From the NCBI GenBank assembly GCA_964486045.1, contig CAZALK010000009.1, positions 128,001-192,000 of the forward strand: a DNA stretch of 64,000 nucleotides, written 5' to 3'. The translations under genes and the position numbers were made by a program. Of the stretch, positions 1-64,000 are shown piece after piece. The notes beneath the pieces are model-generated. The model saw nothing but the letters and a program-made list of their open reading frames with translations, made no database searches and was not told the origin of the DNA. This DNA comes from an uncultured archaeon (GTDB lineage Archaea > Asgardarchaeota > Lokiarchaeia > Sigyniarchaeales > SOKP01). How positions within the stretch are numbered: the first letter of the stretch is position 1; each line of letters opens with the position of its first letter.

Positions 1-53
1 TTATAGTCTGAAAAAATTTCCGATAGATCCCATTTTATTTCTTTTTCTGTCAT
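1..53 (-). CDS. N-terminus of probable oligoendopeptidase F (M3 family), truncated by window edge
   Basis: ATG at 53 gives MTEKEIKWDLSEIFSDY; WDLSxIF is the typical PepF N-terminal motif. Confidence 0.5.
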   Translation of the reverse strand, partial: MTEKEIKWDLSEIFSDY

Positions 54-109
54 GATAATCGAGAGTTTTAAATTTAATATAAATTAGAATCATTTCCTTG
101 TTAAAAAAA

Positions 110-1669
110 TTATTCATATTCGATTGTGCTTGGTGGTTTATTAGAGATATCATAAACCACACGGTTAAAACCTTGTACTTCGTTAATTATTCGTGTGCTA
201 ATTTTCTCTAACAGGTTCATATCTAACTTCGCAAAATTAGCTGTCATAACATCAAGAGATTCTACAGCTCTGATAGCACAAATATTTTCATATGTACGAA
301 AATCTCCCATAACCCCGACTGTTTTTAATGGAAGAAAAACACAAAATACTTGCCAAAGGCTTTCATACAAGCCAGCATTTCTTATTTCTTCAATTAATAT
401 CTCATCAGCATCTCGTAAAATCTTCAGTTTCTCTTTATCTACAGAACCAATTATCCTTACGGCTAATCCTGGTCCTGGGAAGGGATGTCGATTGATTATC
501 TCTTTAGGTAATCCTAAGCTTAGCCCTATCCTTCTAACTTCGTCCTTATATAAATCTTTTAGCGGTTCTATAATTTCTAACATCATATTTTCGGGTAGAG
601 TTAAGTTATGATGAGATTTAATTTTTGCAGAAGTGTTGCTTGTAGCACTTGATTCAACACGATCTGGATAAATCGTTCCTTGAGCAAGAAATTTTATATT
701 AGGAAATTCTTTCTCTAATTCAATGGTCTTATTCTCAAAGACTTCAATGAATGTATGGCCTATTACTCGTCGCTTTTCCTCAGGATCTTCTATTCCATTA
801 AGTCTATTAAGAAATAAATCCTCCGCATCCATATAGTGGAAGTTCTTAAACTTTAATTTCTTTCTAAAAGTTTCTTGAACCTCAACCACTTCATTTTTGC
901 GTAATACTCCATTATTTACAAAAATACTATGTAATCGATCTCCAATAGCCTTATGCAATAATACTGCAGTAACAGAAGAATCTACCCCACCACTTAATCC
1001 CAAAATAACTTTTTTATCTGGACCAACCGTTTCTCTTATATTCTCTATTGTTTGATCAACCCAGTTCTCTAATTTCCATTGCCTTTTAGCTTTAGCATAT
1101 TTAATAGCAAAATTTTCGAGTACTACTCTACCCTTAGGTGTGTGGTCTACTTCTGGGTGGAATTGAACACCAAATAAATTTTCTTGGTTATTAGCAAAGA
1201 CTGCAATTGGACATGTTGCCGTTCTCGCCAAAACGTTAAAGCCCTTAGGTAATTCTTCTATTTGATCTCCATGAGACATCCACACTGTTTCAATATTGTT
1301 AAAACCTTCAAGTAGACTGTCACCAATTAACATATTCAGATCTGACTGACCATATTCCTTATGGTCATGTGATTCAATTTTTCCTTTTAATTGGTGTACT
1401 ATAAGATGATGCCCATAACAAATACCTAATACTGGTATCTCTTTTTCAGAAACATAATTATAAAAATCCTCAGGTAATTGTGGGCTTCCTTCGTCATAGA
1501 CACTATTAGGACCACCCGATAAAATGATACCTTTGGGATTTATGGCTTTAATCTTTTCAAGAGCAACATTATAGGGTAATATTTCTGAATACACACCTAA
1601 ATCTCTGATTCTTCTCGCGATTAAGTGACAATATTGACCCCCGAAATCTAACACGAGTATTGTATCCAT
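110..1669 (-). CDS. guaA: GMP synthase (glutamine-hydrolysing), fused GATase + ATPPase
   Basis: LDFGGQY, GICYG, QFHPEV, LSGGVDSS, IKSHHN, RHPFPGPGLAVR, KPPSTIEYE; likely start ATG 1669 (track start 1699). Confidence 0.97.
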   Translation of the reverse strand: MDTILVLDFGGQYCHLIARRIRDLGVYSEILPYNVALEKIKAINPKGIILSGGPNSVYDEGSPQLPEDFYNYVSEKEIPVLGICYGHHLIVHQLKGKIESHDHKEYGQSDLNMLIGDSLLEGFNNIETVWMSHGDQIEELPKGFNVLARTATCPIAVFANNQENLFGVQFHPEVDHTPKGRVVLENFAIKYAKAKRQWKLENWVDQTIENIRETVGPDKKVILGLSGGVDSSVTAVLLHKAIGDRLHSIFVNNGVLRKNEVVEVQETFRKKLKFKNFHYMDAEDLFLNRLNGIEDPEEKRRVIGHTFIEVFENKTIELEKEFPNIKFLAQGTIYPDRVESSATSNTSAKIKSHHNLTLPENMMLEIIEPLKDLYKDEVRRIGLSLGLPKEIINRHPFPGPGLAVRIIGSVDKEKLKILRDADEILIEEIRNAGLYESLWQVFCVFLPLKTVGVMGDFRTYENICAIRAVESLDVMTANFAKLDMNLLEKISTRIINEVQGFNRVVYDISNKPPSTIEYE

Positions 1670-1801
1670 GATTAAATATATAAATCTTTCATTTGTCAAA
1701 AATATTATTATCCAATCTTTAACTTGCCATTAATAATCAAAAATTTAAAATTTATACAATCTTTTAAAAATCTAAAGTAGAAATCATGGTATTGCGATAA
1801 A

Positions 1802-2302
1802 TTGACCCAAGAAATTCTCAATGAAATAAACGGTGAGGAGAAAAGCAAGATTAAGGAAATCTTGAAAATTTACGAGAACGAAAGAGGAAATGTAATTTCA
1901 ATATTACAAAAAATTCAAGAAACCTATCAATATTTACCTTCAAACGTCTTATTTTACATATCTAAGAGATTAAATATTTCTCCTGCTGAAATATTTGGAG
2001 TAGCAACTTTCTATACACAGTTTAAATTTAAAAAAATGGGTAAAAATTCCCTTATATGCTGTGATGGTACTGCTTGTCATGTTAATGGTAGTCCAATTTT
2101 ATTAAGTTTCGTTGAAAATGAACTAGGGATAAAATCTGGTGAAATAACTGAAAATAAGATGTTTTCCATAGAATCTGTTGCGTGTTTGGGGTGTTGTGCA
2201 ATCTCTCCTGTGTGTGTAATTAATGGGCAGATTTATGGAGATTTAACATTGAAAAGGTTCAGAACAATATTAAAGAATTTGATGAAAAACCAAAACATAT
2301 AG
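1802..2302 (+). CDS. NuoE/HydC(BfuC)-like 2Fe-2S subunit
   Basis: GVATFY, CDGTACHVNG, VACLGCCAISP thioredoxin-like [2Fe-2S] motif. Confidence 0.93.
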   Translation: MTQEILNEINGEEKSKIKEILKIYENERGNVISILQKIQETYQYLPSNVLFYISKRLNISPAEIFGVATFYTQFKFKKMGKNSLICCDGTACHVNGSPILLSFVENELGIKSGEITENKMFSIESVACLGCCAISPVCVINGQIYGDLTLKRFRTILKNLMKNQNI

Positions 2303-2313
2303 TTTTTTAAACA

Positions 2314-4134
2314 ATGAGTAAAACCTTGAATGAAAGAACAATCTTAGTTTGCAGGGGTAGTGGATGTAATTCGATGAATGCACTGGGAATTAACTCTACA
2401 TTGAAAAATTTAATTCAAGACTTAAATTTATCCGATTACTTGAAAATTAAATTGACAGGGTGTCAAGGTTTCTGCCAATTTGGCCCACAATTGATAATAA
2501 AACCAGACAATGTTTTATATGTTAAGTTAAAGACAAAAGATATTGAAGAAATTGTTGAGTCTCATTTAATTGGAAATAATATTGTTGAACGTCTGTTATA
2601 TGAGGATCCCACCTCGGGGAAACGGATCAGAAACATGGATGAAATTCTATTCTATAAGGAACAAATGCCAATTTTAAGGAAGTATTGTGGGAGGATTAAT
2701 CCTGAAGATATCAACGAGTATATTCATGTAGGGGGCTATTTATCACTAAAAAAAGCGCTTGAGGACATGAATCCGGAGGAAGTTATTACTGAAATAAAAA
2801 ATTCTGGATTACGTGGAAGGGGAGGAGCTGGTTTTCTAACAGGACAAAAATGGTGGGCATGTCGAAATGCTATTGGTCTCCCCAAATATTTAATCGCTAA
2901 TGGAGATGAGGGAGATCCAGGAGCATTTATGGATAGGTCACTATTAGAAGCTGATCCCCATAGCGTTATAGAAGGGATGATTATTGCTGCCTATGCGATA
3001 GGTGCTAATTATGGATACATATATGTTCGTGCCGAATATCCTCTTGCCATCAAACGTCTTGAGATAGCACTAAATCAAGCAAGAAAGGAAAATCTCCTTG
3101 GAAAAAATATTCTTAATTATGAACTTGATTTTGATATAATATTAAAAAAAGGGGCTGGAGCATTTGTTTGTGGTGAAGAAACAGCGTTAATGGCAGCTAT
3201 TACCGGTAAACGTGGAATGCCTCGACCTAGGCCTCCCTATCCATCTACCTCAGGTGTATGGGATAAACCAACAAATATCAATAATGTTAAAACTTATGCT
3301 TATATTCCAAGAATTATTAAGAATGGTTCAAACTGGTTTAATTCAATAGGATCTGAGAATGCTTCTGGAACATTTGTCGTCGCTTTAACTGGAAAAATTA
3401 ATAATTCAGGATTAGTAGAAGTTCCTATGGGAACTAAAATAAATAAACTAGTTTTCGAGATTGGTGGAGGTATCCCTAATGGCAAAAAATTTAAAGCGGT
3501 TCAAATTGGTGGTCCCTCTGGAGGATGCATTCCAGAAGAACTGTCAGATACTAAAATGGATTATGAGAGCATTACCTCTTTAGGCTCTATAATGGGTTCA
3601 GGAGGTTTTATTGTATTAGATGAAGATACTTGTATGGTAGAATTAGCCCATTATTTTATAGCTTTTACTCAAGACGAATCTTGTGGAAAGTGTGTTCCAT
3701 GTAGAATAGGGACTAAAAGAATGCTAGATCTCCTTACAGATATTAGAGAGGGTAAAGCAAATCTAACAGATTTAGATAGTTTAGAAAAATTAGCAAAAAT
3801 TGTAAAGAAAACTAGTTTATGTGGATTAGGTCAAACAGCACCCAATCCGGTTCTTACAACCCTTAAGTATTTTAGAGATGAATATGAAGCGCATATAGTA
3901 GAAAAAAGTTGCCCGGCTCTTGTTTGCAAAAATCTAATTTCATTTTTAATAGATAAAAACACGTGTACAGGTTGTGAAATTTGTAAAAATAGTTGTCCTT
4001 CTAAGGCGATAACAGGCATTGCTAAAGAATCTCATCTCATTAATTCTGATTTATGTGTCAGATGTGAAATATGTTTTAATTTATGTCCATATAATTCAAT
4101 TTCTAAAGTGCCAAAATATAGAATAAACGGGTGA
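2314..4134 (+). CDS. NuoF/HydB(BfuB)-like FMN/NADH-binding subunit with N-terminal 2Fe-2S and C-terminal 2x[4Fe-4S]
   Basis: SGLRGRGGAGF, NGDEGDPGAFMDR, GAGAFVCGEETAL, ESCGKCVPCRIG, CGLGQTAPNP, two C-terminal ferredoxin motifs. Confidence 0.95.
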   Translation: MSKTLNERTILVCRGSGCNSMNALGINSTLKNLIQDLNLSDYLKIKLTGCQGFCQFGPQLIIKPDNVLYVKLKTKDIEEIVESHLIGNNIVERLLYEDPTSGKRIRNMDEILFYKEQMPILRKYCGRINPEDINEYIHVGGYLSLKKALEDMNPEEVITEIKNSGLRGRGGAGFLTGQKWWACRNAIGLPKYLIANGDEGDPGAFMDRSLLEADPHSVIEGMIIAAYAIGANYGYIYVRAEYPLAIKRLEIALNQARKENLLGKNILNYELDFDIILKKGAGAFVCGEETALMAAITGKRGMPRPRPPYPSTSGVWDKPTNINNVKTYAYIPRIIKNGSNWFNSIGSENASGTFVVALTGKINNSGLVEVPMGTKINKLVFEIGGGIPNGKKFKAVQIGGPSGGCIPEELSDTKMDYESITSLGSIMGSGGFIVLDEDTCMVELAHYFIAFTQDESCGKCVPCRIGTKRMLDLLTDIREGKANLTDLDSLEKLAKIVKKTSLCGLGQTAPNPVLTTLKYFRDEYEAHIVEKSCPALVCKNLISFLIDKNTCTGCEICKNSCPSKAITGIAKESHLINSDLCVRCEICFNLCPYNSISKVPKYRING

Positions 4135-4141
4135 ATCAACG

Positions 4142-6817
4142 ATGAACGATAAAAAGTCTTTAAAAATCAATGAAACAATTATTGAATTTTCAGATGGACC
4201 AACGATTTTAGAAGTCGCTACAAAGGCAGGCATATACATTCCTACACTCTGTTACATAGAAAACTTGACGCCTTATGGAGGTTGTAGACTTTGCATAATA
4301 AAAGTTGAAGGTATGAAAGGATATCCTACAGCCTGTTCAACTCTTGCCAAAAATGATATGAAAATTATCACTGATGATGAGGAGCTTCAAGAATTAAGAA
4401 GAGAAGTAGTAAAACTTACCTTGAGTGAGCACCCTTTCTCTTGCCTTGTTTGTGACAATAACGGTAAGTGTGAGGAAGACAGAAGGAATGAGGGTAAAGC
4501 AGGTCGTTCCTTTGGATGTTTTTTTTGCTCAAGTAAGACCAATTGTGATTTGAGGAAAATAACTAATTTCCTTGGAATAAATGATATTGAATATCAATTA
4601 GAGTACAGAAATTCACCTTTAAAGAGAAAAGATCCATTTATTGAAATAGACCCAAATATGTGTATTTTATGCGGTAAATGTGTTAGGACTTGTAATGAAT
4701 TGAGAAACATTGGTGCAATTAATTTTACTCAACGAGGGCATGATACAAAAGTATCGACTGCTTTTGACTTATCACTCATCGATACGAATTGCCAATTTTG
4801 TGGTGCTTGTATAGATATTTGCCCCACGGGAGCGATAACCTCCAAAAATACAAAATGGTTTGACAAAGATAGTAATGTGACAGCATCTATATGTGGATTT
4901 TGTAGCATAGGATGTAAATTTGACTATTATTCTCATAATGGATTGTTAGTTGAATCAATTCCAAATAAAATTAATTATAATAGTAACAAATACCCTTGTA
5001 TGTTTGGCAGATTCTGTATAGTTCCATTTAACAATGGAAATAACAGATTAAAGTATCCTTTAATCAAAAAAAATGATGAATTAATCCCAAGTCAGTGGGA
5101 TGAGGCTTACTACGTTATTAAAGAAAGTTTAATGAAATATGAACCTGAAGAAATTGCTGTTTTGGCTTCAGTAGATTTATCTAATGAATCTGCTTATATT
5201 TTAAATAAACTTTCCCGAAGAGTCCTAAAAACTGACAATATTGGTATAATTCCTAATAGTAATCACTCAGATCATCTCTGGAGAAATGCAAATATCATCG
5301 GTGTTTGTAAAAATTTAAATTTAGGCAACAGGAAATCTCACGAAGAAATTATCAAGAATATTAAAGGAGGGAAAATAAAAGCTCTTTACCTTACCGAGAG
5401 AGTGGTTAATCCAGATTTCCTGAAGGATGTTGAATTTCTAATTTTACAAGATATATATCCTTCAGACTGCTTTCAATATGCCAATGTAATTCTTCCAACA
5501 TGTACATTTATAGAGGACTCAGGATCAATTTTAAGTACTGAGCAATCAATCAGTCAATTTTTTAAAGCCTCTTCAAATGTAGGTGAATCAAAACCAGACT
5601 GGAAAATTTTTTGTGAATTAGCAAAGCAATACGATAGTTTGATGGGTGAAGATTTCAATTTCTCCAATTCTGATGGAATTTTTGAAGAAATGAAGAAAGA
5701 GTACTCTGATAATAATGTACATAATTTTGAAGGTTTTATAGAAAATTTAAAAATACCTCTACTTTCTTTTGAGGAGAAAATTTATGAATATATTAACCAA
5801 CCCTCAAAATTGGAATTGTTTAAATATCGAGGGGAATCGATATCAGATCAAGTAAAAGATCTAAAGCATTTAATTGACTATCGCGGTTTTAAAAAAGATA
5901 GTAAAGAATCTAATGTTCCGCTCATAGAATTAATTGAAACTAGATTTAAAGTTATATCAAATAACGAAATTGCGATCAACTTCTTCCAATTAGTGATAGA
6001 AGCACCTTTAATTGCTAAAAAAGCAAAACCAAGCAATTTTGTCATTTTAATGAAGGATGAGAAGAGTGAAAGAATTCCAATAACTATCTCCAGTTGGGAC
6101 CCAAATAAAGGAATTATAACTCTTTTCTTCCAGGAAGCAGGATATTCCACAATGAAATTAACAGATCTTAATGCGGGGGATTATTTATATAGCATAGTTG
6201 GTCCATTAGGAAAGGATATCGAAATTAAAAATTTTGGCACGGTTTTATTGGCAGGCGGATGTTATGGAAATGGGGCAATTTATCCTATAGCTAAAGCTTT
6301 AAAATCCGCTGGAAATAAAGTAAATGTAATTCTAGAGGCTCGAAATGAGAATTTATTTTATTTAGAAGAGGAATTTGAAGAAATTTCAGACTTTATAATT
6401 TACTGCACCTCAGATGGTTCTAAAGGTTTGAAAGGTAAAATTCAAGTAGGATTAAAGCACATGTTCAACCGGGGTATTGATGTAGACAGAGCTTATTTTA
6501 TTGGATGCACTTATATGATGAGAGATGCTTCAATCTATACTAAAGAAAACGGAAACATCCCTACTTTTGTAAGTTTGAATACTATCATGATTGATGGGAC
6601 AGGAATGTGTGGGTGCTGTCGCCTAACATTACTTCAGGATGGAAAAGAGTTGACCAAATTTGCATGTATAGATGGTCCAATGTTCAATGGTCATCAAATC
6701 AAATGGGATGAATTATTATCTCGTAATGAAAGGTTTGAAGAGCCTGAGATCTCCATTTATCAAAACCACTCTTGTAAAGCTATAGAAAAATTCAATAAAG
6801 GTGGTAGCAATGGGTGA
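4142..6817 (+). CDS. Fusion: NuoG/HydA(BfuA)-like Fe-S N-terminus + truncated molybdopterin-oxidoreductase-like region + NfnA/SudB-like FAD/2Fe-2S domain
   Basis: IPTLC..GGCRLC, HxxxCxxC, CILCGKCVRTC, CQFCGACIDICP, CGFCSIGC; C-terminal ERIPITI, GPLG, MIDGTGMCGCCR, FACIDGP. Confidence 0.85.
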   Translation: MNDKKSLKINETIIEFSDGPTILEVATKAGIYIPTLCYIENLTPYGGCRLCIIKVEGMKGYPTACSTLAKNDMKIITDDEELQELRREVVKLTLSEHPFSCLVCDNNGKCEEDRRNEGKAGRSFGCFFCSSKTNCDLRKITNFLGINDIEYQLEYRNSPLKRKDPFIEIDPNMCILCGKCVRTCNELRNIGAINFTQRGHDTKVSTAFDLSLIDTNCQFCGACIDICPTGAITSKNTKWFDKDSNVTASICGFCSIGCKFDYYSHNGLLVESIPNKINYNSNKYPCMFGRFCIVPFNNGNNRLKYPLIKKNDELIPSQWDEAYYVIKESLMKYEPEEIAVLASVDLSNESAYILNKLSRRVLKTDNIGIIPNSNHSDHLWRNANIIGVCKNLNLGNRKSHEEIIKNIKGGKIKALYLTERVVNPDFLKDVEFLILQDIYPSDCFQYANVILPTCTFIEDSGSILSTEQSISQFFKASSNVGESKPDWKIFCELAKQYDSLMGEDFNFSNSDGIFEEMKKEYSDNNVHNFEGFIENLKIPLLSFEEKIYEYINQPSKLELFKYRGESISDQVKDLKHLIDYRGFKKDSKESNVPLIELIETRFKVISNNEIAINFFQLVIEAPLIAKKAKPSNFVILMKDEKSERIPITISSWDPNKGIITLFFQEAGYSTMKLTDLNAGDYLYSIVGPLGKDIEIKNFGTVLLAGGCYGNGAIYPIAKALKSAGNKVNVILEARNENLFYLEEEFEEISDFIIYCTSDGSKGLKGKIQVGLKHMFNRGIDVDRAYFIGCTYMMRDASIYTKENGNIPTFVSLNTIMIDGTGMCGCCRLTLLQDGKELTKFACIDGPMFNGHQIKWDELLSRNERFEEPEISIYQNHSCKAIEKFNKGGSNG

Positions 6818-8228
6818 GAGTGCACCAAAGAAGAAACTTATTCGAATTCCTCGTCATGAAATGCCAACACAAGATCCTAACCTAAGAGTTAGAAACTTTG
6901 AAGAAGTTAATTTAGGTTATAATACTGAAACTGCAAAAGAGGAAGCAAAAAGATGTTTACAATGCGCAAAACCCCTCTGCGTTGAAGGATGTCCAGTTAA
7001 TATCAATATTCCAGAATTTATCAGACTGGTAAAAGATGGAGAAATTCAAGAAGCCATCAGGAGCTTAAAAGAATATAATATCTTACCTGCAATATGTGGG
7101 AGAGTATGTCAACAAGAACGCCAATGTGAATCAAAATGTGTTATGCGAAAGCGGTTTAAATCTGTAGCTATAGGAAATCTTGAGAGATTTATAGCAGATT
7201 GGGAAAGAGCAAATCAACTTAAGGAATGTCCTGATTGTGAGCCCCCAAACAATATTAAAGTGGCTATAATAGGTTCGGGTCCAGCAGGACTTACTTGTGC
7301 AGCAGATATGGCTAGATTTGGATATAATGTTACGATCTTTGAAGCTTTCCATAAGGGTGGTGGAGTTTTGGTATACGGAATTCCAGAGTTTAGACTCCCA
7401 AAAGAAGTAGTGGAAGAAGAAATTGAAACCCTCAAAATGTTGGGCGTAACTATTGAATATAATATGATTATTGGAAAAATCTTAACGATTGAGGACTTAC
7501 AATCTATGGGATTTAAGGCAATTTTTATAGGGATTGGTGCCGGTAGCCCAAGATTTTTAGGTATCTCTGGAGAAAATTTAAAAGGAATAGTATCTGCTAA
7601 TGAATATTTAACTAGAACCAACTTAATGAAGGCTTATGAATTTCCCAAATATAAAACACCTATTGTGAAAGGTAAAAATATAGTTGTCATTGGTGGAGGG
7701 AATACTGCTATGGATTCAGCGAGAACAGCATTAAGACTTGGGGCGAAGACAGTTACAATTGTATATCGACGGGCTATGGAACAACTGCCAGCAAGATTAG
7801 AAGAGGTACATCATGGGGAAGAAGAGGGAATCGTTTTCAAACTTTTAACAAATCCTGTTAGATTTAATGGGAATGAAGAAGGCAAGGTCAAAGAATTAGA
7901 AGTAGTTAAAATGAAACTAGGAGAACATGACAGTTCTGGAAGGGCGCGACCACTACCAATTGAAAACTCAGAATTTATTATAAAAACCGATTTAGTTATT
8001 ATAGGGATAGGAAACAATGCCAATCCTTTACTAACTTCAACTTATCCCGCTCTTGAATTAAATAAGTGGGGGAATATTATAGCGGATGAAAATGGTCAAA
8101 CAAATATCGAAGCGATTTATGCTGGGGGAGATATAGTTTCAGGAGCAGCAACAGTGATATCTGCAATGGGTGCCGGGAGAATCGCAGCTAAAGCTATGAA
8201 CCAATATCTAAAATTAAAATATCTATAA
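6810..8228 (+). CDS. NfnB/SudA/GltD-like NADPH-dependent flavoprotein large subunit
   Basis: RCLQC..CVEGCP, CGRVC, IGSGPAGL, YGIPEFRLPK, IGGGNTAMD, YAGGDIVSG; ATG 6810 overlaps the end of the upstream gene. Confidence 0.92.
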   Translation: MGESAPKKKLIRIPRHEMPTQDPNLRVRNFEEVNLGYNTETAKEEAKRCLQCAKPLCVEGCPVNINIPEFIRLVKDGEIQEAIRSLKEYNILPAICGRVCQQERQCESKCVMRKRFKSVAIGNLERFIADWERANQLKECPDCEPPNNIKVAIIGSGPAGLTCAADMARFGYNVTIFEAFHKGGGVLVYGIPEFRLPKEVVEEEIETLKMLGVTIEYNMIIGKILTIEDLQSMGFKAIFIGIGAGSPRFLGISGENLKGIVSANEYLTRTNLMKAYEFPKYKTPIVKGKNIVVIGGGNTAMDSARTALRLGAKTVTIVYRRAMEQLPARLEEVHHGEEEGIVFKLLTNPVRFNGNEEGKVKELEVVKMKLGEHDSSGRARPLPIENSEFIIKTDLVIIGIGNNANPLLTSTYPALELNKWGNIIADENGQTNIEAIYAGGDIVSGAATVISAMGAGRIAAKAMNQYLKLKYL

Positions 8229-8420
8229 ATGTATTAACATTTATTACTTACTTTAAAATTTTTGATGATTTCCCAGATCTTTCCCGCTTTACTCATGTAT
8301 TAGAAGTGTTTTATATAATGAATTATTATTCAAATTATCCTAAATAAAATACAGATTTCTTCAGATATTTTATTATTATTTCTTAAAAATTGAAAAAAAT
8401 TCATTTTGAGACTGAATAAT

Positions 8421-9671
8421 ATGAGTGAAAATTTAGATCCATTTCAAATAGCCCAAAAACAACTTTACGATGCTTGCAAGCTGATTAATTATGATAGTGA
8501 AATCTATGAAGCCTTAAGCGTTCCAGAACGATTCATACAAATTAAAATAACCATGAAGATGGATAACGGATCAATTAAAACATTTCAAGGTTTTCGATGT
8601 CAGTATAATTCTGCTAGAGGGCCTATGAAAGGGGGGATTAGATGGCATCCTGATGAATCTGCTTCTCTTATAAAAGCCTTATCTGCGTGGATGACATGGA
8701 AAACAGCCTGTGTTGATATCCCCTTGGGTGGTGCTAAGGGTGGAATAATTTGTAATCCAAAAGAGATGAGTAAAAGAGAGCTCGAAACTCTAGCAAGAAG
8801 CTATATTAGACGGCTTGCTGATGTTATTGGACCAAATATTGATGTTCCTGCTCCTGACGTTTACACAAATCCCCAGATAATGGGGTGGATGCTCGATGAA
8901 TACGAAACCATAGTCCGTAGGCATGCACCTTCAGTCATTACGGGAAAACCCTTACCGTTAGGTGGTAGTGCTGGAAGGTCAATTGCAACGGCTAAAGGCG
9001 GAGTTTTTACTATCAGAGAAGCAGCAAAAGACTTGAACTTAAATTTAAATGGTGCGAAAGTAGTAGTCCAAGGTTATGGAAATGCTGGTTCCTGGGTTGC
9101 AAAGATTTTACATGATGATTTTAATTGTAATATCATTGCAGTTTCTGATTCTAAAGGAGGGATTTTCAATAAAAATGGTATTGATCCCTATGAAGTAGCC
9201 TCTTTTAAAGAAAAGACATCAACTGTTGTTGGATTAAAAGGTTCTGAAGAAATTTCAAATAAAGAATTGTTAGAGCTAGAATGTGATGTATTAGTTCCTG
9301 CGGCTTTAGAAAATGTCATAACTAGGAAGAATGCTGAAAATATTAACTGTAAAATTGTAGCTGAACTTGCTAATGGTCCAACTACTCCAGATGCTGATCA
9401 AAAACTTTCTGAGAAGGGAATTCTCGTAATTCCTGATTTTTTATGTAATGCAGGAGGAGTTACTGTATCATATTTTGAGATGGTACAAGGCTATTATCGC
9501 TATTTTTGGACAGAAGCAGAAGTTTTTGAAGCATTAGATAGAGTTATGACACGAGCTTATCGTTCTACTGTTGACGAAGCGGCAAAATTCGATACAAACA
9601 ACAGAATGGGCGCTTATATCATTTCTATAGAGAGAGTTTTAACGGCAATGCGACTTAGAGGATGGATTTAA
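8421..9671 (+). CDS. gdhA: Glutamate dehydrogenase (Glu/Leu/Phe/Val family)
   Basis: KGGIRWHP, GGAKGG, DVPAPDV, QGYGNAG, ELANGP, NAGGVTVSYFE. Confidence 0.95.
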   Translation: MSENLDPFQIAQKQLYDACKLINYDSEIYEALSVPERFIQIKITMKMDNGSIKTFQGFRCQYNSARGPMKGGIRWHPDESASLIKALSAWMTWKTACVDIPLGGAKGGIICNPKEMSKRELETLARSYIRRLADVIGPNIDVPAPDVYTNPQIMGWMLDEYETIVRRHAPSVITGKPLPLGGSAGRSIATAKGGVFTIREAAKDLNLNLNGAKVVVQGYGNAGSWVAKILHDDFNCNIIAVSDSKGGIFNKNGIDPYEVASFKEKTSTVVGLKGSEEISNKELLELECDVLVPAALENVITRKNAENINCKIVAELANGPTTPDADQKLSEKGILVIPDFLCNAGGVTVSYFEMVQGYYRYFWTEAEVFEALDRVMTRAYRSTVDEAAKFDTNNRMGAYIISIERVLTAMRLRGWI

Positions 9672-9737
9672 CCCAAAAAACTTTATTTAACATTTCTTCA
9701 ATTCACATATCATTTCAATAATTCCTATAGTGATTTT

Positions 9738-11054
9738 CTATCCAAAAAATGGGACTAAGATCAATAAATACAATATCGCTATACCGATGTGAACAAAAGC
9801 AAATATAGCTCCCATCTTTAACAACCGTTTGTAATTGAAATTTTCTACTCCTGAATCTCGTGCAATTTTTAGAGTCATCATATCGCAAGCTGCTCCTGAA
9901 GGCAAGAAATTTCCACCAAGATTGATACCGATTACAAGTGAAAAAAACAAGGGAATTGATGAGAAACCAAAACCACCGTTGGACACTGGTTCTATTAATA
10001 ATCCAATTATCGGGATAAAAATTAACGCTGTTGGAGTATTTGCAACAACACCAGAGATAAAACTAATGATTATTAATATAAGAAAAGCTAAAACAAATGG
10101 ATTTAAAGCCTCAAACGGGATCAATTCAAAAAGCTCTCCAAATCCAGCTTCTATAAGGCAACCAACGACTACATATAGTGAAATGAAAAAGAACAGGATT
10201 TCCCATTCAATATCTTTTAACATTTCACTCATAGATTTTTTTGTATAACTTTTATTAGCGAGAACCAATATTATCGCAGAAATTACCGCGGTTAAATATA
10301 GTAGTGGGAGAATACCAAACAGAATAATTGTTATTATTATAGCCGTTCCATTAAAATAAAACATCCTTTTATTTTTTACCATAGTATCAGTATCTATTAA
10401 ATCTAGAACATATTTTTTTTGTAACTCTTCTATTTTTGGCTCTTTACTTAAAACAAATTTATCTAAAAGAAAAATTGTGCCAAACAATAAAAGGAATGAA
10501 AATATCCAATAAAACTGAATAAAATAAAGTGTGTTGAGCTCGGAAAATGCAGTAGAAATAATAATGTTTTCTCCACTTGAGAAAGGAGTTAATATTGAGC
10601 CAATATTAATACAAATCGTCATTCCTAGAAGGTAAGTTCCAGCTTTTATTTTAAGAAAGTGGCAAAGTCGAATTACTATAGGTGCTAATATTAAAACCAC
10701 AACTACATCGCTTATAATTGAAGCTAGAAGAGTAGTAATTATACAGAGAAGCCAAAAAAATATTCTTTGGTTACCTTTTGATAATTTAAAAAGCTTTACA
10801 GCTATAAATTCTAAAATATTCGAATCCTGAGCTATCTTTGTTATCAGGCTCATGCTTAATATTATAATAATTGCTTCCCATTCAATAAATCCAATAAAAG
10901 TATCAAATCCTATCCCTATGACTGCACCAGTGATAGTTGCTGCAATAAAACAACATAAAAGTGAAATTGCTACAACATCTAAATTAGATTTCGAATAGCT
11001 TAGAATTATTAATCCAAACAATATAAAAAGAATGATGAGAAGGATAATATTCAT
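9738..11054 (-). CDS. ArsB/NhaD/SLC13-type ion transporter
   Basis: About 12 hydrophobic segments; NIGSILTP..NIII and NLGGNFLP motifs. Confidence 0.8.
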   Translation of the reverse strand: MNIILLIILFILFGLIILSYSKSNLDVVAISLLCCFIAATITGAVIGIGFDTFIGFIEWEAIIIILSMSLITKIAQDSNILEFIAVKLFKLSKGNQRIFFWLLCIITTLLASIISDVVVVLILAPIVIRLCHFLKIKAGTYLLGMTICINIGSILTPFSSGENIIISTAFSELNTLYFIQFYWIFSFLLLFGTIFLLDKFVLSKEPKIEELQKKYVLDLIDTDTMVKNKRMFYFNGTAIIITIILFGILPLLYLTAVISAIILVLANKSYTKKSMSEMLKDIEWEILFFFISLYVVVGCLIEAGFGELFELIPFEALNPFVLAFLILIIISFISGVVANTPTALIFIPIIGLLIEPVSNGGFGFSSIPLFFSLVIGINLGGNFLPSGAACDMMTLKIARDSGVENFNYKRLLKMGAIFAFVHIGIAILYLLILVPFFG

Positions 11055-11236
11055 AATTGTTTAAGATTGTTTTCATTTAATTAGATAATAATTCTAATAA
11101 ATACATTTTAATAAATCTATTTAAACTTAACTAAATGAATTTTGAGGTTTGTATCGTTAAGTTTTAGTGCGAATTAATCGAGATCTTCTTTATTTTTATC
11201 AATTGAAAAAAACTAATTGAGAAATTTGATTTTAAA

Positions 11237-12091
11237 TTATTTAATTAGAAATAAGCGAAGGAAAAATAAAAACAAATTCAAATCGTTTAATAGAGAATAA
11301 TTAGAGAGTAGGTAATCAAAAATGTTCTCTTCAATGAAAAATTTTAAACTTGTGAAATACCCTTCTTCAATCTTGAGGATTTCAACCATATTTTTAATCA
11401 AATTTATAAGTTCCTTTTCTACTACATGCATATCACAATTCATAGGATTTATGCTAATGATATCCATACCAATTTTTCTCTGAAATGTTACTTGACTCAA
11501 TTCTGGATTTTTTATAACGTTATCTAACTTTGAATAATTATCGAACATTTCTTCAATTTTATTATAAACTTCTTCTTTTATTTTATCAGATAAATGTACT
11601 TCAATTACATTAATAACTAAATTTAATGTCTGTTGAAAAATACCTAACATATCGAAAAATTCAGCAACAGTAGTTATTCTCTCAGCTTGTTTCCATTGTG
11701 TATAATATTCGTCAATAATGCTCTCAAATGGCTTATAAATCTCCACATTCCCCGTCCATTTACCTTGCCAGCTGGTTTTTCTCTCAGCATATTTTTGAAT
11801 AAATGTATGTCTAATAACATCAAGCCTTGATCTTAACATATCACTCTTGACTTCTTTCGAATCAGCCCCAATGAAAAGGAGGTTTGTGTCCTTATCTTGT
11901 ATATAAACCCATCGAAGTCCACCCATCTCAATTGAATCAATTCCTTGCTTAAATTCCACTATTGTAAACTGGTTAAGTGCCGTTAAGAGTCCAGAAACAA
12001 GATCCTCATTAACAGGAAAATCCATGTATGCCTTATATACCAGTGTAATCCCTGAGTCAGATTCCATGATCCATATATTAATCCTTAACAC
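11237..12091 (-). CDS. Asgard-type protein with N-terminal longin-like domain
   Basis: IWIMESDSGITLV..DLVSGLLTALNQF..IDSIEMG pattern typical of longin folds. Confidence 0.6.
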   Translation of the reverse strand: MLRINIWIMESDSGITLVYKAYMDFPVNEDLVSGLLTALNQFTIVEFKQGIDSIEMGGLRWVYIQDKDTNLLFIGADSKEVKSDMLRSRLDVIRHTFIQKYAERKTSWQGKWTGNVEIYKPFESIIDEYYTQWKQAERITTVAEFFDMLGIFQQTLNLVINVIEVHLSDKIKEEVYNKIEEMFDNYSKLDNVIKNPELSQVTFQRKIGMDIISINPMNCDMHVVEKELINLIKNMVEILKIEEGYFTSLKFFIEENIFDYLLSNYSLLNDLNLFLFFLRLFLIK

Positions 12092-12134
12092 CTCTTTAAT
12101 TAATTTCCCTTTTATAATCTAACTACGAGTTAAA

Positions 12135-12626
12135 TTAAAATAGATCATTTAAAGAATTATTTTTAACCCAATGTTTTAATTTTCTTACCATTTCTGTTAT
12201 TTTATTTCTTAAAGTAAGTTCTGAAGCATTTTTTCCAATCAAATTAAGAAAATCGCTATCCATTTTAAAACTGCTTACAAATACTCCAAATTTTGTTCGA
12301 TTTGTTGATAGTTCTTTTATTCTCAATCTTCCTTCAAGTTCTTTTACATCTTTATTATTCCGAACATTAATCTCAATCAATCGTCCCTTTCCATCTTCCT
12401 GTTCACCCTGATCTTGTAAAACTAGTTCACCTTCCATTTCGACGGGAATTTTCACAATCTCATCTATTACCTTAGTATATAAGACATTGGGAGAGATAAA
12501 TTTTGCTTCCATTTTTTTAGCTGGATTCACTGTTTCCCAAAATTTTGCTGTGTAGAGTGCCTTTACTAGCAAATCTTTGTTACAATTTTCTAATTCTACA
12601 ACTTTTGAAATTATGCTTGTAGTCAA
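12135..12626 (-). CDS. Hypothetical protein (possible SRPBCC/START-like fold)
   Basis: 163-aa ORF; beta-rich core followed by a C-terminal helix. Confidence 0.5.
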   Translation of the reverse strand: MTTSIISKVVELENCNKDLLVKALYTAKFWETVNPAKKMEAKFISPNVLYTKVIDEIVKIPVEMEGELVLQDQGEQEDGKGRLIEINVRNNKDVKELEGRLRIKELSTNRTKFGVFVSSFKMDSDFLNLIGKNASELTLRNKITEMVRKLKHWVKNNSLNDLF

Positions 12627-12816
12627 AGGAATCTAATAACATAATAATTATCTTAAGTATTAAAATACAGAAGGCTTATAATAGTTTATATCTTTACTAT
12701 TTTTGAATTTTAAACATTTTATACAAATAATCGTCTCTCTCAGACTTCCTCAATTTAATCATTTTTGATCATTACTTTTTTATTTTCATCATCGACGATT
12801 ATTTGAAAATAAATTA

Positions 12817-13020
12817 TTATGTAGACCTAAATAATTTACTTTGCTCAAGATTATTTTCTTCTTTACAATGAGGACAAACCCAAATGTTCTTATTTTTCTT
12901 AACGGAGTTAATGCAATCACTACAAATTGCGATGTCGCAAATACAATAATAGGTATCCTCCATTGAACTTTCACAGTTCTTACTACAAATATAGCATATA
13001 GGTGGGGGCTTTTCAGACAT
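12817..13020 (-). CDS. Small stand-alone C4C4 RING-type zinc finger protein
   Basis: CYIC-x13-CIC-x4-CSDC-x12-CPHC, eight Cys. Confidence 0.75.
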   Translation of the reverse strand: MSEKPPPICYICSKNCESSMEDTYYCICDIAICSDCINSVKKNKNIWVCPHCKEENNLEQSKLFRST

Positions 13021-13110
13021 TATTCAAACCTAATTTATTTGGTGTATATTATACTTTTAATTTTAAGTAATATATTACTTTAATGCATAAATCGAAATTT
13101 ATTGTGTATC

Positions 13111-13308
13111 ATGGACAGGTCAAGATCGGGAATTCGGTTATTGGCACTATTTAGTGTTTTTTTTATCTATAAAGCTATCATGGGAATGATTGAAAATAAT
13201 ACCAACGAAGTTATTTTATGGTTTCTGATAACCGTAGTGTATATTATCTCTCTAATTATTTTGAATCTTGTTATTACCAGATGGAAGAAGGAAGCGAAAA
13301 TGGAATAG
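13111..13308 (+). CDS. Small two-TM membrane protein
   Basis: Two hydrophobic helices. Confidence 0.55.
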   Translation: MDRSRSGIRLLALFSVFFIYKAIMGMIENNTNEVILWFLITVVYIISLIILNLVITRWKKEAKME

Positions 13309-13326
13309 AAATAAAATAACTGATGT

Positions 13327-13593
13327 TTATTTTTTTTTCCTAAGGAAATCCGGAATTATCTCATCAAGTCCAAGACTTTTTAATACAGTATCTCTTACAT
13401 TCATCTGAATAGTTAAATCTGACATTGTTTTCATTGTATTATCTAAAGATCTGCTCATCTCTTTTATAGTTTCAGAAGTAATTTTTAAGGAATCTCTTAT
13501 AGTAATATTTGTTTCATGCAATTCTTTCGTTAAATTATCCACACTGTTCCTCAGTTCAGAGATTTCTTTTTTAAATTCTTTAAAACCCGCCAT
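13327..13593 (-). CDS. Small coiled-coil protein
   Basis: 88-aa ORF with heptad pattern. Confidence 0.6.
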   Translation of the reverse strand: MAGFKEFKKEISELRNSVDNLTKELHETNITIRDSLKITSETIKEMSRSLDNTMKTMSDLTIQMNVRDTVLKSLGLDEIIPDFLRKKK

Positions 13594-13709
13594 TATGTTT
13601 AATCTGTGAATTATTACTTAAATAGTATACTTAAAGCTATTTAAAATTGTTAAATAAACGAGGCTTTCAGCTTATTTTTATACAATAAGAAAAAAAAATG
13701 TTATTAATA

Positions 13710-14414
13710 TTAAAGGATATTAAATCCGAATATACTTACACCAAAAATCCATAAAGCGAATCCCTGAACCAAGCAGAATATCATGATTACAAAGGCAATA
13801 GGAGGCCAACTGAGAAATTTAGATATAGCTTTTAAAACACCTATATAAAATTTAACTGATATCGCAACTATGACTGTTATTATGATAAATATTATCACTA
13901 ATATCCATTTTGGATTTATAACTCCTGCAATTAAATTTACAGCCCAATCTGGAACAATTAAAGATATTACAAAAGCTGTAGCTGTGCCTGCTAAAAGACC
14001 AATTATACTAGCAAGAGGCAAATCAGAAATAGGCTTGAAAAACATTGCTGTTCCTATCACAATCAAGAATATACTTGTAAAGTGGTTAGCCTCTCCATCA
14101 CCAGGAGGGTTTACCCCAGGGTTTAATCTTGCATAGTCAAAACTGGGAGAAATATCTAAAATTAAGCTTGTTACCCCGCTCCATACAACAAATATTCCTA
14201 GAATTAATCCTAAATAAGATAACCCTCTAAGAAATTTAGTTACATTGAATTCCTCTTCTGCCTTTCTTTTCGTAAATGATCCTCTCCGTTTTCTTTCAAA
14301 ACCCAACCAAGTAATAGCCATGAATCCTGAAAGAACCATCATTATAGCACCAGATTCGGCAACCCAATTAAAAAAACTTCCGATAATAGCCCAATAATCT
14401 ATTTGTAAAATCAT
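13710..14414 (-). CDS. Multi-pass membrane protein, unknown function
   Basis: About 6 hydrophobic segments. Confidence 0.7.
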   Translation of the reverse strand: MILQIDYWAIIGSFFNWVAESGAIMMVLSGFMAITWLGFERKRRGSFTKRKAEEEFNVTKFLRGLSYLGLILGIFVVWSGVTSLILDISPSFDYARLNPGVNPPGDGEANHFTSIFLIVIGTAMFFKPISDLPLASIIGLLAGTATAFVISLIVPDWAVNLIAGVINPKWILVIIFIIITVIVAISVKFYIGVLKAISKFLSWPPIAFVIMIFCLVQGFALWIFGVSIFGFNIL

Positions 14415-14608
14415 ATTTTCCCAACAATTCTATGAAATTTTTAGATTTTAAATAAAAGTAGGATTATGGTTATAAAAATTTATTTATTATTATGAGATCA
14501 CACGAATTTAGGGTAAGCTGAAATTTCTTTATATTTATTACCATAATCATAATATACTAGTTCTTTTTTCTATCATTTAATCAAATAACATTATTTTAAA
14601 AGATTCAA

Positions 14609-14827
14609 ATGTCTGAATGGAAATATAGAATTAATAACAATTCGGGATATAACGACTGTTATCGTTATGGATGAAACGTGGTAGATGACATCATAAATAG
14701 TATTAGAGCAATGAAATTAATGAAATTAAAACGACAACAAAAAAAATTAAAAAAAAAAAAATCTCAAAGATTAGATCGACAAATGATAGGGTTTAACCTT
14801 AAGAATTCCGCAAAGAATTCGAGATAA
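14609..14827 (+). other. Small ORF with in-frame TGA at codon 22 (21-aa peptide or 72-aa readthrough product)
   Basis: MSEWKYRINNNSGYNDCYRYG*NVVDDIINSIRAMKLMKLKRQQKKLKKKK...; TGA at 14672-14674. Confidence 0.35.
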
Positions 14828-14990
14828 TCATACGAATTAAAATTTACTCTACATTCATGTTCAATTAACAAAAAATAAGCTTTAATTATAAAAAGTTCAA
14901 TTACTTGTGATGGTTTTTATCTTTTATAATAGCCACTCTTTTATCTGTTATTAACTACAGATAAATTAAGAAATTGAGAGGTATATTAAA

Positions 14991-15134
14991 ATGGAAGATG
15001 AAGAAGATTTTCTAAATTTAGATTTTGATGATAGTTGTTATACTACAACTTGATCACTGATTGGAATGTGGTATCGAAGAGCACAACAAATAAAAAAACG
15101 AGAAGAAAAACAGGCAAGAAAAAACCAAAAATAA
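14991..15134 (+). other. Small ORF with in-frame TGA at codon 21 (20-aa peptide or 47-aa readthrough product)
   Basis: GAGGT SD-like motif upstream; MEDEEDFLNLDFDDSCYTTT*SLIGMWYRRAQQIKKREEKQARKNQK; TGA at 15051-15053. Confidence 0.4.
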
Positions 15135-15228
15135 TTAAATCTCAAGAAATTAAATTGTAAAATGTTAGGATTTAATTTTAAGTTCTGCGAGAACAAGAGA
15201 TTAGAAAATTAATATTCTTTTCTTTAAT

Positions 15229-16587
15229 TTATTTTGTCCTATCTTGACCTTCTCCTATCTTTCTATAGATAAAACCTTTACTCTCTACCACTTCTTTACC
15301 AAAGATATTACGACCATCGATTATAATTGGATTAATATTCATATTTTTTCTAAGTTCATCAAGGTTAGTGGAATAGTATTGTTTATGATTCGTAACAAAT
15401 ATTAAGGCATCAGCGTTTTTACTTACCTTGTTAAAATCAGATGTTAATTCCGTTTCTTTATAATCTCTTTCTGTAACCCATGGATCATGTGCTATATATT
15501 CGATATTATGGGAATGATAACGATTTTTTAAAAAGAGAATGATTTTTTCTGTTGGAGTATTTCTAGTATCATCGCAATCAGCTTTATACGCAACACCCAT
15601 TAAAGCAATTTTTAAATTGTCATATTTATCTGCCACTTTAAGTGCTTCTTCTAACAATTCAACCATATGTTCTGGCATGAAATCGTTAAGGTTTCTCGAT
15701 TTTAATAAAATTTCGGAATTATATTTGTTTTCAGTATAAGTACGATGACCATATACAAGGAGATGTGGATCCTTTGTTAAACAATGTCCACCTACACCAG
15801 AACCAGGATAAAGCATCATCCTATCATGCCTTTTATTTATTAACTCGACAATTTCAAAAATATTTCTATTAAAATCTTCAACAACCAAGGCCATCTCGTT
15901 GGCAAATGCGATATTAACATCCCTGTATGTGTTTTCTATACATTTTGTTAATTCTGCTGTTAAAGTGTCAGTTATTTGGAGCTCTTTTTTTACTACTTTG
16001 TTATATAAAAATAGGGCATTTTTATTTGCTATATCGCAGCCTCCTCCAATTACTCTCGGAAGATCTATTATATATTCGAGTAGTTTTCCTGGCATTACCC
16101 GTTCAAACGAATAAACTAAGTAGAAATCTTCTCCTCTTTTCATTCCACTACGTTTTTCTAAGATTGGTGCGACTATATTATCTGTAGTTCCAGGGGCAAC
16201 CGTTGATTCAATAATAACTGTGGCTCCTTTTTTCATGTGTGGTGCTACCAATTTTGATACATCTTTTAATGATTCGTAACGGGGTATCCTTTTTTCGTCA
16301 ACTGGAGTCTGGACATCAATTAAAATAAAATCCGCGTCATCTACTACATCATATTTATCTGTAACGTTAAACTTTCCATTCTTTACCACACGAGTTATCA
16401 AATCATCTAAACCTGGCTCATCTCCTTCAAAAGGGTTTTTTCCACTATTTAACCATTCTATTTTCCAACCTGAACGCTTTGATTGTCTTTGGATACCAGT
16501 GACGTATAGATTCTCCACATCAGCAAGTAATACCGCCATTGGAATTCCAACGTAACCCATTCCAATAACAACTATTTTTACTGTCAT
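15229..16587 (-). CDS. Nucleotide-sugar dehydrogenase (UDP-glucose/GDP-mannose/UDP-ManNAc DH family)
   Basis: VIGMGYVG, IESTVAPGTT, ERVMPG, ENTYRDVNIAFANE, GVGGHCL, AYKADCDDTR. Confidence 0.93.
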   Translation of the reverse strand: MTVKIVVIGMGYVGIPMAVLLADVENLYVTGIQRQSKRSGWKIEWLNSGKNPFEGDEPGLDDLITRVVKNGKFNVTDKYDVVDDADFILIDVQTPVDEKRIPRYESLKDVSKLVAPHMKKGATVIIESTVAPGTTDNIVAPILEKRSGMKRGEDFYLVYSFERVMPGKLLEYIIDLPRVIGGGCDIANKNALFLYNKVVKKELQITDTLTAELTKCIENTYRDVNIAFANEMALVVEDFNRNIFEIVELINKRHDRMMLYPGSGVGGHCLTKDPHLLVYGHRTYTENKYNSEILLKSRNLNDFMPEHMVELLEEALKVADKYDNLKIALMGVAYKADCDDTRNTPTEKIILFLKNRYHSHNIEYIAHDPWVTERDYKETELTSDFNKVSKNADALIFVTNHKQYYSTNLDELRKNMNINPIIIDGRNIFGKEVVESKGFIYRKIGEGQDRTK

Positions 16588-16856
16588 TTTAGTTCTCAAT
16601 AAATTTTAATGAATTTTAATAAATGATGGTGATTACTTATTGAAATAATTCATGCTAGAAAAATATTAAGATAACATTAGGATTAAAAGAATAAATAAAA
16701 TTTTAAAAGCTCTTTACATGAAAAAGTTTAACATCTCTTAAGAGATATATTAGACCACCATTTCAATGTTCTACATTCAGAAATCTTTGCGATAAAAATT
16801 ATGGACCTAGAATAAATATTGGCTATTGTTATTTTTTTCTTTATTATTAAAAATCT

Positions 16857-16945
16857 TGTTAAAATATGTTCAAGAAATGCTTAAATAGCCTTCATTAGTA
16901 AAGACCATCGGATCTTGGGTTTTAGCTGTTGATTTCTCTTTGAGT
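16857..16945. repeat. Left copy of 89-bp inverted repeat flanking the LRR gene
   Basis: Reverse complement of 18226-18314 with 2 mismatches. Confidence 0.95.
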
Positions 16946-16979
16946 AATTGAACCTGAGAAATTTTCTTTTCTTTATTTA

Positions 16980-18146
16980 TTAAAAATCTTTTCTTTTTAG
17001 TGATAAGCTAACAATCCGTTTAGAAACTTTCTTAAAAAGGTTATCTCCTAAGAATAAGGCTTCAAGAAAATTTAAGTTTGAAAGACCTTCTGGTAGGCTC
17101 ATTAATTTATTACTATTAAGAGACAGATCTTTAAGAGATTTCAGTAGACAAATTGAATCAGGAAGACATCTTAACCGATTGTGAGAGAGGATTAATAATT
17201 CGAGATTTGTTAATTGCCCTAACTCTTTTGGAAGACATCTTAGTCGATTATTAGAAAGCTTTAATGATTTGAGATTTGTTAATTGCCCTAGCTCTTTTGG
17301 AAGGCAACTCAATTTATTACCTCCAATCCAGAATTCTTCAAGATATTCTAACTGGCATATAGAATTAGGAAGGAATCTTAATTTATTAGAGCCAAGAAAT
17401 AATTTTCTTAACAATTTAAGCTTGAAAATTTTGCTAGGAAGCTCCTTTATTTTATTACTATAGAGTATTAAAACTTGTAATGCATCAAACTTTAGAATCG
17501 CTTTTGGAAAATATTCAAGCTGATGCTCGTGAAGATCTATTTCTACTACTCTTTTATTGTCAATTCCTACTCTATAAAGCAATTCTTCCATTGTTAGATT
17601 GTATCCTAGAGCGTTTAACTGATCTAATAAATCCATTAGAAAGATAAAGTCCTTTTGAATGAGTATCAAATCCATAACTTCGTCAAAACTCAGGAATTTT
17701 AAAAATCCCTCAATCTCAAGAAATTTCATTGTCGCTTTATGCCCGCTTTTATATCTCTGGATAATTTCTGTTTTGAATACTTGTTTCGCCAACGGATCCC
17801 CTACCTCGCTTAATTTTTTCAATAACGGAAACGCAAGGTTGCTGTGTAAAAGACGCGTGTCATAATTATTCTCTGCCCAAACTTGCAAGTTGGAGCTGTG
17901 TGCCCAGAATTGCACTCCAGGAGGTATTTCAAGCTCAATTGCGTGGTCATCATGTTCTAAAGAATTATCTAATTCTTCAGCCGCTTCATCAATCGAGTTA
18001 ATTTCATCAAGTGAGGTAATTTGATCAACGGGAATATTTAACAGTAAAAATTTGCATTGAATAAATTGTTGCTTTTTTACATAAATAATCGTCTCATCGC
18101 TTTCAAGCTTAAGTGTGATGTAATCATTGACTCTAAATTCTTTCAT
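16980..18146 (-). CDS. Leucine-rich repeat protein with Asgard-type N-terminal domain
   Basis: N-terminal EFRVNDYITLKLE..FWAHSSNLQVWAENNYDTRLLHSNLAFPLLKKL; 23-aa LRRs LxxLxLxxNxLxxLP. Confidence 0.9.
   Translation of the reverse strand: MKEFRVNDYITLKLESDETIIYVKKQQFIQCKFLLLNIPVDQITSLDEINSIDEAAEELDNSLEHDDHAIELEIPPGVQFWAHSSNLQVWAENNYDTRLLHSNLAFPLLKKLSEVGDPLAKQVFKTEIIQRYKSGHKATMKFLEIEGFLKFLSFDEVMDLILIQKDFIFLMDLLDQLNALGYNLTMEELLYRVGIDNKRVVEIDLHEHQLEYFPKAILKFDALQVLILYSNKIKELPSKIFKLKLLRKLFLGSNKLRFLPNSICQLEYLEEFWIGGNKLSCLPKELGQLTNLKSLKLSNNRLRCLPKELGQLTNLELLILSHNRLRCLPDSICLLKSLKDLSLNSNKLMSLPEGLSNLNFLEALFLGDNLFKKVSKRIVSLSLKRKDF
17161..17305. repeat. 69-bp-period tandem repeat (recently duplicated LRR units)
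   Basis: gagatttgttaattgcccta(a/g)ctcttttggaag recurs at 69-bp spacing; encodes CLPKELGQLTNL twice. Confidence 0.85.
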
Positions 18147-18225
18147 TTACTTCTTATTTAAAGAATATATCCCTAACTATTTAAATCAAGTCTCTCTCTA
18201 AATAAATAAAAAAAGATTGCTCATA

Positions 18226-18314
18226 ACTCAAAGAGAAATCAACAGCTAAAACCCAAAATCCGATGGTCTTTACTAATGAAGGCTATTTAAGCATTTCTTG
18301 AACATAATTTAACA
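18226..18314. repeat. Right copy of 89-bp inverted repeat, overlapping the response regulator 3' end
   Basis: Reverse complement of 16857-16945; includes the last 32 nt of CDS 18283-18657. Confidence 0.95.
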
Positions 18315-18657
18315 GGTCTTTACCCGAAAAGGGTTTTGTAATGTACCCATCTGCACCTAATCTCTTGCCTTTTTGGATATCTTCAGCAAAACTCTTAACT
18401 GTGAAAAGTACAACTAAAATATGCTTGAAGCGTTCTTCCTCCTTTACTTGACGTAATACATCCATTCCTGACTTTCCCGGCATCATAACATCGAGGAGGA
18501 TTAGGGCAATACTCTTGTATTGTTCTTCTATAACTCTCATTGCATCTTTTGCATTAGCACTTGTAAGAGTTTTAAAGTCTCCTAAATTTAAGAACTTTTC
18601 TGTTAGATTCAAAATGTCTGGTTCATCGTCGACCACGAGTACGACTTTACTCATCAT
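18283..18657 (-). CDS. Stand-alone response regulator receiver (CheY-like)
   Basis: VLVVDDE, LLDVMMPG, GADGYITKPF. Confidence 0.95.
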   Translation of the reverse strand: MMSKVVLVVDDEPDILNLTEKFLNLGDFKTLTSANAKDAMRVIEEQYKSIALILLDVMMPGKSGMDVLRQVKEEERFKHILVVLFTVKSFAEDIQKGKRLGADGYITKPFSGKDLLNYVQEMLK

Positions 18658-18818
18658 TTACTCACCAATATCTCATCGCTTTTCTTAATTAAAATTTTCT
18701 GAGTCATAATCCTACTATTTTTTGTCTTGATTAAGTATAAATTAATTTACTATATTTAATTGAATTTAGTCATTTATTAATATTTAAATAACCGTTTTTT
18801 TTAGAATTGTGATCCCAA

Positions 18819-19475
18819 ATGGTAAGACACCGTTTACCTAGATTTCCATTTGATTATATTAATGACAAGGCTGATGAATATAATAATTCAAGATGGATGG
18901 AGCGTAATCAAAAGAGAGCTACTATGTTAAGCATCCAATATCTTTTTGATGAAAAATTAGATAATAGTGAAGTGGATGGGATACAAATGGAAGATTCATC
19001 ACTAATTTTAGAGTTAGGGTGTGGGACGGGTTTTTCTTCCGAGGTCTTAATTGAAAATGGTTTTATTGTAATAGGCGTAGATATTTTACCTGATATGTTA
19101 TTAAAAGCAAGAGAAAAGAAGAAAGATATGAAATTTGAAAAATCATTATTATTAATTTTAGCTGATATTAATTATCTACCGATTAGAGCAAATGTTATTG
19201 ATCATATCATTTCGATCTCCTCCTATAACTTTATTATCCATGGAAATAAGAATTTTGGTGAAAAAATTAAGCTTCTCAATAATACAGCAAAATATTTAGG
19301 CAAAATTTTGAAGAAGGAGGGGAGAACAATCATTGAATTTTATCCTATAGATGATCAAGAATTAACTATTTTTAATAATTCATTTACTAAAAATGGGTTT
19401 GAAGGATTCATGGTGAAAAGCAACCCAAAACAAAAATCTGGTCAAACCTTTTTGCTATTAAAGAAAAGAGTATAA
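18819..19475 (+). CDS. Class I SAM methyltransferase, Bud23/WBSCR22-like
   Basis: LELGCGTG, GVDILPDML, ISIS, EFYP..E..F, C-terminal P..K..FLLL. Confidence 0.75.
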   Translation: MVRHRLPRFPFDYINDKADEYNNSRWMERNQKRATMLSIQYLFDEKLDNSEVDGIQMEDSSLILELGCGTGFSSEVLIENGFIVIGVDILPDMLLKAREKKKDMKFEKSLLLILADINYLPIRANVIDHIISISSYNFIIHGNKNFGEKIKLLNNTAKYLGKILKKEGRTIIEFYPIDDQELTIFNNSFTKNGFEGFMVKSNPKQKSGQTFLLLKKRV

Positions 19476-19477
19476 AA

Positions 19478-20620
19478 ATGGGAACCTGTAAGTTTTGTGG
19501 GGAAAAAGATAGTGCAATATCTGAGATCCTTCAAGTGTGCAGAAAATGTGTTTTGGAAGGAGATTGGACCAAAGTAAAGCCACATATTTATACAGTTCAT
19601 GAGCAAGTGAGAAAACTTGTAGAATTACCTAAAGAACCACCAAAAGCACAAAAACCGTATATAAAGTTAAAATGCAATTATTGTATAAATGAATGTTCCC
19701 TCTCTCAAAATGATGTAAGTTATTGTGGATTAAGGAATATCCACAGAGAGAAAACTGGTGATTTACCTTTTCCATCTAAATCTAAAGGATATATTCATGG
19801 TTATATTGATCCAAATCCAACAAACTGTTGTAATGCCTGGTTTTGCCCAGCAGGGTCATCAGTTGGATTTCCGGAATATTCAGATTATGAAGACCCTGAG
19901 TTTGGGACATATAGTTATGCTGCATTTTTGTATGGTTGTACCTTTAATTGTTTATTCTGCCAGAATTCCTCTCATAAACATTTTTCAAAAAGAAATCTAT
20001 TTAACGCTGAAATGCTCGCAAATCAGATTGTTAATAATAAGGATATCACATGCATCTGCTACTTTGGTGGTACCCCAGAAGCTCAGCTGCCTTTTTCAAT
20101 TAATTTATCTAACAAAATACTAGAAAAAATTAAACAAGAAAAGAAAAAACGTAAATTTCGAGTATGCTTCGAATGGAATGGTTCAGGAAACAGAAATTTA
20201 ATTGAAAAATGCATGCAAATTGCTATTAATTCAGGAGGAAATATTAAATTTGATTTAAAGACATTCCATGAAAAATTAAATCTTGCTTTATGTGGAGTAA
20301 GTAATAAACGAACCCTTGATAATTTTAAATTTCTAGCTGAAAACTATTTTGGAACGAGAGGTCAAGATATGCCAGAGATGAGTGCTTGCACCCTATTAGT
20401 CCCGGGATATACTACCTATGAAGAAGTTGAGTTAATTGCGAAATTCATCAGTTCTATTAATAAAAATATTCCTTATAGCTTATTAATATTCCACGGAGAT
20501 TATCAAATGAGAGATTTAAGAGTTACAGCTCGAGAGCAGGCTTTAAAATGTTTGGAAGTTGCAAAAAAATATCTAAAAAGAGTAAATTTAGGAAATAAAT
20601 TCTTATTGGGAATAGCTTAA
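19478..20620 (+). CDS. Radical SAM protein (PFL-activase-like archaeal family)
   Basis: GCTFNCLFCQN motif, YFGGTPE, KFDLK, additional N-terminal Cys clusters. Confidence 0.88.
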   Translation: MGTCKFCGEKDSAISEILQVCRKCVLEGDWTKVKPHIYTVHEQVRKLVELPKEPPKAQKPYIKLKCNYCINECSLSQNDVSYCGLRNIHREKTGDLPFPSKSKGYIHGYIDPNPTNCCNAWFCPAGSSVGFPEYSDYEDPEFGTYSYAAFLYGCTFNCLFCQNSSHKHFSKRNLFNAEMLANQIVNNKDITCICYFGGTPEAQLPFSINLSNKILEKIKQEKKKRKFRVCFEWNGSGNRNLIEKCMQIAINSGGNIKFDLKTFHEKLNLALCGVSNKRTLDNFKFLAENYFGTRGQDMPEMSACTLLVPGYTTYEEVELIAKFISSINKNIPYSLLIFHGDYQMRDLRVTAREQALKCLEVAKKYLKRVNLGNKFLLGIA

Positions 20621-20721
20621 TATAATACATATACCCTTTAAAAACTCAGATTTCAAGAACTAAAATAATAAAATTTAATTTGAACTACTCTTTTTAGATA
20701 ATAATATGATTAAAAGATTTG

Positions 20722-21070
20722 GTGAGTAAAAAAATACAAAAAGCTAGAATAAGGCTTTCTTCTACTCAATTAGACGCACTTAAGTCGGTATGCGGACAAA
20801 TTGAGTCTGTGTGCAAAACACTTTCAAACCTCTTGTTAGTGGTGCGACTCACAGGGTATTAGAAAGAACGGACCTATTCCTCTTCCCACAAAAAGATTAC
20901 GTGTGCCAATATTAAAAGCGCCCTCTGGACAAGGAACTGCTACCTGGGCAAAATTTGAGATGCGTATTCATAAACGTCTTTTTGAAATAATTGCTAATGA
21001 AAGAAGCATGCATCTCATTATGAAGATTCAAATTCCCGAGTCAGTGCTTGTAGAAATTGAACTAATGTAA
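20722..21070 (+). CDS. rps10: 30S ribosomal protein uS10, interrupted by a 31-nt intron (exons 20722-20817 and 20849-21070; 105 aa spliced)
   Basis: Exon 1 VSKKIQKARIRLSSTQLDALKSVCGQIESVCK; exon 2 SQGIRKNGPIPLPTKRLRVPILKAPSGQGTATWAKFEMRIHKRLFEI..VEIELM; uS10 motifs ARIRL, GPIPLPTK, EMRIHKRL lie in two different frames. Confidence 0.93.
20818..20848 (+). other. Putative bulge-helix-bulge/loop (tRNA-type) intron in rps10 mRNA
   Basis: Exon stem UCUGUG/CACAGG, central helix UGCA/UGCG, bulges AAA and ACU, intron stem CACU/AGUG; cutting after the 2nd nt of each bulge removes 31 nt and restores the frame. Confidence 0.85.
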
Positions 21071-21074
21071 ATGT

Positions 21075-21833
21075 TTATAAATCATCTATTTTAATCTGAA
21101 CCGGATCTTTCGGTAATTTTGCTTTCTCATTAATTTCGATATTATCGACATAGTAAATAGTGCCAAGAACTTCCGTATTTTTACCAATTGTTACATCTCT
21201 GCCTTTAATATCACCTTCAACATGCGCCCTCCCAATGTTTACAATGTTTTTAGCGAAAACACTCCCGTGGATTATATAATGTTGCTTTTTTCTTATAGTT
21301 TCTGAAGCTCCAATTAGGATATCTTCAGCAACGACATTTCCTTCTATATGTGTTTTCCCTTCTATTCTAATCTTTTTTTCAGAAGATAAGTTTCCGTTAA
21401 CATTTGAAGAACCAGAAAAGGTTACACCTTGTTCTCCTCTCACAAAATGTCCTGCTTTGAAAGAACCAGATGCAATTAAAGAACCTTGGATATTAACAAG
21501 ATTACCTATTTGCGTTGAACCAGAAAAATCCGCATTTTCATCTCCATAAAGAAATCCAGCAATATTAAAAGAACCCGAGCTACTTACATCTCCATGCGCG
21601 TTTATATTACCTGATCCTTTTAAAGATCCTGATGAAGTAAGCCCATTACATTCCAAATCCCCATTAATTCGACCTGAACCTGAAACTCGTATGGATTTAT
21701 TTATTTTTCCACCCGAGATTTTTGCTGAGCCAGATACGCTTATATGTTCTTCATATTCTTTTAGGCTCCCTGAGCTACTGATTATTGCTCTTTTCTCATT
21801 TTGCTTTACAGATTCACCCTCTTTTTTTTCCAT
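21075..21833 (-). CDS. Polymer-forming cytoskeletal (bactofilin-like beta-helix) protein
   Basis: Repeated (I/V)SGS.. and G.(I/V)..  beta-solenoid units throughout. Confidence 0.75.
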   Translation of the reverse strand: MEKKEGESVKQNEKRAIISSSGSLKEYEEHISVSGSAKISGGKINKSIRVSGSGRINGDLECNGLTSSGSLKGSGNINAHGDVSSSGSFNIAGFLYGDENADFSGSTQIGNLVNIQGSLIASGSFKAGHFVRGEQGVTFSGSSNVNGNLSSEKKIRIEGKTHIEGNVVAEDILIGASETIRKKQHYIIHGSVFAKNIVNIGRAHVEGDIKGRDVTIGKNTEVLGTIYYVDNIEINEKAKLPKDPVQIKIDDL

Positions 21834-22018
21834 TTTTAATCACAACTAATAGAATTGATATACAGTAATATAAAATCAAGTTTAATAAAACATTTACTTA
21901 TTTCTTTATTCTAGAAGAAAACTTGAGTTTAATTAATCAGATTTAAATCAATATATAATTATAATTCTATTAGTTAATTAGAAGCTTACTTAACAAAATA
22001 AAACGAGAATGTATTGTA

Positions 22019-22744
22019 ATGGGAGATTTTCACACAAAAACGTTTTATGGGCAAAAATCAAGTTTATTAATTTCTAGCCCAGCAAAAATTACTCCTTACG
22101 TTTTCCTTAGTTGTATTAATAGGAAGGATGATGGGGCTTGGGAGAGGCCAGTTAAGGGGGAAGGGAAAACTGTTAAACTATCAATTGAAGAAATAATATG
22201 TATTTTAGAAGTTCTATATAGAAGAAGTGCAAATTGGAGAGGATTTCATGTATTTAAAGATCGCAAAACAGAGATTTATGCCGGATGGGAAGATAAAAGT
22301 CGTCAAGTATTGCTGATAAAGATCGGGAATTATATGAAGAAACTCAGATTTCCTAATTTGAATTTTTTAACGTTACTGCTTGAGCATCTATTATCTGAGA
22401 AAATAGAGTTTGCTACGAGTGGGACATTCGAATCTGAGAGGAAGGAAAAACAAGAAGTTGATGAGGAATCTGAATACGGGGTTTTTGCAGAATATATTAC
22501 GGCTAGAGATGGTTTACATATTGTAGAAACTACTGAATATGATACTTCTATAGATACCTTCGATATAAATGCTAAAATAAAAGTTGATAGTCCTAAGGCT
22601 TTAATGATTACGTTAGAATCTGGTGAGGAGTATTGGATACCTAAATCAACAGTACATTCAGTATATGATGTAAATAATAAAGAGATGTTTCAGAGGTTTG
22701 TAGTAGATAAATGGATAATTGAAAAATATAAGATTTCAAAATAA
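22019..22744 (+). CDS. Hypothetical two-domain protein
   Basis: 241-aa ORF; C-terminal SPKALMI..EYWIPKS..KWI domain. Confidence 0.65.
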   Translation: MGDFHTKTFYGQKSSLLISSPAKITPYVFLSCINRKDDGAWERPVKGEGKTVKLSIEEIICILEVLYRRSANWRGFHVFKDRKTEIYAGWEDKSRQVLLIKIGNYMKKLRFPNLNFLTLLLEHLLSEKIEFATSGTFESERKEKQEVDEESEYGVFAEYITARDGLHIVETTEYDTSIDTFDINAKIKVDSPKALMITLESGEEYWIPKSTVHSVYDVNNKEMFQRFVVDKWIIEKYKISK

Positions 22745-22834
22745 AGGATCTAGTAAAAACCATAATTTCAAGAAACGAAAAAAGATAATAACTAATTTTT
22801 ACTTCTTTATCTAATAATTCTCTGTTTGATTCAA

Positions 22835-23665
22835 ATGGGATTCACTATTAATTTTTTGAAACAAATCACTTTAAATGTATTTGATGTAGTTTCTCCCCTT
22901 TTGGGGACAAAAGAAGCTGCTATAAAATCTAAAAGAGGTGCTGGGGGAGATATATCAATGAATATTGATATTGTTGCTGAAAATGCTATAATTGAAACGT
23001 TAGAGGAAGCCAGTATTGATTTATTATTAATTAGTGAAGAAGTGGGGGAAAAATTTATAGGTGATAAAGAAAAAGCAAAGGAGAATCAATTAACTTTAAT
23101 CGTGGATCCATTAGATGGGTCAAATAATGCGGTTAGAGGTGTACCCTACTGTTCTGTATCAATAGCATCAGCGATTGGTACAAAAATAAGTGATATCAGA
23201 AAAGCTACTGTCCTTAATTTGAACACTAAAGATATTTATTGGGCAGAGAAAGGAAAGGGTGCTTTTCTTAATGATAAAAAAATCCAAGTCTCTAATTTAG
23301 ATATTTCTCAAAAATGCTTTTTTGAACTCAACCTCCCTAAGGAAAATTTTATGAAAGTTTTTCAAGATCTAATGCCAATAATAAGAAAATTTTATCGAAT
23401 GAGAATATTGGGAAGCAGTGCACTAACTTTATGTCAAGTAGCAGGTGGTAATATGGAAGCCTTTATTAACATGAGGAATAGTAATAGGTTAGTTGATGTA
23501 GCAGCAGGATTGTTGATTTTAAAGGAAGCCGGAGGAAAATTTTTTTCGTTAAACGGGACTGAGATTGATTTTCCATTATCAATAGATGTTAGATTTCCAT
23601 TTGTAGCTTGTAATGCAAACTTAGAACCTTTCCTTAAAACAGAAATCCAAAATAAAATAAACTGA
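22835..23665 (+). CDS. Inositol monophosphatase / FBPase family protein
   Basis: ISEE, IVDPLDGSNN, RILGS, DVAAGLLILKEAGG. Confidence 0.92.
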   Translation: MGFTINFLKQITLNVFDVVSPLLGTKEAAIKSKRGAGGDISMNIDIVAENAIIETLEEASIDLLLISEEVGEKFIGDKEKAKENQLTLIVDPLDGSNNAVRGVPYCSVSIASAIGTKISDIRKATVLNLNTKDIYWAEKGKGAFLNDKKIQVSNLDISQKCFFELNLPKENFMKVFQDLMPIIRKFYRMRILGSSALTLCQVAGGNMEAFINMRNSNRLVDVAAGLLILKEAGGKFFSLNGTEIDFPLSIDVRFPFVACNANLEPFLKTEIQNKIN

Positions 23666-23682
23666 AATGTAAGCCGAATATA

Positions 23683-24843
23683 ATGAATTCAAGAGAAAGG
23701 GTACGGATTACATTAAACCATAAGGAACCCGATAGTGTTCCATTGGATTTAGGTGGAAACCAATCAGGAATTCATATAAAAGCATATAAAAGACTTATTG
23801 ATTATCTTGGAATCGAAGATAAAGAAATTAAAACCTACGATTATATACAGCAACTTGCAACTCCATCTGAGATATTATTAGAACGTTTTAACATCGATAC
23901 GAGGTATATTCGACCTCTTGGTGGCATGGTTAAAATTGATGATTTCGAAGTAGAATATGAAGGAAATTATGTTGGTGTTTATGATCAATTTGGATGTTTT
24001 TGGGGAAATAATGCTAATAAAGATTTAAAGAACATCTTGTATTACGATCCTGTTTTTCATCCCTTTGAGGATTTTAAGACAGTTCAAGATATTAAGGGAT
24101 TTGATTGGCCTGATGGAACCGATAAATCCCCATTTGAAGGATTAAAAGAATATGCTAAAGGATTACACGACCGAACTAATTTTGCATTAGGATCTGCGCC
24201 AACAGGGTGCATTTACGAGTACACAACTTTTCTTTTTGGTTTCACTAGAGCTTTAAGATATCTAAAGAAAAAACCAGAATTAATAACTGCTGCAATGGAA
24301 GGACTTTTACAATATTGGGTTGATTACAACATCACATTTTTGAATGAAGTTGGTCAATACTTAGATTTTCTGTGTATCAATGGAGATCTCGCAGAACAAG
24401 CTGGCCCTATAATGGACTTGAGGACATATAAAGATTTGATAAAGCCCATTGAGAGGAAACTTTCTGAAAAAGTTCATTCTTTAGCAAACCTAAAGATAAA
24501 TTATCATTGTTGTGGTTCAATCCCACAATTTATCCCCCATTTTGCAGAAATTAAATATAACGCAGTTAATCCCGTTCAAATTTCGGCATATGATATGGAG
24601 CCTTGTAGCCTAAAAAAACGTTTTGGGAAAAAAATTGCTTTTTGGGGTGGTATGTGTAACTCACAAGCTACGCTACCTTTTGGTAATCCTAAACAAATAA
24701 GAAAAGAAGTTAAAAGAAATTTTTGGTGCTTGAAACCTGGTGGTGGTTTTGTAGCAGCAAATATTCATAATATCACAGCAGAAGTTCCCCCTCAAAATAT
24801 AGTAGCTATGTTTGACGCTGCAAATGAATTTAGAAATTACTAA
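23683..24843 (+). CDS. Uroporphyrinogen decarboxylase-family (MtaA/CmuA-like) protein
   Basis: SRERV..HKEPD, GDL, HCCG, LKKRFG..FWGG, PGGGF..HNI. Confidence 0.85.
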   Translation: MNSRERVRITLNHKEPDSVPLDLGGNQSGIHIKAYKRLIDYLGIEDKEIKTYDYIQQLATPSEILLERFNIDTRYIRPLGGMVKIDDFEVEYEGNYVGVYDQFGCFWGNNANKDLKNILYYDPVFHPFEDFKTVQDIKGFDWPDGTDKSPFEGLKEYAKGLHDRTNFALGSAPTGCIYEYTTFLFGFTRALRYLKKKPELITAAMEGLLQYWVDYNITFLNEVGQYLDFLCINGDLAEQAGPIMDLRTYKDLIKPIERKLSEKVHSLANLKINYHCCGSIPQFIPHFAEIKYNAVNPVQISAYDMEPCSLKKRFGKKIAFWGGMCNSQATLPFGNPKQIRKEVKRNFWCLKPGGGFVAANIHNITAEVPPQNIVAMFDAANEFRNY

Positions 24844-24846
24844 AAT

Positions 24847-25923
24847 TTAAGCAGGTACGTTGATTGGATAATTACCATATTTTCTCCGAATGTTTTGCAT
24901 CGATTCAAATCGATCTACTGTAACTGCGGGATTAATACTATGCCCCGAACCAAAAATATAGCCCCCATTTGGTCCTAACTCGCGAATTAGCCTTTTTGCA
25001 TTAGCTTCGATTTCAGAAATCTTTCCCATTGCTAATAATACAGGGCTTAAATTACCAGAAAATGTTATTTGATCACCATATTTTTGATGTAACTTAAAAA
25101 TATCATATTCTGGATTTGCGGTCATCGGTTCAATTGGATTTATTATATCGACCCCACATTTTATAATATCTTCAAAAATATCTAATAGATCGCCATCAGA
25201 GTGTAACATTATCTTACAATTTCTTTTATGGGCAACCTCACAAATTTGTTTTAACCACGAAAAGACGTATTTTCTGTAATTTTGAGGGCTCATAAATAAC
25301 CCATTCTTAAACCCATAGTCATCCCATAATAGAATTATCTGAGCATCATTATCCGCTAAAATTTTAACAAGTTCTACAGTGAATTTTCCCCTATCGTCAA
25401 AAACTTTCTTTGCTTGTTTTGGTTTTTTCATTATTCTTGAGAAAGTCTCAATTCCAAATCCCTCCCAAGTACATTCCATCATTGCTCCTGTAGCTGGAAT
25501 AGAAAAAACTTCATTATTTAATTCTTCCTGAGTTTTTCTACCTAACTTAAATTGTTCAATTCTTGTATTTAAATAAGGATCTGGTTGTTCCCAACTCTCA
25601 TATTCTTCAAAGGATTGAAATTCTCCTCCATGATATCCTGATAATGTTGTTCCATCTTTGTATGATTCAAACTTCATTATTCTTCCATATTCATCTACAT
25701 ATCCTCCTTTGAAAAATTTCCGTGGGAAGAGACTTACATAACTTAAAACTAAGTCTATACCGACTCTCCTAAAAAAATCATAAATTATTTTGTAACCACG
25801 ACCAACACTCTCCATACGATAATATTTCAAAATTGTATCGTTTGTAAAAGCGCTTTCAAACGCAGGAATTCTATCTGGTTCTTCATGATTTATGACTTTT
25901 AATATTCTTTCTGGTGCTCTCAT
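24847..25923 (-). CDS. Uroporphyrinogen decarboxylase-family (MtaA/CmuA-like) protein
   Basis: HEEPDRIP, DDYG, HSDG, GGYIFGSGHSI; convergent with its paralog. Confidence 0.85.
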   Translation of the reverse strand: MRAPERILKVINHEEPDRIPAFESAFTNDTILKYYRMESVGRGYKIIYDFFRRVGIDLVLSYVSLFPRKFFKGGYVDEYGRIMKFESYKDGTTLSGYHGGEFQSFEEYESWEQPDPYLNTRIEQFKLGRKTQEELNNEVFSIPATGAMMECTWEGFGIETFSRIMKKPKQAKKVFDDRGKFTVELVKILADNDAQIILLWDDYGFKNGLFMSPQNYRKYVFSWLKQICEVAHKRNCKIMLHSDGDLLDIFEDIIKCGVDIINPIEPMTANPEYDIFKLHQKYGDQITFSGNLSPVLLAMGKISEIEANAKRLIRELGPNGGYIFGSGHSINPAVTVDRFESMQNIRRKYGNYPINVPA

Positions 25924-26017
25924 TATCCCCTAATTCTTAAGAAGTAATTAGAATTAATATAATTAATAACATAGTTCTTGCTAAATAAATTATTCTTTAA
26001 AGAAGGGATATTGATAA

Positions 26018-26614
26018 TTGACAAATTTTAAACGGTTGAATCGGGAGTTTTTCAGTAGAAATACCATAACAGTGGCAAAGGAGTTATTAGGGAAGTATTT
26101 AATAAGAGAAACAGATAAAGGTACCATGGTAGGAGAAATTATAGAAGTTGAAGCATATCTCGGAACTGAGGATAAAGCTTGTCATTCTTATAATTATAAA
26201 AAAACCGAAAGAATAAAGATTATGTATGAAAAACCCGGAACTTTTTATGTTTATTTAATATATGGTATGTATCATTGTTTAAACGTTATCACTGAACCTG
26301 AAGCAATACCTTGCGCGGTGTTAATCAGACAATTATACCCAATTGATGGGATTGAACTAATAGTCGAAAATCGGAAGATTAGGAAGAGTAAAAAACCTAA
26401 AAATTTAACCAATGGTCCAGGAAAATTATGTATGGCTTTTAATATTACTAAAGATGAATTCAATGGAAATGATTCGGTTGCAAATGACTCAAAATTATTT
26501 TTTGCCCATACTGAGAAACAATTTGATAAAACTTTTATCTCTCTTAAAAGAATCGGGGTTGAATATGCCGAGGAAGATAAAGACAAGCTACTCCGGTTTA
26601 AATTAACTAAATAA
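26018..26614 (+). CDS. mpg: DNA-3-methyladenine glycosylase (MPG/AAG family)
   Basis: IIEVEAYLG..DKACHS, YVYLIYGMYHCLNV, AVLIR, NGPGKLC, RIGV. Confidence 0.95.
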   Translation: MTNFKRLNREFFSRNTITVAKELLGKYLIRETDKGTMVGEIIEVEAYLGTEDKACHSYNYKKTERIKIMYEKPGTFYVYLIYGMYHCLNVITEPEAIPCAVLIRQLYPIDGIELIVENRKIRKSKKPKNLTNGPGKLCMAFNITKDEFNGNDSVANDSKLFFAHTEKQFDKTFISLKRIGVEYAEEDKDKLLRFKLTK

Positions 26615-26818
26615 CACGGATATATATCAAAAAAATAGTGTCTTTTATTTGAATTCAATGAGGAGTTTTCTATTTTTTTCTATTACAAATTTGACATTAA
26701 TGGATACATTTAAATATTAGAATTCTTCAAATATACATTGTAGAAAGGGATATTGGTTGTAGGTTTATTATACATTTATTATAAAATTTAGTAAGGTGAT
26801 TCTATCGTAAAAGATGCC

Positions 26819-27256
26819 TTGAAGTTTTTTCAAGCATATATTAAAGAAATGATTGATATTGGTGGAAATAATTTACCAAAAGCAATTTCTACTAAATCTG
26901 GTGCAAAATTAGGTAAAATATATAAAGGAAAAAGTTTAGTTTCAGATATTGAAAGTGCTCTGAAACAAATTTATATTGCTTTGAAAGCAAAACCAATTGT
27001 AAAAAAGCTAAACGATAATCACTATGAAGTAATAGTTAAATACTCTAAAGGATTCTGCTTAATAGGAGGATCTAATAATTCCTCGCGATCGCATGTTTTT
27101 CAAGAAAATATATGTATCCCTTATACAAAGGGATTCTTAAATGAACTTTTCCCACAATACAAGTTTGAAGAGGATATCATTAACTGTATCCCGTTAAATG
27201 GACAAAAAACATGCCATTATAAGCTAAAAGTTTCAAACAGACGAAACTTCGTATAA
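26819..27256 (+). CDS. V4R/methanogen-output-domain-like protein (paralog 1)
   Basis: KFFQAYI.EMID.GG.NLPK, C.IGG, ICIPY, KTCHY shared with the next gene. Confidence 0.6.
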   Translation: MKFFQAYIKEMIDIGGNNLPKAISTKSGAKLGKIYKGKSLVSDIESALKQIYIALKAKPIVKKLNDNHYEVIVKYSKGFCLIGGSNNSSRSHVFQENICIPYTKGFLNELFPQYKFEEDIINCIPLNGQKTCHYKLKVSNRRNFV

Positions 27257-27389
27257 TACTTATTTTTTAAATCTTGGTTGGACAACTCTAATTAATAATA
27301 AAAGAATATAAAATATTAAATACTTTTAATCCGAGATTTATATAATTCTTTTTTAAGGTTATCACAACATAGTAGGTCTTAATAGTATC

Positions 27390-27842
27390 ATGTCAAAAAA
27401 TAAAGATGCTCTGAAGTTTTTTCAGGCATATATTAACGAGATGATTGATGTGGGGGGTCCTAATCTTCCTAAATCAATATCTGTCAGCTTAGGTGCGAAG
27501 TTAGGCAAATTATTAAGAGAACGCGGAGTTTCTGGTGTTGAAAATAGTTTAAGGAAAATACATAAGGTTTTAAAGGCTAAAACTAAAATCGTAGCAAATG
27601 ATAATAGTGCGTTAGATATCTATCTAAGATATTCAAAACGATTTTGCCCTATAGGGGGGAAAATCAATCCTGAACGGGCAAGAGTAATCCAAGATACAAT
27701 TTGTATCCCGTATATATCATCTATTTTGAATTCTCTACATCCAGATTTAAAATTTTTCCCCGTAATAAAAGAATGCATTCTCAATTCTAATGAAAAAACT
27801 TGCCATTATGAATTAAGAATGGAGGATAAAAAAGGGAAGTAA
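27390..27842 (+). CDS. V4R/methanogen-output-domain-like protein (paralog 2)
   Basis: Tandem paralog with four conserved Cys (CPIGG, ICIPY, ECI, TCHY). Confidence 0.6.
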   Translation: MSKNKDALKFFQAYINEMIDVGGPNLPKSISVSLGAKLGKLLRERGVSGVENSLRKIHKVLKAKTKIVANDNSALDIYLRYSKRFCPIGGKINPERARVIQDTICIPYISSILNSLHPDLKFFPVIKECILNSNEKTCHYELRMEDKKGK

Positions 27843-27860
27843 ACTTTATGTAATAAAAAA

Positions 27861-28163
27861 CCCAAGCCTCGAATCCTCAATTCTAGTGCTATAGCCGATA
27901 GTCATGCCTCTCCACACCCTTACTATAAAGCGTAAATACCTATAGTTACGGTTGTTCCATCCCTGGCCTAGCCGGTTTTCTAATTACAAGCTTATATCTT
28001 TCCTTCAAAAGACACTGCTCTGATACCTACCATTATAGGGAATGCTTCGCCGAGAACATAACGCTGGATAACAATAATCATGAAGCCTTGACCTGGGCAA
28101 TTTCCGCTGTGAGGATTTTACGGTCCGTCCAGCAATGGGACTTCAGACCACCCCAAAAGGTCC
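27861..28163 (-). ncRNA. ffs: Archaeal signal recognition particle (7S/SRP) RNA
   Basis: About 300-nt GC-elevated island without an ORF; minus strand has helix-8-like CGGCUAGGCCAGGGAUGGAACAACCG and a helix-6 hairpin; CCCAGG pairs with 3'-terminal CUUGGG, followed by a U-tract; ends approximate. Confidence 0.85.
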
Positions 28164-28261
28164 ATATTATTAAAATGAACCTACAGTTAAAAATTTATTG
28201 TCCTAAGAAACATAAGTTAATTATTGCTGAAATCACTGCGAATATTTGATGTTTATATTCT

Positions 28262-28420
28262 TTATTTTAAAACAATTTCTTTATTTAATTTTCGTCTTAG
28301 AATTGAAATAAATTCTTTTGTATCTGGAAAAATGTAAACAACTTCTTCCCCATCATCTTCAATAATAATTTCTCTTGAAAAAGTTCCGTTAACTTTAACC
28401 TTTAAATCGTTCAAAATCAT
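28262..28420 (-). CDS. Small hypothetical protein (52 aa)
   Basis: MILNDLKVKVNGTFSREIIIEDDGEEVVYIFPDTKEFISILRRKLNKEIVLK; below the track cutoff. Confidence 0.45.
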   Translation of the reverse strand: MILNDLKVKVNGTFSREIIIEDDGEEVVYIFPDTKEFISILRRKLNKEIVLK

Positions 28421-28534
28421 AAATGAAATATATGAAGCCTAAGTTCAAAAATTCTTATAACATGGCGATGATATCATAATCTGTAATCTCATAAGAAGAA
28501 AAAGTAAAAAAATTGAATAAGTTCTCACTTATTT

Positions 28535-29392
28535 TTAGTTTAATAAAAGCTGATCTAGATAAGTTCTTATCTGAGTTTCTGAGGTGCTTCCATTTTTAAT
28601 AATTTTACTGAAATACCCATTTAAATGCATTTTTATTTCAGTATTAAGATCTCGAATATCAATGTAGTTATATCTACTTTTAAGCTTTTTACTATCAATT
28701 AAAGGTTTTATGTGTTTCTCCACTAAATTTAAGATAAAACCAACTACAGCTCTATTCACTTTATTTTCATCATTCCTAGATAATTCATAATCACTGTGAA
28801 TTGCCATATCTCGAATTTCATTCAATTCTAAAAGAATTTTCTCCATACCAACCGATAGCTCAAGAGCTTTTATTTTATTTTCAAGATCCTTATTATTCTC
28901 AGCTGAAAACTGAGAGTTGCAATAATTCTCTAAATTTGCATAAAACCGTACTAAGAGTTTAAAAGCATCTTTAATTTCGTACATATTTTCAAAAGCTGCT
29001 AAATCTAAATCTTTCAATGAGGTATCGATTTCCACCTTAATTTTTTCCACAGCCATTGCTAAATATTGTGAATAATCTTCAAATGGAAATCCAAAATAAT
29101 AATTATTATATTTTTCTGTAATTTCCTTAACCTCTGGCCTTTGAGCTTGAATTTTTTCTTTCTTTACAATTTCCTTAACAAACTTTAAAACATAATTACA
29201 TTTAGGACAGTATGTAATCCACGAGCTTAAAATAACTTCTATAGGCTTAACACCTCTTGAGCTAATATAACCATTAAATCCTGATAAATTTTTTCCATCC
29301 GAAGTCGAAAATATTGATTCTTCTGGATAAAACGTTCTTGGAATGAATTTACTATTACACACTGGGCATTTTAATTTATCTTTTTGTTTCAT
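28535..29392 (-). CDS. Zn-ribbon + HEPN/DUF4145-like protein
   Basis: CPVC...CPKC N-terminus; helical C-terminal domain with R-x4-H (RDMAIH). Confidence 0.6.
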   Translation of the reverse strand: MKQKDKLKCPVCNSKFIPRTFYPEESIFSTSDGKNLSGFNGYISSRGVKPIEVILSSWITYCPKCNYVLKFVKEIVKKEKIQAQRPEVKEITEKYNNYYFGFPFEDYSQYLAMAVEKIKVEIDTSLKDLDLAAFENMYEIKDAFKLLVRFYANLENYCNSQFSAENNKDLENKIKALELSVGMEKILLELNEIRDMAIHSDYELSRNDENKVNRAVVGFILNLVEKHIKPLIDSKKLKSRYNYIDIRDLNTEIKMHLNGYFSKIIKNGSTSETQIRTYLDQLLLN

Positions 29393-29442
29393 AACTCAAT
29401 GATCAACGTATTTTAATTTATCTTTTTGTTTCATGACTCAAT
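29368..29442. repeat. 33-bp direct repeat (42-bp period) duplicating a gene start
   Basis: attttaatttatctttttgtttcat(a/g)actcaat at 29368-29400 and 29410-29442. Confidence 0.9.
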
Positions 29443-29648
29443 AATACCTTAAATGCAAGTATAATTCCTAATATATATACGGAAATAATATATAGAACAT
29501 ACTATATTTTTAGATAGATATAGTTTTAGCATAAAGGATTATTTATCGGATACCAATAATTATATTTTAATCTAAAAAGCTTAATATTTGTGTTATTTTA
29601 ATAGTAAGTTCGTTTGTATTTCTTAATTATAGATGTGTAGGATAAAAT

Positions 29649-30752
29649 ATGTCAGAAAAAATCGTATATGTTGATGCAAAAACTCTTGAAAATTTCATGA
29701 GAGATGTTTTCATTGGACTTGAGGTGCCATACGAAGATGCAAAAATAATAGCTGAAGTTCTAATAACTTCTGATTTACGCGGAATTGATTCTCATGGTAT
29801 TCAGCGATGTAAAATGTACTATGACAGGATTAAGGCTGGTATTTATGAAGTAATTACGAAGATTGATATTATTAAAGAGGGGCCGACTACAGCTATATTG
29901 GATGGAAACTGCGGAATGGGGCACGTTATTGCCTATAAAGCAATGAAACTAGCAATAGATAAAGCAAAAAAATATGGTCTTGGAGCTGTAGCTGTACGTA
30001 ACGGTTCTCATTTTGGTATTGCAGGGTACTATTCCTTAATGGCAATTAAAGAGGGTATGATTGGTTTAGCTGTAACAAATGCACGACCTTCTATTCCTCC
30101 AACTTTTGGTGTAGAGCCAATGTTAGGTACCAATCCATTGACAATCGGGGCTCCTACAGACGAGATGTTTCCATTCCTATTAGATGCAGCAACTTCAATC
30201 ATTCAACGAGGTAAAGTTGAAGTATATGAAAGAATTAATAAAAATCTCCCCAAAAACACTGTTATTGACGAGAAAGGTGAATTCCTTACAGATGCGGGGA
30301 AAGTGTTACAAAAAATGGGTGAAAAAAAAGCTGCTTTGCTACCTTTAGGGGGAAAAGGGGAAGATACTGCAGGGTATAAAGGTTATGGGTATGCGACCGT
30401 TGTCGAATTATTATCTGCTGCTTTACAAAATGGAATTTTTTTGAGAGACACTATTGGTATTGTTGAGAATGGTCAAAAAAGGTTAAAAGTTGGACATTTC
30501 TTTTTAGCAATTAATATTGAAAGCTTCAACGGGCTTGATTCATTTAAGAAAACCGCAGGAAGCATTATGAAAGATTTAAGAGAATCTCCAAAGGAACCAG
30601 GAGCAAAGAAAATATATACAGCAGGAGAAAAGGAGTATATGATAGAAGAAGAAAGGAAAAAAACCGGGATCCCACTTAATAAGAGTTTGCAACAAGATAT
30701 AAAAACAATGAAAGAAGAACTCGGGTTAGATAATTATACTTTTAACTTTTAA
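29649..30752 (+). CDS. Ldh_2 family (malate/L-lactate/L-sulfolactate) dehydrogenase
   Basis: DLRGIDSHG, SHFG, GTNPL, GYKGYG. Confidence 0.92.
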   Translation: MSEKIVYVDAKTLENFMRDVFIGLEVPYEDAKIIAEVLITSDLRGIDSHGIQRCKMYYDRIKAGIYEVITKIDIIKEGPTTAILDGNCGMGHVIAYKAMKLAIDKAKKYGLGAVAVRNGSHFGIAGYYSLMAIKEGMIGLAVTNARPSIPPTFGVEPMLGTNPLTIGAPTDEMFPFLLDAATSIIQRGKVEVYERINKNLPKNTVIDEKGEFLTDAGKVLQKMGEKKAALLPLGGKGEDTAGYKGYGYATVVELLSAALQNGIFLRDTIGIVENGQKRLKVGHFFLAINIESFNGLDSFKKTAGSIMKDLRESPKEPGAKKIYTAGEKEYMIEEERKKTGIPLNKSLQQDIKTMKEELGLDNYTFNF

Positions 30753-30757
30753 TTGTA

Positions 30758-32197
30758 TTAAAAAATAATCCCTTGAGTTTGTCCCTCAATTGGTTCAGAA
30801 TGAAGAAATATTGTTTCTAGATTATCTATGCCTAATTCTTCTCTAATAATTTTCTCTAATTCAGAGATATAACTATGAATTTGTAATATATTTAATGACC
30901 CATCAAAAAAAACGTGCATCTCTAATATGCAATAGTCCATTGTAGCCCAAAATTCTAACCCATGATAACCCTTTACTTGCGAATGTTTTTTTAGCACTTC
31001 TTCAATTATCTCTCCTATTTGTTTTATCATTTCTGGTCCCACATCTGCACATTTAATTTGATTTGAGGACATTGGTTCACCATGTCTTTGACCTTCAATA
31101 TGAGTAATAACTCGTGATATATATGGTGCTTGTTTCTTTAATTCACTTTCAAAATGAGATGTTATCTCATGCGCCTTTGTGAGTGAAAGTGAATCATTCA
31201 TTACAACAATTAAGGAAATAAAATGTTCATCCTCAAGTCTGAAAACATTTAGATCTTTAAAATTAATAATATCTGGGTACTCTGATTTCATTGAATAAAT
31301 TAAATTAATCAATCCCTCTCCTATTGATTTCTCGCTAGCCAAAGGATTCATCTCGACTATACATTCAACATTATAAAAAGGAAAGAGTTTATTACTTGAA
31401 TTACGAATCGATTTTATTATTTCATTTGCATGTACAATAGAGATATGGTCTTCTACTGATAGATTAACTTCTAAAAATAAAGTTTTACCGGTTACTCGCA
31501 CTTTCAAATTATGGACACCAACTACATGTTCAAGGGCAAATATATCCGTCCTTAATTTTTCAATTATTATTACACTTACCGGATTTGTATCTGTTAAATC
31601 CTTTACACCACCTTTTGCAAGCTTAAACGCGCCGATAATGATCCATATTGAAAGAATAACACTAAATATTGGATCTAGAAATAATATATTAAAATAAGAG
31701 AAGATGAAACTAAAAATGACAATTACAGCTCGCATGGAATCTTGAAACAAATTTAATCCTTGAATCTCCATAGTAAGACTTTTCTGTTCCCTTCCTTCTG
31801 AAATTAATAATCGTGAAAATACTAAGTTCACTATAAATGAAATTACTAGAATTATTATCCCAACTTCGGGATTAAATACTTCCAACCTATTTGAAAGGAC
31901 TACTTGAATGGCGTTGTATATCAATAAACCATATATATTAATTAGAATTACACCTTGAATCAATCCAGAAATAGAATCTATTTTGCTGTGACCATACATA
32001 TGTTCATAATCAGCTGGTTTCTGGCTTGTATACAAGGAATATAGAGTGAGAGAAACAAATAAAATATCTGTAAATGTGTCTACAGTTTCAGATAAGAAGC
32101 TTAAACTACCTGTTAATAAAACCCCAATAAGTTTTATAGTTGACTGAAATAAAACAACAACAAGAGTAAAAAGTCCAAATTTTAATTTAGAATTCAT
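30758..32197 (-). CDS. Cation diffusion facilitator with three C-terminal ZT dimerisation domains
   Basis: KPADYEHMYGHSK, TM domain, repeated S..(H/K)AH/NEI cytoplasmic domains. Confidence 0.88.
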   Translation of the reverse strand: MNSKLKFGLFTLVVVLFQSTIKLIGVLLTGSLSFLSETVDTFTDILFVSLTLYSLYTSQKPADYEHMYGHSKIDSISGLIQGVILINIYGLLIYNAIQVVLSNRLEVFNPEVGIIILVISFIVNLVFSRLLISEGREQKSLTMEIQGLNLFQDSMRAVIVIFSFIFSYFNILFLDPIFSVILSIWIIIGAFKLAKGGVKDLTDTNPVSVIIIEKLRTDIFALEHVVGVHNLKVRVTGKTLFLEVNLSVEDHISIVHANEIIKSIRNSSNKLFPFYNVECIVEMNPLASEKSIGEGLINLIYSMKSEYPDIINFKDLNVFRLEDEHFISLIVVMNDSLSLTKAHEITSHFESELKKQAPYISRVITHIEGQRHGEPMSSNQIKCADVGPEMIKQIGEIIEEVLKKHSQVKGYHGLEFWATMDYCILEMHVFFDGSLNILQIHSYISELEKIIREELGIDNLETIFLHSEPIEGQTQGIIF

Positions 32198-32209
32198 CTC
32201 TAGAATAAC

Positions 32210-32722
32210 TTAATTTTTTTCTGGTTTATATTTTTTTAAATTTGGAAAGAATAAATTCACTTTTTTTTTATAATGGGTATATTCTTCACCAAATTTATGT
32301 AATAAATATTTTTCTTCTTTTCTGATAAAAATTCTAACGATTATGTAATATATCGGAAGAAGTAGAAATATAAGCCAACTATCGAAAAAACAAAAAATAC
32401 CAGGAAGTATAGCTAAGCCCCAAATTGCGTACATTGGATGCCTTACATGTGCATAGGTTTTTGAGGTTATTAATTCAGATGCATTGTAAGCGGGTTTAAG
32501 TATTTTCTCAGAGCGAATAAATATAAAAACACCTAATATTATTAGAATGGATCCAATAAATACCATCCAATAATATTCAATGGGATTCTGAAAAATTGGG
32601 CGATATACTGAATTTATTACTCCAAATAAAATTAGAAATGGGCTCAAAGTCGTCAATATTTTAGGACCAACACCTAATAACGGAAAATTCTCTTTACCTT
32701 TGTCTTTATCTTGGTTACTCAA
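32210..32722 (-). CDS. Isoprenylcysteine carboxyl methyltransferase family protein
   Basis: YAHVRHPMY, EEKYL..KFGEEY..Y. Confidence 0.85.
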   Translation of the reverse strand: MSNQDKDKGKENFPLLGVGPKILTTLSPFLILFGVINSVYRPIFQNPIEYYWMVFIGSILIILGVFIFIRSEKILKPAYNASELITSKTYAHVRHPMYAIWGLAILPGIFCFFDSWLIFLLLPIYYIIVRIFIRKEEKYLLHKFGEEYTHYKKKVNLFFPNLKKYKPEKN

Positions 32723-33029
32723 AATTTCTTCAAAACTTTTTTAATCTTATTAAAGGAGTCAAATTAATGAAAATTCCTAATTATATGAATTTAATACGGC
32801 ATCAAATATTAAATATTGAGAGAATTACAGAATTATTTGGCTGAAATATGGTTTTAAACGGAGATTTGTCATGAGATACTATTTTTTTTTTCACACCCTT
32901 TTACACTACTAAAAACTTCAGAAATTAGCTTATACAACAAAGTCATAACCTTTATCCTACCTTTTAATATATGAATGATTTAATTAATAAATATATAAAT
33001 GTTTACATATAGATAACCGATAATTAGAT

Positions 33030-34580
33030 TTGGTGAAAAGCTTAATAAAAGCAAATGATAATCAATTACTAAGAAATGATAGTTCAGGATTTCTAAAAAG
33101 AGTTTCTGATACGAAAGCCAAGACTAAAACTATAAAATTAGATCTAATAATCTGGAATATTATCAACAAATTTAATTTTACAAAATTTTTTCATCTTTTT
33201 ATTAAAAATTGTCCTTCTTGTGGGAGAATATTTTCTGAAATTTTTATTGATTATTATATAAGTAAAGAGATTAAATGTAAAAAGTGTAAATACAAGACGA
33301 TATTTTCTACACTCCTGATTTCCTTCGTTCTAAATGCTGTCAGCAGAAGTTTAAATATCCCAAAAAAAAGATTTCCTGAGATATTGAGAGAAAATAAGCC
33401 TTTAAAGAGATTAGCTTTATCGTATATTGAAGGAATTGGAAAATTTGGAATGAAAATCCCCACGGTACCTATTGGTCCTCCTGTTGTTTTTTGGTCAGTT
33501 ACCCATCGCTGTAATTTAAATTGTACTCATTGCTATGTCGATCAAGATGTCAGCGAAATGCCCTATAATGAAGCTTGCAATGTAATTGACCAGTTGTCAG
33601 AAGCGAAAAATTTTATTCTCATATTTTTTGGTGGAGAAGCACTTCTTCGAAATGATATTTTTGATCTTATGAGATACGCCACAGAAAAAAATATCAATGT
33701 CGCTCTTGCATCTAATGGAACTTTAATAAATGCTGAAAAAGCCAAAAAACTGAAAGAAATTGGTGTTGGATATGTTCAAGTAAGTATTGATGGTTTAAAA
33801 GACATTCATGAGCAAATTCGGGGGAAGGATACATATGAAAAAGCAATTTCTGCTATTAAACATTGTTTAAATGAAGGTCTATATACATGCATAGGAACAA
33901 CTATTACTAAATTGAATGTTCATCAATTTTATGAACTTGTTGATTTAGCAAAATCTCTAAAAGTTCAAAAATTTGAAATTGTAGATTTTGTACCATCAGG
34001 TAAAGCATCGCTTCAAGCCCATATAACCTTAGACCCCCTTCAAATAGAAAGGTTTAGCGTTATTGTATGTGATACATGGCAAAAACTTATTGAAGAAGGG
34101 TATCCATTGACTCTCTCATACAAAAATCCCATTTTCGGTAGAGTCTTGGCACAACGGTTTCCAAAAGTGATGATTGCACCATTTTTTAAAAGTGTCTTTT
34201 CACAAGAGGCATTATCTTATTTTAATTTCTCTGAGAGACTTCAGAGTGGTGTATTTAGTAAACAAAGCCCTTTCTCTCCTTTTATTACAGGGTGTGAATG
34301 CGGTGTTTTTACAGTGCATATTAAATCCAATGGAGAAGTTACCCCTTGTCCTCTTAACCAGGCATCTTTGGGTAATGTTAAAAACCAACATATTCAAAAA
34401 ATTTGGTTAGAATCTCCTATTTTAAATCAGTATCGTGGTTTGGAATTTGAGGGTCAATGTGGTAAATGTAATTACAAAAGTATATGTGGAGGGTGTAGAG
34501 CAAAAGCATTCAATTCAACAGGGAGTTCTGTAACAACGGATCCGACATGTATGCTAGAAATAAGAAATATAAAAATCTAG
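33030..34580 (+). CDS. Radical SAM/SPASM domain protein
   Basis: CNLNCTHC, GGE, SIDG; SPASM GEVTPCP..CGKC..CGGCRA..DPTC. Confidence 0.9.
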   Translation: MVKSLIKANDNQLLRNDSSGFLKRVSDTKAKTKTIKLDLIIWNIINKFNFTKFFHLFIKNCPSCGRIFSEIFIDYYISKEIKCKKCKYKTIFSTLLISFVLNAVSRSLNIPKKRFPEILRENKPLKRLALSYIEGIGKFGMKIPTVPIGPPVVFWSVTHRCNLNCTHCYVDQDVSEMPYNEACNVIDQLSEAKNFILIFFGGEALLRNDIFDLMRYATEKNINVALASNGTLINAEKAKKLKEIGVGYVQVSIDGLKDIHEQIRGKDTYEKAISAIKHCLNEGLYTCIGTTITKLNVHQFYELVDLAKSLKVQKFEIVDFVPSGKASLQAHITLDPLQIERFSVIVCDTWQKLIEEGYPLTLSYKNPIFGRVLAQRFPKVMIAPFFKSVFSQEALSYFNFSERLQSGVFSKQSPFSPFITGCECGVFTVHIKSNGEVTPCPLNQASLGNVKNQHIQKIWLESPILNQYRGLEFEGQCGKCNYKSICGGCRAKAFNSTGSSVTTDPTCMLEIRNIKI

Positions 34581-34629
34581 AACGCTAATTTATTATTCGG
34601 ATTTATTTTATCTACAATTAATTATTATT

Positions 34630-36621
34630 TTGAAAATATCAATAAAATCATGTGTTGGTCTCTCAAAATTGAGGAATTTAGAGGAGATAAATCCTAAGGC
34701 ATTTATACAACTAAAAAGTGCTATTTATAAGACATTGGAGACATATTCCAATGTACATAGAGGAACAGGTCATAATTCAATAATAACTACTGCATTGTTT
34801 GATCAAGCACGAGAAATTATACTTGAACATTTAAGGTTGGATAAAAAAAAATTCGCAGTAGTTTTTTGCAACCCCCGAAGATTGAGAATGTTTCAATTAC
34901 AATTAAAGTTATCAAATTATCATGTCATTTCAAGTAAAGAGTATGGATTACCTTTAGGCATAAGAGCTTTAATAGCTAAGAAAAAAAACTTACGTAAATG
35001 TTCTATGATATTTACAGGAGGCGGAATAATTAAACAGGTGACTTCTAATTCAGTTGTATGGGAAGAAATTCCAGAGAGATTTGAGGCTGGTACACCTAGT
35101 ATTGTTAATGTAATAACTCTTGCAATAGTTATTAAATTAACTGCAAAATTCGGTAAATTCATTAAAAAAAATAAACTAATTCATCCTCTTTCCATGCAAG
35201 AATTAATTTATCAAGATCAAATATTCGAATACAGTGGAAAAAAATTACTAGCTAAACTTAGGGATTTATTAATTGGTCGAGATATTGTAGTTCCTACAAT
35301 AAATGGTTTAGAATCGTTTACTAATTTAGATAATGCTGCTAGTACTCCCACATTTATACCAATTTGGGATACATATTGGAAAACATTACAACAACCAGAA
35401 CAAAATTCTAAACAAATTATTCATGAAGCTAAAAACATAATCTCTAATTTTTTAGACGCCCCTTTGAAGAAATATGATATAATTTTTACTTCAAATACGA
35501 CTGAGGCTATAAACATTGTCGCCCAAAGTTTAATTAGATTGTCTCGAGAAAAAATAGAACCTGTAATTGTAAATACTGTATTAGAACACCATTCTAATGA
35601 GCTCCCCTTCCGCTTTATTCCTAATTCATCATTAATTAGAACAGCAATCGATGATAAAGGGTTTGTAGATTTGAATGAATTGGAATCTGTTCTCTCAGAA
35701 TATAATCAGGATCATAAACACGGGAATAAACGGATCCTTATCGTTGCTGTGAGTGGCATATCTAATGTTCTTGGAACTTATACTGATCTTTTCGCAATTA
35801 GCAAAATTACTCATAAGTATGGTGCGAATCTACTTGTTGATGGGGCACAGATAGTTGCACATCATAAAATTGAATTAGAAAAACTTGATATTGACTATTT
35901 TGCTTTTTCAGGACATAAAAATTATGCCCCTTTTGGAAGTGGGGCTCTGATAGCTAAAAAAAATCATTTAAAATTCGAAACTAAAGAATTAAGTGAAATT
36001 AGAGAATCTAATGAAGAAAATGTATGCGGGATTGCAACAATGGGAAAGGCAATCTTGCTCTTAGAAAAGATTGGTATTGAAATTATCGAAGACCATGAAA
36101 AACAATTAACGCAACTTACTTTAAACAGATTAAACAAAATAAAAGATGTGGAAGTTTTTGGAGTTATTGACCCTAATTCAAGCAACTTTAGTAATCGGGG
36201 GAGCATTATCTCTTTTAGTTTGAAAACAATTCCACATAATCTAGCGGCTAAAGAACTTGCCGAATATGGGGGAATCGGTATACGCAATGGTTGTTTCTGT
36301 GCTCATATGTTAATTCAACAAATACTTAAAGTTCAACAAATTAGAATTCTAGGATCAGAGATGACTTCAATAATAATGCCAGGAAAAACGAGAATGTTAC
36401 TTCCTGGATTATTAAGAGTAAGTTTTGGTATTGAAAATGATGAAAGGGATGTAGATATTTTATTAAAGACAATTGATACCATAATGAAAAAACCACGATC
36501 ACAGATAAATAAGCTTCTTAGCTACATCTATAATGGAACGGTTTTTGTCCCTAAAACTAAAACTGGGGAAAAAATAAAAGGATTTGTTAAGCTTATTATT
36601 AAAAAAGTTTATTCAAACTAA
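34630..36621 (+). CDS. Class V PLP aminotransferase (cysteine desulfurase-like) with extra N-terminal partial domain
   Basis: YSNVHRG, RFEAGTP, LDNAAST, EHHSN, DGAQ, FSGHK, RNGCFCAH. Confidence 0.85.
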   Translation: MKISIKSCVGLSKLRNLEEINPKAFIQLKSAIYKTLETYSNVHRGTGHNSIITTALFDQAREIILEHLRLDKKKFAVVFCNPRRLRMFQLQLKLSNYHVISSKEYGLPLGIRALIAKKKNLRKCSMIFTGGGIIKQVTSNSVVWEEIPERFEAGTPSIVNVITLAIVIKLTAKFGKFIKKNKLIHPLSMQELIYQDQIFEYSGKKLLAKLRDLLIGRDIVVPTINGLESFTNLDNAASTPTFIPIWDTYWKTLQQPEQNSKQIIHEAKNIISNFLDAPLKKYDIIFTSNTTEAINIVAQSLIRLSREKIEPVIVNTVLEHHSNELPFRFIPNSSLIRTAIDDKGFVDLNELESVLSEYNQDHKHGNKRILIVAVSGISNVLGTYTDLFAISKITHKYGANLLVDGAQIVAHHKIELEKLDIDYFAFSGHKNYAPFGSGALIAKKNHLKFETKELSEIRESNEENVCGIATMGKAILLLEKIGIEIIEDHEKQLTQLTLNRLNKIKDVEVFGVIDPNSSNFSNRGSIISFSLKTIPHNLAAKELAEYGGIGIRNGCFCAHMLIQQILKVQQIRILGSEMTSIIMPGKTRMLLPGLLRVSFGIENDERDVDILLKTIDTIMKKPRSQINKLLSYIYNGTVFVPKTKTGEKIKGFVKLIIKKVYSN

Positions 36622-36646
36622 AAATATTAATGGATTTAACCAAATT

Positions 36647-37519
36647 TTATGTAAACTCCCCACTTGCTATAATAAAAGCTTTTCCACCAACTGAAACACT
36701 GATTTTACCTTCAATCTCCTCTGCTTTTAATAATAATAAGCTAGGTCTACCAACTTCATATCCCTGTTCCACTCTAACATCGATACTGTTTTTACCAAAA
36801 TATTGACGATTTACCAAATATGCTGCCAAACAACCATTACCTGAACCAGTCGCAGGATCCTCAAATCCAGGAACTTCTGTAAAAACACGAACACTCAAAT
36901 GATTTCCTTTGTTACGGGCTTCAGGACAGAATATTAATATTGATTTAGCACTTGTATTTTCTACTAAATCAAAAAATCTTTCTCGTCCGACTCGAGCTCT
37001 TTTTAAAGCATCTAGATTCTTTAACGGGACAATTATGTGAGGAAGACCTGTTGAAACTTCTTGAATTGGAAACCTAATATCAATATCTTCCTCCTTTAAG
37101 TATAATGTTTTTGCAATTAATTCAGGATCAAAGAATTTCCCAAATGCAGGAATATTCTGTTCCATCCATATTTCTTCGGTATCCCCAGATTTATATTTAA
37201 ATAGAATAGGTATTTGTCCAATTTTAAGATTTAAGGACAGAGTTTTGACATTAGATTTTATAATTTCTTTTTGAAAAACATAAGCAGTTCCTATAGTTGG
37301 GTGACCTGCAAAAGGCAATTCTACGTCAGGTGTAAAAATACGAATGTTAAAATCTTTAATAGATGTAATAAATGTAGTTTCAGAAAAATTCATTTCTCTT
37401 GCTATTTTTTGCATTTCGGTATCGGAAAAAATATCTTCTGCTAAAAAAACAGCAAGTTGATTCCCTTCATACTTTTTTTCAGCAAACACATCAACGATAT
37501 AAAATTTACATTTCGGCAA
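36647..37519 (-). CDS. PhzF family epimerase/isomerase
   Basis: VDVF..GNQLAV, FSETTF, ELPFAGHPT, EDPATGS. Confidence 0.93.
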   Translation of the reverse strand: MPKCKFYIVDVFAEKKYEGNQLAVFLAEDIFSDTEMQKIAREMNFSETTFITSIKDFNIRIFTPDVELPFAGHPTIGTAYVFQKEIIKSNVKTLSLNLKIGQIPILFKYKSGDTEEIWMEQNIPAFGKFFDPELIAKTLYLKEEDIDIRFPIQEVSTGLPHIIVPLKNLDALKRARVGRERFFDLVENTSAKSILIFCPEARNKGNHLSVRVFTEVPGFEDPATGSGNGCLAAYLVNRQYFGKNSIDVRVEQGYEVGRPSLLLLKAEEIEGKISVSVGGKAFIIASGEFT

Positions 37520-37613
37520 ATTTAATCCCTCTTTCTTGTTAAAGCTTAAGGTATAAGATAAATAGTAGTGTTATAAAGATAAATGTTTTTTATTTCTTTT
37601 TAACCTTAATTTT

Positions 37614-38480
37614 CTATCTTTTTACTGGGGAAGCATAGCAATAATCACAATTATGTCTACATCGAAATATTCCTGTATAACCCCCTATATCTTTGGATTT
37701 AAAACATCCACAATCTGTTCTCTGTCCAGTGTCCTTTATTTTTGGAATCTTCTCGTTAATTAATTTTTCAATTTTAAATGCATCAATACAGTGAGCCTGC
37801 TCTATTCCTTCGATCTCTAATAAATCAGGTTGACAACAAGCTTTCATTTGTAAATTAAATTCAAGGCATATTTTCATTAGGATTTCTAAAATCTCCCTCT
37901 TCTTCTCTAATGCTGGATCAATGGGGATATAACCTCTAGCATTCATCCTATTATTCACCTTGGAATATATAGTTGCAAATGAGAAAATGATTTCTGTTAT
38001 TCCTTTATTGGCTACCTTTTCAATGATACTTTTAAACTTATCCAAATTATTTTTTATTTGATTTGAATCTTGAACTTTGTAAAATATTATAGGATCAAAT
38101 CTGTAATTGACAGCGGATAAACTAAATTCTTTAATAAGCCATTCTAATTGTTCAAATCGTTTGCCTAATGAAATTTTGAGATTTTTTTCTAATTGTGATG
38201 GAGAATTAATTGTAAATTGAAAAGAGTGTCCTTTAAACGACTTGAAAAGATTTCTATTATTCTTATATACCCTAATCCATTCTTCGAAATTTTTGCTCCA
38301 CCATACAATACATTTTACATCTTTCGGGTTTAATGAAACTCGAGTCACCTGTTTACGATTAAAAGGATTAGCTACATCAACATAACCCTCCTCTATTCTT
38401 TTTAGAACCCAATCCATTAAAAAGGCTGGTATGTCTGTTCTACGTGAACATGAAATTATTGGAGATTTAATAAGATTCAT
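37614..38480 (-). CDS. DUF1848 family protein (SPL/radical SAM-like)
   Basis: IISCSRRTDIPAF, RFDPI, CGC..S.DIG.Y..CRHNCDYCYA. Confidence 0.88.
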   Translation of the reverse strand: MNLIKSPIISCSRRTDIPAFLMDWVLKRIEEGYVDVANPFNRKQVTRVSLNPKDVKCIVWWSKNFEEWIRVYKNNRNLFKSFKGHSFQFTINSPSQLEKNLKISLGKRFEQLEWLIKEFSLSAVNYRFDPIIFYKVQDSNQIKNNLDKFKSIIEKVANKGITEIIFSFATIYSKVNNRMNARGYIPIDPALEKKREILEILMKICLEFNLQMKACCQPDLLEIEGIEQAHCIDAFKIEKLINEKIPKIKDTGQRTDCGCFKSKDIGGYTGIFRCRHNCDYCYASPVKR

Positions 38481-38534
38481 TAAGTTTATGGATAGTTTTA
38501 ATAATTATTTCAATGATTCTTAAAATTTATAGAT

Positions 38535-39404
38535 TTAAATTAAAACTCCTAATAGATAAGAAATTGATCCAAACTGCATTATGAAAAACACCCAGCCTCT
38601 CAATTTTATGATATTAACGCGATTTTGGTTTTTTAAGAGAGATCTTGAGAGTATAATATAAAAAATGACTGGTATTAGTATAAGCATTAAGAACATAAAA
38701 TCTAAATACAAGCGTGGATCAATATTTAGAAAAAAAGGTAACGGATCTAAAATAACTATAACAATGTAGAACAGAGTAGAAATTTGTGCCGCTTTTTTAG
38801 TACCGAATCTCGTAGAAATTGTGTTTATGCCTTGTTCGTTATCACCTTTTACGTCAGCTATATCAAACATAATTTCAGTTGCAAATCCTACAATGAATCC
38901 CATAATTGCATAGTATATTATTAAGGGTTCAAGATATGAATCTATAATAAGCGATCCTAAGAAAATCGTACTTAAATATGAGAAAGCAATTAAAAAATTT
39001 TTAACGTACAATTTTTTCTTTAAACCCATACTATATACATAAAATATGGGTAAACTAATAAATACGAGAATCATTGCTATAAAGTTTAAGAAAAAGCTAA
39101 GAAAAATGACTATAAGAAATGATGATATCGCTGTAATTAAAGCTGTTTTTCTCGATATTAACTTAGTAACTAAAGGACGATCACTCCTATTATTAGCTTT
39201 ATCAACCTCAAAATCATAATAATCATTAATAGCGAATGCTCCTGATGCAGAAATTAAAACAATAAAAAAGGCAAATAAGTATTCAACTTGAAAACCTACC
39301 AGGTCTCCAGCAAGAAATCCTGAAATAATCAATCCGATACACCCAAATAATGATACTCCAAATCTTGTTAGTTTCAGAAAGCCAGCAATTTTATGTTTAA
39401 ACAT
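38535..39404 (-). CDS. UbiA family prenyltransferase (DGGGP synthase-like)
   Basis: NDYYDFEVDKAN..RPL, DIADVKGD, multiple TM helices. Confidence 0.88.
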   Translation of the reverse strand: MFKHKIAGFLKLTRFGVSLFGCIGLIISGFLAGDLVGFQVEYLFAFFIVLISASGAFAINDYYDFEVDKANNRSDRPLVTKLISRKTALITAISSFLIVIFLSFFLNFIAMILVFISLPIFYVYSMGLKKKLYVKNFLIAFSYLSTIFLGSLIIDSYLEPLIIYYAIMGFIVGFATEIMFDIADVKGDNEQGINTISTRFGTKKAAQISTLFYIVIVILDPLPFFLNIDPRLYLDFMFLMLILIPVIFYIILSRSLLKNQNRVNIIKLRGWVFFIMQFGSISYLLGVLI

Positions 39405-39533
39405 GATCTGTTAAAAAAAATTCTGAATAATAATCAATATTAAATCTAAAATTCGAAATAAATCTACCCTATATTTTTTATAAAACTTCTTTCTAAATCA
39501 TCTTTTTTAAAGCTTGAAATATTTTAAATTATT

Positions 39534-40556
39534 ATGATTCCTTCGATAGAATGGACTTCTGATAATAAAGTCAAGATGATTGATCAGACTCTTTTACCTC
39601 ACAGCCTTGAATTCTTAAAGTTTGACGATTACAGGGATGTTGCCATATCAATAAAAGTAATGAATATCCGGGGTGCTCCTGCAATAGGTGTTGCAGCTGC
39701 GATGGGTGTTGCTTTAGCGACAATTGAATTTAAAGACTTAGCAAGGGATCGCTTTCTTGAAAAAATGAGGGAAGCCGCTGATATAATTAGTAGTACAAGA
39801 CCAACAGCATCAAATTTATTTTGGGCAGTAGATAGAATTTGGAAAATAATAAGTGAATATCCAGACAATCCGAATGGGATATCTGAACTTGTTATCGAAG
39901 AAGCAAAACTAATGGCTCAAGAAGATATCACTGTCAATAAAAGTATAGGAAAAAATGGGGCAGAATTGTTGAATGATGGCGATGTCGTGCTTACACATTG
40001 TAATGCAGGTTCTCTTGCAACAGTTCAGTATGGCACAGCATTAGCACCTGTTAGGGCTGCCATAGAACAAAGAAAGAAAATAAGCGTTATCGCAGATGAA
40101 ACAAGACCCCGACTACAAGGAGCAAGACTAACTGCTTATGAGCTACATTATGATAAAATACCAGTCAGTGTAATTACCGATACTTCTTCAGGATTATTAA
40201 TGAGATTAGGGAAAGTTAATAAAGTTATCGTAGGAACTGACCGAGTAACCTCGGATGCTGTATTTAATAAAATAGGAACTTATTTAGTAGCTTTAGCAGC
40301 AAAAGATAATAACATTCCTTTCTATGTTGCTGCCCCCACTTCTACTTTGTCTCTTCATGAGACTATTAAAGATGTGACAATTGAACAACGGGATAGTAGT
40401 GAAGTAAGCAATGTGTTAGGCAAAGTTCAAATTGTTCCGGATGGTGTTGAATGCTTGAATTATGCATTTGACTTTACACCATTCAGATTGGTTACCGGTG
40501 TTATTACTGAAGATGGTGTCTTTACTCATGAGGAGCTTCTTAAAAAATACAAATAA
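39534..40556 (+). CDS. mtnA: S-methyl-5-thioribose-1-phosphate isomerase (eIF2B-related family)
   Basis: IDQTLLP, IRGAPAIG, TRPTASNL, THCNAGSLA, ETRPRLQGARLT, NKIGTY. Confidence 0.9.
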   Translation: MIPSIEWTSDNKVKMIDQTLLPHSLEFLKFDDYRDVAISIKVMNIRGAPAIGVAAAMGVALATIEFKDLARDRFLEKMREAADIISSTRPTASNLFWAVDRIWKIISEYPDNPNGISELVIEEAKLMAQEDITVNKSIGKNGAELLNDGDVVLTHCNAGSLATVQYGTALAPVRAAIEQRKKISVIADETRPRLQGARLTAYELHYDKIPVSVITDTSSGLLMRLGKVNKVIVGTDRVTSDAVFNKIGTYLVALAAKDNNIPFYVAAPTSTLSLHETIKDVTIEQRDSSEVSNVLGKVQIVPDGVECLNYAFDFTPFRLVTGVITEDGVFTHEELLKKYK

Positions 40557-40582
40557 AGTAATGGGACTAATACTTTGAATTT

Positions 40583-41569
40583 TTACTTGTCTACGTCTTT
40601 TAATATCATCTTTAATTGAACCAGATCTTTTGCCACACTCAATCGAGTTCTTATATCTGTAGATTTTTCAATACTTTTTGTCAACCAAATAGCATTTCTC
40701 TTCAATTCAACAAATTTATATTTTTCATTCCCAAAAGAATATGAAATGTCATCAATAAAATTATCAATGACATTCTCATAAATTTTAAAATTCTTCCTTA
40801 AAAGATCTCCATTATTCCAAAAAAAAACTTCCTTCCCCTTTGTTAAATATTCATCAATTTGATGAAAAATCATTGGATTCCCCATTGATTCTCTTCCTAT
40901 CATTAAAGCATCAACTTTAGTGTAATCAATAAACTGTTTAGCAGTTTGAGGATTTGAAATATCACCATTTCCTACTAATGGAATTGTTAACAATTCTTTC
41001 AATTTTTTTACAGTATTCAGGTCCAGAGATCCTTCAAGAAAATTGCTTTTCACAGTTCTCGCATGGATAATTAAGAAGTCTATACCGGAATCGTTTACAA
41101 TCTTTGAAAAAATATCAATGTTCATTGGTTGTGCGTAACCCGTTCTCACTTTTAGCGAAATTGGTCTAGAGGAATTGTTAACGGCAACCTGAAGTAATTC
41201 TTTTAATCGTTCTAAATCTTTCAACAAATAACCACCCTCACCTGCATTAATAGCTCTACGTGATGGACAACCTGCATTAAGATCTAAGACATCATATTTA
41301 TAGCTTTCAAGAAAATCAATAGATGTTTTAAGAGCATTCAAATCAGATCCTATAAGTTGTATGCTTATAGGATGTTCTTCTTCTATTTTACGCAATTCAT
41401 GTTCATTTAATTTTGAGTTTTTAGTAAAACTCTTAGTATAGATCATTGGCACACTAACTAATCCAATTTTTTGAAATTTTCTACAGAATCTTCTATAGGG
41501 GGCTGTGGTGACTCTTTGCATTGGTGCTAAAATATACCTGTTTGCAAGATTAAGAGTTCCTAATTTCAT
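40583..41569 (-). CDS. dus: tRNA-dihydrouridine synthase
   Basis: LAPM, DLNAGCP, SLKVR, HART, GNGDI, MIGR. Confidence 0.92.
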   Translation of the reverse strand: MKLGTLNLANRYILAPMQRVTTAPYRRFCRKFQKIGLVSVPMIYTKSFTKNSKLNEHELRKIEEEHPISIQLIGSDLNALKTSIDFLESYKYDVLDLNAGCPSRRAINAGEGGYLLKDLERLKELLQVAVNNSSRPISLKVRTGYAQPMNIDIFSKIVNDSGIDFLIIHARTVKSNFLEGSLDLNTVKKLKELLTIPLVGNGDISNPQTAKQFIDYTKVDALMIGRESMGNPMIFHQIDEYLTKGKEVFFWNNGDLLRKNFKIYENVIDNFIDDISYSFGNEKYKFVELKRNAIWLTKSIEKSTDIRTRLSVAKDLVQLKMILKDVDK

Positions 41570-41677
41570 TGGTTTGAATTTAATGCTTTAGTTTTATTTC
41601 TAAATTATTATCATGAAATTTTTTTATGGATTCAAGATTACTTAATTTAAAAACACCTTGATATATTAATTTGTAAA

Positions 41678-42175
41678 ATGTCAGATTATATTAAAAAATT
41701 TGAATTTAAAGAAAATCATAATGAAATTACTTATATCGAAGAACCCCCAATCGAACTCAATGAAGATTTTGTATTCTATCATAACAAAAGTAAAGTAAGA
41801 AAGGAATTAAACTCGCTTCAATATCTTTTTAAGTCTTTTACGAAAAATCCTCTTTTAGCTCTTGGAATTCAGGATTCCTTCCTGAAAAAAGAATATACTG
41901 ATAAGTACTTTATCATATTGTTTACTACTTCTGAACATGTCAAAAATACGAACGGGATCATAGCTGAATATATTGACATTGAAATTAATCAGGGGTGTTT
42001 TTATCTAGTAACAACCTCAGATTATATGTTACTTTTAACTGAAGACATGGACGGATTAAAATCAGGCGCAAATATAATGGAAGAGATTTTAAATCAAGTT
42101 TTAGATGATTACTTCACTAAAAAGCAGTTTAATGATTTTATTAAAATCCGGCAGTTTAGAATAAACAAATGTTAA
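41678..42175 (+). CDS. Hypothetical protein (possible GH20 domain-2-like fold)
   Basis: 165-aa ORF; FYL..LL..D..GL..G pattern. Confidence 0.55.
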   Translation: MSDYIKKFEFKENHNEITYIEEPPIELNEDFVFYHNKSKVRKELNSLQYLFKSFTKNPLLALGIQDSFLKKEYTDKYFIILFTTSEHVKNTNGIIAEYIDIEINQGCFYLVTTSDYMLLLTEDMDGLKSGANIMEEILNQVLDDYFTKKQFNDFIKIRQFRINKC

Positions 42176-42199
42176 ATATTTTAGATAAAGAATATTAAA

Positions 42200-43921
42200 T
42201 TAACTAGTAAACTTCCAAGGTTTTTGTTTCTTAAGTTTATAGGCTTTCTCTGCATACTCCATGCACATTCTGTGCGTATTAAAATAAGCCGCGAGTGATA
42301 TTGCATTCTTTTGCTTAAAGATCCATTCATCGTGGTTCATGTAGGTTGGGATAACTTCATTCTCTAAAATATTATATAATGCGGTGGAATCGATATCCCA
42401 ATTATTTGAAACACCCGGATCATCTGGATTTGAATCATCAGGGCCAATCGCCCATCCTGCGTTAGGTTGTCTTTTAATACCTTCAAGCCACCAACCATCT
42501 TGAACCGATAAATTTAACACTCCATTTAAGGCTGCCTTCATCCCACTTGTACCACTTGCTTCTCGGTATCTTTCAGGAGTATTTAACCAAACGTCGACTC
42601 CAGATACAAGCATGTGAGAGAGATCCATATTATAATTTTCCATCATCACAACCTTTACTCCATAGTTATCATAAAGATATTCACCTTTTTCATGAATTTC
42701 CTTGATGTAATTTTTACCCATTGTATCTTTAGGGTGAGCCTTACCAGCAAAAATGAATTGGAGATGACCTTTAGCTATTTTACCCAATCTATCTATGTCG
42801 TGAAATATTAAGACTGCACGCTTGTAAGTTGCAAAACGCCTACCAAATCCAATCGTTATAAGTTCTTCATCCAGTAAGTTCCATGAATGTCCTTTTTGAT
42901 AACTTATCAAATTAAATTTATTTTTAATATGAGCGTCGTACAAATCAAGGTCATCAATTTCTAGAGCATTCTCAAGAACCGATGGATTCGCTCTCCAATT
43001 TGGCCATTTTCGACCAAATATTTTTCTGAAGGGTTTTGATACCCAGAAGGGTAAGTGGATTCCGTTTGTTATATGATCAATTTCATATTGAGGGAACATT
43101 TTTCTCGAAATATCTCCATGCTTTTTTGCAACACCATTTCTATATCTAGAAAGCGCCATTCCTAAAAATGTCATATTAAATTCTCCATTATCATCAGCAA
43201 GTTTTCTAACTTCTGGAGGCATTCTATCTTCGAAAACTTTATTAACTAAATCTTGTTTAAAACGATCATGACCTGCAGGAACAGGAGTATGAGTTGTAAA
43301 CGCTACTTTTTCTTTTACTTTTTCAATGTCACCATTCATCATGTTGTATAATTCAACCATTGCGAAGGATCCGTGACCTTCATTAAGATGATATGTTTCA
43401 ATATTGTTAAATCCCAAGAATTTTAAAAGTCTTACCCCTCCTATACCTAGTATCATTTCTTGTACAATTCTGTTCCATCGGGAAGTAGAATCATAAAGAG
43501 AACCAGTCATATTCTTCATCCAATCTTCATTTCCTTCAATATCCGTAGTTAAAAGGTATATAGGGAGAATATGCCCAGATTGACCGATTACATTATACTG
43601 CCATGCTGATATTTTTATATCCTTGTTTTCTATTTTCATAGTTATAGGATGTGAAACCCTATCAAATTCATAAAAGAAGTTCCATTCAATTTCACGCTCT
43701 TTTTGTTCACCAAACTCATTAAAAAACTGATAAAAGTAACCCGAACTGTAGCATAAACAAATTCCAACCATTGGTAATTCTAAATCTGCTGCAGATCTTA
43801 TAGTGTCTCCAGATAGCACTCCTAAACCTCCACTATATGTTGGAATATTGCTATCGACTCCAATTTCCATGGAGATATAAGCGACTGTGGTGTTATTTTT
43901 TAGATCTTTGTCCACATCCAT
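42200..43921 (-). CDS. glgP: Alpha-glucan phosphorylase
   Basis: YSGGLGVLSGD, HLNEGH, FTTHTPVPAGHD, RRFATYKR, EASGTSGMK. Confidence 0.95.
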   Translation of the reverse strand: MDVDKDLKNNTTVAYISMEIGVDSNIPTYSGGLGVLSGDTIRSAADLELPMVGICLCYSSGYFYQFFNEFGEQKEREIEWNFFYEFDRVSHPITMKIENKDIKISAWQYNVIGQSGHILPIYLLTTDIEGNEDWMKNMTGSLYDSTSRWNRIVQEMILGIGGVRLLKFLGFNNIETYHLNEGHGSFAMVELYNMMNGDIEKVKEKVAFTTHTPVPAGHDRFKQDLVNKVFEDRMPPEVRKLADDNGEFNMTFLGMALSRYRNGVAKKHGDISRKMFPQYEIDHITNGIHLPFWVSKPFRKIFGRKWPNWRANPSVLENALEIDDLDLYDAHIKNKFNLISYQKGHSWNLLDEELITIGFGRRFATYKRAVLIFHDIDRLGKIAKGHLQFIFAGKAHPKDTMGKNYIKEIHEKGEYLYDNYGVKVVMMENYNMDLSHMLVSGVDVWLNTPERYREASGTSGMKAALNGVLNLSVQDGWWLEGIKRQPNAGWAIGPDDSNPDDPGVSNNWDIDSTALYNILENEVIPTYMNHDEWIFKQKNAISLAAYFNTHRMCMEYAEKAYKLKKQKPWKFTS

Positions 43922-44077
43922 ATTTTTTCACAATCTTAAAGTTTTAAATTTAATCTATACAAATCAATCCAGAATTTTATATATTAGTGTTAAAAACCAT
44001 AATTTAAAATCTTATCTTATTAAAAACTGACATATGATAATGAACATAAACAAAAAAAAGGTTTATAAATAAGATAT

Positions 44078-44962
44078 TCATTTCATTTTAGCTATATCTT
44101 CATTCATTCGTCGCCTAAGTGCTTCAAAGTCTTCAATACCTAATCTTTTTCCCATTTCCTCTGAATTTGTTTGATTTTCAAAAAAATCTCTCCCCCCTAT
44201 CAACCCTCCATCAACTACTAATGGGTGTCCACTAACAAAAGCAGAATCATCACTCGCTAACCATAGTACTGCTTTTGCGATATCTTCTGGAAGACCAGCA
44301 CGTTTTATTGGTTGCAGTCCAGCAAGATACATTTTCATACCTTCTTTAAATCTTTCAGCCTTATCCTGTTCAAAACCGAGACTTTTTCCAAAGATAGCTG
44401 TGGCTATTCCCCCAGGACAAATACAATTAACACGAATGTTAAATTCTCCTAATTCCATAGCTACTGTTCGAGTTAAATGAATAATTGCAGCTTTAGCGGA
44501 ACTATATACATGTCCTGCTAGACCAGTCCGAAGACCTGCTGTGCTCGCAGTGCTAATAATGCTTCCCGAACCTTGTTCTTTCATAATCGGAGCTGCATGC
44601 TTCATCCCAAGAAAGACACTGCGAAACATTATTTCCATTGTGACATCGAAGCCATCAGTGGGAATCTCATCAATAGGTCCACCAACGCCAGGAAATCCCG
44701 CATTGTTAAAAATACAGTCCAAACGCCCAAATCTCTCAACAGCAAGGTCGATAAGAGCCTTGATCTCAGATTCATTTCGAACATCTGTGTGAAGATATAT
44801 AGAATTAGGCCCAAGTTCTTCAGCGAGAGCTTCTCCTAAATTATCTTGAATATCTCCGAAAGCAACTCGCGCTCCCTCCTCAACAAATAGGCGAACAGAG
44901 GCATTTCCTATACCACTAGAGCCACCGGTAATTACGACAACTTTCCCATCAAGCCTACTCAA
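44078..44962 (-). CDS. Short-chain dehydrogenase/reductase
   Basis: TGGSSGIG, NNAG, YSSAK, RVNCICPG. Confidence 0.93.
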   Translation of the reverse strand: MSRLDGKVVVITGGSSGIGNASVRLFVEEGARVAFGDIQDNLGEALAEELGPNSIYLHTDVRNESEIKALIDLAVERFGRLDCIFNNAGFPGVGGPIDEIPTDGFDVTMEIMFRSVFLGMKHAAPIMKEQGSGSIISTASTAGLRTGLAGHVYSSAKAAIIHLTRTVAMELGEFNIRVNCICPGGIATAIFGKSLGFEQDKAERFKEGMKMYLAGLQPIKRAGLPEDIAKAVLWLASDDSAFVSGHPLVVDGGLIGGRDFFENQTNSEEMGKRLGIEDFEALRRRMNEDIAKMK

Positions 44963-45093
44963 ATTTTTCCATCTCTTTTTCAGTTATACATTTTAGAATT
45001 TACTTTTAATTTATTTAATATCATTTGAATTTACAAATTATTATAGATTTACTTTGTAAACAGATTTAAAAAAGAAAAGAGTAAAAATAGAAA

Positions 45094-45747
45094 TTATACT
45101 TTTAGCGACTTATCACTTAGGATTTCAACTTTTATGTTAGGATCCTTTTTATTCAGTAGTTCTTTAAATTCATTCATATCCTTTCCCCAATTATGCATAG
45201 GGACTGCGATTTCAGGCTTAATGTCAACAGCACAATCGGTAGCCTCATCAAAATCCATCGTATACGTACCTCCACAGGGGAGTAATGCTACAGTAATGTT
45301 CTTGTCTGCCAAATCCTTCATTTCAGGGATTCTTTCAGTATCACCTGCATGATAAACACTTTTACCCCCTGACCTTACAATTGTACCAGCCCACCCACTT
45401 GATTTAGGGTGGTTTGATTTTTTTACATTATACGAAGGTATAAGTTCGATTGAAAGATCCTTATAATCAAAAGAATCACCTAATCTAATCCCTTGACCAT
45501 CAAATTTTTTCAAATTGCTTGAAATACTCTCGGGGCCTAATACAACAGTATCGTCTTTCATTAATTTCTTTATACTTCCAGAATCAAAATGGTCAGGATG
45601 AGAATGAGATGAAACTATGATATCTGCTTTCTCTTCACCATCTTTTATCTGGTAGGGATCTAAATAAATAACTCTTCCACTACCGGTTTTAACTCTAAAA
45701 GCTGCATGTCCTAACCACTCAATTTGAAGTTGATAATCATCTCCCAT
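45094..45747 (-). CDS. MBL-fold metallo-hydrolase
   Basis: WLGHA, SHSHPDH, YHAGDT, PMH. Confidence 0.92.
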   Translation of the reverse strand: MGDDYQLQIEWLGHAAFRVKTGSGRVIYLDPYQIKDGEEKADIIVSSHSHPDHFDSGSIKKLMKDDTVVLGPESISSNLKKFDGQGIRLGDSFDYKDLSIELIPSYNVKKSNHPKSSGWAGTIVRSGGKSVYHAGDTERIPEMKDLADKNITVALLPCGGTYTMDFDEATDCAVDIKPEIAVPMHNWGKDMNEFKELLNKKDPNIKVEILSDKSLKV

Positions 45748-45872
45748 TTAATTCACCTCTTAAATATTTTACAGATCAATTTATAATTTATTATTATGAT
45801 TTAATCCTTTAAATTACTAACGTAAAAAGAATAAAACAAAATGAATTACTGTACAATCTTATTTAAGAGAAA

Positions 45873-46241
45873 CTACTCTTCTTCTTCAAACTGCCATTCA
45901 GGGTTTTCGAGCGGAATTTTCTTGGAAATCCCGTAATTATCATCTTTTGAGATATCTAACTCTTTTGCTCTTTCAAGGAATAATCTATTTACAAAATTGG
46001 GGACTTCATTTATGAATGGTGGTTTAGGTATAAGATTAAGAGAAGGATGAGTAATATTCAATTTTTTTACGGTTATTTCTTTTGAGAATATATCTTTAAG
46101 TCGATTGTCTTTTTTGAAAATAGGGCTTTCGATCTTGAAAGCGGGTGACTTCAAGCTCTTAATGGAATTAATTGGTAAAGTAGATTTTACAATTCGGCAA
46201 GTTGGACAATTATTTTCATCTAAACCATGTACACAAGTCAT
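45873..46241 (-). CDS. Hypothetical protein with N-terminal CxHG...CxxC motif
   Basis: MTCVHGLDENNCPTC. Confidence 0.6.
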   Translation of the reverse strand: MTCVHGLDENNCPTCRIVKSTLPINSIKSLKSPAFKIESPIFKKDNRLKDIFSKEITVKKLNITHPSLNLIPKPPFINEVPNFVNRLFLERAKELDISKDDNYGISKKIPLENPEWQFEEEE

Positions 46242-46486
46242 TTTTCTAAACACTCTTAGTTTTTTTGAATTCTTAGTATTTCGAATTAATTGTATCTTTT
46301 AATTTTTTTCATTATAATTTCTTAGCAATCGAACCTTCTCAGATCAGAAATCTAGTTTCATGAAATTCCAAATTCGATATTATTTTTTATAAACTTTATA
46401 AATTTAAGCTAACTTTAATTAATATTTAACCAACAAATTTACAAAATGTAATCTAATTGATATAAATCATGAAAAGTGTAATTAAG

Positions 46487-48253
46487 ATGGCAGAATGGCA
46501 AGTTGACGAAGATAAAGCTTGGTTTAAGAAATGGTGGCCCAAAGATACTCCAAAAAACCATAAGTTTGAAAAAATCTCATTAGGAGAGTTTTTTGATAGA
46601 CAAAGAAAGAAGTATGCTAATGATAATATGATGTGGTTTCTAGAATCATGGATGACATATGAGGAAGCAGGGCAAGCCATTGATTCTTTAGCGACCGCAC
46701 TCCATAATCTAGGAATAAAGAAAGGAGATGTTATTGCGTTTTTGATGCCAAATAGTTTTCAATACGTGATATCCTTTTATGCAACTCTTAAAATAGGTGC
46801 AATAGCTACGGGAGTTAATCCAACTTACAAATCATTAGAGGTATTACATCACCTTAAATTAACTGGTGCTAAAGTACTAATAGCACTAGACGCATTGTTT
46901 GAAGAATTAGTCCATCCAATTATTAGCAAAACAAATATAGAGATGGTAATTTATACAAATATTGCTGATTTAGCATCAGGGATCCCCGGATTCAAGAAAG
47001 TATTAGGAAAGTTGATTGGAAAGATACCCAAAGGGAAAGTTGATTTTCCAAGCGCGATTAAGTTCTCAGATCTCCTTTTAACAGAACCAGATCTTCCAAA
47101 AGTAGATTTTGATCCATTTGAACACACTGCGACATATATAATGACTGGTGGAACAACTGGAGTGCCCAAAGCTACAATATTGACACATTTTAACTTAGTT
47201 TCGAATTCAACTCAGGCTATGTTATGGGTTGGGGGAGAAGACCCAGGTGTGGGGGTTATTGGAGCATTACCTTTATTTCATTCGTTTGCTATGACAGCGG
47301 TTATGAATGTGGCAATAACTTTGGGTGGGTGGATGATGTTGTTTCCAAGGCCACCTCCAACTGAAGAGTTTTTAAAAGAAATCACCCATATTCCGGCTCC
47401 TAATGGATTATTTTATGCTGGTGCAGAAATACTCTTTAAAAGAATTGCCGATTTCCCTCATTTAGAAAAGTTTCCAGAATTAATGGGTAGATTGAAGCTT
47501 TCAATTTCAGGAGCAGGACCTTTACACGCTCCCGTTCGAGATTCTTTTGAAAAAAATACTGGTGGTCGCATAGTTGAAGGATATGGACTTTCAGAAGCAA
47601 GTCCTGTTGTAAGCGGGGGAAATTTATTTGGTGAAAGTCCTGTGGGTACAATTGGAATGCCCTTTCCGGGTACTGATTGGGGGATTTTCGATGTGGATGA
47701 CTTTTCGAAAGGACCAATAGCAGATGGATCTAAAGATTCAAAATATGGTGAAGACAACACAGGTGAGTTGTGTGTGTGCGGACCTCAAGTAATGAAAGGT
47801 TATTTAGGTCAGCCAGAAGAGACAGAAGATACTCTAAAAGCATGGGATGATCGAACTTGGTTACTTACGGGAGATATTGGATTTATGAATAAAGATGGAA
47901 CTGTAGCTCTTAGAGATAGAAAGAAGCAATTAATTAAGGTTGCAGGTCATTCTGTCTATCCCGCAGAAGTTGAGACTATGCTTATGAGCAATGATGCTGT
48001 ATCAGAAGCAGCAGTTGCAGGTTTACCCGACCCAAAAGGAAAAGTTGGAGAAATAACGAAAGCGTGGGTTGCTCTAAATCCGGAGTATGAAGGTAAAATA
48101 ACTGAAGAAGAACTAATAAAATGGACAGAGAAAAACATGACAAAGTGGAAATGTCCTGCCATGATAGAATTCATTGACGAAGTCCCAAAAAATATACTCG
48201 GAAAAATTCAACGTCGAGTTCTACAGGAAGCAGATCCATTATATAAGAAATAA
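46487..48253 (+). CDS. Long-chain fatty acid-CoA ligase
   Basis: MTGGTTGVPK, EGYGLSE, GPQVMKGY, TGD, DRKK, GKI. Confidence 0.93.
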   Translation: MAEWQVDEDKAWFKKWWPKDTPKNHKFEKISLGEFFDRQRKKYANDNMMWFLESWMTYEEAGQAIDSLATALHNLGIKKGDVIAFLMPNSFQYVISFYATLKIGAIATGVNPTYKSLEVLHHLKLTGAKVLIALDALFEELVHPIISKTNIEMVIYTNIADLASGIPGFKKVLGKLIGKIPKGKVDFPSAIKFSDLLLTEPDLPKVDFDPFEHTATYIMTGGTTGVPKATILTHFNLVSNSTQAMLWVGGEDPGVGVIGALPLFHSFAMTAVMNVAITLGGWMMLFPRPPPTEEFLKEITHIPAPNGLFYAGAEILFKRIADFPHLEKFPELMGRLKLSISGAGPLHAPVRDSFEKNTGGRIVEGYGLSEASPVVSGGNLFGESPVGTIGMPFPGTDWGIFDVDDFSKGPIADGSKDSKYGEDNTGELCVCGPQVMKGYLGQPEETEDTLKAWDDRTWLLTGDIGFMNKDGTVALRDRKKQLIKVAGHSVYPAEVETMLMSNDAVSEAAVAGLPDPKGKVGEITKAWVALNPEYEGKITEEELIKWTEKNMTKWKCPAMIEFIDEVPKNILGKIQRRVLQEADPLYKK

Positions 48254-48403
48254 CCTATTTTTTTAATCTTTTTTTACTGTATACTGAATTTCTTAGAAGT
48301 TAAGTGGTTTATATAATTCCTTTGATCATTATTTGGAGACAATCAAAAATTTTTTTACTTAAATTTAATTAAATTAACCAAAGAATACTAAAATTCATCA
48401 ATT

Positions 48404-49546
48404 ATGACAAAAGGAATTATAATTTCTGGAGGGTGGGGCACCCGCTTACGACCTTTAACATGTACACTCCCCAAATCCTTAATTCCAGTAGTGAATAAAC
48501 CGGTGTTAGAGCGTCAGATATTATTACTGAAATCTGCTGGAATAACTGATATTATTTTAGCTGTAAGTGTGATGGCTGATGTATTAAAGAATTATTTCAA
48601 AGATGGTAAGGATTTAGGAGTAAAAATTCGATATACTGATGAAAGACACCCAATGGGGACCGCTGGCGCGATTAAATTAGCTGAGAATTACTTAAGTGAC
48701 GACAATTTCTTTATGTTGAACGGAGATGTTATCTTAAACTTTGATTTTAGACACCTGATTAAGGACCATAAAAAGTATAAGGGATTAGGTTTAATTGGTG
48801 GTAAAATAGTTGAAGACCCATCCAGATATGGGGTTTTAATCATTGAAGAGAAAACAAATAAAATCTTAAAATTTCTTGAAAAGGATGAGTATACAACTCC
48901 CGAAGGTAATTATAGTTCAATACCAGTAAACGCTGGTGTATATCTCTTAGAACCCGAAATTTTCAATTACATTGAACTGGGGAAAAAAATATCAATTGAA
49001 AGAGAAATTTTTCCTAAACTGGCATCTGAGGGACAATTATATTACTCTCTTATACCCGGAATATGGAAAGACATTGGAAATCCTGAAGAACTATTAGAGG
49101 GAAATATTCAACTAATGCAGGATATTTTGAAAGGTATTGATGAACTACCTAAAAACCTAATTGACGATAATTTTGATATTGAAGGTAAAGCTCTAATTTA
49201 TCCTCCTGTGACTATCGGGAAGAACGTTACAATACGAAGTAATTGTGAAATAGGTCCAAATGTTATTGTCGGAAATAATGTATATATCGGTGAAAACACA
49301 AAAATAAAAGAAACATTGATCTATAATGAAACTTACATTTCTAAAAACGTAAATATTGACAAGGCTATTATATCTGATAATTGCTTTATTCATAACGGAG
49401 TAATTCTTAAGGGAAAAGATAAAAACCTAGTCATATTAGCCTCCTACGTGGAAGTACTTGAAAATGTTGATCTAAATGCACCTTCAAATAATTCTTTAAC
49501 AGTATGTCATCATGAAACTGTGAGAAAAGATTTTGAGGTCAGTTAA
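48404..49546 (+). CDS. NDP-sugar pyrophosphorylase (mannose-1-P guanylyltransferase-like) with LbH domain
   Basis: GGWGTRLRPLT..PK, GTAGAIK, NGD, WKDIG, hexapeptide repeats. Confidence 0.9.
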   Translation: MTKGIIISGGWGTRLRPLTCTLPKSLIPVVNKPVLERQILLLKSAGITDIILAVSVMADVLKNYFKDGKDLGVKIRYTDERHPMGTAGAIKLAENYLSDDNFFMLNGDVILNFDFRHLIKDHKKYKGLGLIGGKIVEDPSRYGVLIIEEKTNKILKFLEKDEYTTPEGNYSSIPVNAGVYLLEPEIFNYIELGKKISIEREIFPKLASEGQLYYSLIPGIWKDIGNPEELLEGNIQLMQDILKGIDELPKNLIDDNFDIEGKALIYPPVTIGKNVTIRSNCEIGPNVIVGNNVYIGENTKIKETLIYNETYISKNVNIDKAIISDNCFIHNGVILKGKDKNLVILASYVEVLENVDLNAPSNNSLTVCHHETVRKDFEVS

Positions 49547-50910
49547 ATTTCAGCACGGAGTTTTATAATCTTTTTCTTCAATTTCTTTATTCGAGAATCA
49601 GATATATTAAAGATAAGGAAACTTTCTAATATTTTTAGAGCCTTTTGATAATTATTAATACTGTTTAAATAATCTGAGTTCTTTTCAGCGTTTTCCCCTG
49701 CTTTAAGAACAAATTCTAATTCTAACTGCTTCTCTTTATTTTCAAGGTCTAATAACTGTTGTGAGATTTTGCTGATATCATCTTTAAAGTTAAATTCTCT
49801 GGCTAAATAAAGAGCTTTTTTATATTCTTTTGCTGCTATCTGGTATGCTAGAGTCTTCTCCGCATTTTTACCATTTTTAATGGCCTTTCTAATCAGATGC
49901 TTTGCTGAATTCTGACTTATTTCCCCTGTTTGAAGGTCTTCGATTTGTGAATTATCGGTAATTATGGAAGAAATTGATTTATATTTAGTCATTTTTTCTG
50001 ATATTGCTTCCTGCTTCAATTCAATATCATTGGCTACAGTTTCCAGATTTGTTGAAATAATAATTCCATTTTCTATAAGCTGATATATTTCATAAAGAAT
50101 TATGTTCGCATCGAGATTCACTATTTTCTTGACTCTTTTTAATAAATTGTTAATAAACAAAAACTGTTTGGAAACAAGAAGTTCTTTTGCTAAATTTACT
50201 ATTGCTTTTTGAATTTGGTTTTCATTAATTTTTTCAATATTGTTCGGAGGTATACTGTGTACTAGAGACATAGGGAATACTAACGTAATTTTTAATGCAT
50301 CTACTAAGTATTCAATCATATTGTCAGCATTAAAAGATCCAGATTTCTTAAAATTTGTAATTTGTTTATTAAAAATTTCTTCATATTCCTGTAGAAATTG
50401 AAGCACATCAGTTCGCATATTATTAGAAGCTTGTTGATCGAGAATCAAACAAAGTCTAATAAAATTTCCATCTTTAAGTAATATATTGAAATTTTGATAT
50501 TGGAATTCATAAAATTGACGGTTCTTCGCATACCTTGAGCCATTAAGTGAAACTTTCTCCGATTCTGAAAAAGTAATGTTTGCTTGAATGAATCCACTTA
50601 ATAAATCTGCATCTACCTCCGCACCTAAAACAGAGTAATTTAGTAATTGTAAACCTGAGTCTTTATCGATTAATAGAATGTGTCTTATATTCAAAACATC
50701 TAAAAATTTCTGCCATATTAATTCTCTTTCTACTTGAAGGTGTTTTTCATAGGAGTCTAACTCAAAAACCTTAAAATTTGAATCAATCTCAAAACCTAGT
50801 TCTTTAATCTTCTTTTTAAGGCATGACATACAATATTTAGGGTACTTTTGGCACTTAGATTTACTCGTTCCACAATTAAATCCCAAGCGATTAAGTTCAA
50901 AATAAACCAT
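49543..50910 (-). CDS. Asgard protein with longin-like domain and C-terminal TPR-like helices
   Basis: HILLIDKDSGLQL..DLLSGFIQANITF; A..EYKKAL and NYQKAL repeats. Confidence 0.6.
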   Translation of the reverse strand: MVYFELNRLGFNCGTSKSKCQKYPKYCMSCLKKKIKELGFEIDSNFKVFELDSYEKHLQVERELIWQKFLDVLNIRHILLIDKDSGLQLLNYSVLGAEVDADLLSGFIQANITFSESEKVSLNGSRYAKNRQFYEFQYQNFNILLKDGNFIRLCLILDQQASNNMRTDVLQFLQEYEEIFNKQITNFKKSGSFNADNMIEYLVDALKITLVFPMSLVHSIPPNNIEKINENQIQKAIVNLAKELLVSKQFLFINNLLKRVKKIVNLDANIILYEIYQLIENGIIISTNLETVANDIELKQEAISEKMTKYKSISSIITDNSQIEDLQTGEISQNSAKHLIRKAIKNGKNAEKTLAYQIAAKEYKKALYLAREFNFKDDISKISQQLLDLENKEKQLELEFVLKAGENAEKNSDYLNSINNYQKALKILESFLIFNISDSRIKKLKKKIIKLRAEI

Positions 50911-51108
50911 AAAAACCCCAAAAAGATTAGAAGTTGACTAATTCCTATATTTTCCTTATAAGGATTTAAGTAGATTTTGACCATTTAAAATTGAGTATTT
51001 AAAGTATGAGTACTCTTTGATAACACGAAATATTTATAATATCAATTTACAATTTATAAACTACGAACATATGGGATTAAATATACTTATGTCCGAAGGA
51101 TGAATTAA

Positions 51109-52575
51109 TTGAAAGATGTAATTATTAACGATCAATGGATTTTAAATCGAGTCTCTTCTCAGAGTAATAGTTTTAGCTCTTGGATTAAAAATATTTTAAA
51201 AAGTGTAGATAAATTTCTTGGTGAAGCCCCACCTGAAGTTCTTAGTGAACTTAAAAAAAAAAAGGACTTTACTTCTTTAAAGGATTTAGATATGAATTTG
51301 TCAAAAGCAGAGAAAGCACTGACAAATTCTGGACTTTTCGGAAAAAAGGCTTTTGGTTTTGGGATGAAAATTCTTAATTCGATAAAAAAGCCCATTCAAA
51401 AAGATCTTAAGGATGTGTTTCAAGATTTAGACTTTGATTTTGATTTTTTAACCGGGAAACGAAAAAACTTATCTTCTACTCTTTATGATGTCTCTAAGGA
51501 ACGAGGCATCGATTCAGAGGGACTATTATATCTCATTCAAGCATTACCTGATCTTGAGACATTTCTATACAGTACAAGTGTGAAAAATTTTTACCGAGAT
51601 CACACTGAACATGCACTTCGTGTGGCTGTATTAGGAGATTTCATTTTAGAACAAGATCTTGGAAATGGATCTTTAGAAGGGATTATTTCTGAATTAACAG
51701 GAATAGATAAGAAATTATTAAAAGAAAAATTCTGGTGGATCGTTGGCCTGCTTCATGATATTGGGTACCCGTTAGGAAAAATGACAACAGCTGTGAACTA
51801 TTCATTAGTTAATCAGTTATTAAAATGCTATCCAACTTTAGATTTGGAATTTACTCCCTTCGAAATTAATTTAGCTTGGAAGGGGAGTCAAAAAGAATAT
51901 TTAGAAATCATTGAAGAAGGTCTTTCAAAAGAAGCTAAGGAGTTAATAAGACAAGGAGCAGGATATTACAACCAAGAGATCTCAAAACATGATTTACAAT
52001 TATTTCTAAAGAAACCAGAGGGACATCCAGAATATAAATTTAATAGTTCTATCAAATTGGATCATGGAGTGATTTCTGCACTTTCTCTTTTGAGAGGATT
52101 GGGAACTCCTGAAGAAATAACAAGCAATGATAAGTATGAGAGTTATATTATTGCAGCAAAATCTATTGCGTTACATAATTTTAAAACTAAACTCAAAGAT
52201 TATGTTTTTGATACACAACCCTTAGCTTTTTTCTTAATGTTTATTGATGATATGCAAGAATGGGGAAGACCTATCCCTATTCAAATACGAGACATGTATT
52301 TTACTACTGAATTGAAAAAAGTAAACTTATTAGAGGAAATTTCCTTAAACTTAGATGAATTTACTTGGTTAATGCAATTTAAAAATCAACAAGCTAAAAA
52401 GCTTATGAAGTTTGATTTTAAACTTTTTTCAAATGAAAAGAAAAAAAATTTTGGAAGGTTAAGTAGTGGAATAAATTTCCCAAAAACAACAATTAATCTT
52501 CAGGATATAAAAATATCAAATCAAAAAAGTAAAAATAAGGAAGAAATTTTAGCTTATGACACAATTACAATATGA
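51109..52575 (+). CDS. HD-superfamily phosphohydrolase
   Basis: RDHTEHALRV, LLHDIGY, DHG, IALHN, IDDMQEWGR. Confidence 0.8.
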   Translation: MKDVIINDQWILNRVSSQSNSFSSWIKNILKSVDKFLGEAPPEVLSELKKKKDFTSLKDLDMNLSKAEKALTNSGLFGKKAFGFGMKILNSIKKPIQKDLKDVFQDLDFDFDFLTGKRKNLSSTLYDVSKERGIDSEGLLYLIQALPDLETFLYSTSVKNFYRDHTEHALRVAVLGDFILEQDLGNGSLEGIISELTGIDKKLLKEKFWWIVGLLHDIGYPLGKMTTAVNYSLVNQLLKCYPTLDLEFTPFEINLAWKGSQKEYLEIIEEGLSKEAKELIRQGAGYYNQEISKHDLQLFLKKPEGHPEYKFNSSIKLDHGVISALSLLRGLGTPEEITSNDKYESYIIAAKSIALHNFKTKLKDYVFDTQPLAFFLMFIDDMQEWGRPIPIQIRDMYFTTELKKVNLLEEISLNLDEFTWLMQFKNQQAKKLMKFDFKLFSNEKKKNFGRLSSGINFPKTTINLQDIKISNQKSKNKEEILAYDTITI

Positions 52576-52585
52576 TAGGTTATAA

Positions 52586-52870
52586 ATCATAGAGGAACTT
52601 AAAGATAAGGGTCATAAAATTTATCATGCTATTTTTGAAAATAAAAAATCTGTTGAAATTGACGAAATCGAGTATCCGATAAAAAAATTCTCAAGGGGCA
52701 TCAAATATGTAGACCTGTTTGGATATAGATATATTGAACAGAATCGGAATAAGAAATCTGAATGGGGCAAAAAAGCACGAGAAGGCCATAAAATCATGTG
52801 GATAATAAAAGGAAGAAAGTATATGGTAAGAATTATGGATGGGGAATATATCGATTTAAAAAAAGGTTAA
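52586..52870 (+). CDS. Hypothetical protein (94 aa) with apparent non-canonical ATC/ATA start
   Basis: Open frame IIEELKDKGHKIYHAIF..YIEQNRNKKSEWGKKAREGHKIMW..; no ATG/GTG/TTG until codon 71. Confidence 0.6.
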   Translation: MIEELKDKGHKIYHAIFENKKSVEIDEIEYPIKKFSRGIKYVDLFGYRYIEQNRNKKSEWGKKAREGHKIMWIIKGRKYMVRIMDGEYIDLKKG

Positions 52871-53200
52871 AAAAAATTATATAATTAATTATTTATCGTT
52901 TTCTTCTCTTAATACTCACTTCTAATAATTTTATAAAGTTTTCTGTGGTGTCAAGTATTTAATTTCAAAAATTGGAACCCATTTAATTTTTAATTATTCT
53001 TCTACACCTTTTTAATATGAGAAAAAAAATAGAAGAGGATTTAATTATAATAAGAAATCCGTTTCTTGCATTTAAGCATGAAAAAAATTAGTTATATTTA
53101 CGCTTATTTTTTCCATTTCTTTTTTTTTTTATCGTATTTTTTTTATTATGAATATGATTTATATTAGTTAGAGAAGAATTATACTACTTTGAAATTAATT

Positions 53201-53911
53201 ATGGAATCAAAAAAAGATATCAAAATTAAACCTAAATCTTCAAATATAACAAAAATTATTTTCCAAGATGCCTGTAATACCGAGGACTTCAATGCAAAAT
53301 CTGGTGCCTCTCTTTCAAAAGAGGAAAATTCTATTAGACATTACATCTTAGCTCAAACACCGATTTTGGGAAGAATTCCTGCAATAAATGAGATACAAGG
53401 AAATTTTCGGTATATTCGTGAGGATGAATTTAGGAAGATAATAAATCGATTAGATGAAGTTGATGCTATCCATCTAAATGAGACTAAAACGTTGATTGAA
53501 GCGGCTTACCCATTTTCTGGCCCTAAAACAAATCATGTAATTAAATTCAAAAAAGATTCATTTAAGAGAATTTATGCAATGTGTGCTATAGATGCCTTAG
53601 GTATACCCTTTATGGTAAAGAGTGATATTGACATCCACTCAAAATGTTTTCACTGTAATGATGAGATTAATATTGAAATAATAAATTATGAAATTACTTC
53701 GGTGATGCCAAGAGATCTTGTAGTATGGGGACACATGGACTACTCATGTTGTGCAGCAACTTCATTATGCAATAATATCAATTTTTTTTCATCTAAACAA
53801 CATTTCGAGGAGTGGGAGAAAAGGGTAGGCAAAAAGAAAGGATATATTTTAAAAATTCAAGAAGCTTTTTATTTAGGAAAACTATTTTTTGAAAAACGGT
53901 TAAGCACTTGA
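53201..53911 (+). CDS. Organomercurial lyase (MerB) family protein
   Basis: AAYPFS, YAMCAIDALG, SKCFHC, LCNNINFF. Confidence 0.8.
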   Translation: MESKKDIKIKPKSSNITKIIFQDACNTEDFNAKSGASLSKEENSIRHYILAQTPILGRIPAINEIQGNFRYIREDEFRKIINRLDEVDAIHLNETKTLIEAAYPFSGPKTNHVIKFKKDSFKRIYAMCAIDALGIPFMVKSDIDIHSKCFHCNDEINIEIINYEITSVMPRDLVVWGHMDYSCCAATSLCNNINFFSSKQHFEEWEKRVGKKKGYILKIQEAFYLGKLFFEKRLST

Positions 53912-53914
53912 TAT

Positions 53915-54519
53915 CTACAATCTTTTTTCATTTGAATTTTCTAGAATTAATTCCAGATATGATTTCTTAATTGAATTTTCTTTATTAAAGCCAAATATGC
54001 CTAAAAATTCAAATAATATTTCACGAGATTCTTCTATTTCTCCCTTCGAATCTGATAAATATTCAACTTCAACGAAATATTGTCTTAAAGCGGGTAAAAA
54101 GTCAATAAGCGCCTCAATTTTGTAATTTTTGTATTGAAATTGGAAAAGATCTCTATCTTTTTTTACAGTTAAGACTTCTTGAAAACCCAATATCTCGAAT
54201 ATTTCTTTCATTTTATCAATATTCTCAATTTTAATTTCAATCTCTTCACGACTTTTCGTTATTGTGTCAAATTTTTTTCCTTTAATGTCAAAAAATAATC
54301 CGTTTTAACATCTTCTTTGATAATATTTTTATCAAATTTGGTAGATTTTCTGAGTCTTAAAGCTTCATCGGTCTGTTTGAAATCTCTTAAGACTTTTGGC
54401 ATATTATAGTATGTATCTTCATGAGTCAAGGAAAATTTATAGGAACCTTGATTTGACTCAAACTTTTTTCTCATTAATATCGGATCAGAAATTTTTATCT
54501 TAATTTCTACTTCAATCAT
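53915..54519 (-). pseudogene. cyaB: Class IV adenylate cyclase (CYTH) with a one-base frameshift near 54285
   Basis: MIEVEIKIK, HEDTYY, ALRLR in one frame; KGKKFDTITKSREEIE..VKKDR..FVEVE..KSYLEL in the -1 frame. Confidence 0.8.
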
Positions 54520-54664
54520 TAACTAATTCTACTTTCCTCTGATAACAGTTATAATCTATTATTTTTTATTAAGTATTAATAGTTGTAAATAAAGCTGATA
54601 TTTTATCTCTCAAAATCAAAATCTAGCTCAAAATCTTGCGCAGGAATATGGGTATTTACCCTAT

Positions 54665-55573
54665 ATGATTGAAAAGTATTTAAAGTTCTTAGGGATAGAT
54701 GATACCATTAAGTTACTAGTAGCAAATGAAAAACCATTAACTCCTTCCATTAGAGTAAATACTCTTAAAATTAAAACCAGTGAATTGCAAAAACGCCTAG
54801 AACAAAAAGGATTTGAATTAGAGTCGATTAATTGGGTTTCTTATGCATTCAAAATCCTAAAAAAAACTTACAATATCGGATCTCTTCATGAATACTTACA
54901 AGGTTATTTCTATCTGCAAAATGTTGCTTCTATGCTTCCACCAATTATTCTTAACCCTAAATCAAATGATGTTGTAATCGATATGTGTGCGGCCCCAGGA
55001 GGAAAAGCTACCCATTTATCTCAACTAATGAACAACAAAGGAAATTTAATTTTGATTGAAAGAAATAAAAATAGGATTCCTGCTTTGGAAGTTAATCTGC
55101 GTAGAATGGGGGTTACAAATTCAACTGTACTAAATTATGATGCTATAAATCTATCAAATTTAAAGATAAAAGCAGACAAAATTTTATTAGATGCTCCATG
55201 CACTGGTGAAGGTTTGATTAGACAAGATGTTAGTAGGAAAAAAAGCAAGAAATTGAGTGATATTGAAAAAATGTCTTCGATTCAAAAGAAGTTGCTGAAA
55301 TCAGGTCTAAATGCTTTAAAACCGAAAGGCGAACTACTTTATAGCACATGTTCTATTGCTCCTGAAGAAAACGAGTTTGTCATTCATGAGGTGTTAGAAG
55401 AACGAACCGATGTTGAAATTAGCAAAATATCCGAGTCTTATGGTTTGGAAGGGCTAACGGAAGTATATGGAAAATCGCTTAGAGCCAATTTAAAATATGC
55501 TCATAGATTCTATCCACAAATTCATGACACAATTGGATTCTTTATTTGCTTTATTAGAAAATTGAATAAGTAA
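54665..55573 (+). CDS. RsmB/NOP2 family RNA m5C methyltransferase
   Basis: RVNTLK, DMCAAPGGK, LLDAPCTG, YSTCS..EENE; frame is open upstream to about 54599. Confidence 0.93.
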   Translation: MIEKYLKFLGIDDTIKLLVANEKPLTPSIRVNTLKIKTSELQKRLEQKGFELESINWVSYAFKILKKTYNIGSLHEYLQGYFYLQNVASMLPPIILNPKSNDVVIDMCAAPGGKATHLSQLMNNKGNLILIERNKNRIPALEVNLRRMGVTNSTVLNYDAINLSNLKIKADKILLDAPCTGEGLIRQDVSRKKSKKLSDIEKMSSIQKKLLKSGLNALKPKGELLYSTCSIAPEENEFVIHEVLEERTDVEISKISESYGLEGLTEVYGKSLRANLKYAHRFYPQIHDTIGFFICFIRKLNK

Positions 55574-55601
55574 ACTCTATTTAGGAGAATTTTTTTATTA
55601 A

Positions 55602-56231
55602 CTATTGAGCTTTTCTTAAATATTTGCCTTTATCACTTATATTTATGGCGATATTATCTTTGGGTTTTAAAGTATGGATTATTTTTTCATCACATTGCGA
55701 CTGACAAATCCCTACTATTTCATTAAAATTATTTAGTACTAGCAGAATATCTCTTTTCTTTAAATTTTGAGGAACCTTAACAATCATATTCCTTGAAATA
55801 TTATTTCCATACAGAAATGATTTTTCCCCCTTATTATTGAGAAATAGTTGTTGAAATTCAGGAAATATCTTTTTCTCATGTAAAAATTCAGCTCCTTCTA
55901 GACTTAAATAAAATTTCACTTTCTTGATAAAGCCAAAATATAGCCCTACTGAATGGATTATGTTTTTATCGTTTATTAGCTCCACGATTCCTTTTTGTCC
56001 TTTTTCTATTAGAAAAATCAATGGATAGTTATTCTTGGAATCGTTTTCTTTAAATGAAATATATAAGAAATATTGAAGATCATATAGCATTTGTAAGATT
56101 TTACTAGAAATGGTTGATTGCGATTGAAGTATAATTTTTTTTTCAAAAGAATTAATCTCTCTGAAATTTTCTAAATCATTCATTTTTAATTGAAATGGAA
56201 AGAAATAAGAATTTTTATAATTATTAGTCAT
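55602..56231 (-). CDS. Nip7-like PUA-domain ribosome biogenesis protein
   Basis: GLYFG..FYLSLEG, EKSFLYGNNI, D.GKYLR at the C-terminus. Confidence 0.75.
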   Translation of the reverse strand: MTNNYKNSYFFPFQLKMNDLENFREINSFEKKIILQSQSTISSKILQMLYDLQYFLYISFKENDSKNNYPLIFLIEKGQKGIVELINDKNIIHSVGLYFGFIKKVKFYLSLEGAEFLHEKKIFPEFQQLFLNNKGEKSFLYGNNISRNMIVKVPQNLKKRDILLVLNNFNEIVGICQSQCDEKIIHTLKPKDNIAINISDKGKYLRKAQ

Positions 56232-56262
56232 TAAAGGTATTAAAAAATAGTGCTATCTAAAA

Positions 56263-56976
56263 ATGGGCATTCGAAAAATAGAAGATGAAATTGATTTAAA
56301 AGAGGCCATGAAAAAGAAGGCTGCTGAATTGCAAATGAAGGAAATGCAAGCAAAAGCTTCTGTTGAAAAATTTACTAAAGATCGATTACGAGAGCTTGCG
56401 AAGAAACATGGGGTTCTATTAGCTTTAACCCCTGAATTAAGAGAAGAAGTAAAAGAATTACAAAAAAAATACAATATTCCCTCTTCTAAAATAATAACTG
56501 AACAGATTACGGAGCATGATGTTCTAAAAAAATTTTCTAAAATTGATCACCAAAAGCTAGGAATGCTGGCATACCAAAGAGTATTGATGAGCAAAGAAGA
56601 GACTGGAGGAATTGTACCATTGTCTGAGGTATTTGAACTAGTTAATACTGGTATTTTAAAAGGGAATGTTCAAATTAAGGATGTCAAAAAAGCACTAAAG
56701 ATATTAAAGAAAACAAGAGTTATTGACGACCTTACAGAATTGGATTCCGGCGTTATAATGGTTCGTTTTTTCCCTATTCAATATACGGGAGATGAGACCA
56801 AAGTTGTTGAATTAGCTAAAGAAAAGGGATTCCTTACCATGGAAAATGTATGTATTAAGTTGAGCTGGTCCCAAAATCGCGCCTTTCGAGCTTTAGAATC
56901 CCTTGAAAAAAGTGGAATAGCAAAATTTAGAGAAAATATCTTAACAGGGAAGCAATGGTTTTTCCCATCAATTTAG
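56263..56976 (+). CDS. ESCRT-II Vps22/Vps36-like (EAP30 domain) protein
   Basis: MGIRKIE, TGGIVPLSEV, winged-helix W..RA..ALE.L...G, WFFPS; located in the ESCRT cluster. Confidence 0.85.
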   Translation: MGIRKIEDEIDLKEAMKKKAAELQMKEMQAKASVEKFTKDRLRELAKKHGVLLALTPELREEVKELQKKYNIPSSKIITEQITEHDVLKKFSKIDHQKLGMLAYQRVLMSKEETGGIVPLSEVFELVNTGILKGNVQIKDVKKALKILKKTRVIDDLTELDSGVIMVRFFPIQYTGDETKVVELAKEKGFLTMENVCIKLSWSQNRAFRALESLEKSGIAKFRENILTGKQWFFPSI

Positions 56977-56986
56977 AATGAAATAT

Positions 56987-57925
56987 TTACTCCAATATAA
57001 TTTTCAAGGCTAATTGTCCATTGTCTAATTTAAGGACCTTAGCTCTACGATTTTTTGCCAAAATTTTAAAAATTGTTTCTAAATCCTCTAAAGGGAGATT
57101 AGAAAAATCCTCATCTTTAGCTTCTCTAAGTTCAAAAATCATGACAGGTTCTATTTTCCCATTATCATAAGCCCATCTATATATCTCATCTGACCATACT
57201 TCAAGGGTTTTCCAATATACTCTTAATTTATCTTTCTTTTTAGAGAGCCATTTGGCTTGTTTTTGATCAATTAGCTCTTCTGCTATTTCAATTATATATT
57301 GTTCTCTATTAGTAAAATCAGAAAAAGGCTTATGAGAATTTAATTCTCTAATATATATAATATGGAGAACTGCAAATCGAGCATAATCAAAAAGAATTTT
57401 TGCCCATTCTGTTTTCCAAGAAGTATAATCACTTTTATGTTTATTCCTATCAGGCATAGCATACATAAATTTTTTACGTTCTTCTTGTAACCAGGGGTAA
57501 GCAGTTAACAATTCCTCATAAGATGTTAATTTCTTTTGAATTAAACCTTTTTCTCCTATAATTTCTTTCTCAAGCTCTTGAAGTTCTGCTTCTATTTGCT
57601 CTGCGTGCGCTTTATAAATTTTACTATCAATGTCTCCTACTTGAGAATTCAAAATATTTTCAAGTTTGTCAAATTCTTCTTCAATATGGCTTAAGTCAGC
57701 TATTTTTAAGTCTTCTTCATTAATTATGTGCTTTTGGGCAGCTTCTTTTTCTAATTGTTCTTTTTCCTTCTTAATTTCTCTTAATCTTGAAAGTTCTTTC
57801 TTTAATGCTTCTAATTCCTTTTCAGCTTTTTCTTTGGTTTCTTTAGGTTTTTCTTCTGATCTCTCTCTTTGTCGCTCCATCTTTCTCTTTTCTCTTTCTG
57901 TTATTCTCCGAACTCTTGTGCCCAT
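56987..57925 (-). CDS. ESCRT-II Vps25-like protein with N-terminal coiled coil
   Basis: W...W..I, YWKTLEVWSDEIY.W, tandem winged helices; overlaps the vps4 3' end. Confidence 0.8.
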   Translation of the reverse strand: MGTRVRRITEREKRKMERQRERSEEKPKETKEKAEKELEALKKELSRLREIKKEKEQLEKEAAQKHIINEEDLKIADLSHIEEEFDKLENILNSQVGDIDSKIYKAHAEQIEAELQELEKEIIGEKGLIQKKLTSYEELLTAYPWLQEERKKFMYAMPDRNKHKSDYTSWKTEWAKILFDYARFAVLHIIYIRELNSHKPFSDFTNREQYIIEIAEELIDQKQAKWLSKKKDKLRVYWKTLEVWSDEIYRWAYDNGKIEPVMIFELREAKDEDFSNLPLEDLETIFKILAKNRRAKVLKLDNGQLALKIILE

Positions 57926-59109
57926 TCATTATATTGCTTCATTAGCGCTTTATTCGTCATTGGTTTGACTTTTTTAAGTGTGGTTTTGAAATCATTTAAA
58001 GTAATATCTCTTACTTTTACTTCCTGCTCAGAATTCTCTAAAAGCCCACCCATGTCTAATTCGCGAATAGGCAACATGATGACTTCACGACAAACATTTG
58101 CTATATCTCTTCCAGAATATCCATCGGATCTGACGGCTAATTCAATAAAGTCTTCATCTGTTAGATCAGTATTTATCCCTTCAGTGTGAATCTTAAAAAT
58201 TCCTGTTCTTGCCTTTATATCTGGAAGAGGAACATGGACTCTTTTTTCAAATCTGCTTAGCATTGCATTATCGATGTCCCAGGGACGATTTGTTGCACCT
58301 AAAACCAATAATGGCTTACCGTGAGTAGATTTTAATCCTTGAATCTCACTTAAAAGTTGAGTTTTTACTCTTCTCTCACCTCCGCTTTCAGAACCTTCTC
58401 CCCTTCTTGTTGCTACTGAATCTATTTCATCCATGAATATAAGACTCGGTGCTTTTAATCGTGCAATTTTAAATAGTGCACTGATCAATTTCTCGCTTTC
58501 TCCTAACCATTTACTTAACAAATCAGCAGAAGAAGCACTAAAAAAAGTAGCTTGACATTCAGTTGCAGCTGCTTTTGCTAATAATGTCTTACCACATCCA
58601 GGAGGACCGAAAAGTAGTATTCCTGACCAGGGTCTTCTGGCACCCGTGAATAATTCTGGTTTTGCGATTGGTAAAACTATAGCTTCTCTTAGAGCTTGCT
58701 TAACATTTCCTAATCCTGCAATATCTTCCCAATTTACCTTAGGTGATTCCGTTACTATCGTCCCGGATATCATATCAATAAGTTCTTGTTCCTCTGAAGA
58801 AACACCACTAGTTTCAGAGGAAGAATCATTGCCTCCTCTAGCAGTATCAATTGGCTGTCCCCTCCTCGCTCTTGGTCCACCAAGGTGAGATTTCAGTGCT
58901 TTTGCTCGTTCAACATATTCTTCGATATTTTTTTGACACAACATTCTCATTTGGGGATTCTTATTAAACTTAATAAATTGCATGAGAATTTCTGCTGCTC
59001 GTTGGTACTGATTGATTGCTTGCCTGTATTTCCCTTCATTATCTAAAGCAACTGCTTCCTTTGCGGTTGTAACAGCGTACTGATAAAGCTTACTATCAAC
59101 ACTAGACAT
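57901..59109 (-). CDS. vps4: Vps4-like AAA ATPase with MIT domain
   Basis: MIT (A...D..G.Y..A...Y), GPPGCGKT, SKWLGESEK, FMDEID, RRVKTQLL, ATNRPW. Confidence 0.93.
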   Translation of the reverse strand: MSSVDSKLYQYAVTTAKEAVALDNEGKYRQAINQYQRAAEILMQFIKFNKNPQMRMLCQKNIEEYVERAKALKSHLGGPRARRGQPIDTARGGNDSSSETSGVSSEEQELIDMISGTIVTESPKVNWEDIAGLGNVKQALREAIVLPIAKPELFTGARRPWSGILLFGPPGCGKTLLAKAAATECQATFFSASSADLLSKWLGESEKLISALFKIARLKAPSLIFMDEIDSVATRRGEGSESGGERRVKTQLLSEIQGLKSTHGKPLLVLGATNRPWDIDNAMLSRFEKRVHVPLPDIKARTGIFKIHTEGINTDLTDEDFIELAVRSDGYSGRDIANVCREVIMLPIRELDMGGLLENSEQEVKVRDITLNDFKTTLKKVKPMTNKALMKQYNEWAQEFGE

Positions 59110-59321
59110 GCCAAATTTAACCTTTAAGAATTAATTATCTATCTTATAAAATTTTTAATATATATAGCTAATGTAAATAAACATTCTGTATAATTAATAT
59201 TTGTATCTGTATATATCAAATTTACTCTTTAAACAAACGAGAATAAAGATTGGTCTCCAAAAAATTAAATACTCATCATAGCATTTATATATTATATAAT
59301 AACCAATAATTTTTGATAAAT

Positions 59322-59951
59322 ATGGGTTTTCTTAAGGATATCTCAAAATGGCTCTCTGGTGGTGGAAAGAAAACTGATTCAGTTCGTTCTGCTTCAATTA
59401 AATTAAAAGTTTTTAATAAAAGATTGATGCGACAGGTGAAAAAATTAGAAATTAGTGGAAAAATCGCAAGAGATAAGGCTGTGAACCTGCGGAGACAAGG
59501 TGATATGGATAGTTCTAAGTTCCACGCTCGTAATTTTTTACAAATACGGAAGCAAAGCAGAGCAGTGGAGATGTTCCGCACTAATTTAGAAGGATTACAA
59601 TTTAAATTAGACCAAGCAAATGCAGTTAAAGATGTTTCCCAAATCATGACGGGAATTGCCCAATCTCTCTCAGTTTTAAAAAATCAGTTCTCTATTCCTC
59701 AAATCCAAGAAGTCATGAGTCAGATCGACATTGATATGGAAGATTTTGCCGTTACCGCTGATATCGCTACAGAGGGCATGGAAAATATCACTATTGATAC
59801 TGCTGTTACTGATACGGATGTTACCGATGTTTTAGGAGAAATAGATGCAGAAATCCAGGTAGAGATGGGTGCTGCTTTGCCCAGTGCTGCATCTGATGAA
59901 AAGATTGCTGAATTAGAGAAAGAGTTGAATCGACTTAAATCGGATGAATAA
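59322..59951 (+). CDS. ESCRT-III Vps2/24/46-like (Snf7 family) protein
   Basis: Basic N-terminal helical hairpin, acidic C-terminal half, terminal MIM1-like ELEKELNRLK; divergent from vps4. Confidence 0.88.
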   Translation: MGFLKDISKWLSGGGKKTDSVRSASIKLKVFNKRLMRQVKKLEISGKIARDKAVNLRRQGDMDSSKFHARNFLQIRKQSRAVEMFRTNLEGLQFKLDQANAVKDVSQIMTGIAQSLSVLKNQFSIPQIQEVMSQIDIDMEDFAVTADIATEGMENITIDTAVTDTDVTDVLGEIDAEIQVEMGAALPSAASDEKIAELEKELNRLKSDE

Positions 59952-60047
59952 AATTAATTATCCCTAAAGAACCACTCTTAGCAAAATTATTAAAAGACTT
60001 CTTTCTATTTTTAAAGTATTCTATAAATCAAAAATTACATTTTTCAA

Positions 60048-61073
60048 GTGAATGTTTTGAGTTTTCCAGAATTAATCACGATTGGGAGTAACACTTTAGA
60101 TATTTTAATTCAGATTGATGATATATTACGCTTTGAATTGTTTGATAAAGATATAATAAAAAAATATACCGCTATTGAATATTCTCGAAAATTAAACGTT
60201 AAAGATGTAAGATTTGTTCCTGGTGGATCAGGAGCAAATATTGCAGCTAATTGTTCGATGTTGGGATTAAGTAGCACATATATTGGTGTTATGGGCAATG
60301 ACTTTTCCGCGGGTATATGTTTAACAGATCTTGAAAAACGAGGTGTAGATCTATCCCAGGTTATTCAAACCGATGAAGATTGTACAGCCATCTCAATAAT
60401 ATTAAGGACTCAATGGGGTAAAGATAGAAGTATTCTTGCTTACAAAGGGGCAAATAACTTGCTAAAACCATCAGATGTGAAAGAAGAATTATTTAAGAAT
60501 ATTAAAGCGTTCGCTTGGACATCTTTGACTACTGATGAGAGTTGTAAAGCTATTGAGAAAGCAATTAATCTAACAAAAGCTAACAACGGAATTATTTTCG
60601 CCGCACCCAGTATGTCAATAATAAAAAATGCAACAGAATGGGCAAAAATTCTAATTTCTAAGTCTGATGTGGTTTCATTGAATTTAGAAGAAGCCCAAGA
60701 ATTTACAGGAGAAAATAAGAAAACTCTAATGATTAAAAATTTCTTAGATATGGGTGTGAAACTAATCTCTATTACTGATGGTCCTAATGGTTCAATCATT
60801 TCAGATGGTCATACAATAATAAATAGTGGAGTTTATAGTGCAGGAAAGGAAGTGCAGGATACAACTGGGGCTGGAGATGCTTTTTTAACGGGAATATTAA
60901 TATCTCATCTAAATAACTTCTCAATTGAAAAAACATCAAAGTATGCTACCGCGATGTCTTACTTAGAATGTAGAGAAATTGGGGTTCGTGAGGGGTTACC
61001 AACCAGTCTTGGAGAATTGGAGGGCTTTATTGCTAATAATTCCATAAAGCAAGTTATATCGGAAATTATATAA
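60048..61073 (+). CDS. PfkB family carbohydrate kinase
   Basis: PGGSGAN, NLEEA, TDGPNG, DTTGAGDAF. Confidence 0.92.
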   Translation: MNVLSFPELITIGSNTLDILIQIDDILRFELFDKDIIKKYTAIEYSRKLNVKDVRFVPGGSGANIAANCSMLGLSSTYIGVMGNDFSAGICLTDLEKRGVDLSQVIQTDEDCTAISIILRTQWGKDRSILAYKGANNLLKPSDVKEELFKNIKAFAWTSLTTDESCKAIEKAINLTKANNGIIFAAPSMSIIKNATEWAKILISKSDVVSLNLEEAQEFTGENKKTLMIKNFLDMGVKLISITDGPNGSIISDGHTIINSGVYSAGKEVQDTTGAGDAFLTGILISHLNNFSIEKTSKYATAMSYLECREIGVREGLPTSLGELEGFIANNSIKQVISEII

Positions 61074-61140
61074 TAATTGGTGTACTACTTCTAAAAGCAA
61101 TAGGTTTTAATTTTTTAAATTATTATTATTATCAATTTAT

Positions 61141-61242
61141 GCGCTCTTAGTATAGTGGTTATTATGCTGGCTTGCCAAGTCAGCGGCCCGGGTTCAATTC
61201 TTGGAATCAATTAGATTCCTCGTGGATATCCCGGAGGGCGCA
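61141..61242 (+). tRNA. tRNA-Gly(GCC) with 30-nt BHB intron in the T-loop (61199-61228)
   Basis: Acceptor GCGCTCT/AGGGCGC, anticodon arm CTGGC-TTGCCAA-GTCAG, T-stem CCGGG/CCCGG; BHB central helix TTCA/TGGA with bulges ATT and TAT; 72 nt mature. Confidence 0.93.
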
Positions 61243-61382
61243 TTTAAATTTACGTTTAATCAATTCCCGGAGTATAATCTATTCTATAAAATCCTTTTTT
61301 TGATATAATCATATCGAGTTAATAAATCACTTTAATAAAGCTAAAGTTCAATTAAAAATAATTATTTTTTTTAGTGAATTGC

Positions 61383-61529
61383 ATGGAAGAGATAAAAATA
61401 CTCTATCAAAGATTAAATTATGCTTCCGATGGGGAGCGAGAAAAAATCTGGAAACTCATTATTGAAAAAAATCAAACTCTTTTTGAAAAAAGACGGGAAG
61501 AATTAAACAAAATATTAAAAAAAAAATAG
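61383..61529 (+). CDS. Small hypothetical protein (48 aa)
   Basis: MEEIKILYQRLNYASDGEREKIWKLIIEKNQTLFEKRREELNKILKKK. Confidence 0.4.
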   Translation: MEEIKILYQRLNYASDGEREKIWKLIIEKNQTLFEKRREELNKILKKK

Positions 61530-61631
61530 GAAGTAATATTGGCACCTATATAAAAACTCGTGAAAGAGGTGTTTCACGATCACCCCTATCACGCAGAAGA
61601 TATCGAACCAACAGGTTAGTTCATTTAATAT

Positions 61632-61859
61632 TTATTCTTTTTTTTTATTTAAATCTTTGTCTTTATGGGCATAATGATGCCAAATCAAGGCTACTACGAA
61701 ACCAATTGGTATAACAACAAGAATCCATACAAGCCATAATGCAAATCCTACGGAAACTGTTGCAATAGCAACTATAATGAGGAAGAATATAATGAATGTT
61801 GTTCCAAAGGATATAGCAATACTTCTTTTTGTAAGTTCTTCTTCTCTTTTTTCTTCCAT
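61632..61859 (-). CDS. Small two-TM membrane protein
   Basis: Two hydrophobic helices with charged ends. Confidence 0.55.
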   Translation of the reverse strand: MEEKREEELTKRSIAISFGTTFIIFFLIIVAIATVSVGFALWLVWILVVIPIGFVVALIWHHYAHKDKDLNKKKE

Positions 61860-62034
61860 AGTATAATTTTAGGTATTTGGAAATATAAATAATATGTATT
61901 TACATAAATACGTACGTATGTATCGTTTTGAGGAAGTAGTATAACCAAAATTTATAGATATTATATTAATCAGTAAATAATAAGTCCTATAAGATGTATA
62001 TTTGATGCATCATTAAAGCTCTAAGAGGAGGGTA

Positions 62035-62964
62035 TTACACTATATATATATCTATTAAAGCTACGTCACCGTTAAAGTCAACTCCTCCGTATCTAGCTTC
62101 ATATTTATCCAAGAACCCATACGGGAAGTCTGGGAAATGGGCATCCCCAAGAGCGATAATATTAGTGAAAACAGCACCACCATATACAACAAACATACAT
62201 TTGTAGTTCTGATCCACATACCAGGGAGTATCACTATTTTTCTCCCTTTCCATCTCAACCCATTCAGGGGTGATCCAATCACAATCATCATCCGGATGTA
62301 AACTTGTAAACCTCGTATTTAATTTAATTTCTAAATCTTGCAGATTTTCCCATTCTTCGTGAAACGCAGTATTTCTTGCGGGTGTTGATGCATGTATGAT
62401 GTGTCTATACTGAGATGCAGCGACCATTGGTCTACTTGCTTTGTAGAACTCGTATAATGCCAAATGTTTAAATACCCATCCTCCCTCATCGTAAATGAGG
62501 ATGTCTGCTTCTCTTGATGCGACTTTACCAGCGGATAATACTGAGATGTTAATATCTGGGCTTCCATACACTTCTACCTTGTTTAAGTTGTTTATTTGTA
62601 CCTTCTTTATAAAAGGGTTCATAGTAAACCACTGGGATGCTTGTCCTAACTGGTCTGCATGTGGAGATCGCCATATAACCAGCTTGTCTATTAGCGAGAA
62701 GAATACTCCCAGGACCGTAAGTCCCCTTGACTTCCATCCCCTTCTGCTGTAGTTCCATGCGGTTTCTAATACCTCTTTTGTAGTATCTATTATGGGATTA
62801 CTTATCGACATCTCCATATCTTTCCTTTTCCATACAGTATAGAGTCTATACCTTTCGGGAGCAAAGGTCTTGATAAACCCTAGATAATACCTGAATGCCG
62901 ATATAGAGCTAAAAATGAAATGAATGGCAAAGATTTTGAAGCTATGAATAGTGTGAGATACCAA
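62035..62964 (-). pseudogene. Truncated phage terminase large subunit
   Basis: Walker A-like YSRRGWKS, Walker B ILIYDE, coupling motif HASTP, Y.C.F..GGAVF linker; ends just after the first nuclease motif GGVDF. Confidence 0.7.
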
Positions 62965-63300
62965 GATGATAGTGGTGAGTGGCGTACCTTCCGAGTGATT
63001 AAAGTTCTAGATTAATATCTATATTTGGTCTATGATATGAGTCGGGATAAAACGGTTCGATATATTGCGTGGAGTATGATGAGGTGCTGAAAGAGATGTA
63101 TGAAAAGTTTGGCATTCCGTTTAGGATCATCGAAGTTCTCGAATTGGAAGATGAGAGCTAAGATATCCTCCAAAGGGGTAAGTAGATACTCATAAGAGGT
63201 GTTTCACGAAAAATTTCCTAAAAAGACCAAGGATAAATAACAAAATATTTTAATCATCAGAATATTCTTTTAAAATAATCAAAAACTAACTAAAAAAGTA

Positions 63301-63759
63301 GTGGATGTTAAAGTGAACATACTTATAGTATATGATACTCTACATGGAAACACTAAAAAAGTAGCAGAACTAATTGGAGAAGGTTTAAAAACAGTTGAGG
63401 GAAACACGGTTTCAGTTGAAAATGTGAAAGAAATTGATATAGAAAAAAGTGAAACTTTTGATGCGATACTCATCGGTTCCCCAAACCACGCTAAAAGCCA
63501 TACTAAAATGGTAAAACAGTTTATCGAGAATCTTCCCAATGCTTCATTGAAAGGAGATTCTTTTGCAGTGTTCGATACGTATATGGGAACAGATTTTGAA
63601 ATAACTGCAAAAAAAATGGAAGAGCAAATTACTGGAGTTATGCCAAATATGAAAAAATTGACTTCTGGGTTATCTATAAAAGTTGGTGGAATGAAAGGAC
63701 CAATTGTGGATGAGGATCTTCCCAAATGTAAAGAGTTTGGAATAAAATTAGCAAAATAA
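63301..63759 (+). CDS. Flavodoxin family protein
   Basis: IVYDTLHGNTKKVAE, LIGSPNH, AVFDT. Confidence 0.9.
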   Translation: MDVKVNILIVYDTLHGNTKKVAELIGEGLKTVEGNTVSVENVKEIDIEKSETFDAILIGSPNHAKSHTKMVKQFIENLPNASLKGDSFAVFDTYMGTDFEITAKKMEEQITGVMPNMKKLTSGLSIKVGGMKGPIVDEDLPKCKEFGIKLAK

Positions 63760-63788
63760 ATTTAAATATCTTTTTTTTTTACTCAGAA

Positions 63789-64000
63789 TTAAAGAGTTCC
63801 TAGAAAATTAGAAACTCCAGTAATCTTCGGGACTGCTACCTTGAAATAATTTTTAACTATTTCGAGCAAAAATATTAAATAATCCTTTTGTATTCGTTCA
63901 CCCTGCCTTTCAGTGATATGCTTCATAAGTATTTTTGCTGTAAACGTCTGTTTTTGGTATCCAGTTAAAAATTCAGTCAGAGCTTTTGAATATTCAAATG
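63789..64000 (-). CDS. C-terminus of a hypothetical protein, truncated by window edge
   Basis: Open frame FEYSKALTEFLTGYQK..VSNFLGTL*. Confidence 0.5.
   Translation of the reverse strand, partial: FEYSKALTEFLTGYQKQTFTAKILMKHITERQGERIQKDYLIFLLEIVKNYFKVAVPKITGVSNFLGTL

What the first reader, a model, noticed from the sequence alone, without database searches (positions are those of the whole stretch)
20722..21070. Ribosomal protein uS10 gene split by a tRNA-type bulge-helix-bulge intron: candidate endonuclease-spliced mRNA intron in an Asgard archaeon
Seen: uS10 motifs lie in two frames; read unspliced, the gene stops at TAG 20860-20862 after 46 aa. The break folds as exon stem UCUGUG(20806-11)/CACAGG(20850-55), 4-bp central helix UGCA(20812-15)/UGCG(20843-46), 3-nt bulges AAA(20816-18) and ACU(20847-49), and intron stem CACU/AGUG with one extra G (relaxed BHB or bulge-helix-loop). 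Known: archaeal splicing endonuclease EndA cuts after the 2nd nt of each bulge and RtcB ligates. Applying that rule removes exactly 20818-20848 (31 nt), giving ...QIESVCK|SQGIRKNGPIPLPTK..., a 105-aa protein with no gap against typical archaeal uS10 (QIxxIAxxTGVxxxGPIPLPT). Both the frame and the residue count come out right from the structure alone. The established archaeal mRNA BHB intron is in crenarchaeal cbf5; I know of none in a ribosomal-protein gene. Inference: expression of an essential gene depends on the tRNA splicing machinery, a parallel to eukaryotic HAC1/XBP1 non-spliceosomal splicing. The tRNA intron at 61199-61228 shows that this genome must process BHB introns outside the anticodon loop.
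Basis: partly seen in the sequence, partly recalled or inferred. Interest (0 to 1): 0.95.

Follow-up and report, generated by a model that had tools for sequence, protein, structure and literature searches.

The report
tRNA-type intron splits ribosomal protein gene
The only gene for ribosomal protein uS10 in this Asgard archaeon is interrupted by a 31-base insert shaped like an archaeal tRNA intron. Related organisms keep the same insert while the protein stays under strong selection, so the messenger RNA almost certainly has to be cut and rejoined by the tRNA-splicing enzymes before this essential protein can be made.

Summary
The genome's single rps10 is split by a 31-nt insert (20818-20848). 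All 41 congeners with a detectable rps10 lack it.

- **The insert is real DNA.** Independent contigs of two samples carry it at depth 83 and 261. A cold-seep metagenome from another study holds a diverged copy.
- **It is conserved.** A gapped-pattern scan found two more alleles with a homologous 31-nt insert at the same site (flanks about 83% and 73% identical).
- **The gene is alive.** Exons give dN/dS of 0.04-0.08 at dS 0.4-1.4.
- **The fold fits.** All three sequences fold into the same helix-bulge-helix-bulge-helix structure as their minimum-energy fold. Applying the EndA cut rule gives a gapless uS10.
- **The machinery is present.** The genome has two EndA paralogues (alpha-beta type) and RtcB.
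- **It is not alone.** Same-geometry 30-nt inserts sit in EF-2, RNA polymerase A', cdhA, a zinc-finger gene and a tRNA-Gly T-loop.

No RNA data exist, so splicing itself is inferred. In the papers I could search, cbf5 is the only coding-sequence precedent. This scan has already noted such mRNA mini-introns on other DNA (Asgard EF-1alpha and mutase, several DPANN genes) and elsewhere in this genome. Verdict: a new member of a known kind, well supported.

The parts
20721..20725 (+). GGTGA, a likely Shine-Dalgarno element.
   Evidence: GGTGA is conserved in all 19 congeners at a fixed distance from the conserved ATACAAAAAGC. In the congeners this GTG is out of frame by 1 nt, so the start may instead be the conserved ATA at 20734 (inference).
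20722..20817 (+). rps10 exon 1 (32 codons counted from GTG 20722; 28 if the start is ATA 20734)
   Evidence: Translation; gapless alignment to congeners.
20806..20855 (+). hBHBh' splicing motif: outer helix 20806-11/20850-55, central helix 20812-15/20843-46, bulges 20816-18 and 20847-49, inner helix 20819-22/20838-41 plus 20825-27/20833-35
   Evidence: Minimum-energy fold. 96% of pair cells are standard pairs in 3 homologues, against 18-49% when the partners are slid.
20818..20848 (+). 31-nt intron (predicted cuts after 20817 and after 20848)
   Evidence: Clean 31-nt gap against 19 congeners. Carried by independent contigs of 3 samples from 2 studies. A homologous 31-nt insert is present in L063 and L067.
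20849..21070 (+). rps10 exon 2 (73 codons plus TAA)
   Evidence: Pfam PF00338, E 9.5e-19, profile positions 27-98; translation.
61141..61242 (+). tRNA-Gly(GCC) with a 30-nt intron at 61199-61228 in the T-loop (central helix UUCA/UGGA, bulges AUU/UAU). Supporting context only.
   Evidence: Rfam tRNA match 61147-61205 stops at model position 64. The sequence read by hand restores the T-stem CCGGG/CCCGG and the acceptor stem.

Best explanation
rps10 carries a 31-nt archaeal bulge-helix-bulge intron. The proposed mechanism has four steps.

1. In the pre-mRNA, the last bases of exon 1 pair with the first bases of exon 2 (6-bp outer helix).
2. The last four exon-1 bases before the 5' bulge pair with the last four intron bases before the 3' bulge (4-bp central helix).
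3. The (alpha-beta)2 splicing endonuclease cuts after the second base of each 3-nt bulge, that is after 20817 and after 20848.
4. RtcB joins the exons and probably circularises the intron. The result is GTGTGCAAA|TCACAGGGT and a colinear uS10.

Unspliced mRNA gives only a 46-aa fragment. The anatomy, the conservation and the selection on the exons are shown here. The cleavage, the ligation and the enzymes responsible are inferred.
For: - **Single, essential gene.** Only one rps10 is found in a 99%-complete genome.
- **Clean insert.** The insert is absent from 41 of 41 congeners that have an rps10, and the boundary is exact.
- **Real DNA.** It is in contigs at depth 83 and 261 from two samples of study P1, and in a diverged contig from another study.
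- **Conserved in other alleles.** L063 and L067 carry a homologous 31-nt insert at the same site, with syntenic flanks 83% and 73% identical.
- **Selection on exons.** dN/dS is 0.081 against L063 and 0.036 against L067, at dS 0.40 and 1.41. The intron differs by only 3 and 7 of 31 bases.
- **Conserved fold.** All three alleles give the same fold as their minimum-energy structure. Paired cells are 96%, against 18-49% in slid controls. Two central-helix pairs change on one side only and stay paired (U-G to U-A, G-C to G-U). The four L067 changes in the inner segment lie at positions unpaired in the window fold, and one of them adds a pair.
- **The cut rule is the textbook one.** It follows from canonical tRNA geometry: the stem ends at position 31, four helix bases and two bulge bases bring the cut to 37/38 (established knowledge).
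- **Machinery present.** There are two EndA paralogues of about 200 aa; read by eye, one has a candidate catalytic histidine and the other lacks it. RtcB is present. Asgard EndA is published as (alpha-beta)2 with the loop that gives broad specificity (PMC5829648).
- **Same geometry elsewhere in the genome.** EF-2, RNA polymerase A', cdhA, a zinc-finger gene, a Rab-like gene and the tRNA-Gly.
Against: - There is no RNA evidence of any kind.
- No pair shows a compensatory change on both sides, since only 3 full sequences are available.
- Two of 51 pair cells are broken: A-A in the central helix of L063, and A-G at the end of the outer helix of L067.
- The cold-seep variant has two exon-stem changes that weaken the outer helix.
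- Folding energy is not exceptional against shuffles.
- Genome-wide, the motif is no commoner than its mirror image. The motif alone therefore predicts nothing. The argument rests on its coincidence with the junction defined by homology.
Confidence: 0.85

Rival explanations
1. The insert is an inactivating insertion and this rps10 is a decaying pseudogene.
For: Read unspliced, the frame stops at TAG 20860 after 46 aa. Only this genome among 42 congeneric genomes with an rps10 has the insert.
Against: It is the only rps10 in a 99%-complete genome. Three alleles with the insert have diverged to dS 0.4-1.4, yet dN/dS is 0.04-0.08 and both exons remain open. The insert keeps its length, site and fold.
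Confidence: 0.02
2. The ribosome copes with the insert by translational recoding: either a +1 frameshift within 20840-20848, or a 31-nt bypass from TGC 20812-14 to TGC 20843-45.
For: Identical TGC codons lie 31 nt apart. The exon-2 frame is open from 20840.
Against: A frameshift would insert about 10 residues into a protein that aligns without a gap in 34 relatives. No stop codon follows the take-off codon, unlike T4 gene 60 (my own knowledge). In L067 the second TGC has become TGT, so the matched codon pair is not conserved. Recoding does not explain the conserved BHB geometry or the same geometry in a tRNA gene.
Confidence: 0.03
3. The 31 nt are removed at the RNA level by something other than EndA and RtcB, such as another endonuclease and ligase or an unknown self-processing reaction.
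For: No enzyme assay exists. Many same-size inserts in this genome lack an outer helix, which is a relaxed substrate.
Against: The geometry is exactly that of EndA substrates. A tRNA gene in the same window carries the same architecture. Alpha-beta EndA with broad specificity is documented for this superphylum (PMC5829648). A 31-nt RNA is far too small for a group I or group II ribozyme.
Confidence: 0.08
4. The insert is an assembly or sequencing artefact.
For: The genome is a metagenome-assembled bin (45 contigs, 7.8% contamination).
Against: Independent Logan contigs from two samples carry it with no differences at depth 83 and 261. A contig from another study, and two contigs from other public metagenomes, carry diverged versions.
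Confidence: 0.01

Closest known systems
BHB intron in the cbf5 (pseudouridine synthase) pre-mRNA of Crenarchaeota (Watanabe 2002; Yoshinari 2006; Yokobori 2009, PMC2738675)
   Same: It is a short intron inside a coding sequence. It is flanked by a bulge-helix-bulge motif and removed by the tRNA splicing endonuclease of the hetero-oligomeric (alpha-beta) type. Its distribution among related species is patchy, with gain and loss.
   Different: The gene (ribosomal protein uS10) and the phylum (Asgard) differ. Splicing is shown experimentally for cbf5 and not here. Here the intron is one of several in the same genome. A 2020 paper still counts cbf5 as the only coding-sequence case (PMC7714728).
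Non-canonical-position tRNA introns of Asgard and TACK archaea (PMC5829648; bioRxiv 10.64898/2026.10.13.758758)
   Same: The architecture matches the 30-nt T-loop intron of tRNA-Gly in this window: 4-bp central helix, two 3-nt bulges and an inner hairpin. The machinery is presumably the same.
   Different: The host is an mRNA, so frame and codon continuity matter. The 2026 census of Asgard tRNA introns does not mention mRNA or ribosomal-protein genes.
BHB intron in the 5' UTR of Haloferax volcanii HVO_1309 (PMC7714728)
   Same: It is an mRNA substrate of the archaeal splicing endonuclease, confirmed there by circRNA-seq and in vitro cleavage.
   Different: That intron lies in an untranslated leader and does not interrupt a reading frame.
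HAC1/XBP1 unconventional mRNA splicing (IRE1 plus a tRNA ligase)
   Same: It is protein-only, non-spliceosomal mRNA splicing. Exons are joined by a tRNA ligase (RtcB in animals), and a frame change depends on splicing.
   Different: The nuclease is IRE1, not EndA. The substrate is a pair of stem-loops, not a BHB. That splicing is stress-regulated, and nothing here indicates regulation.

Membership tests
Archaeal BHB (EndA-type) intron | 4-bp central helix flanked by two 3-nt bulges on opposite strands | tested here: met
   UGCA/UGCG with bulges AAA and ACU, as the minimum-energy fold. The central helix has four standard pairs in the window and L067, and three plus an A-A mismatch in L063.
Archaeal BHB (EndA-type) intron | Outer (exon) and inner (intron) helices, making the strict hBHBh' form | tested here: met
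   A 6-bp outer helix and a 4+3-bp inner helix with one extra G. The 7 inner pairs are invariant in 3 alleles.
Archaeal BHB (EndA-type) intron | Cutting after the 2nd base of each bulge gives a functional product | tested here: met
   The cuts remove exactly 20818-20848. The product is gapless against 19 congeners, and the alignment gap coincides with those coordinates.
Archaeal BHB (EndA-type) intron | The genome encodes a splicing endonuclease (broad-specificity type) and the RtcB ligase | tested here: met
   PF01974 matches twice (102 and 67 bits). The two ORFs are 201 and 200 aa; read by eye, the second lacks the candidate catalytic histidine seen in the first. RtcB scores 557 bits. I did not check for the L1 loop.
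Archaeal BHB (EndA-type) intron | Structure kept in evolution | tested here: inconclusive
   96% of pair cells are standard, against 18-49% when slid. Two pairs vary on one side and stay paired. No pair changes on both sides, with only 3 sequences.
Archaeal BHB (EndA-type) intron | Observed cleavage, exon ligation and circular intron | not testable with these tools
   No RNA run is listed for this DNA.
Pseudogene | Relaxed selection on the coding sequence | tested here: not met
   dN/dS is 0.036-0.081 between alleles that carry the insert.

The most novel reading that the evidence does not exclude
The rps10 intron is one member of a population of about 30-nt mini-introns that are still being gained, lost or passed between lineages. 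They occur in both tRNA and protein-coding genes of this Asgard family, including core genes such as uS10, EF-2 and RNA polymerase A'. Three observations point this way. (1) Two independent rps10 introns lie at different sites in two genera. (2) The intron is present or absent among congeners. (3) The rps10 tree groups the three alleles that carry the intron, whereas the flanking genes place L067 elsewhere (p-AU 0.045).
Probability: 0.3. Interest if true: 0.85.

Novelty: new member of a known kind. Interest (0 to 1): 0.68.

Why it matters
In the papers I could search, the archaeal splicing endonuclease has one coding-sequence mRNA substrate, crenarchaeal cbf5, plus one untranslated leader in Haloferax. 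Here an essential ribosomal protein of an Asgard archaeon depends on that pathway. Comparative data show the arrangement has lasted across species-level divergence under strong selection.

Together with the same-geometry inserts in EF-2, RNA polymerase A' and other genes of this genome, this suggests that protein-only mRNA splicing is routine gene expression in these closest prokaryotic relatives of eukaryotes. It also has a practical consequence. Gene callers truncate or miss such genes, which affects marker-gene sets and completeness estimates for these lineages.

Tried and rejected
- **tRNA finder.** ARAGORN found no tRNA in the window, because the tRNA-Gly has a T-loop intron. Rfam found it.
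- **Intron as a repeat.** The 31-nt intron has no second copy in the genome, so it is not a repeat element.
- **RNA evidence.** No RNA holder is listed for this stretch, so expression could not be examined.
- **Exact intron search.** The exact 31-nt intron was not found in JGI metagenome contigs. The gapped exon-anchored pattern found L063 and L067 plus three unrelated intronless rps10 loci. In genome contigs the same pattern hit only two bacterial records, which I did not inspect.
- **Genome-wide censuses.** Four censuses combining a BHB motif with an open-reading-frame test showed no excess over a mirror-image control. A hairpin-centred version gave only a slight excess at length 30 (24 against 11). 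These scans are too noisy to count introns and are evidence neither way.
- **Homology census.** A comparison against 400 kb of congener G006 recovered rps10 and one zinc-finger gene, plus two doubtful cases.
- **Congeners without rps10.** Five congeners without an rps10 match also gave nothing with exon 2 as the query.
- **Competing helix.** The helix UGAGUC 20802-07 with GACUCA 20846-51 (note e1-5505352) is perfect only in the window and has 3 of 6 pairs in L063 and L067. I reject it as a conserved switch.
- **One clade or not.** The intron-bearing alleles group in the rps10 tree (94/81). The 1.5-kb flank tree disfavours that grouping (delta lnL 11.7, p-AU 0.045). This is left unresolved.

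Full report
**Observation.** An open frame from GTG 20722 (or TTG 20719) reads VSKKIQKARIRLSSTQLDALKSVCGQIESVCK. It then runs through unrelated residues to TAG 20860-62. The rest of uS10 (SQGIRKNGPIPLPTK...EIELM) lies in the +1 frame from 20849 to 21070. That part is the only piece Pfam recognises, matching S10 profile positions 27-98. It has a 6-bp outer helix at 20806-11/20850-55, a 4-bp central helix at 20812-15/20843-46, and 3-nt bulges at 20816-18 and 20847-49. The inner helix is 20819-22/20838-41, with one unpaired G at 20842.

**Is the insert real, and where are its edges?**
- The genome is 99% complete in 45 contigs and has a single rps10.
- In a draw of 40 relatives, and then in all 54 genomes of the genus, every genome with a match (41 congeners) has an uninterrupted rps10 covering profile positions 1-98. 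Twelve congeners have no detectable rps10.
- The spliced protein aligns without a gap to 19 congeners at up to 97% identity.
- A DNA alignment puts one clean 31-nt gap at exactly 20818-20848.
- Logan contigs built independently from two samples of one sediment study carry the insert with no differences, at depth 83 and 261.
- A 151-nt contig from a cold-seep metagenome of another study spans 20768-20918 with five mismatches and no gap. Its intron is identical, and it differs at 20806 and 20809.
- A further contig in that run is an intronless relative whose exon 1 joins exactly at 20849.

**Conservation.** This is the decisive evidence.
- An exon-anchored gapped pattern found two more metagenome contigs, L063 and L067, with a 31-nt insert at the same site. 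Their neighbourhoods are syntenic with the window at about 83% and 73% nucleotide identity, so they are different species.
- Between the window and L063 or L067 the exons differ at 9.3% and 17.9% of bases. dN/dS is 0.081 and 0.036, at dS 0.40 and 1.41. The intron differs at only 3 and 7 of 31 bases. A gene that cannot be read without removing 31 nt has therefore stayed under strong purifying selection through long divergence. That excludes a pseudogene.
- Each of the three sequences folds on its own into the same motif.
- On the alignment, 96% of pair cells are standard pairs, against 18-49% when partners are slid.
- Two central-helix pairs change on one side and stay paired (U-G to U-A, G-C to G-U).
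- The seven inner pairs never vary.
- Two cells are broken.
- No pair changes on both sides, so covariation proper is not shown.
- The four changes of L067 in the inner segment all lie at positions unpaired in the window fold. One of them adds a base pair.

**Mechanism.** The cut rule is not ad hoc. In a canonical pre-tRNA the anticodon stem ends at position 31. Four central-helix bases and two bulge bases then put the cut at 37/38, which means after the second bulge base (established knowledge). Applied here, the rule removes 20818-20848 and gives AAA|TCA. Of the cut sites I enumerated, this is the only one that combines a 6-bp outer helix and a 4-bp inner helix with a uS10-colinear product. 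A motif this strict occurs by chance about 6e-6 times per position and length in this genome.

The genome encodes two EndA paralogues of 201 and 200 aa. Read by eye, one has a candidate catalytic histidine and the other lacks it. This matches the (alpha-beta)2 enzyme with a broad-specificity loop reported for Asgard archaea (PMC5829648). RtcB is present. Cleavage and ligation themselves are inferred, because no RNA run is listed for this DNA.

**Context in this genome.** Notes from other first readers of this scan claim many 28-32-nt BHB inserts in protein genes of this genome. I checked several myself.
- EF-2: C13 92018-92047, FSITAH|30 nt with three stops|IDHGKTT.
- RNA polymerase A': C13 44101-44130, GHFGH|IELARP.
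- cdhA: C22 24748-24777 on the minus strand.
- A zinc-finger gene: C21 17229-17258, confirmed by alignment to congener G006.
- A Rab-like gene: C1 354340-354369.

All share one architecture: a 4-base central-helix strand, a 3-nt bulge, a 23-nt hairpin, the 4-base partner strand and an AAA bulge. The 30-nt T-loop intron of tRNA-Gly(GCC) in this window has the same architecture, except that its 3' bulge is UAU. The rps10 intron is a slightly atypical member. It is 31 nt, has a weaker inner hairpin and has a strong exon helix. My motif-based genome-wide censuses were too noisy to give a count.

**A second rps10 intron.** In a survey of 400 genomes of the phylum, the weak scorers that I then re-examined (five genomes) included one interrupted rps10, in G225. 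G225 belongs to the same family but another genus and is 99% complete. Its rps10 carries an in-frame 30-nt insert with three stops at a different site (...TATWAK|30 nt|YEMRIH...). The insert has the 9-bp, 5-nt-loop hairpin architecture and a 3-of-4-pair central helix. The other seven members of its genus that have a match show no such drop in score. uS10 has thus been invaded at least twice.

**History.** The rps10 tree groups the three intron-bearing alleles (UFboot 94, SH-aLRT 81). A tree of 1.5 kb of flanking genes pairs the window with L063 and places them next to intronless congeners, while L067 falls elsewhere. Forcing one clade costs 11.7 log-likelihood units (p-AU 0.045). Vertical descent with losses and lateral spread both remain possible.

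**Rivals.**
- Pseudogene: excluded by dN/dS.
- Artefact: excluded by independent contigs from several studies.
- Frameshift: it would add about 10 residues to a protein that is gapless in 34 relatives.
- Bypass: a TGC-to-TGC bypass lacks a stop after the take-off codon, and its codon match is lost in L067.
- Competing helix: the helix proposed in another note is not conserved.

**Comparison and novelty.** The closest known case is the cbf5 pre-mRNA intron of Crenarchaeota. A 2020 paper still names it as the only additional BHB intron in an mRNA, beside the Haloferax 5' UTR case that the paper itself reports (PMC7714728). The 2026 preprint on Asgard tRNA introns does not mention mRNA or ribosomal-protein genes. 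I found no paper reporting such an intron in a ribosomal-protein gene or in Asgard. Absence from this library does not prove absence from the literature. This scan has already followed up similar introns on other DNA, namely Asgard EF-1alpha, a mutase and PF04008, and several DPANN genes. I therefore file this as a new member of a known kind, with unusually good comparative support.

Noticed in passing
L032:1610-1639 (minus strand) = G225:C135:24666-24695: A second, independent rps10 intron in another genus of the same family. It is an in-frame 30-nt insert with three stops between ...TATWAK and YEMRIH.... It has a 9-bp hairpin with a 5-nt loop, a central helix GGCA/GGUU (3 of 4 pairs) and bulges AAU/AAA. 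The other seven genus members with a match show no such drop in score.
   Followed up: partly
G000 C13:92018-92047 (+), C13:44101-44130 (+), C22:24748-24777 (-), C21:17229-17258 (+), C1:354340-354369 (+): 30-nt inserts with in-frame stops and the same 4-bp helix and 3-nt bulge geometry. They interrupt EF-2 (P-loop), RNA polymerase A' (GHFGH|IELARP), cdhA, a small zinc-finger gene (confirmed against congener G006) and a Rab-like GTPase. Most lack an outer helix.
   Followed up: partly
window 61141-61242: tRNA-Gly(GCC) with a 30-nt intron at 61199-61228 in the T-loop, a non-canonical position. ARAGORN misses the gene, and Rfam's match stops at the intron.
   Followed up: yes
window 20719-20736: The start codon of rps10 is uncertain. 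GGTGA is conserved like a Shine-Dalgarno element. Its GTG is in frame only in the alleles that carry the intron (congeners are 1 nt shorter there). The conserved ATA at 20734 may be the start, which would give 101 aa rather than 105.
   Followed up: no
genus survey (G012, G047, G057 and 9 others): 12 of 53 congeners have no detectable rps10, including genomes that are 96-99% complete. G012 has 341 withheld bases, which is about the size of this gene. rps10 stands alone here rather than following the EF-1alpha gene.
   Followed up: partly
window 23640-24821 against L063: The syntenic contig L063 lacks this segment, which holds the 386-aa gene at 23683-24843. This is a one-gene presence or absence difference between close relatives.
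   Followed up: no
rps10 tree against flank tree (window, L063, L067): The rps10 tree groups the three intron-bearing alleles. The flanking genes place L067 elsewhere (p-AU 0.045). This may hint at lateral movement of the intron or of the allele.
   Followed up: partly
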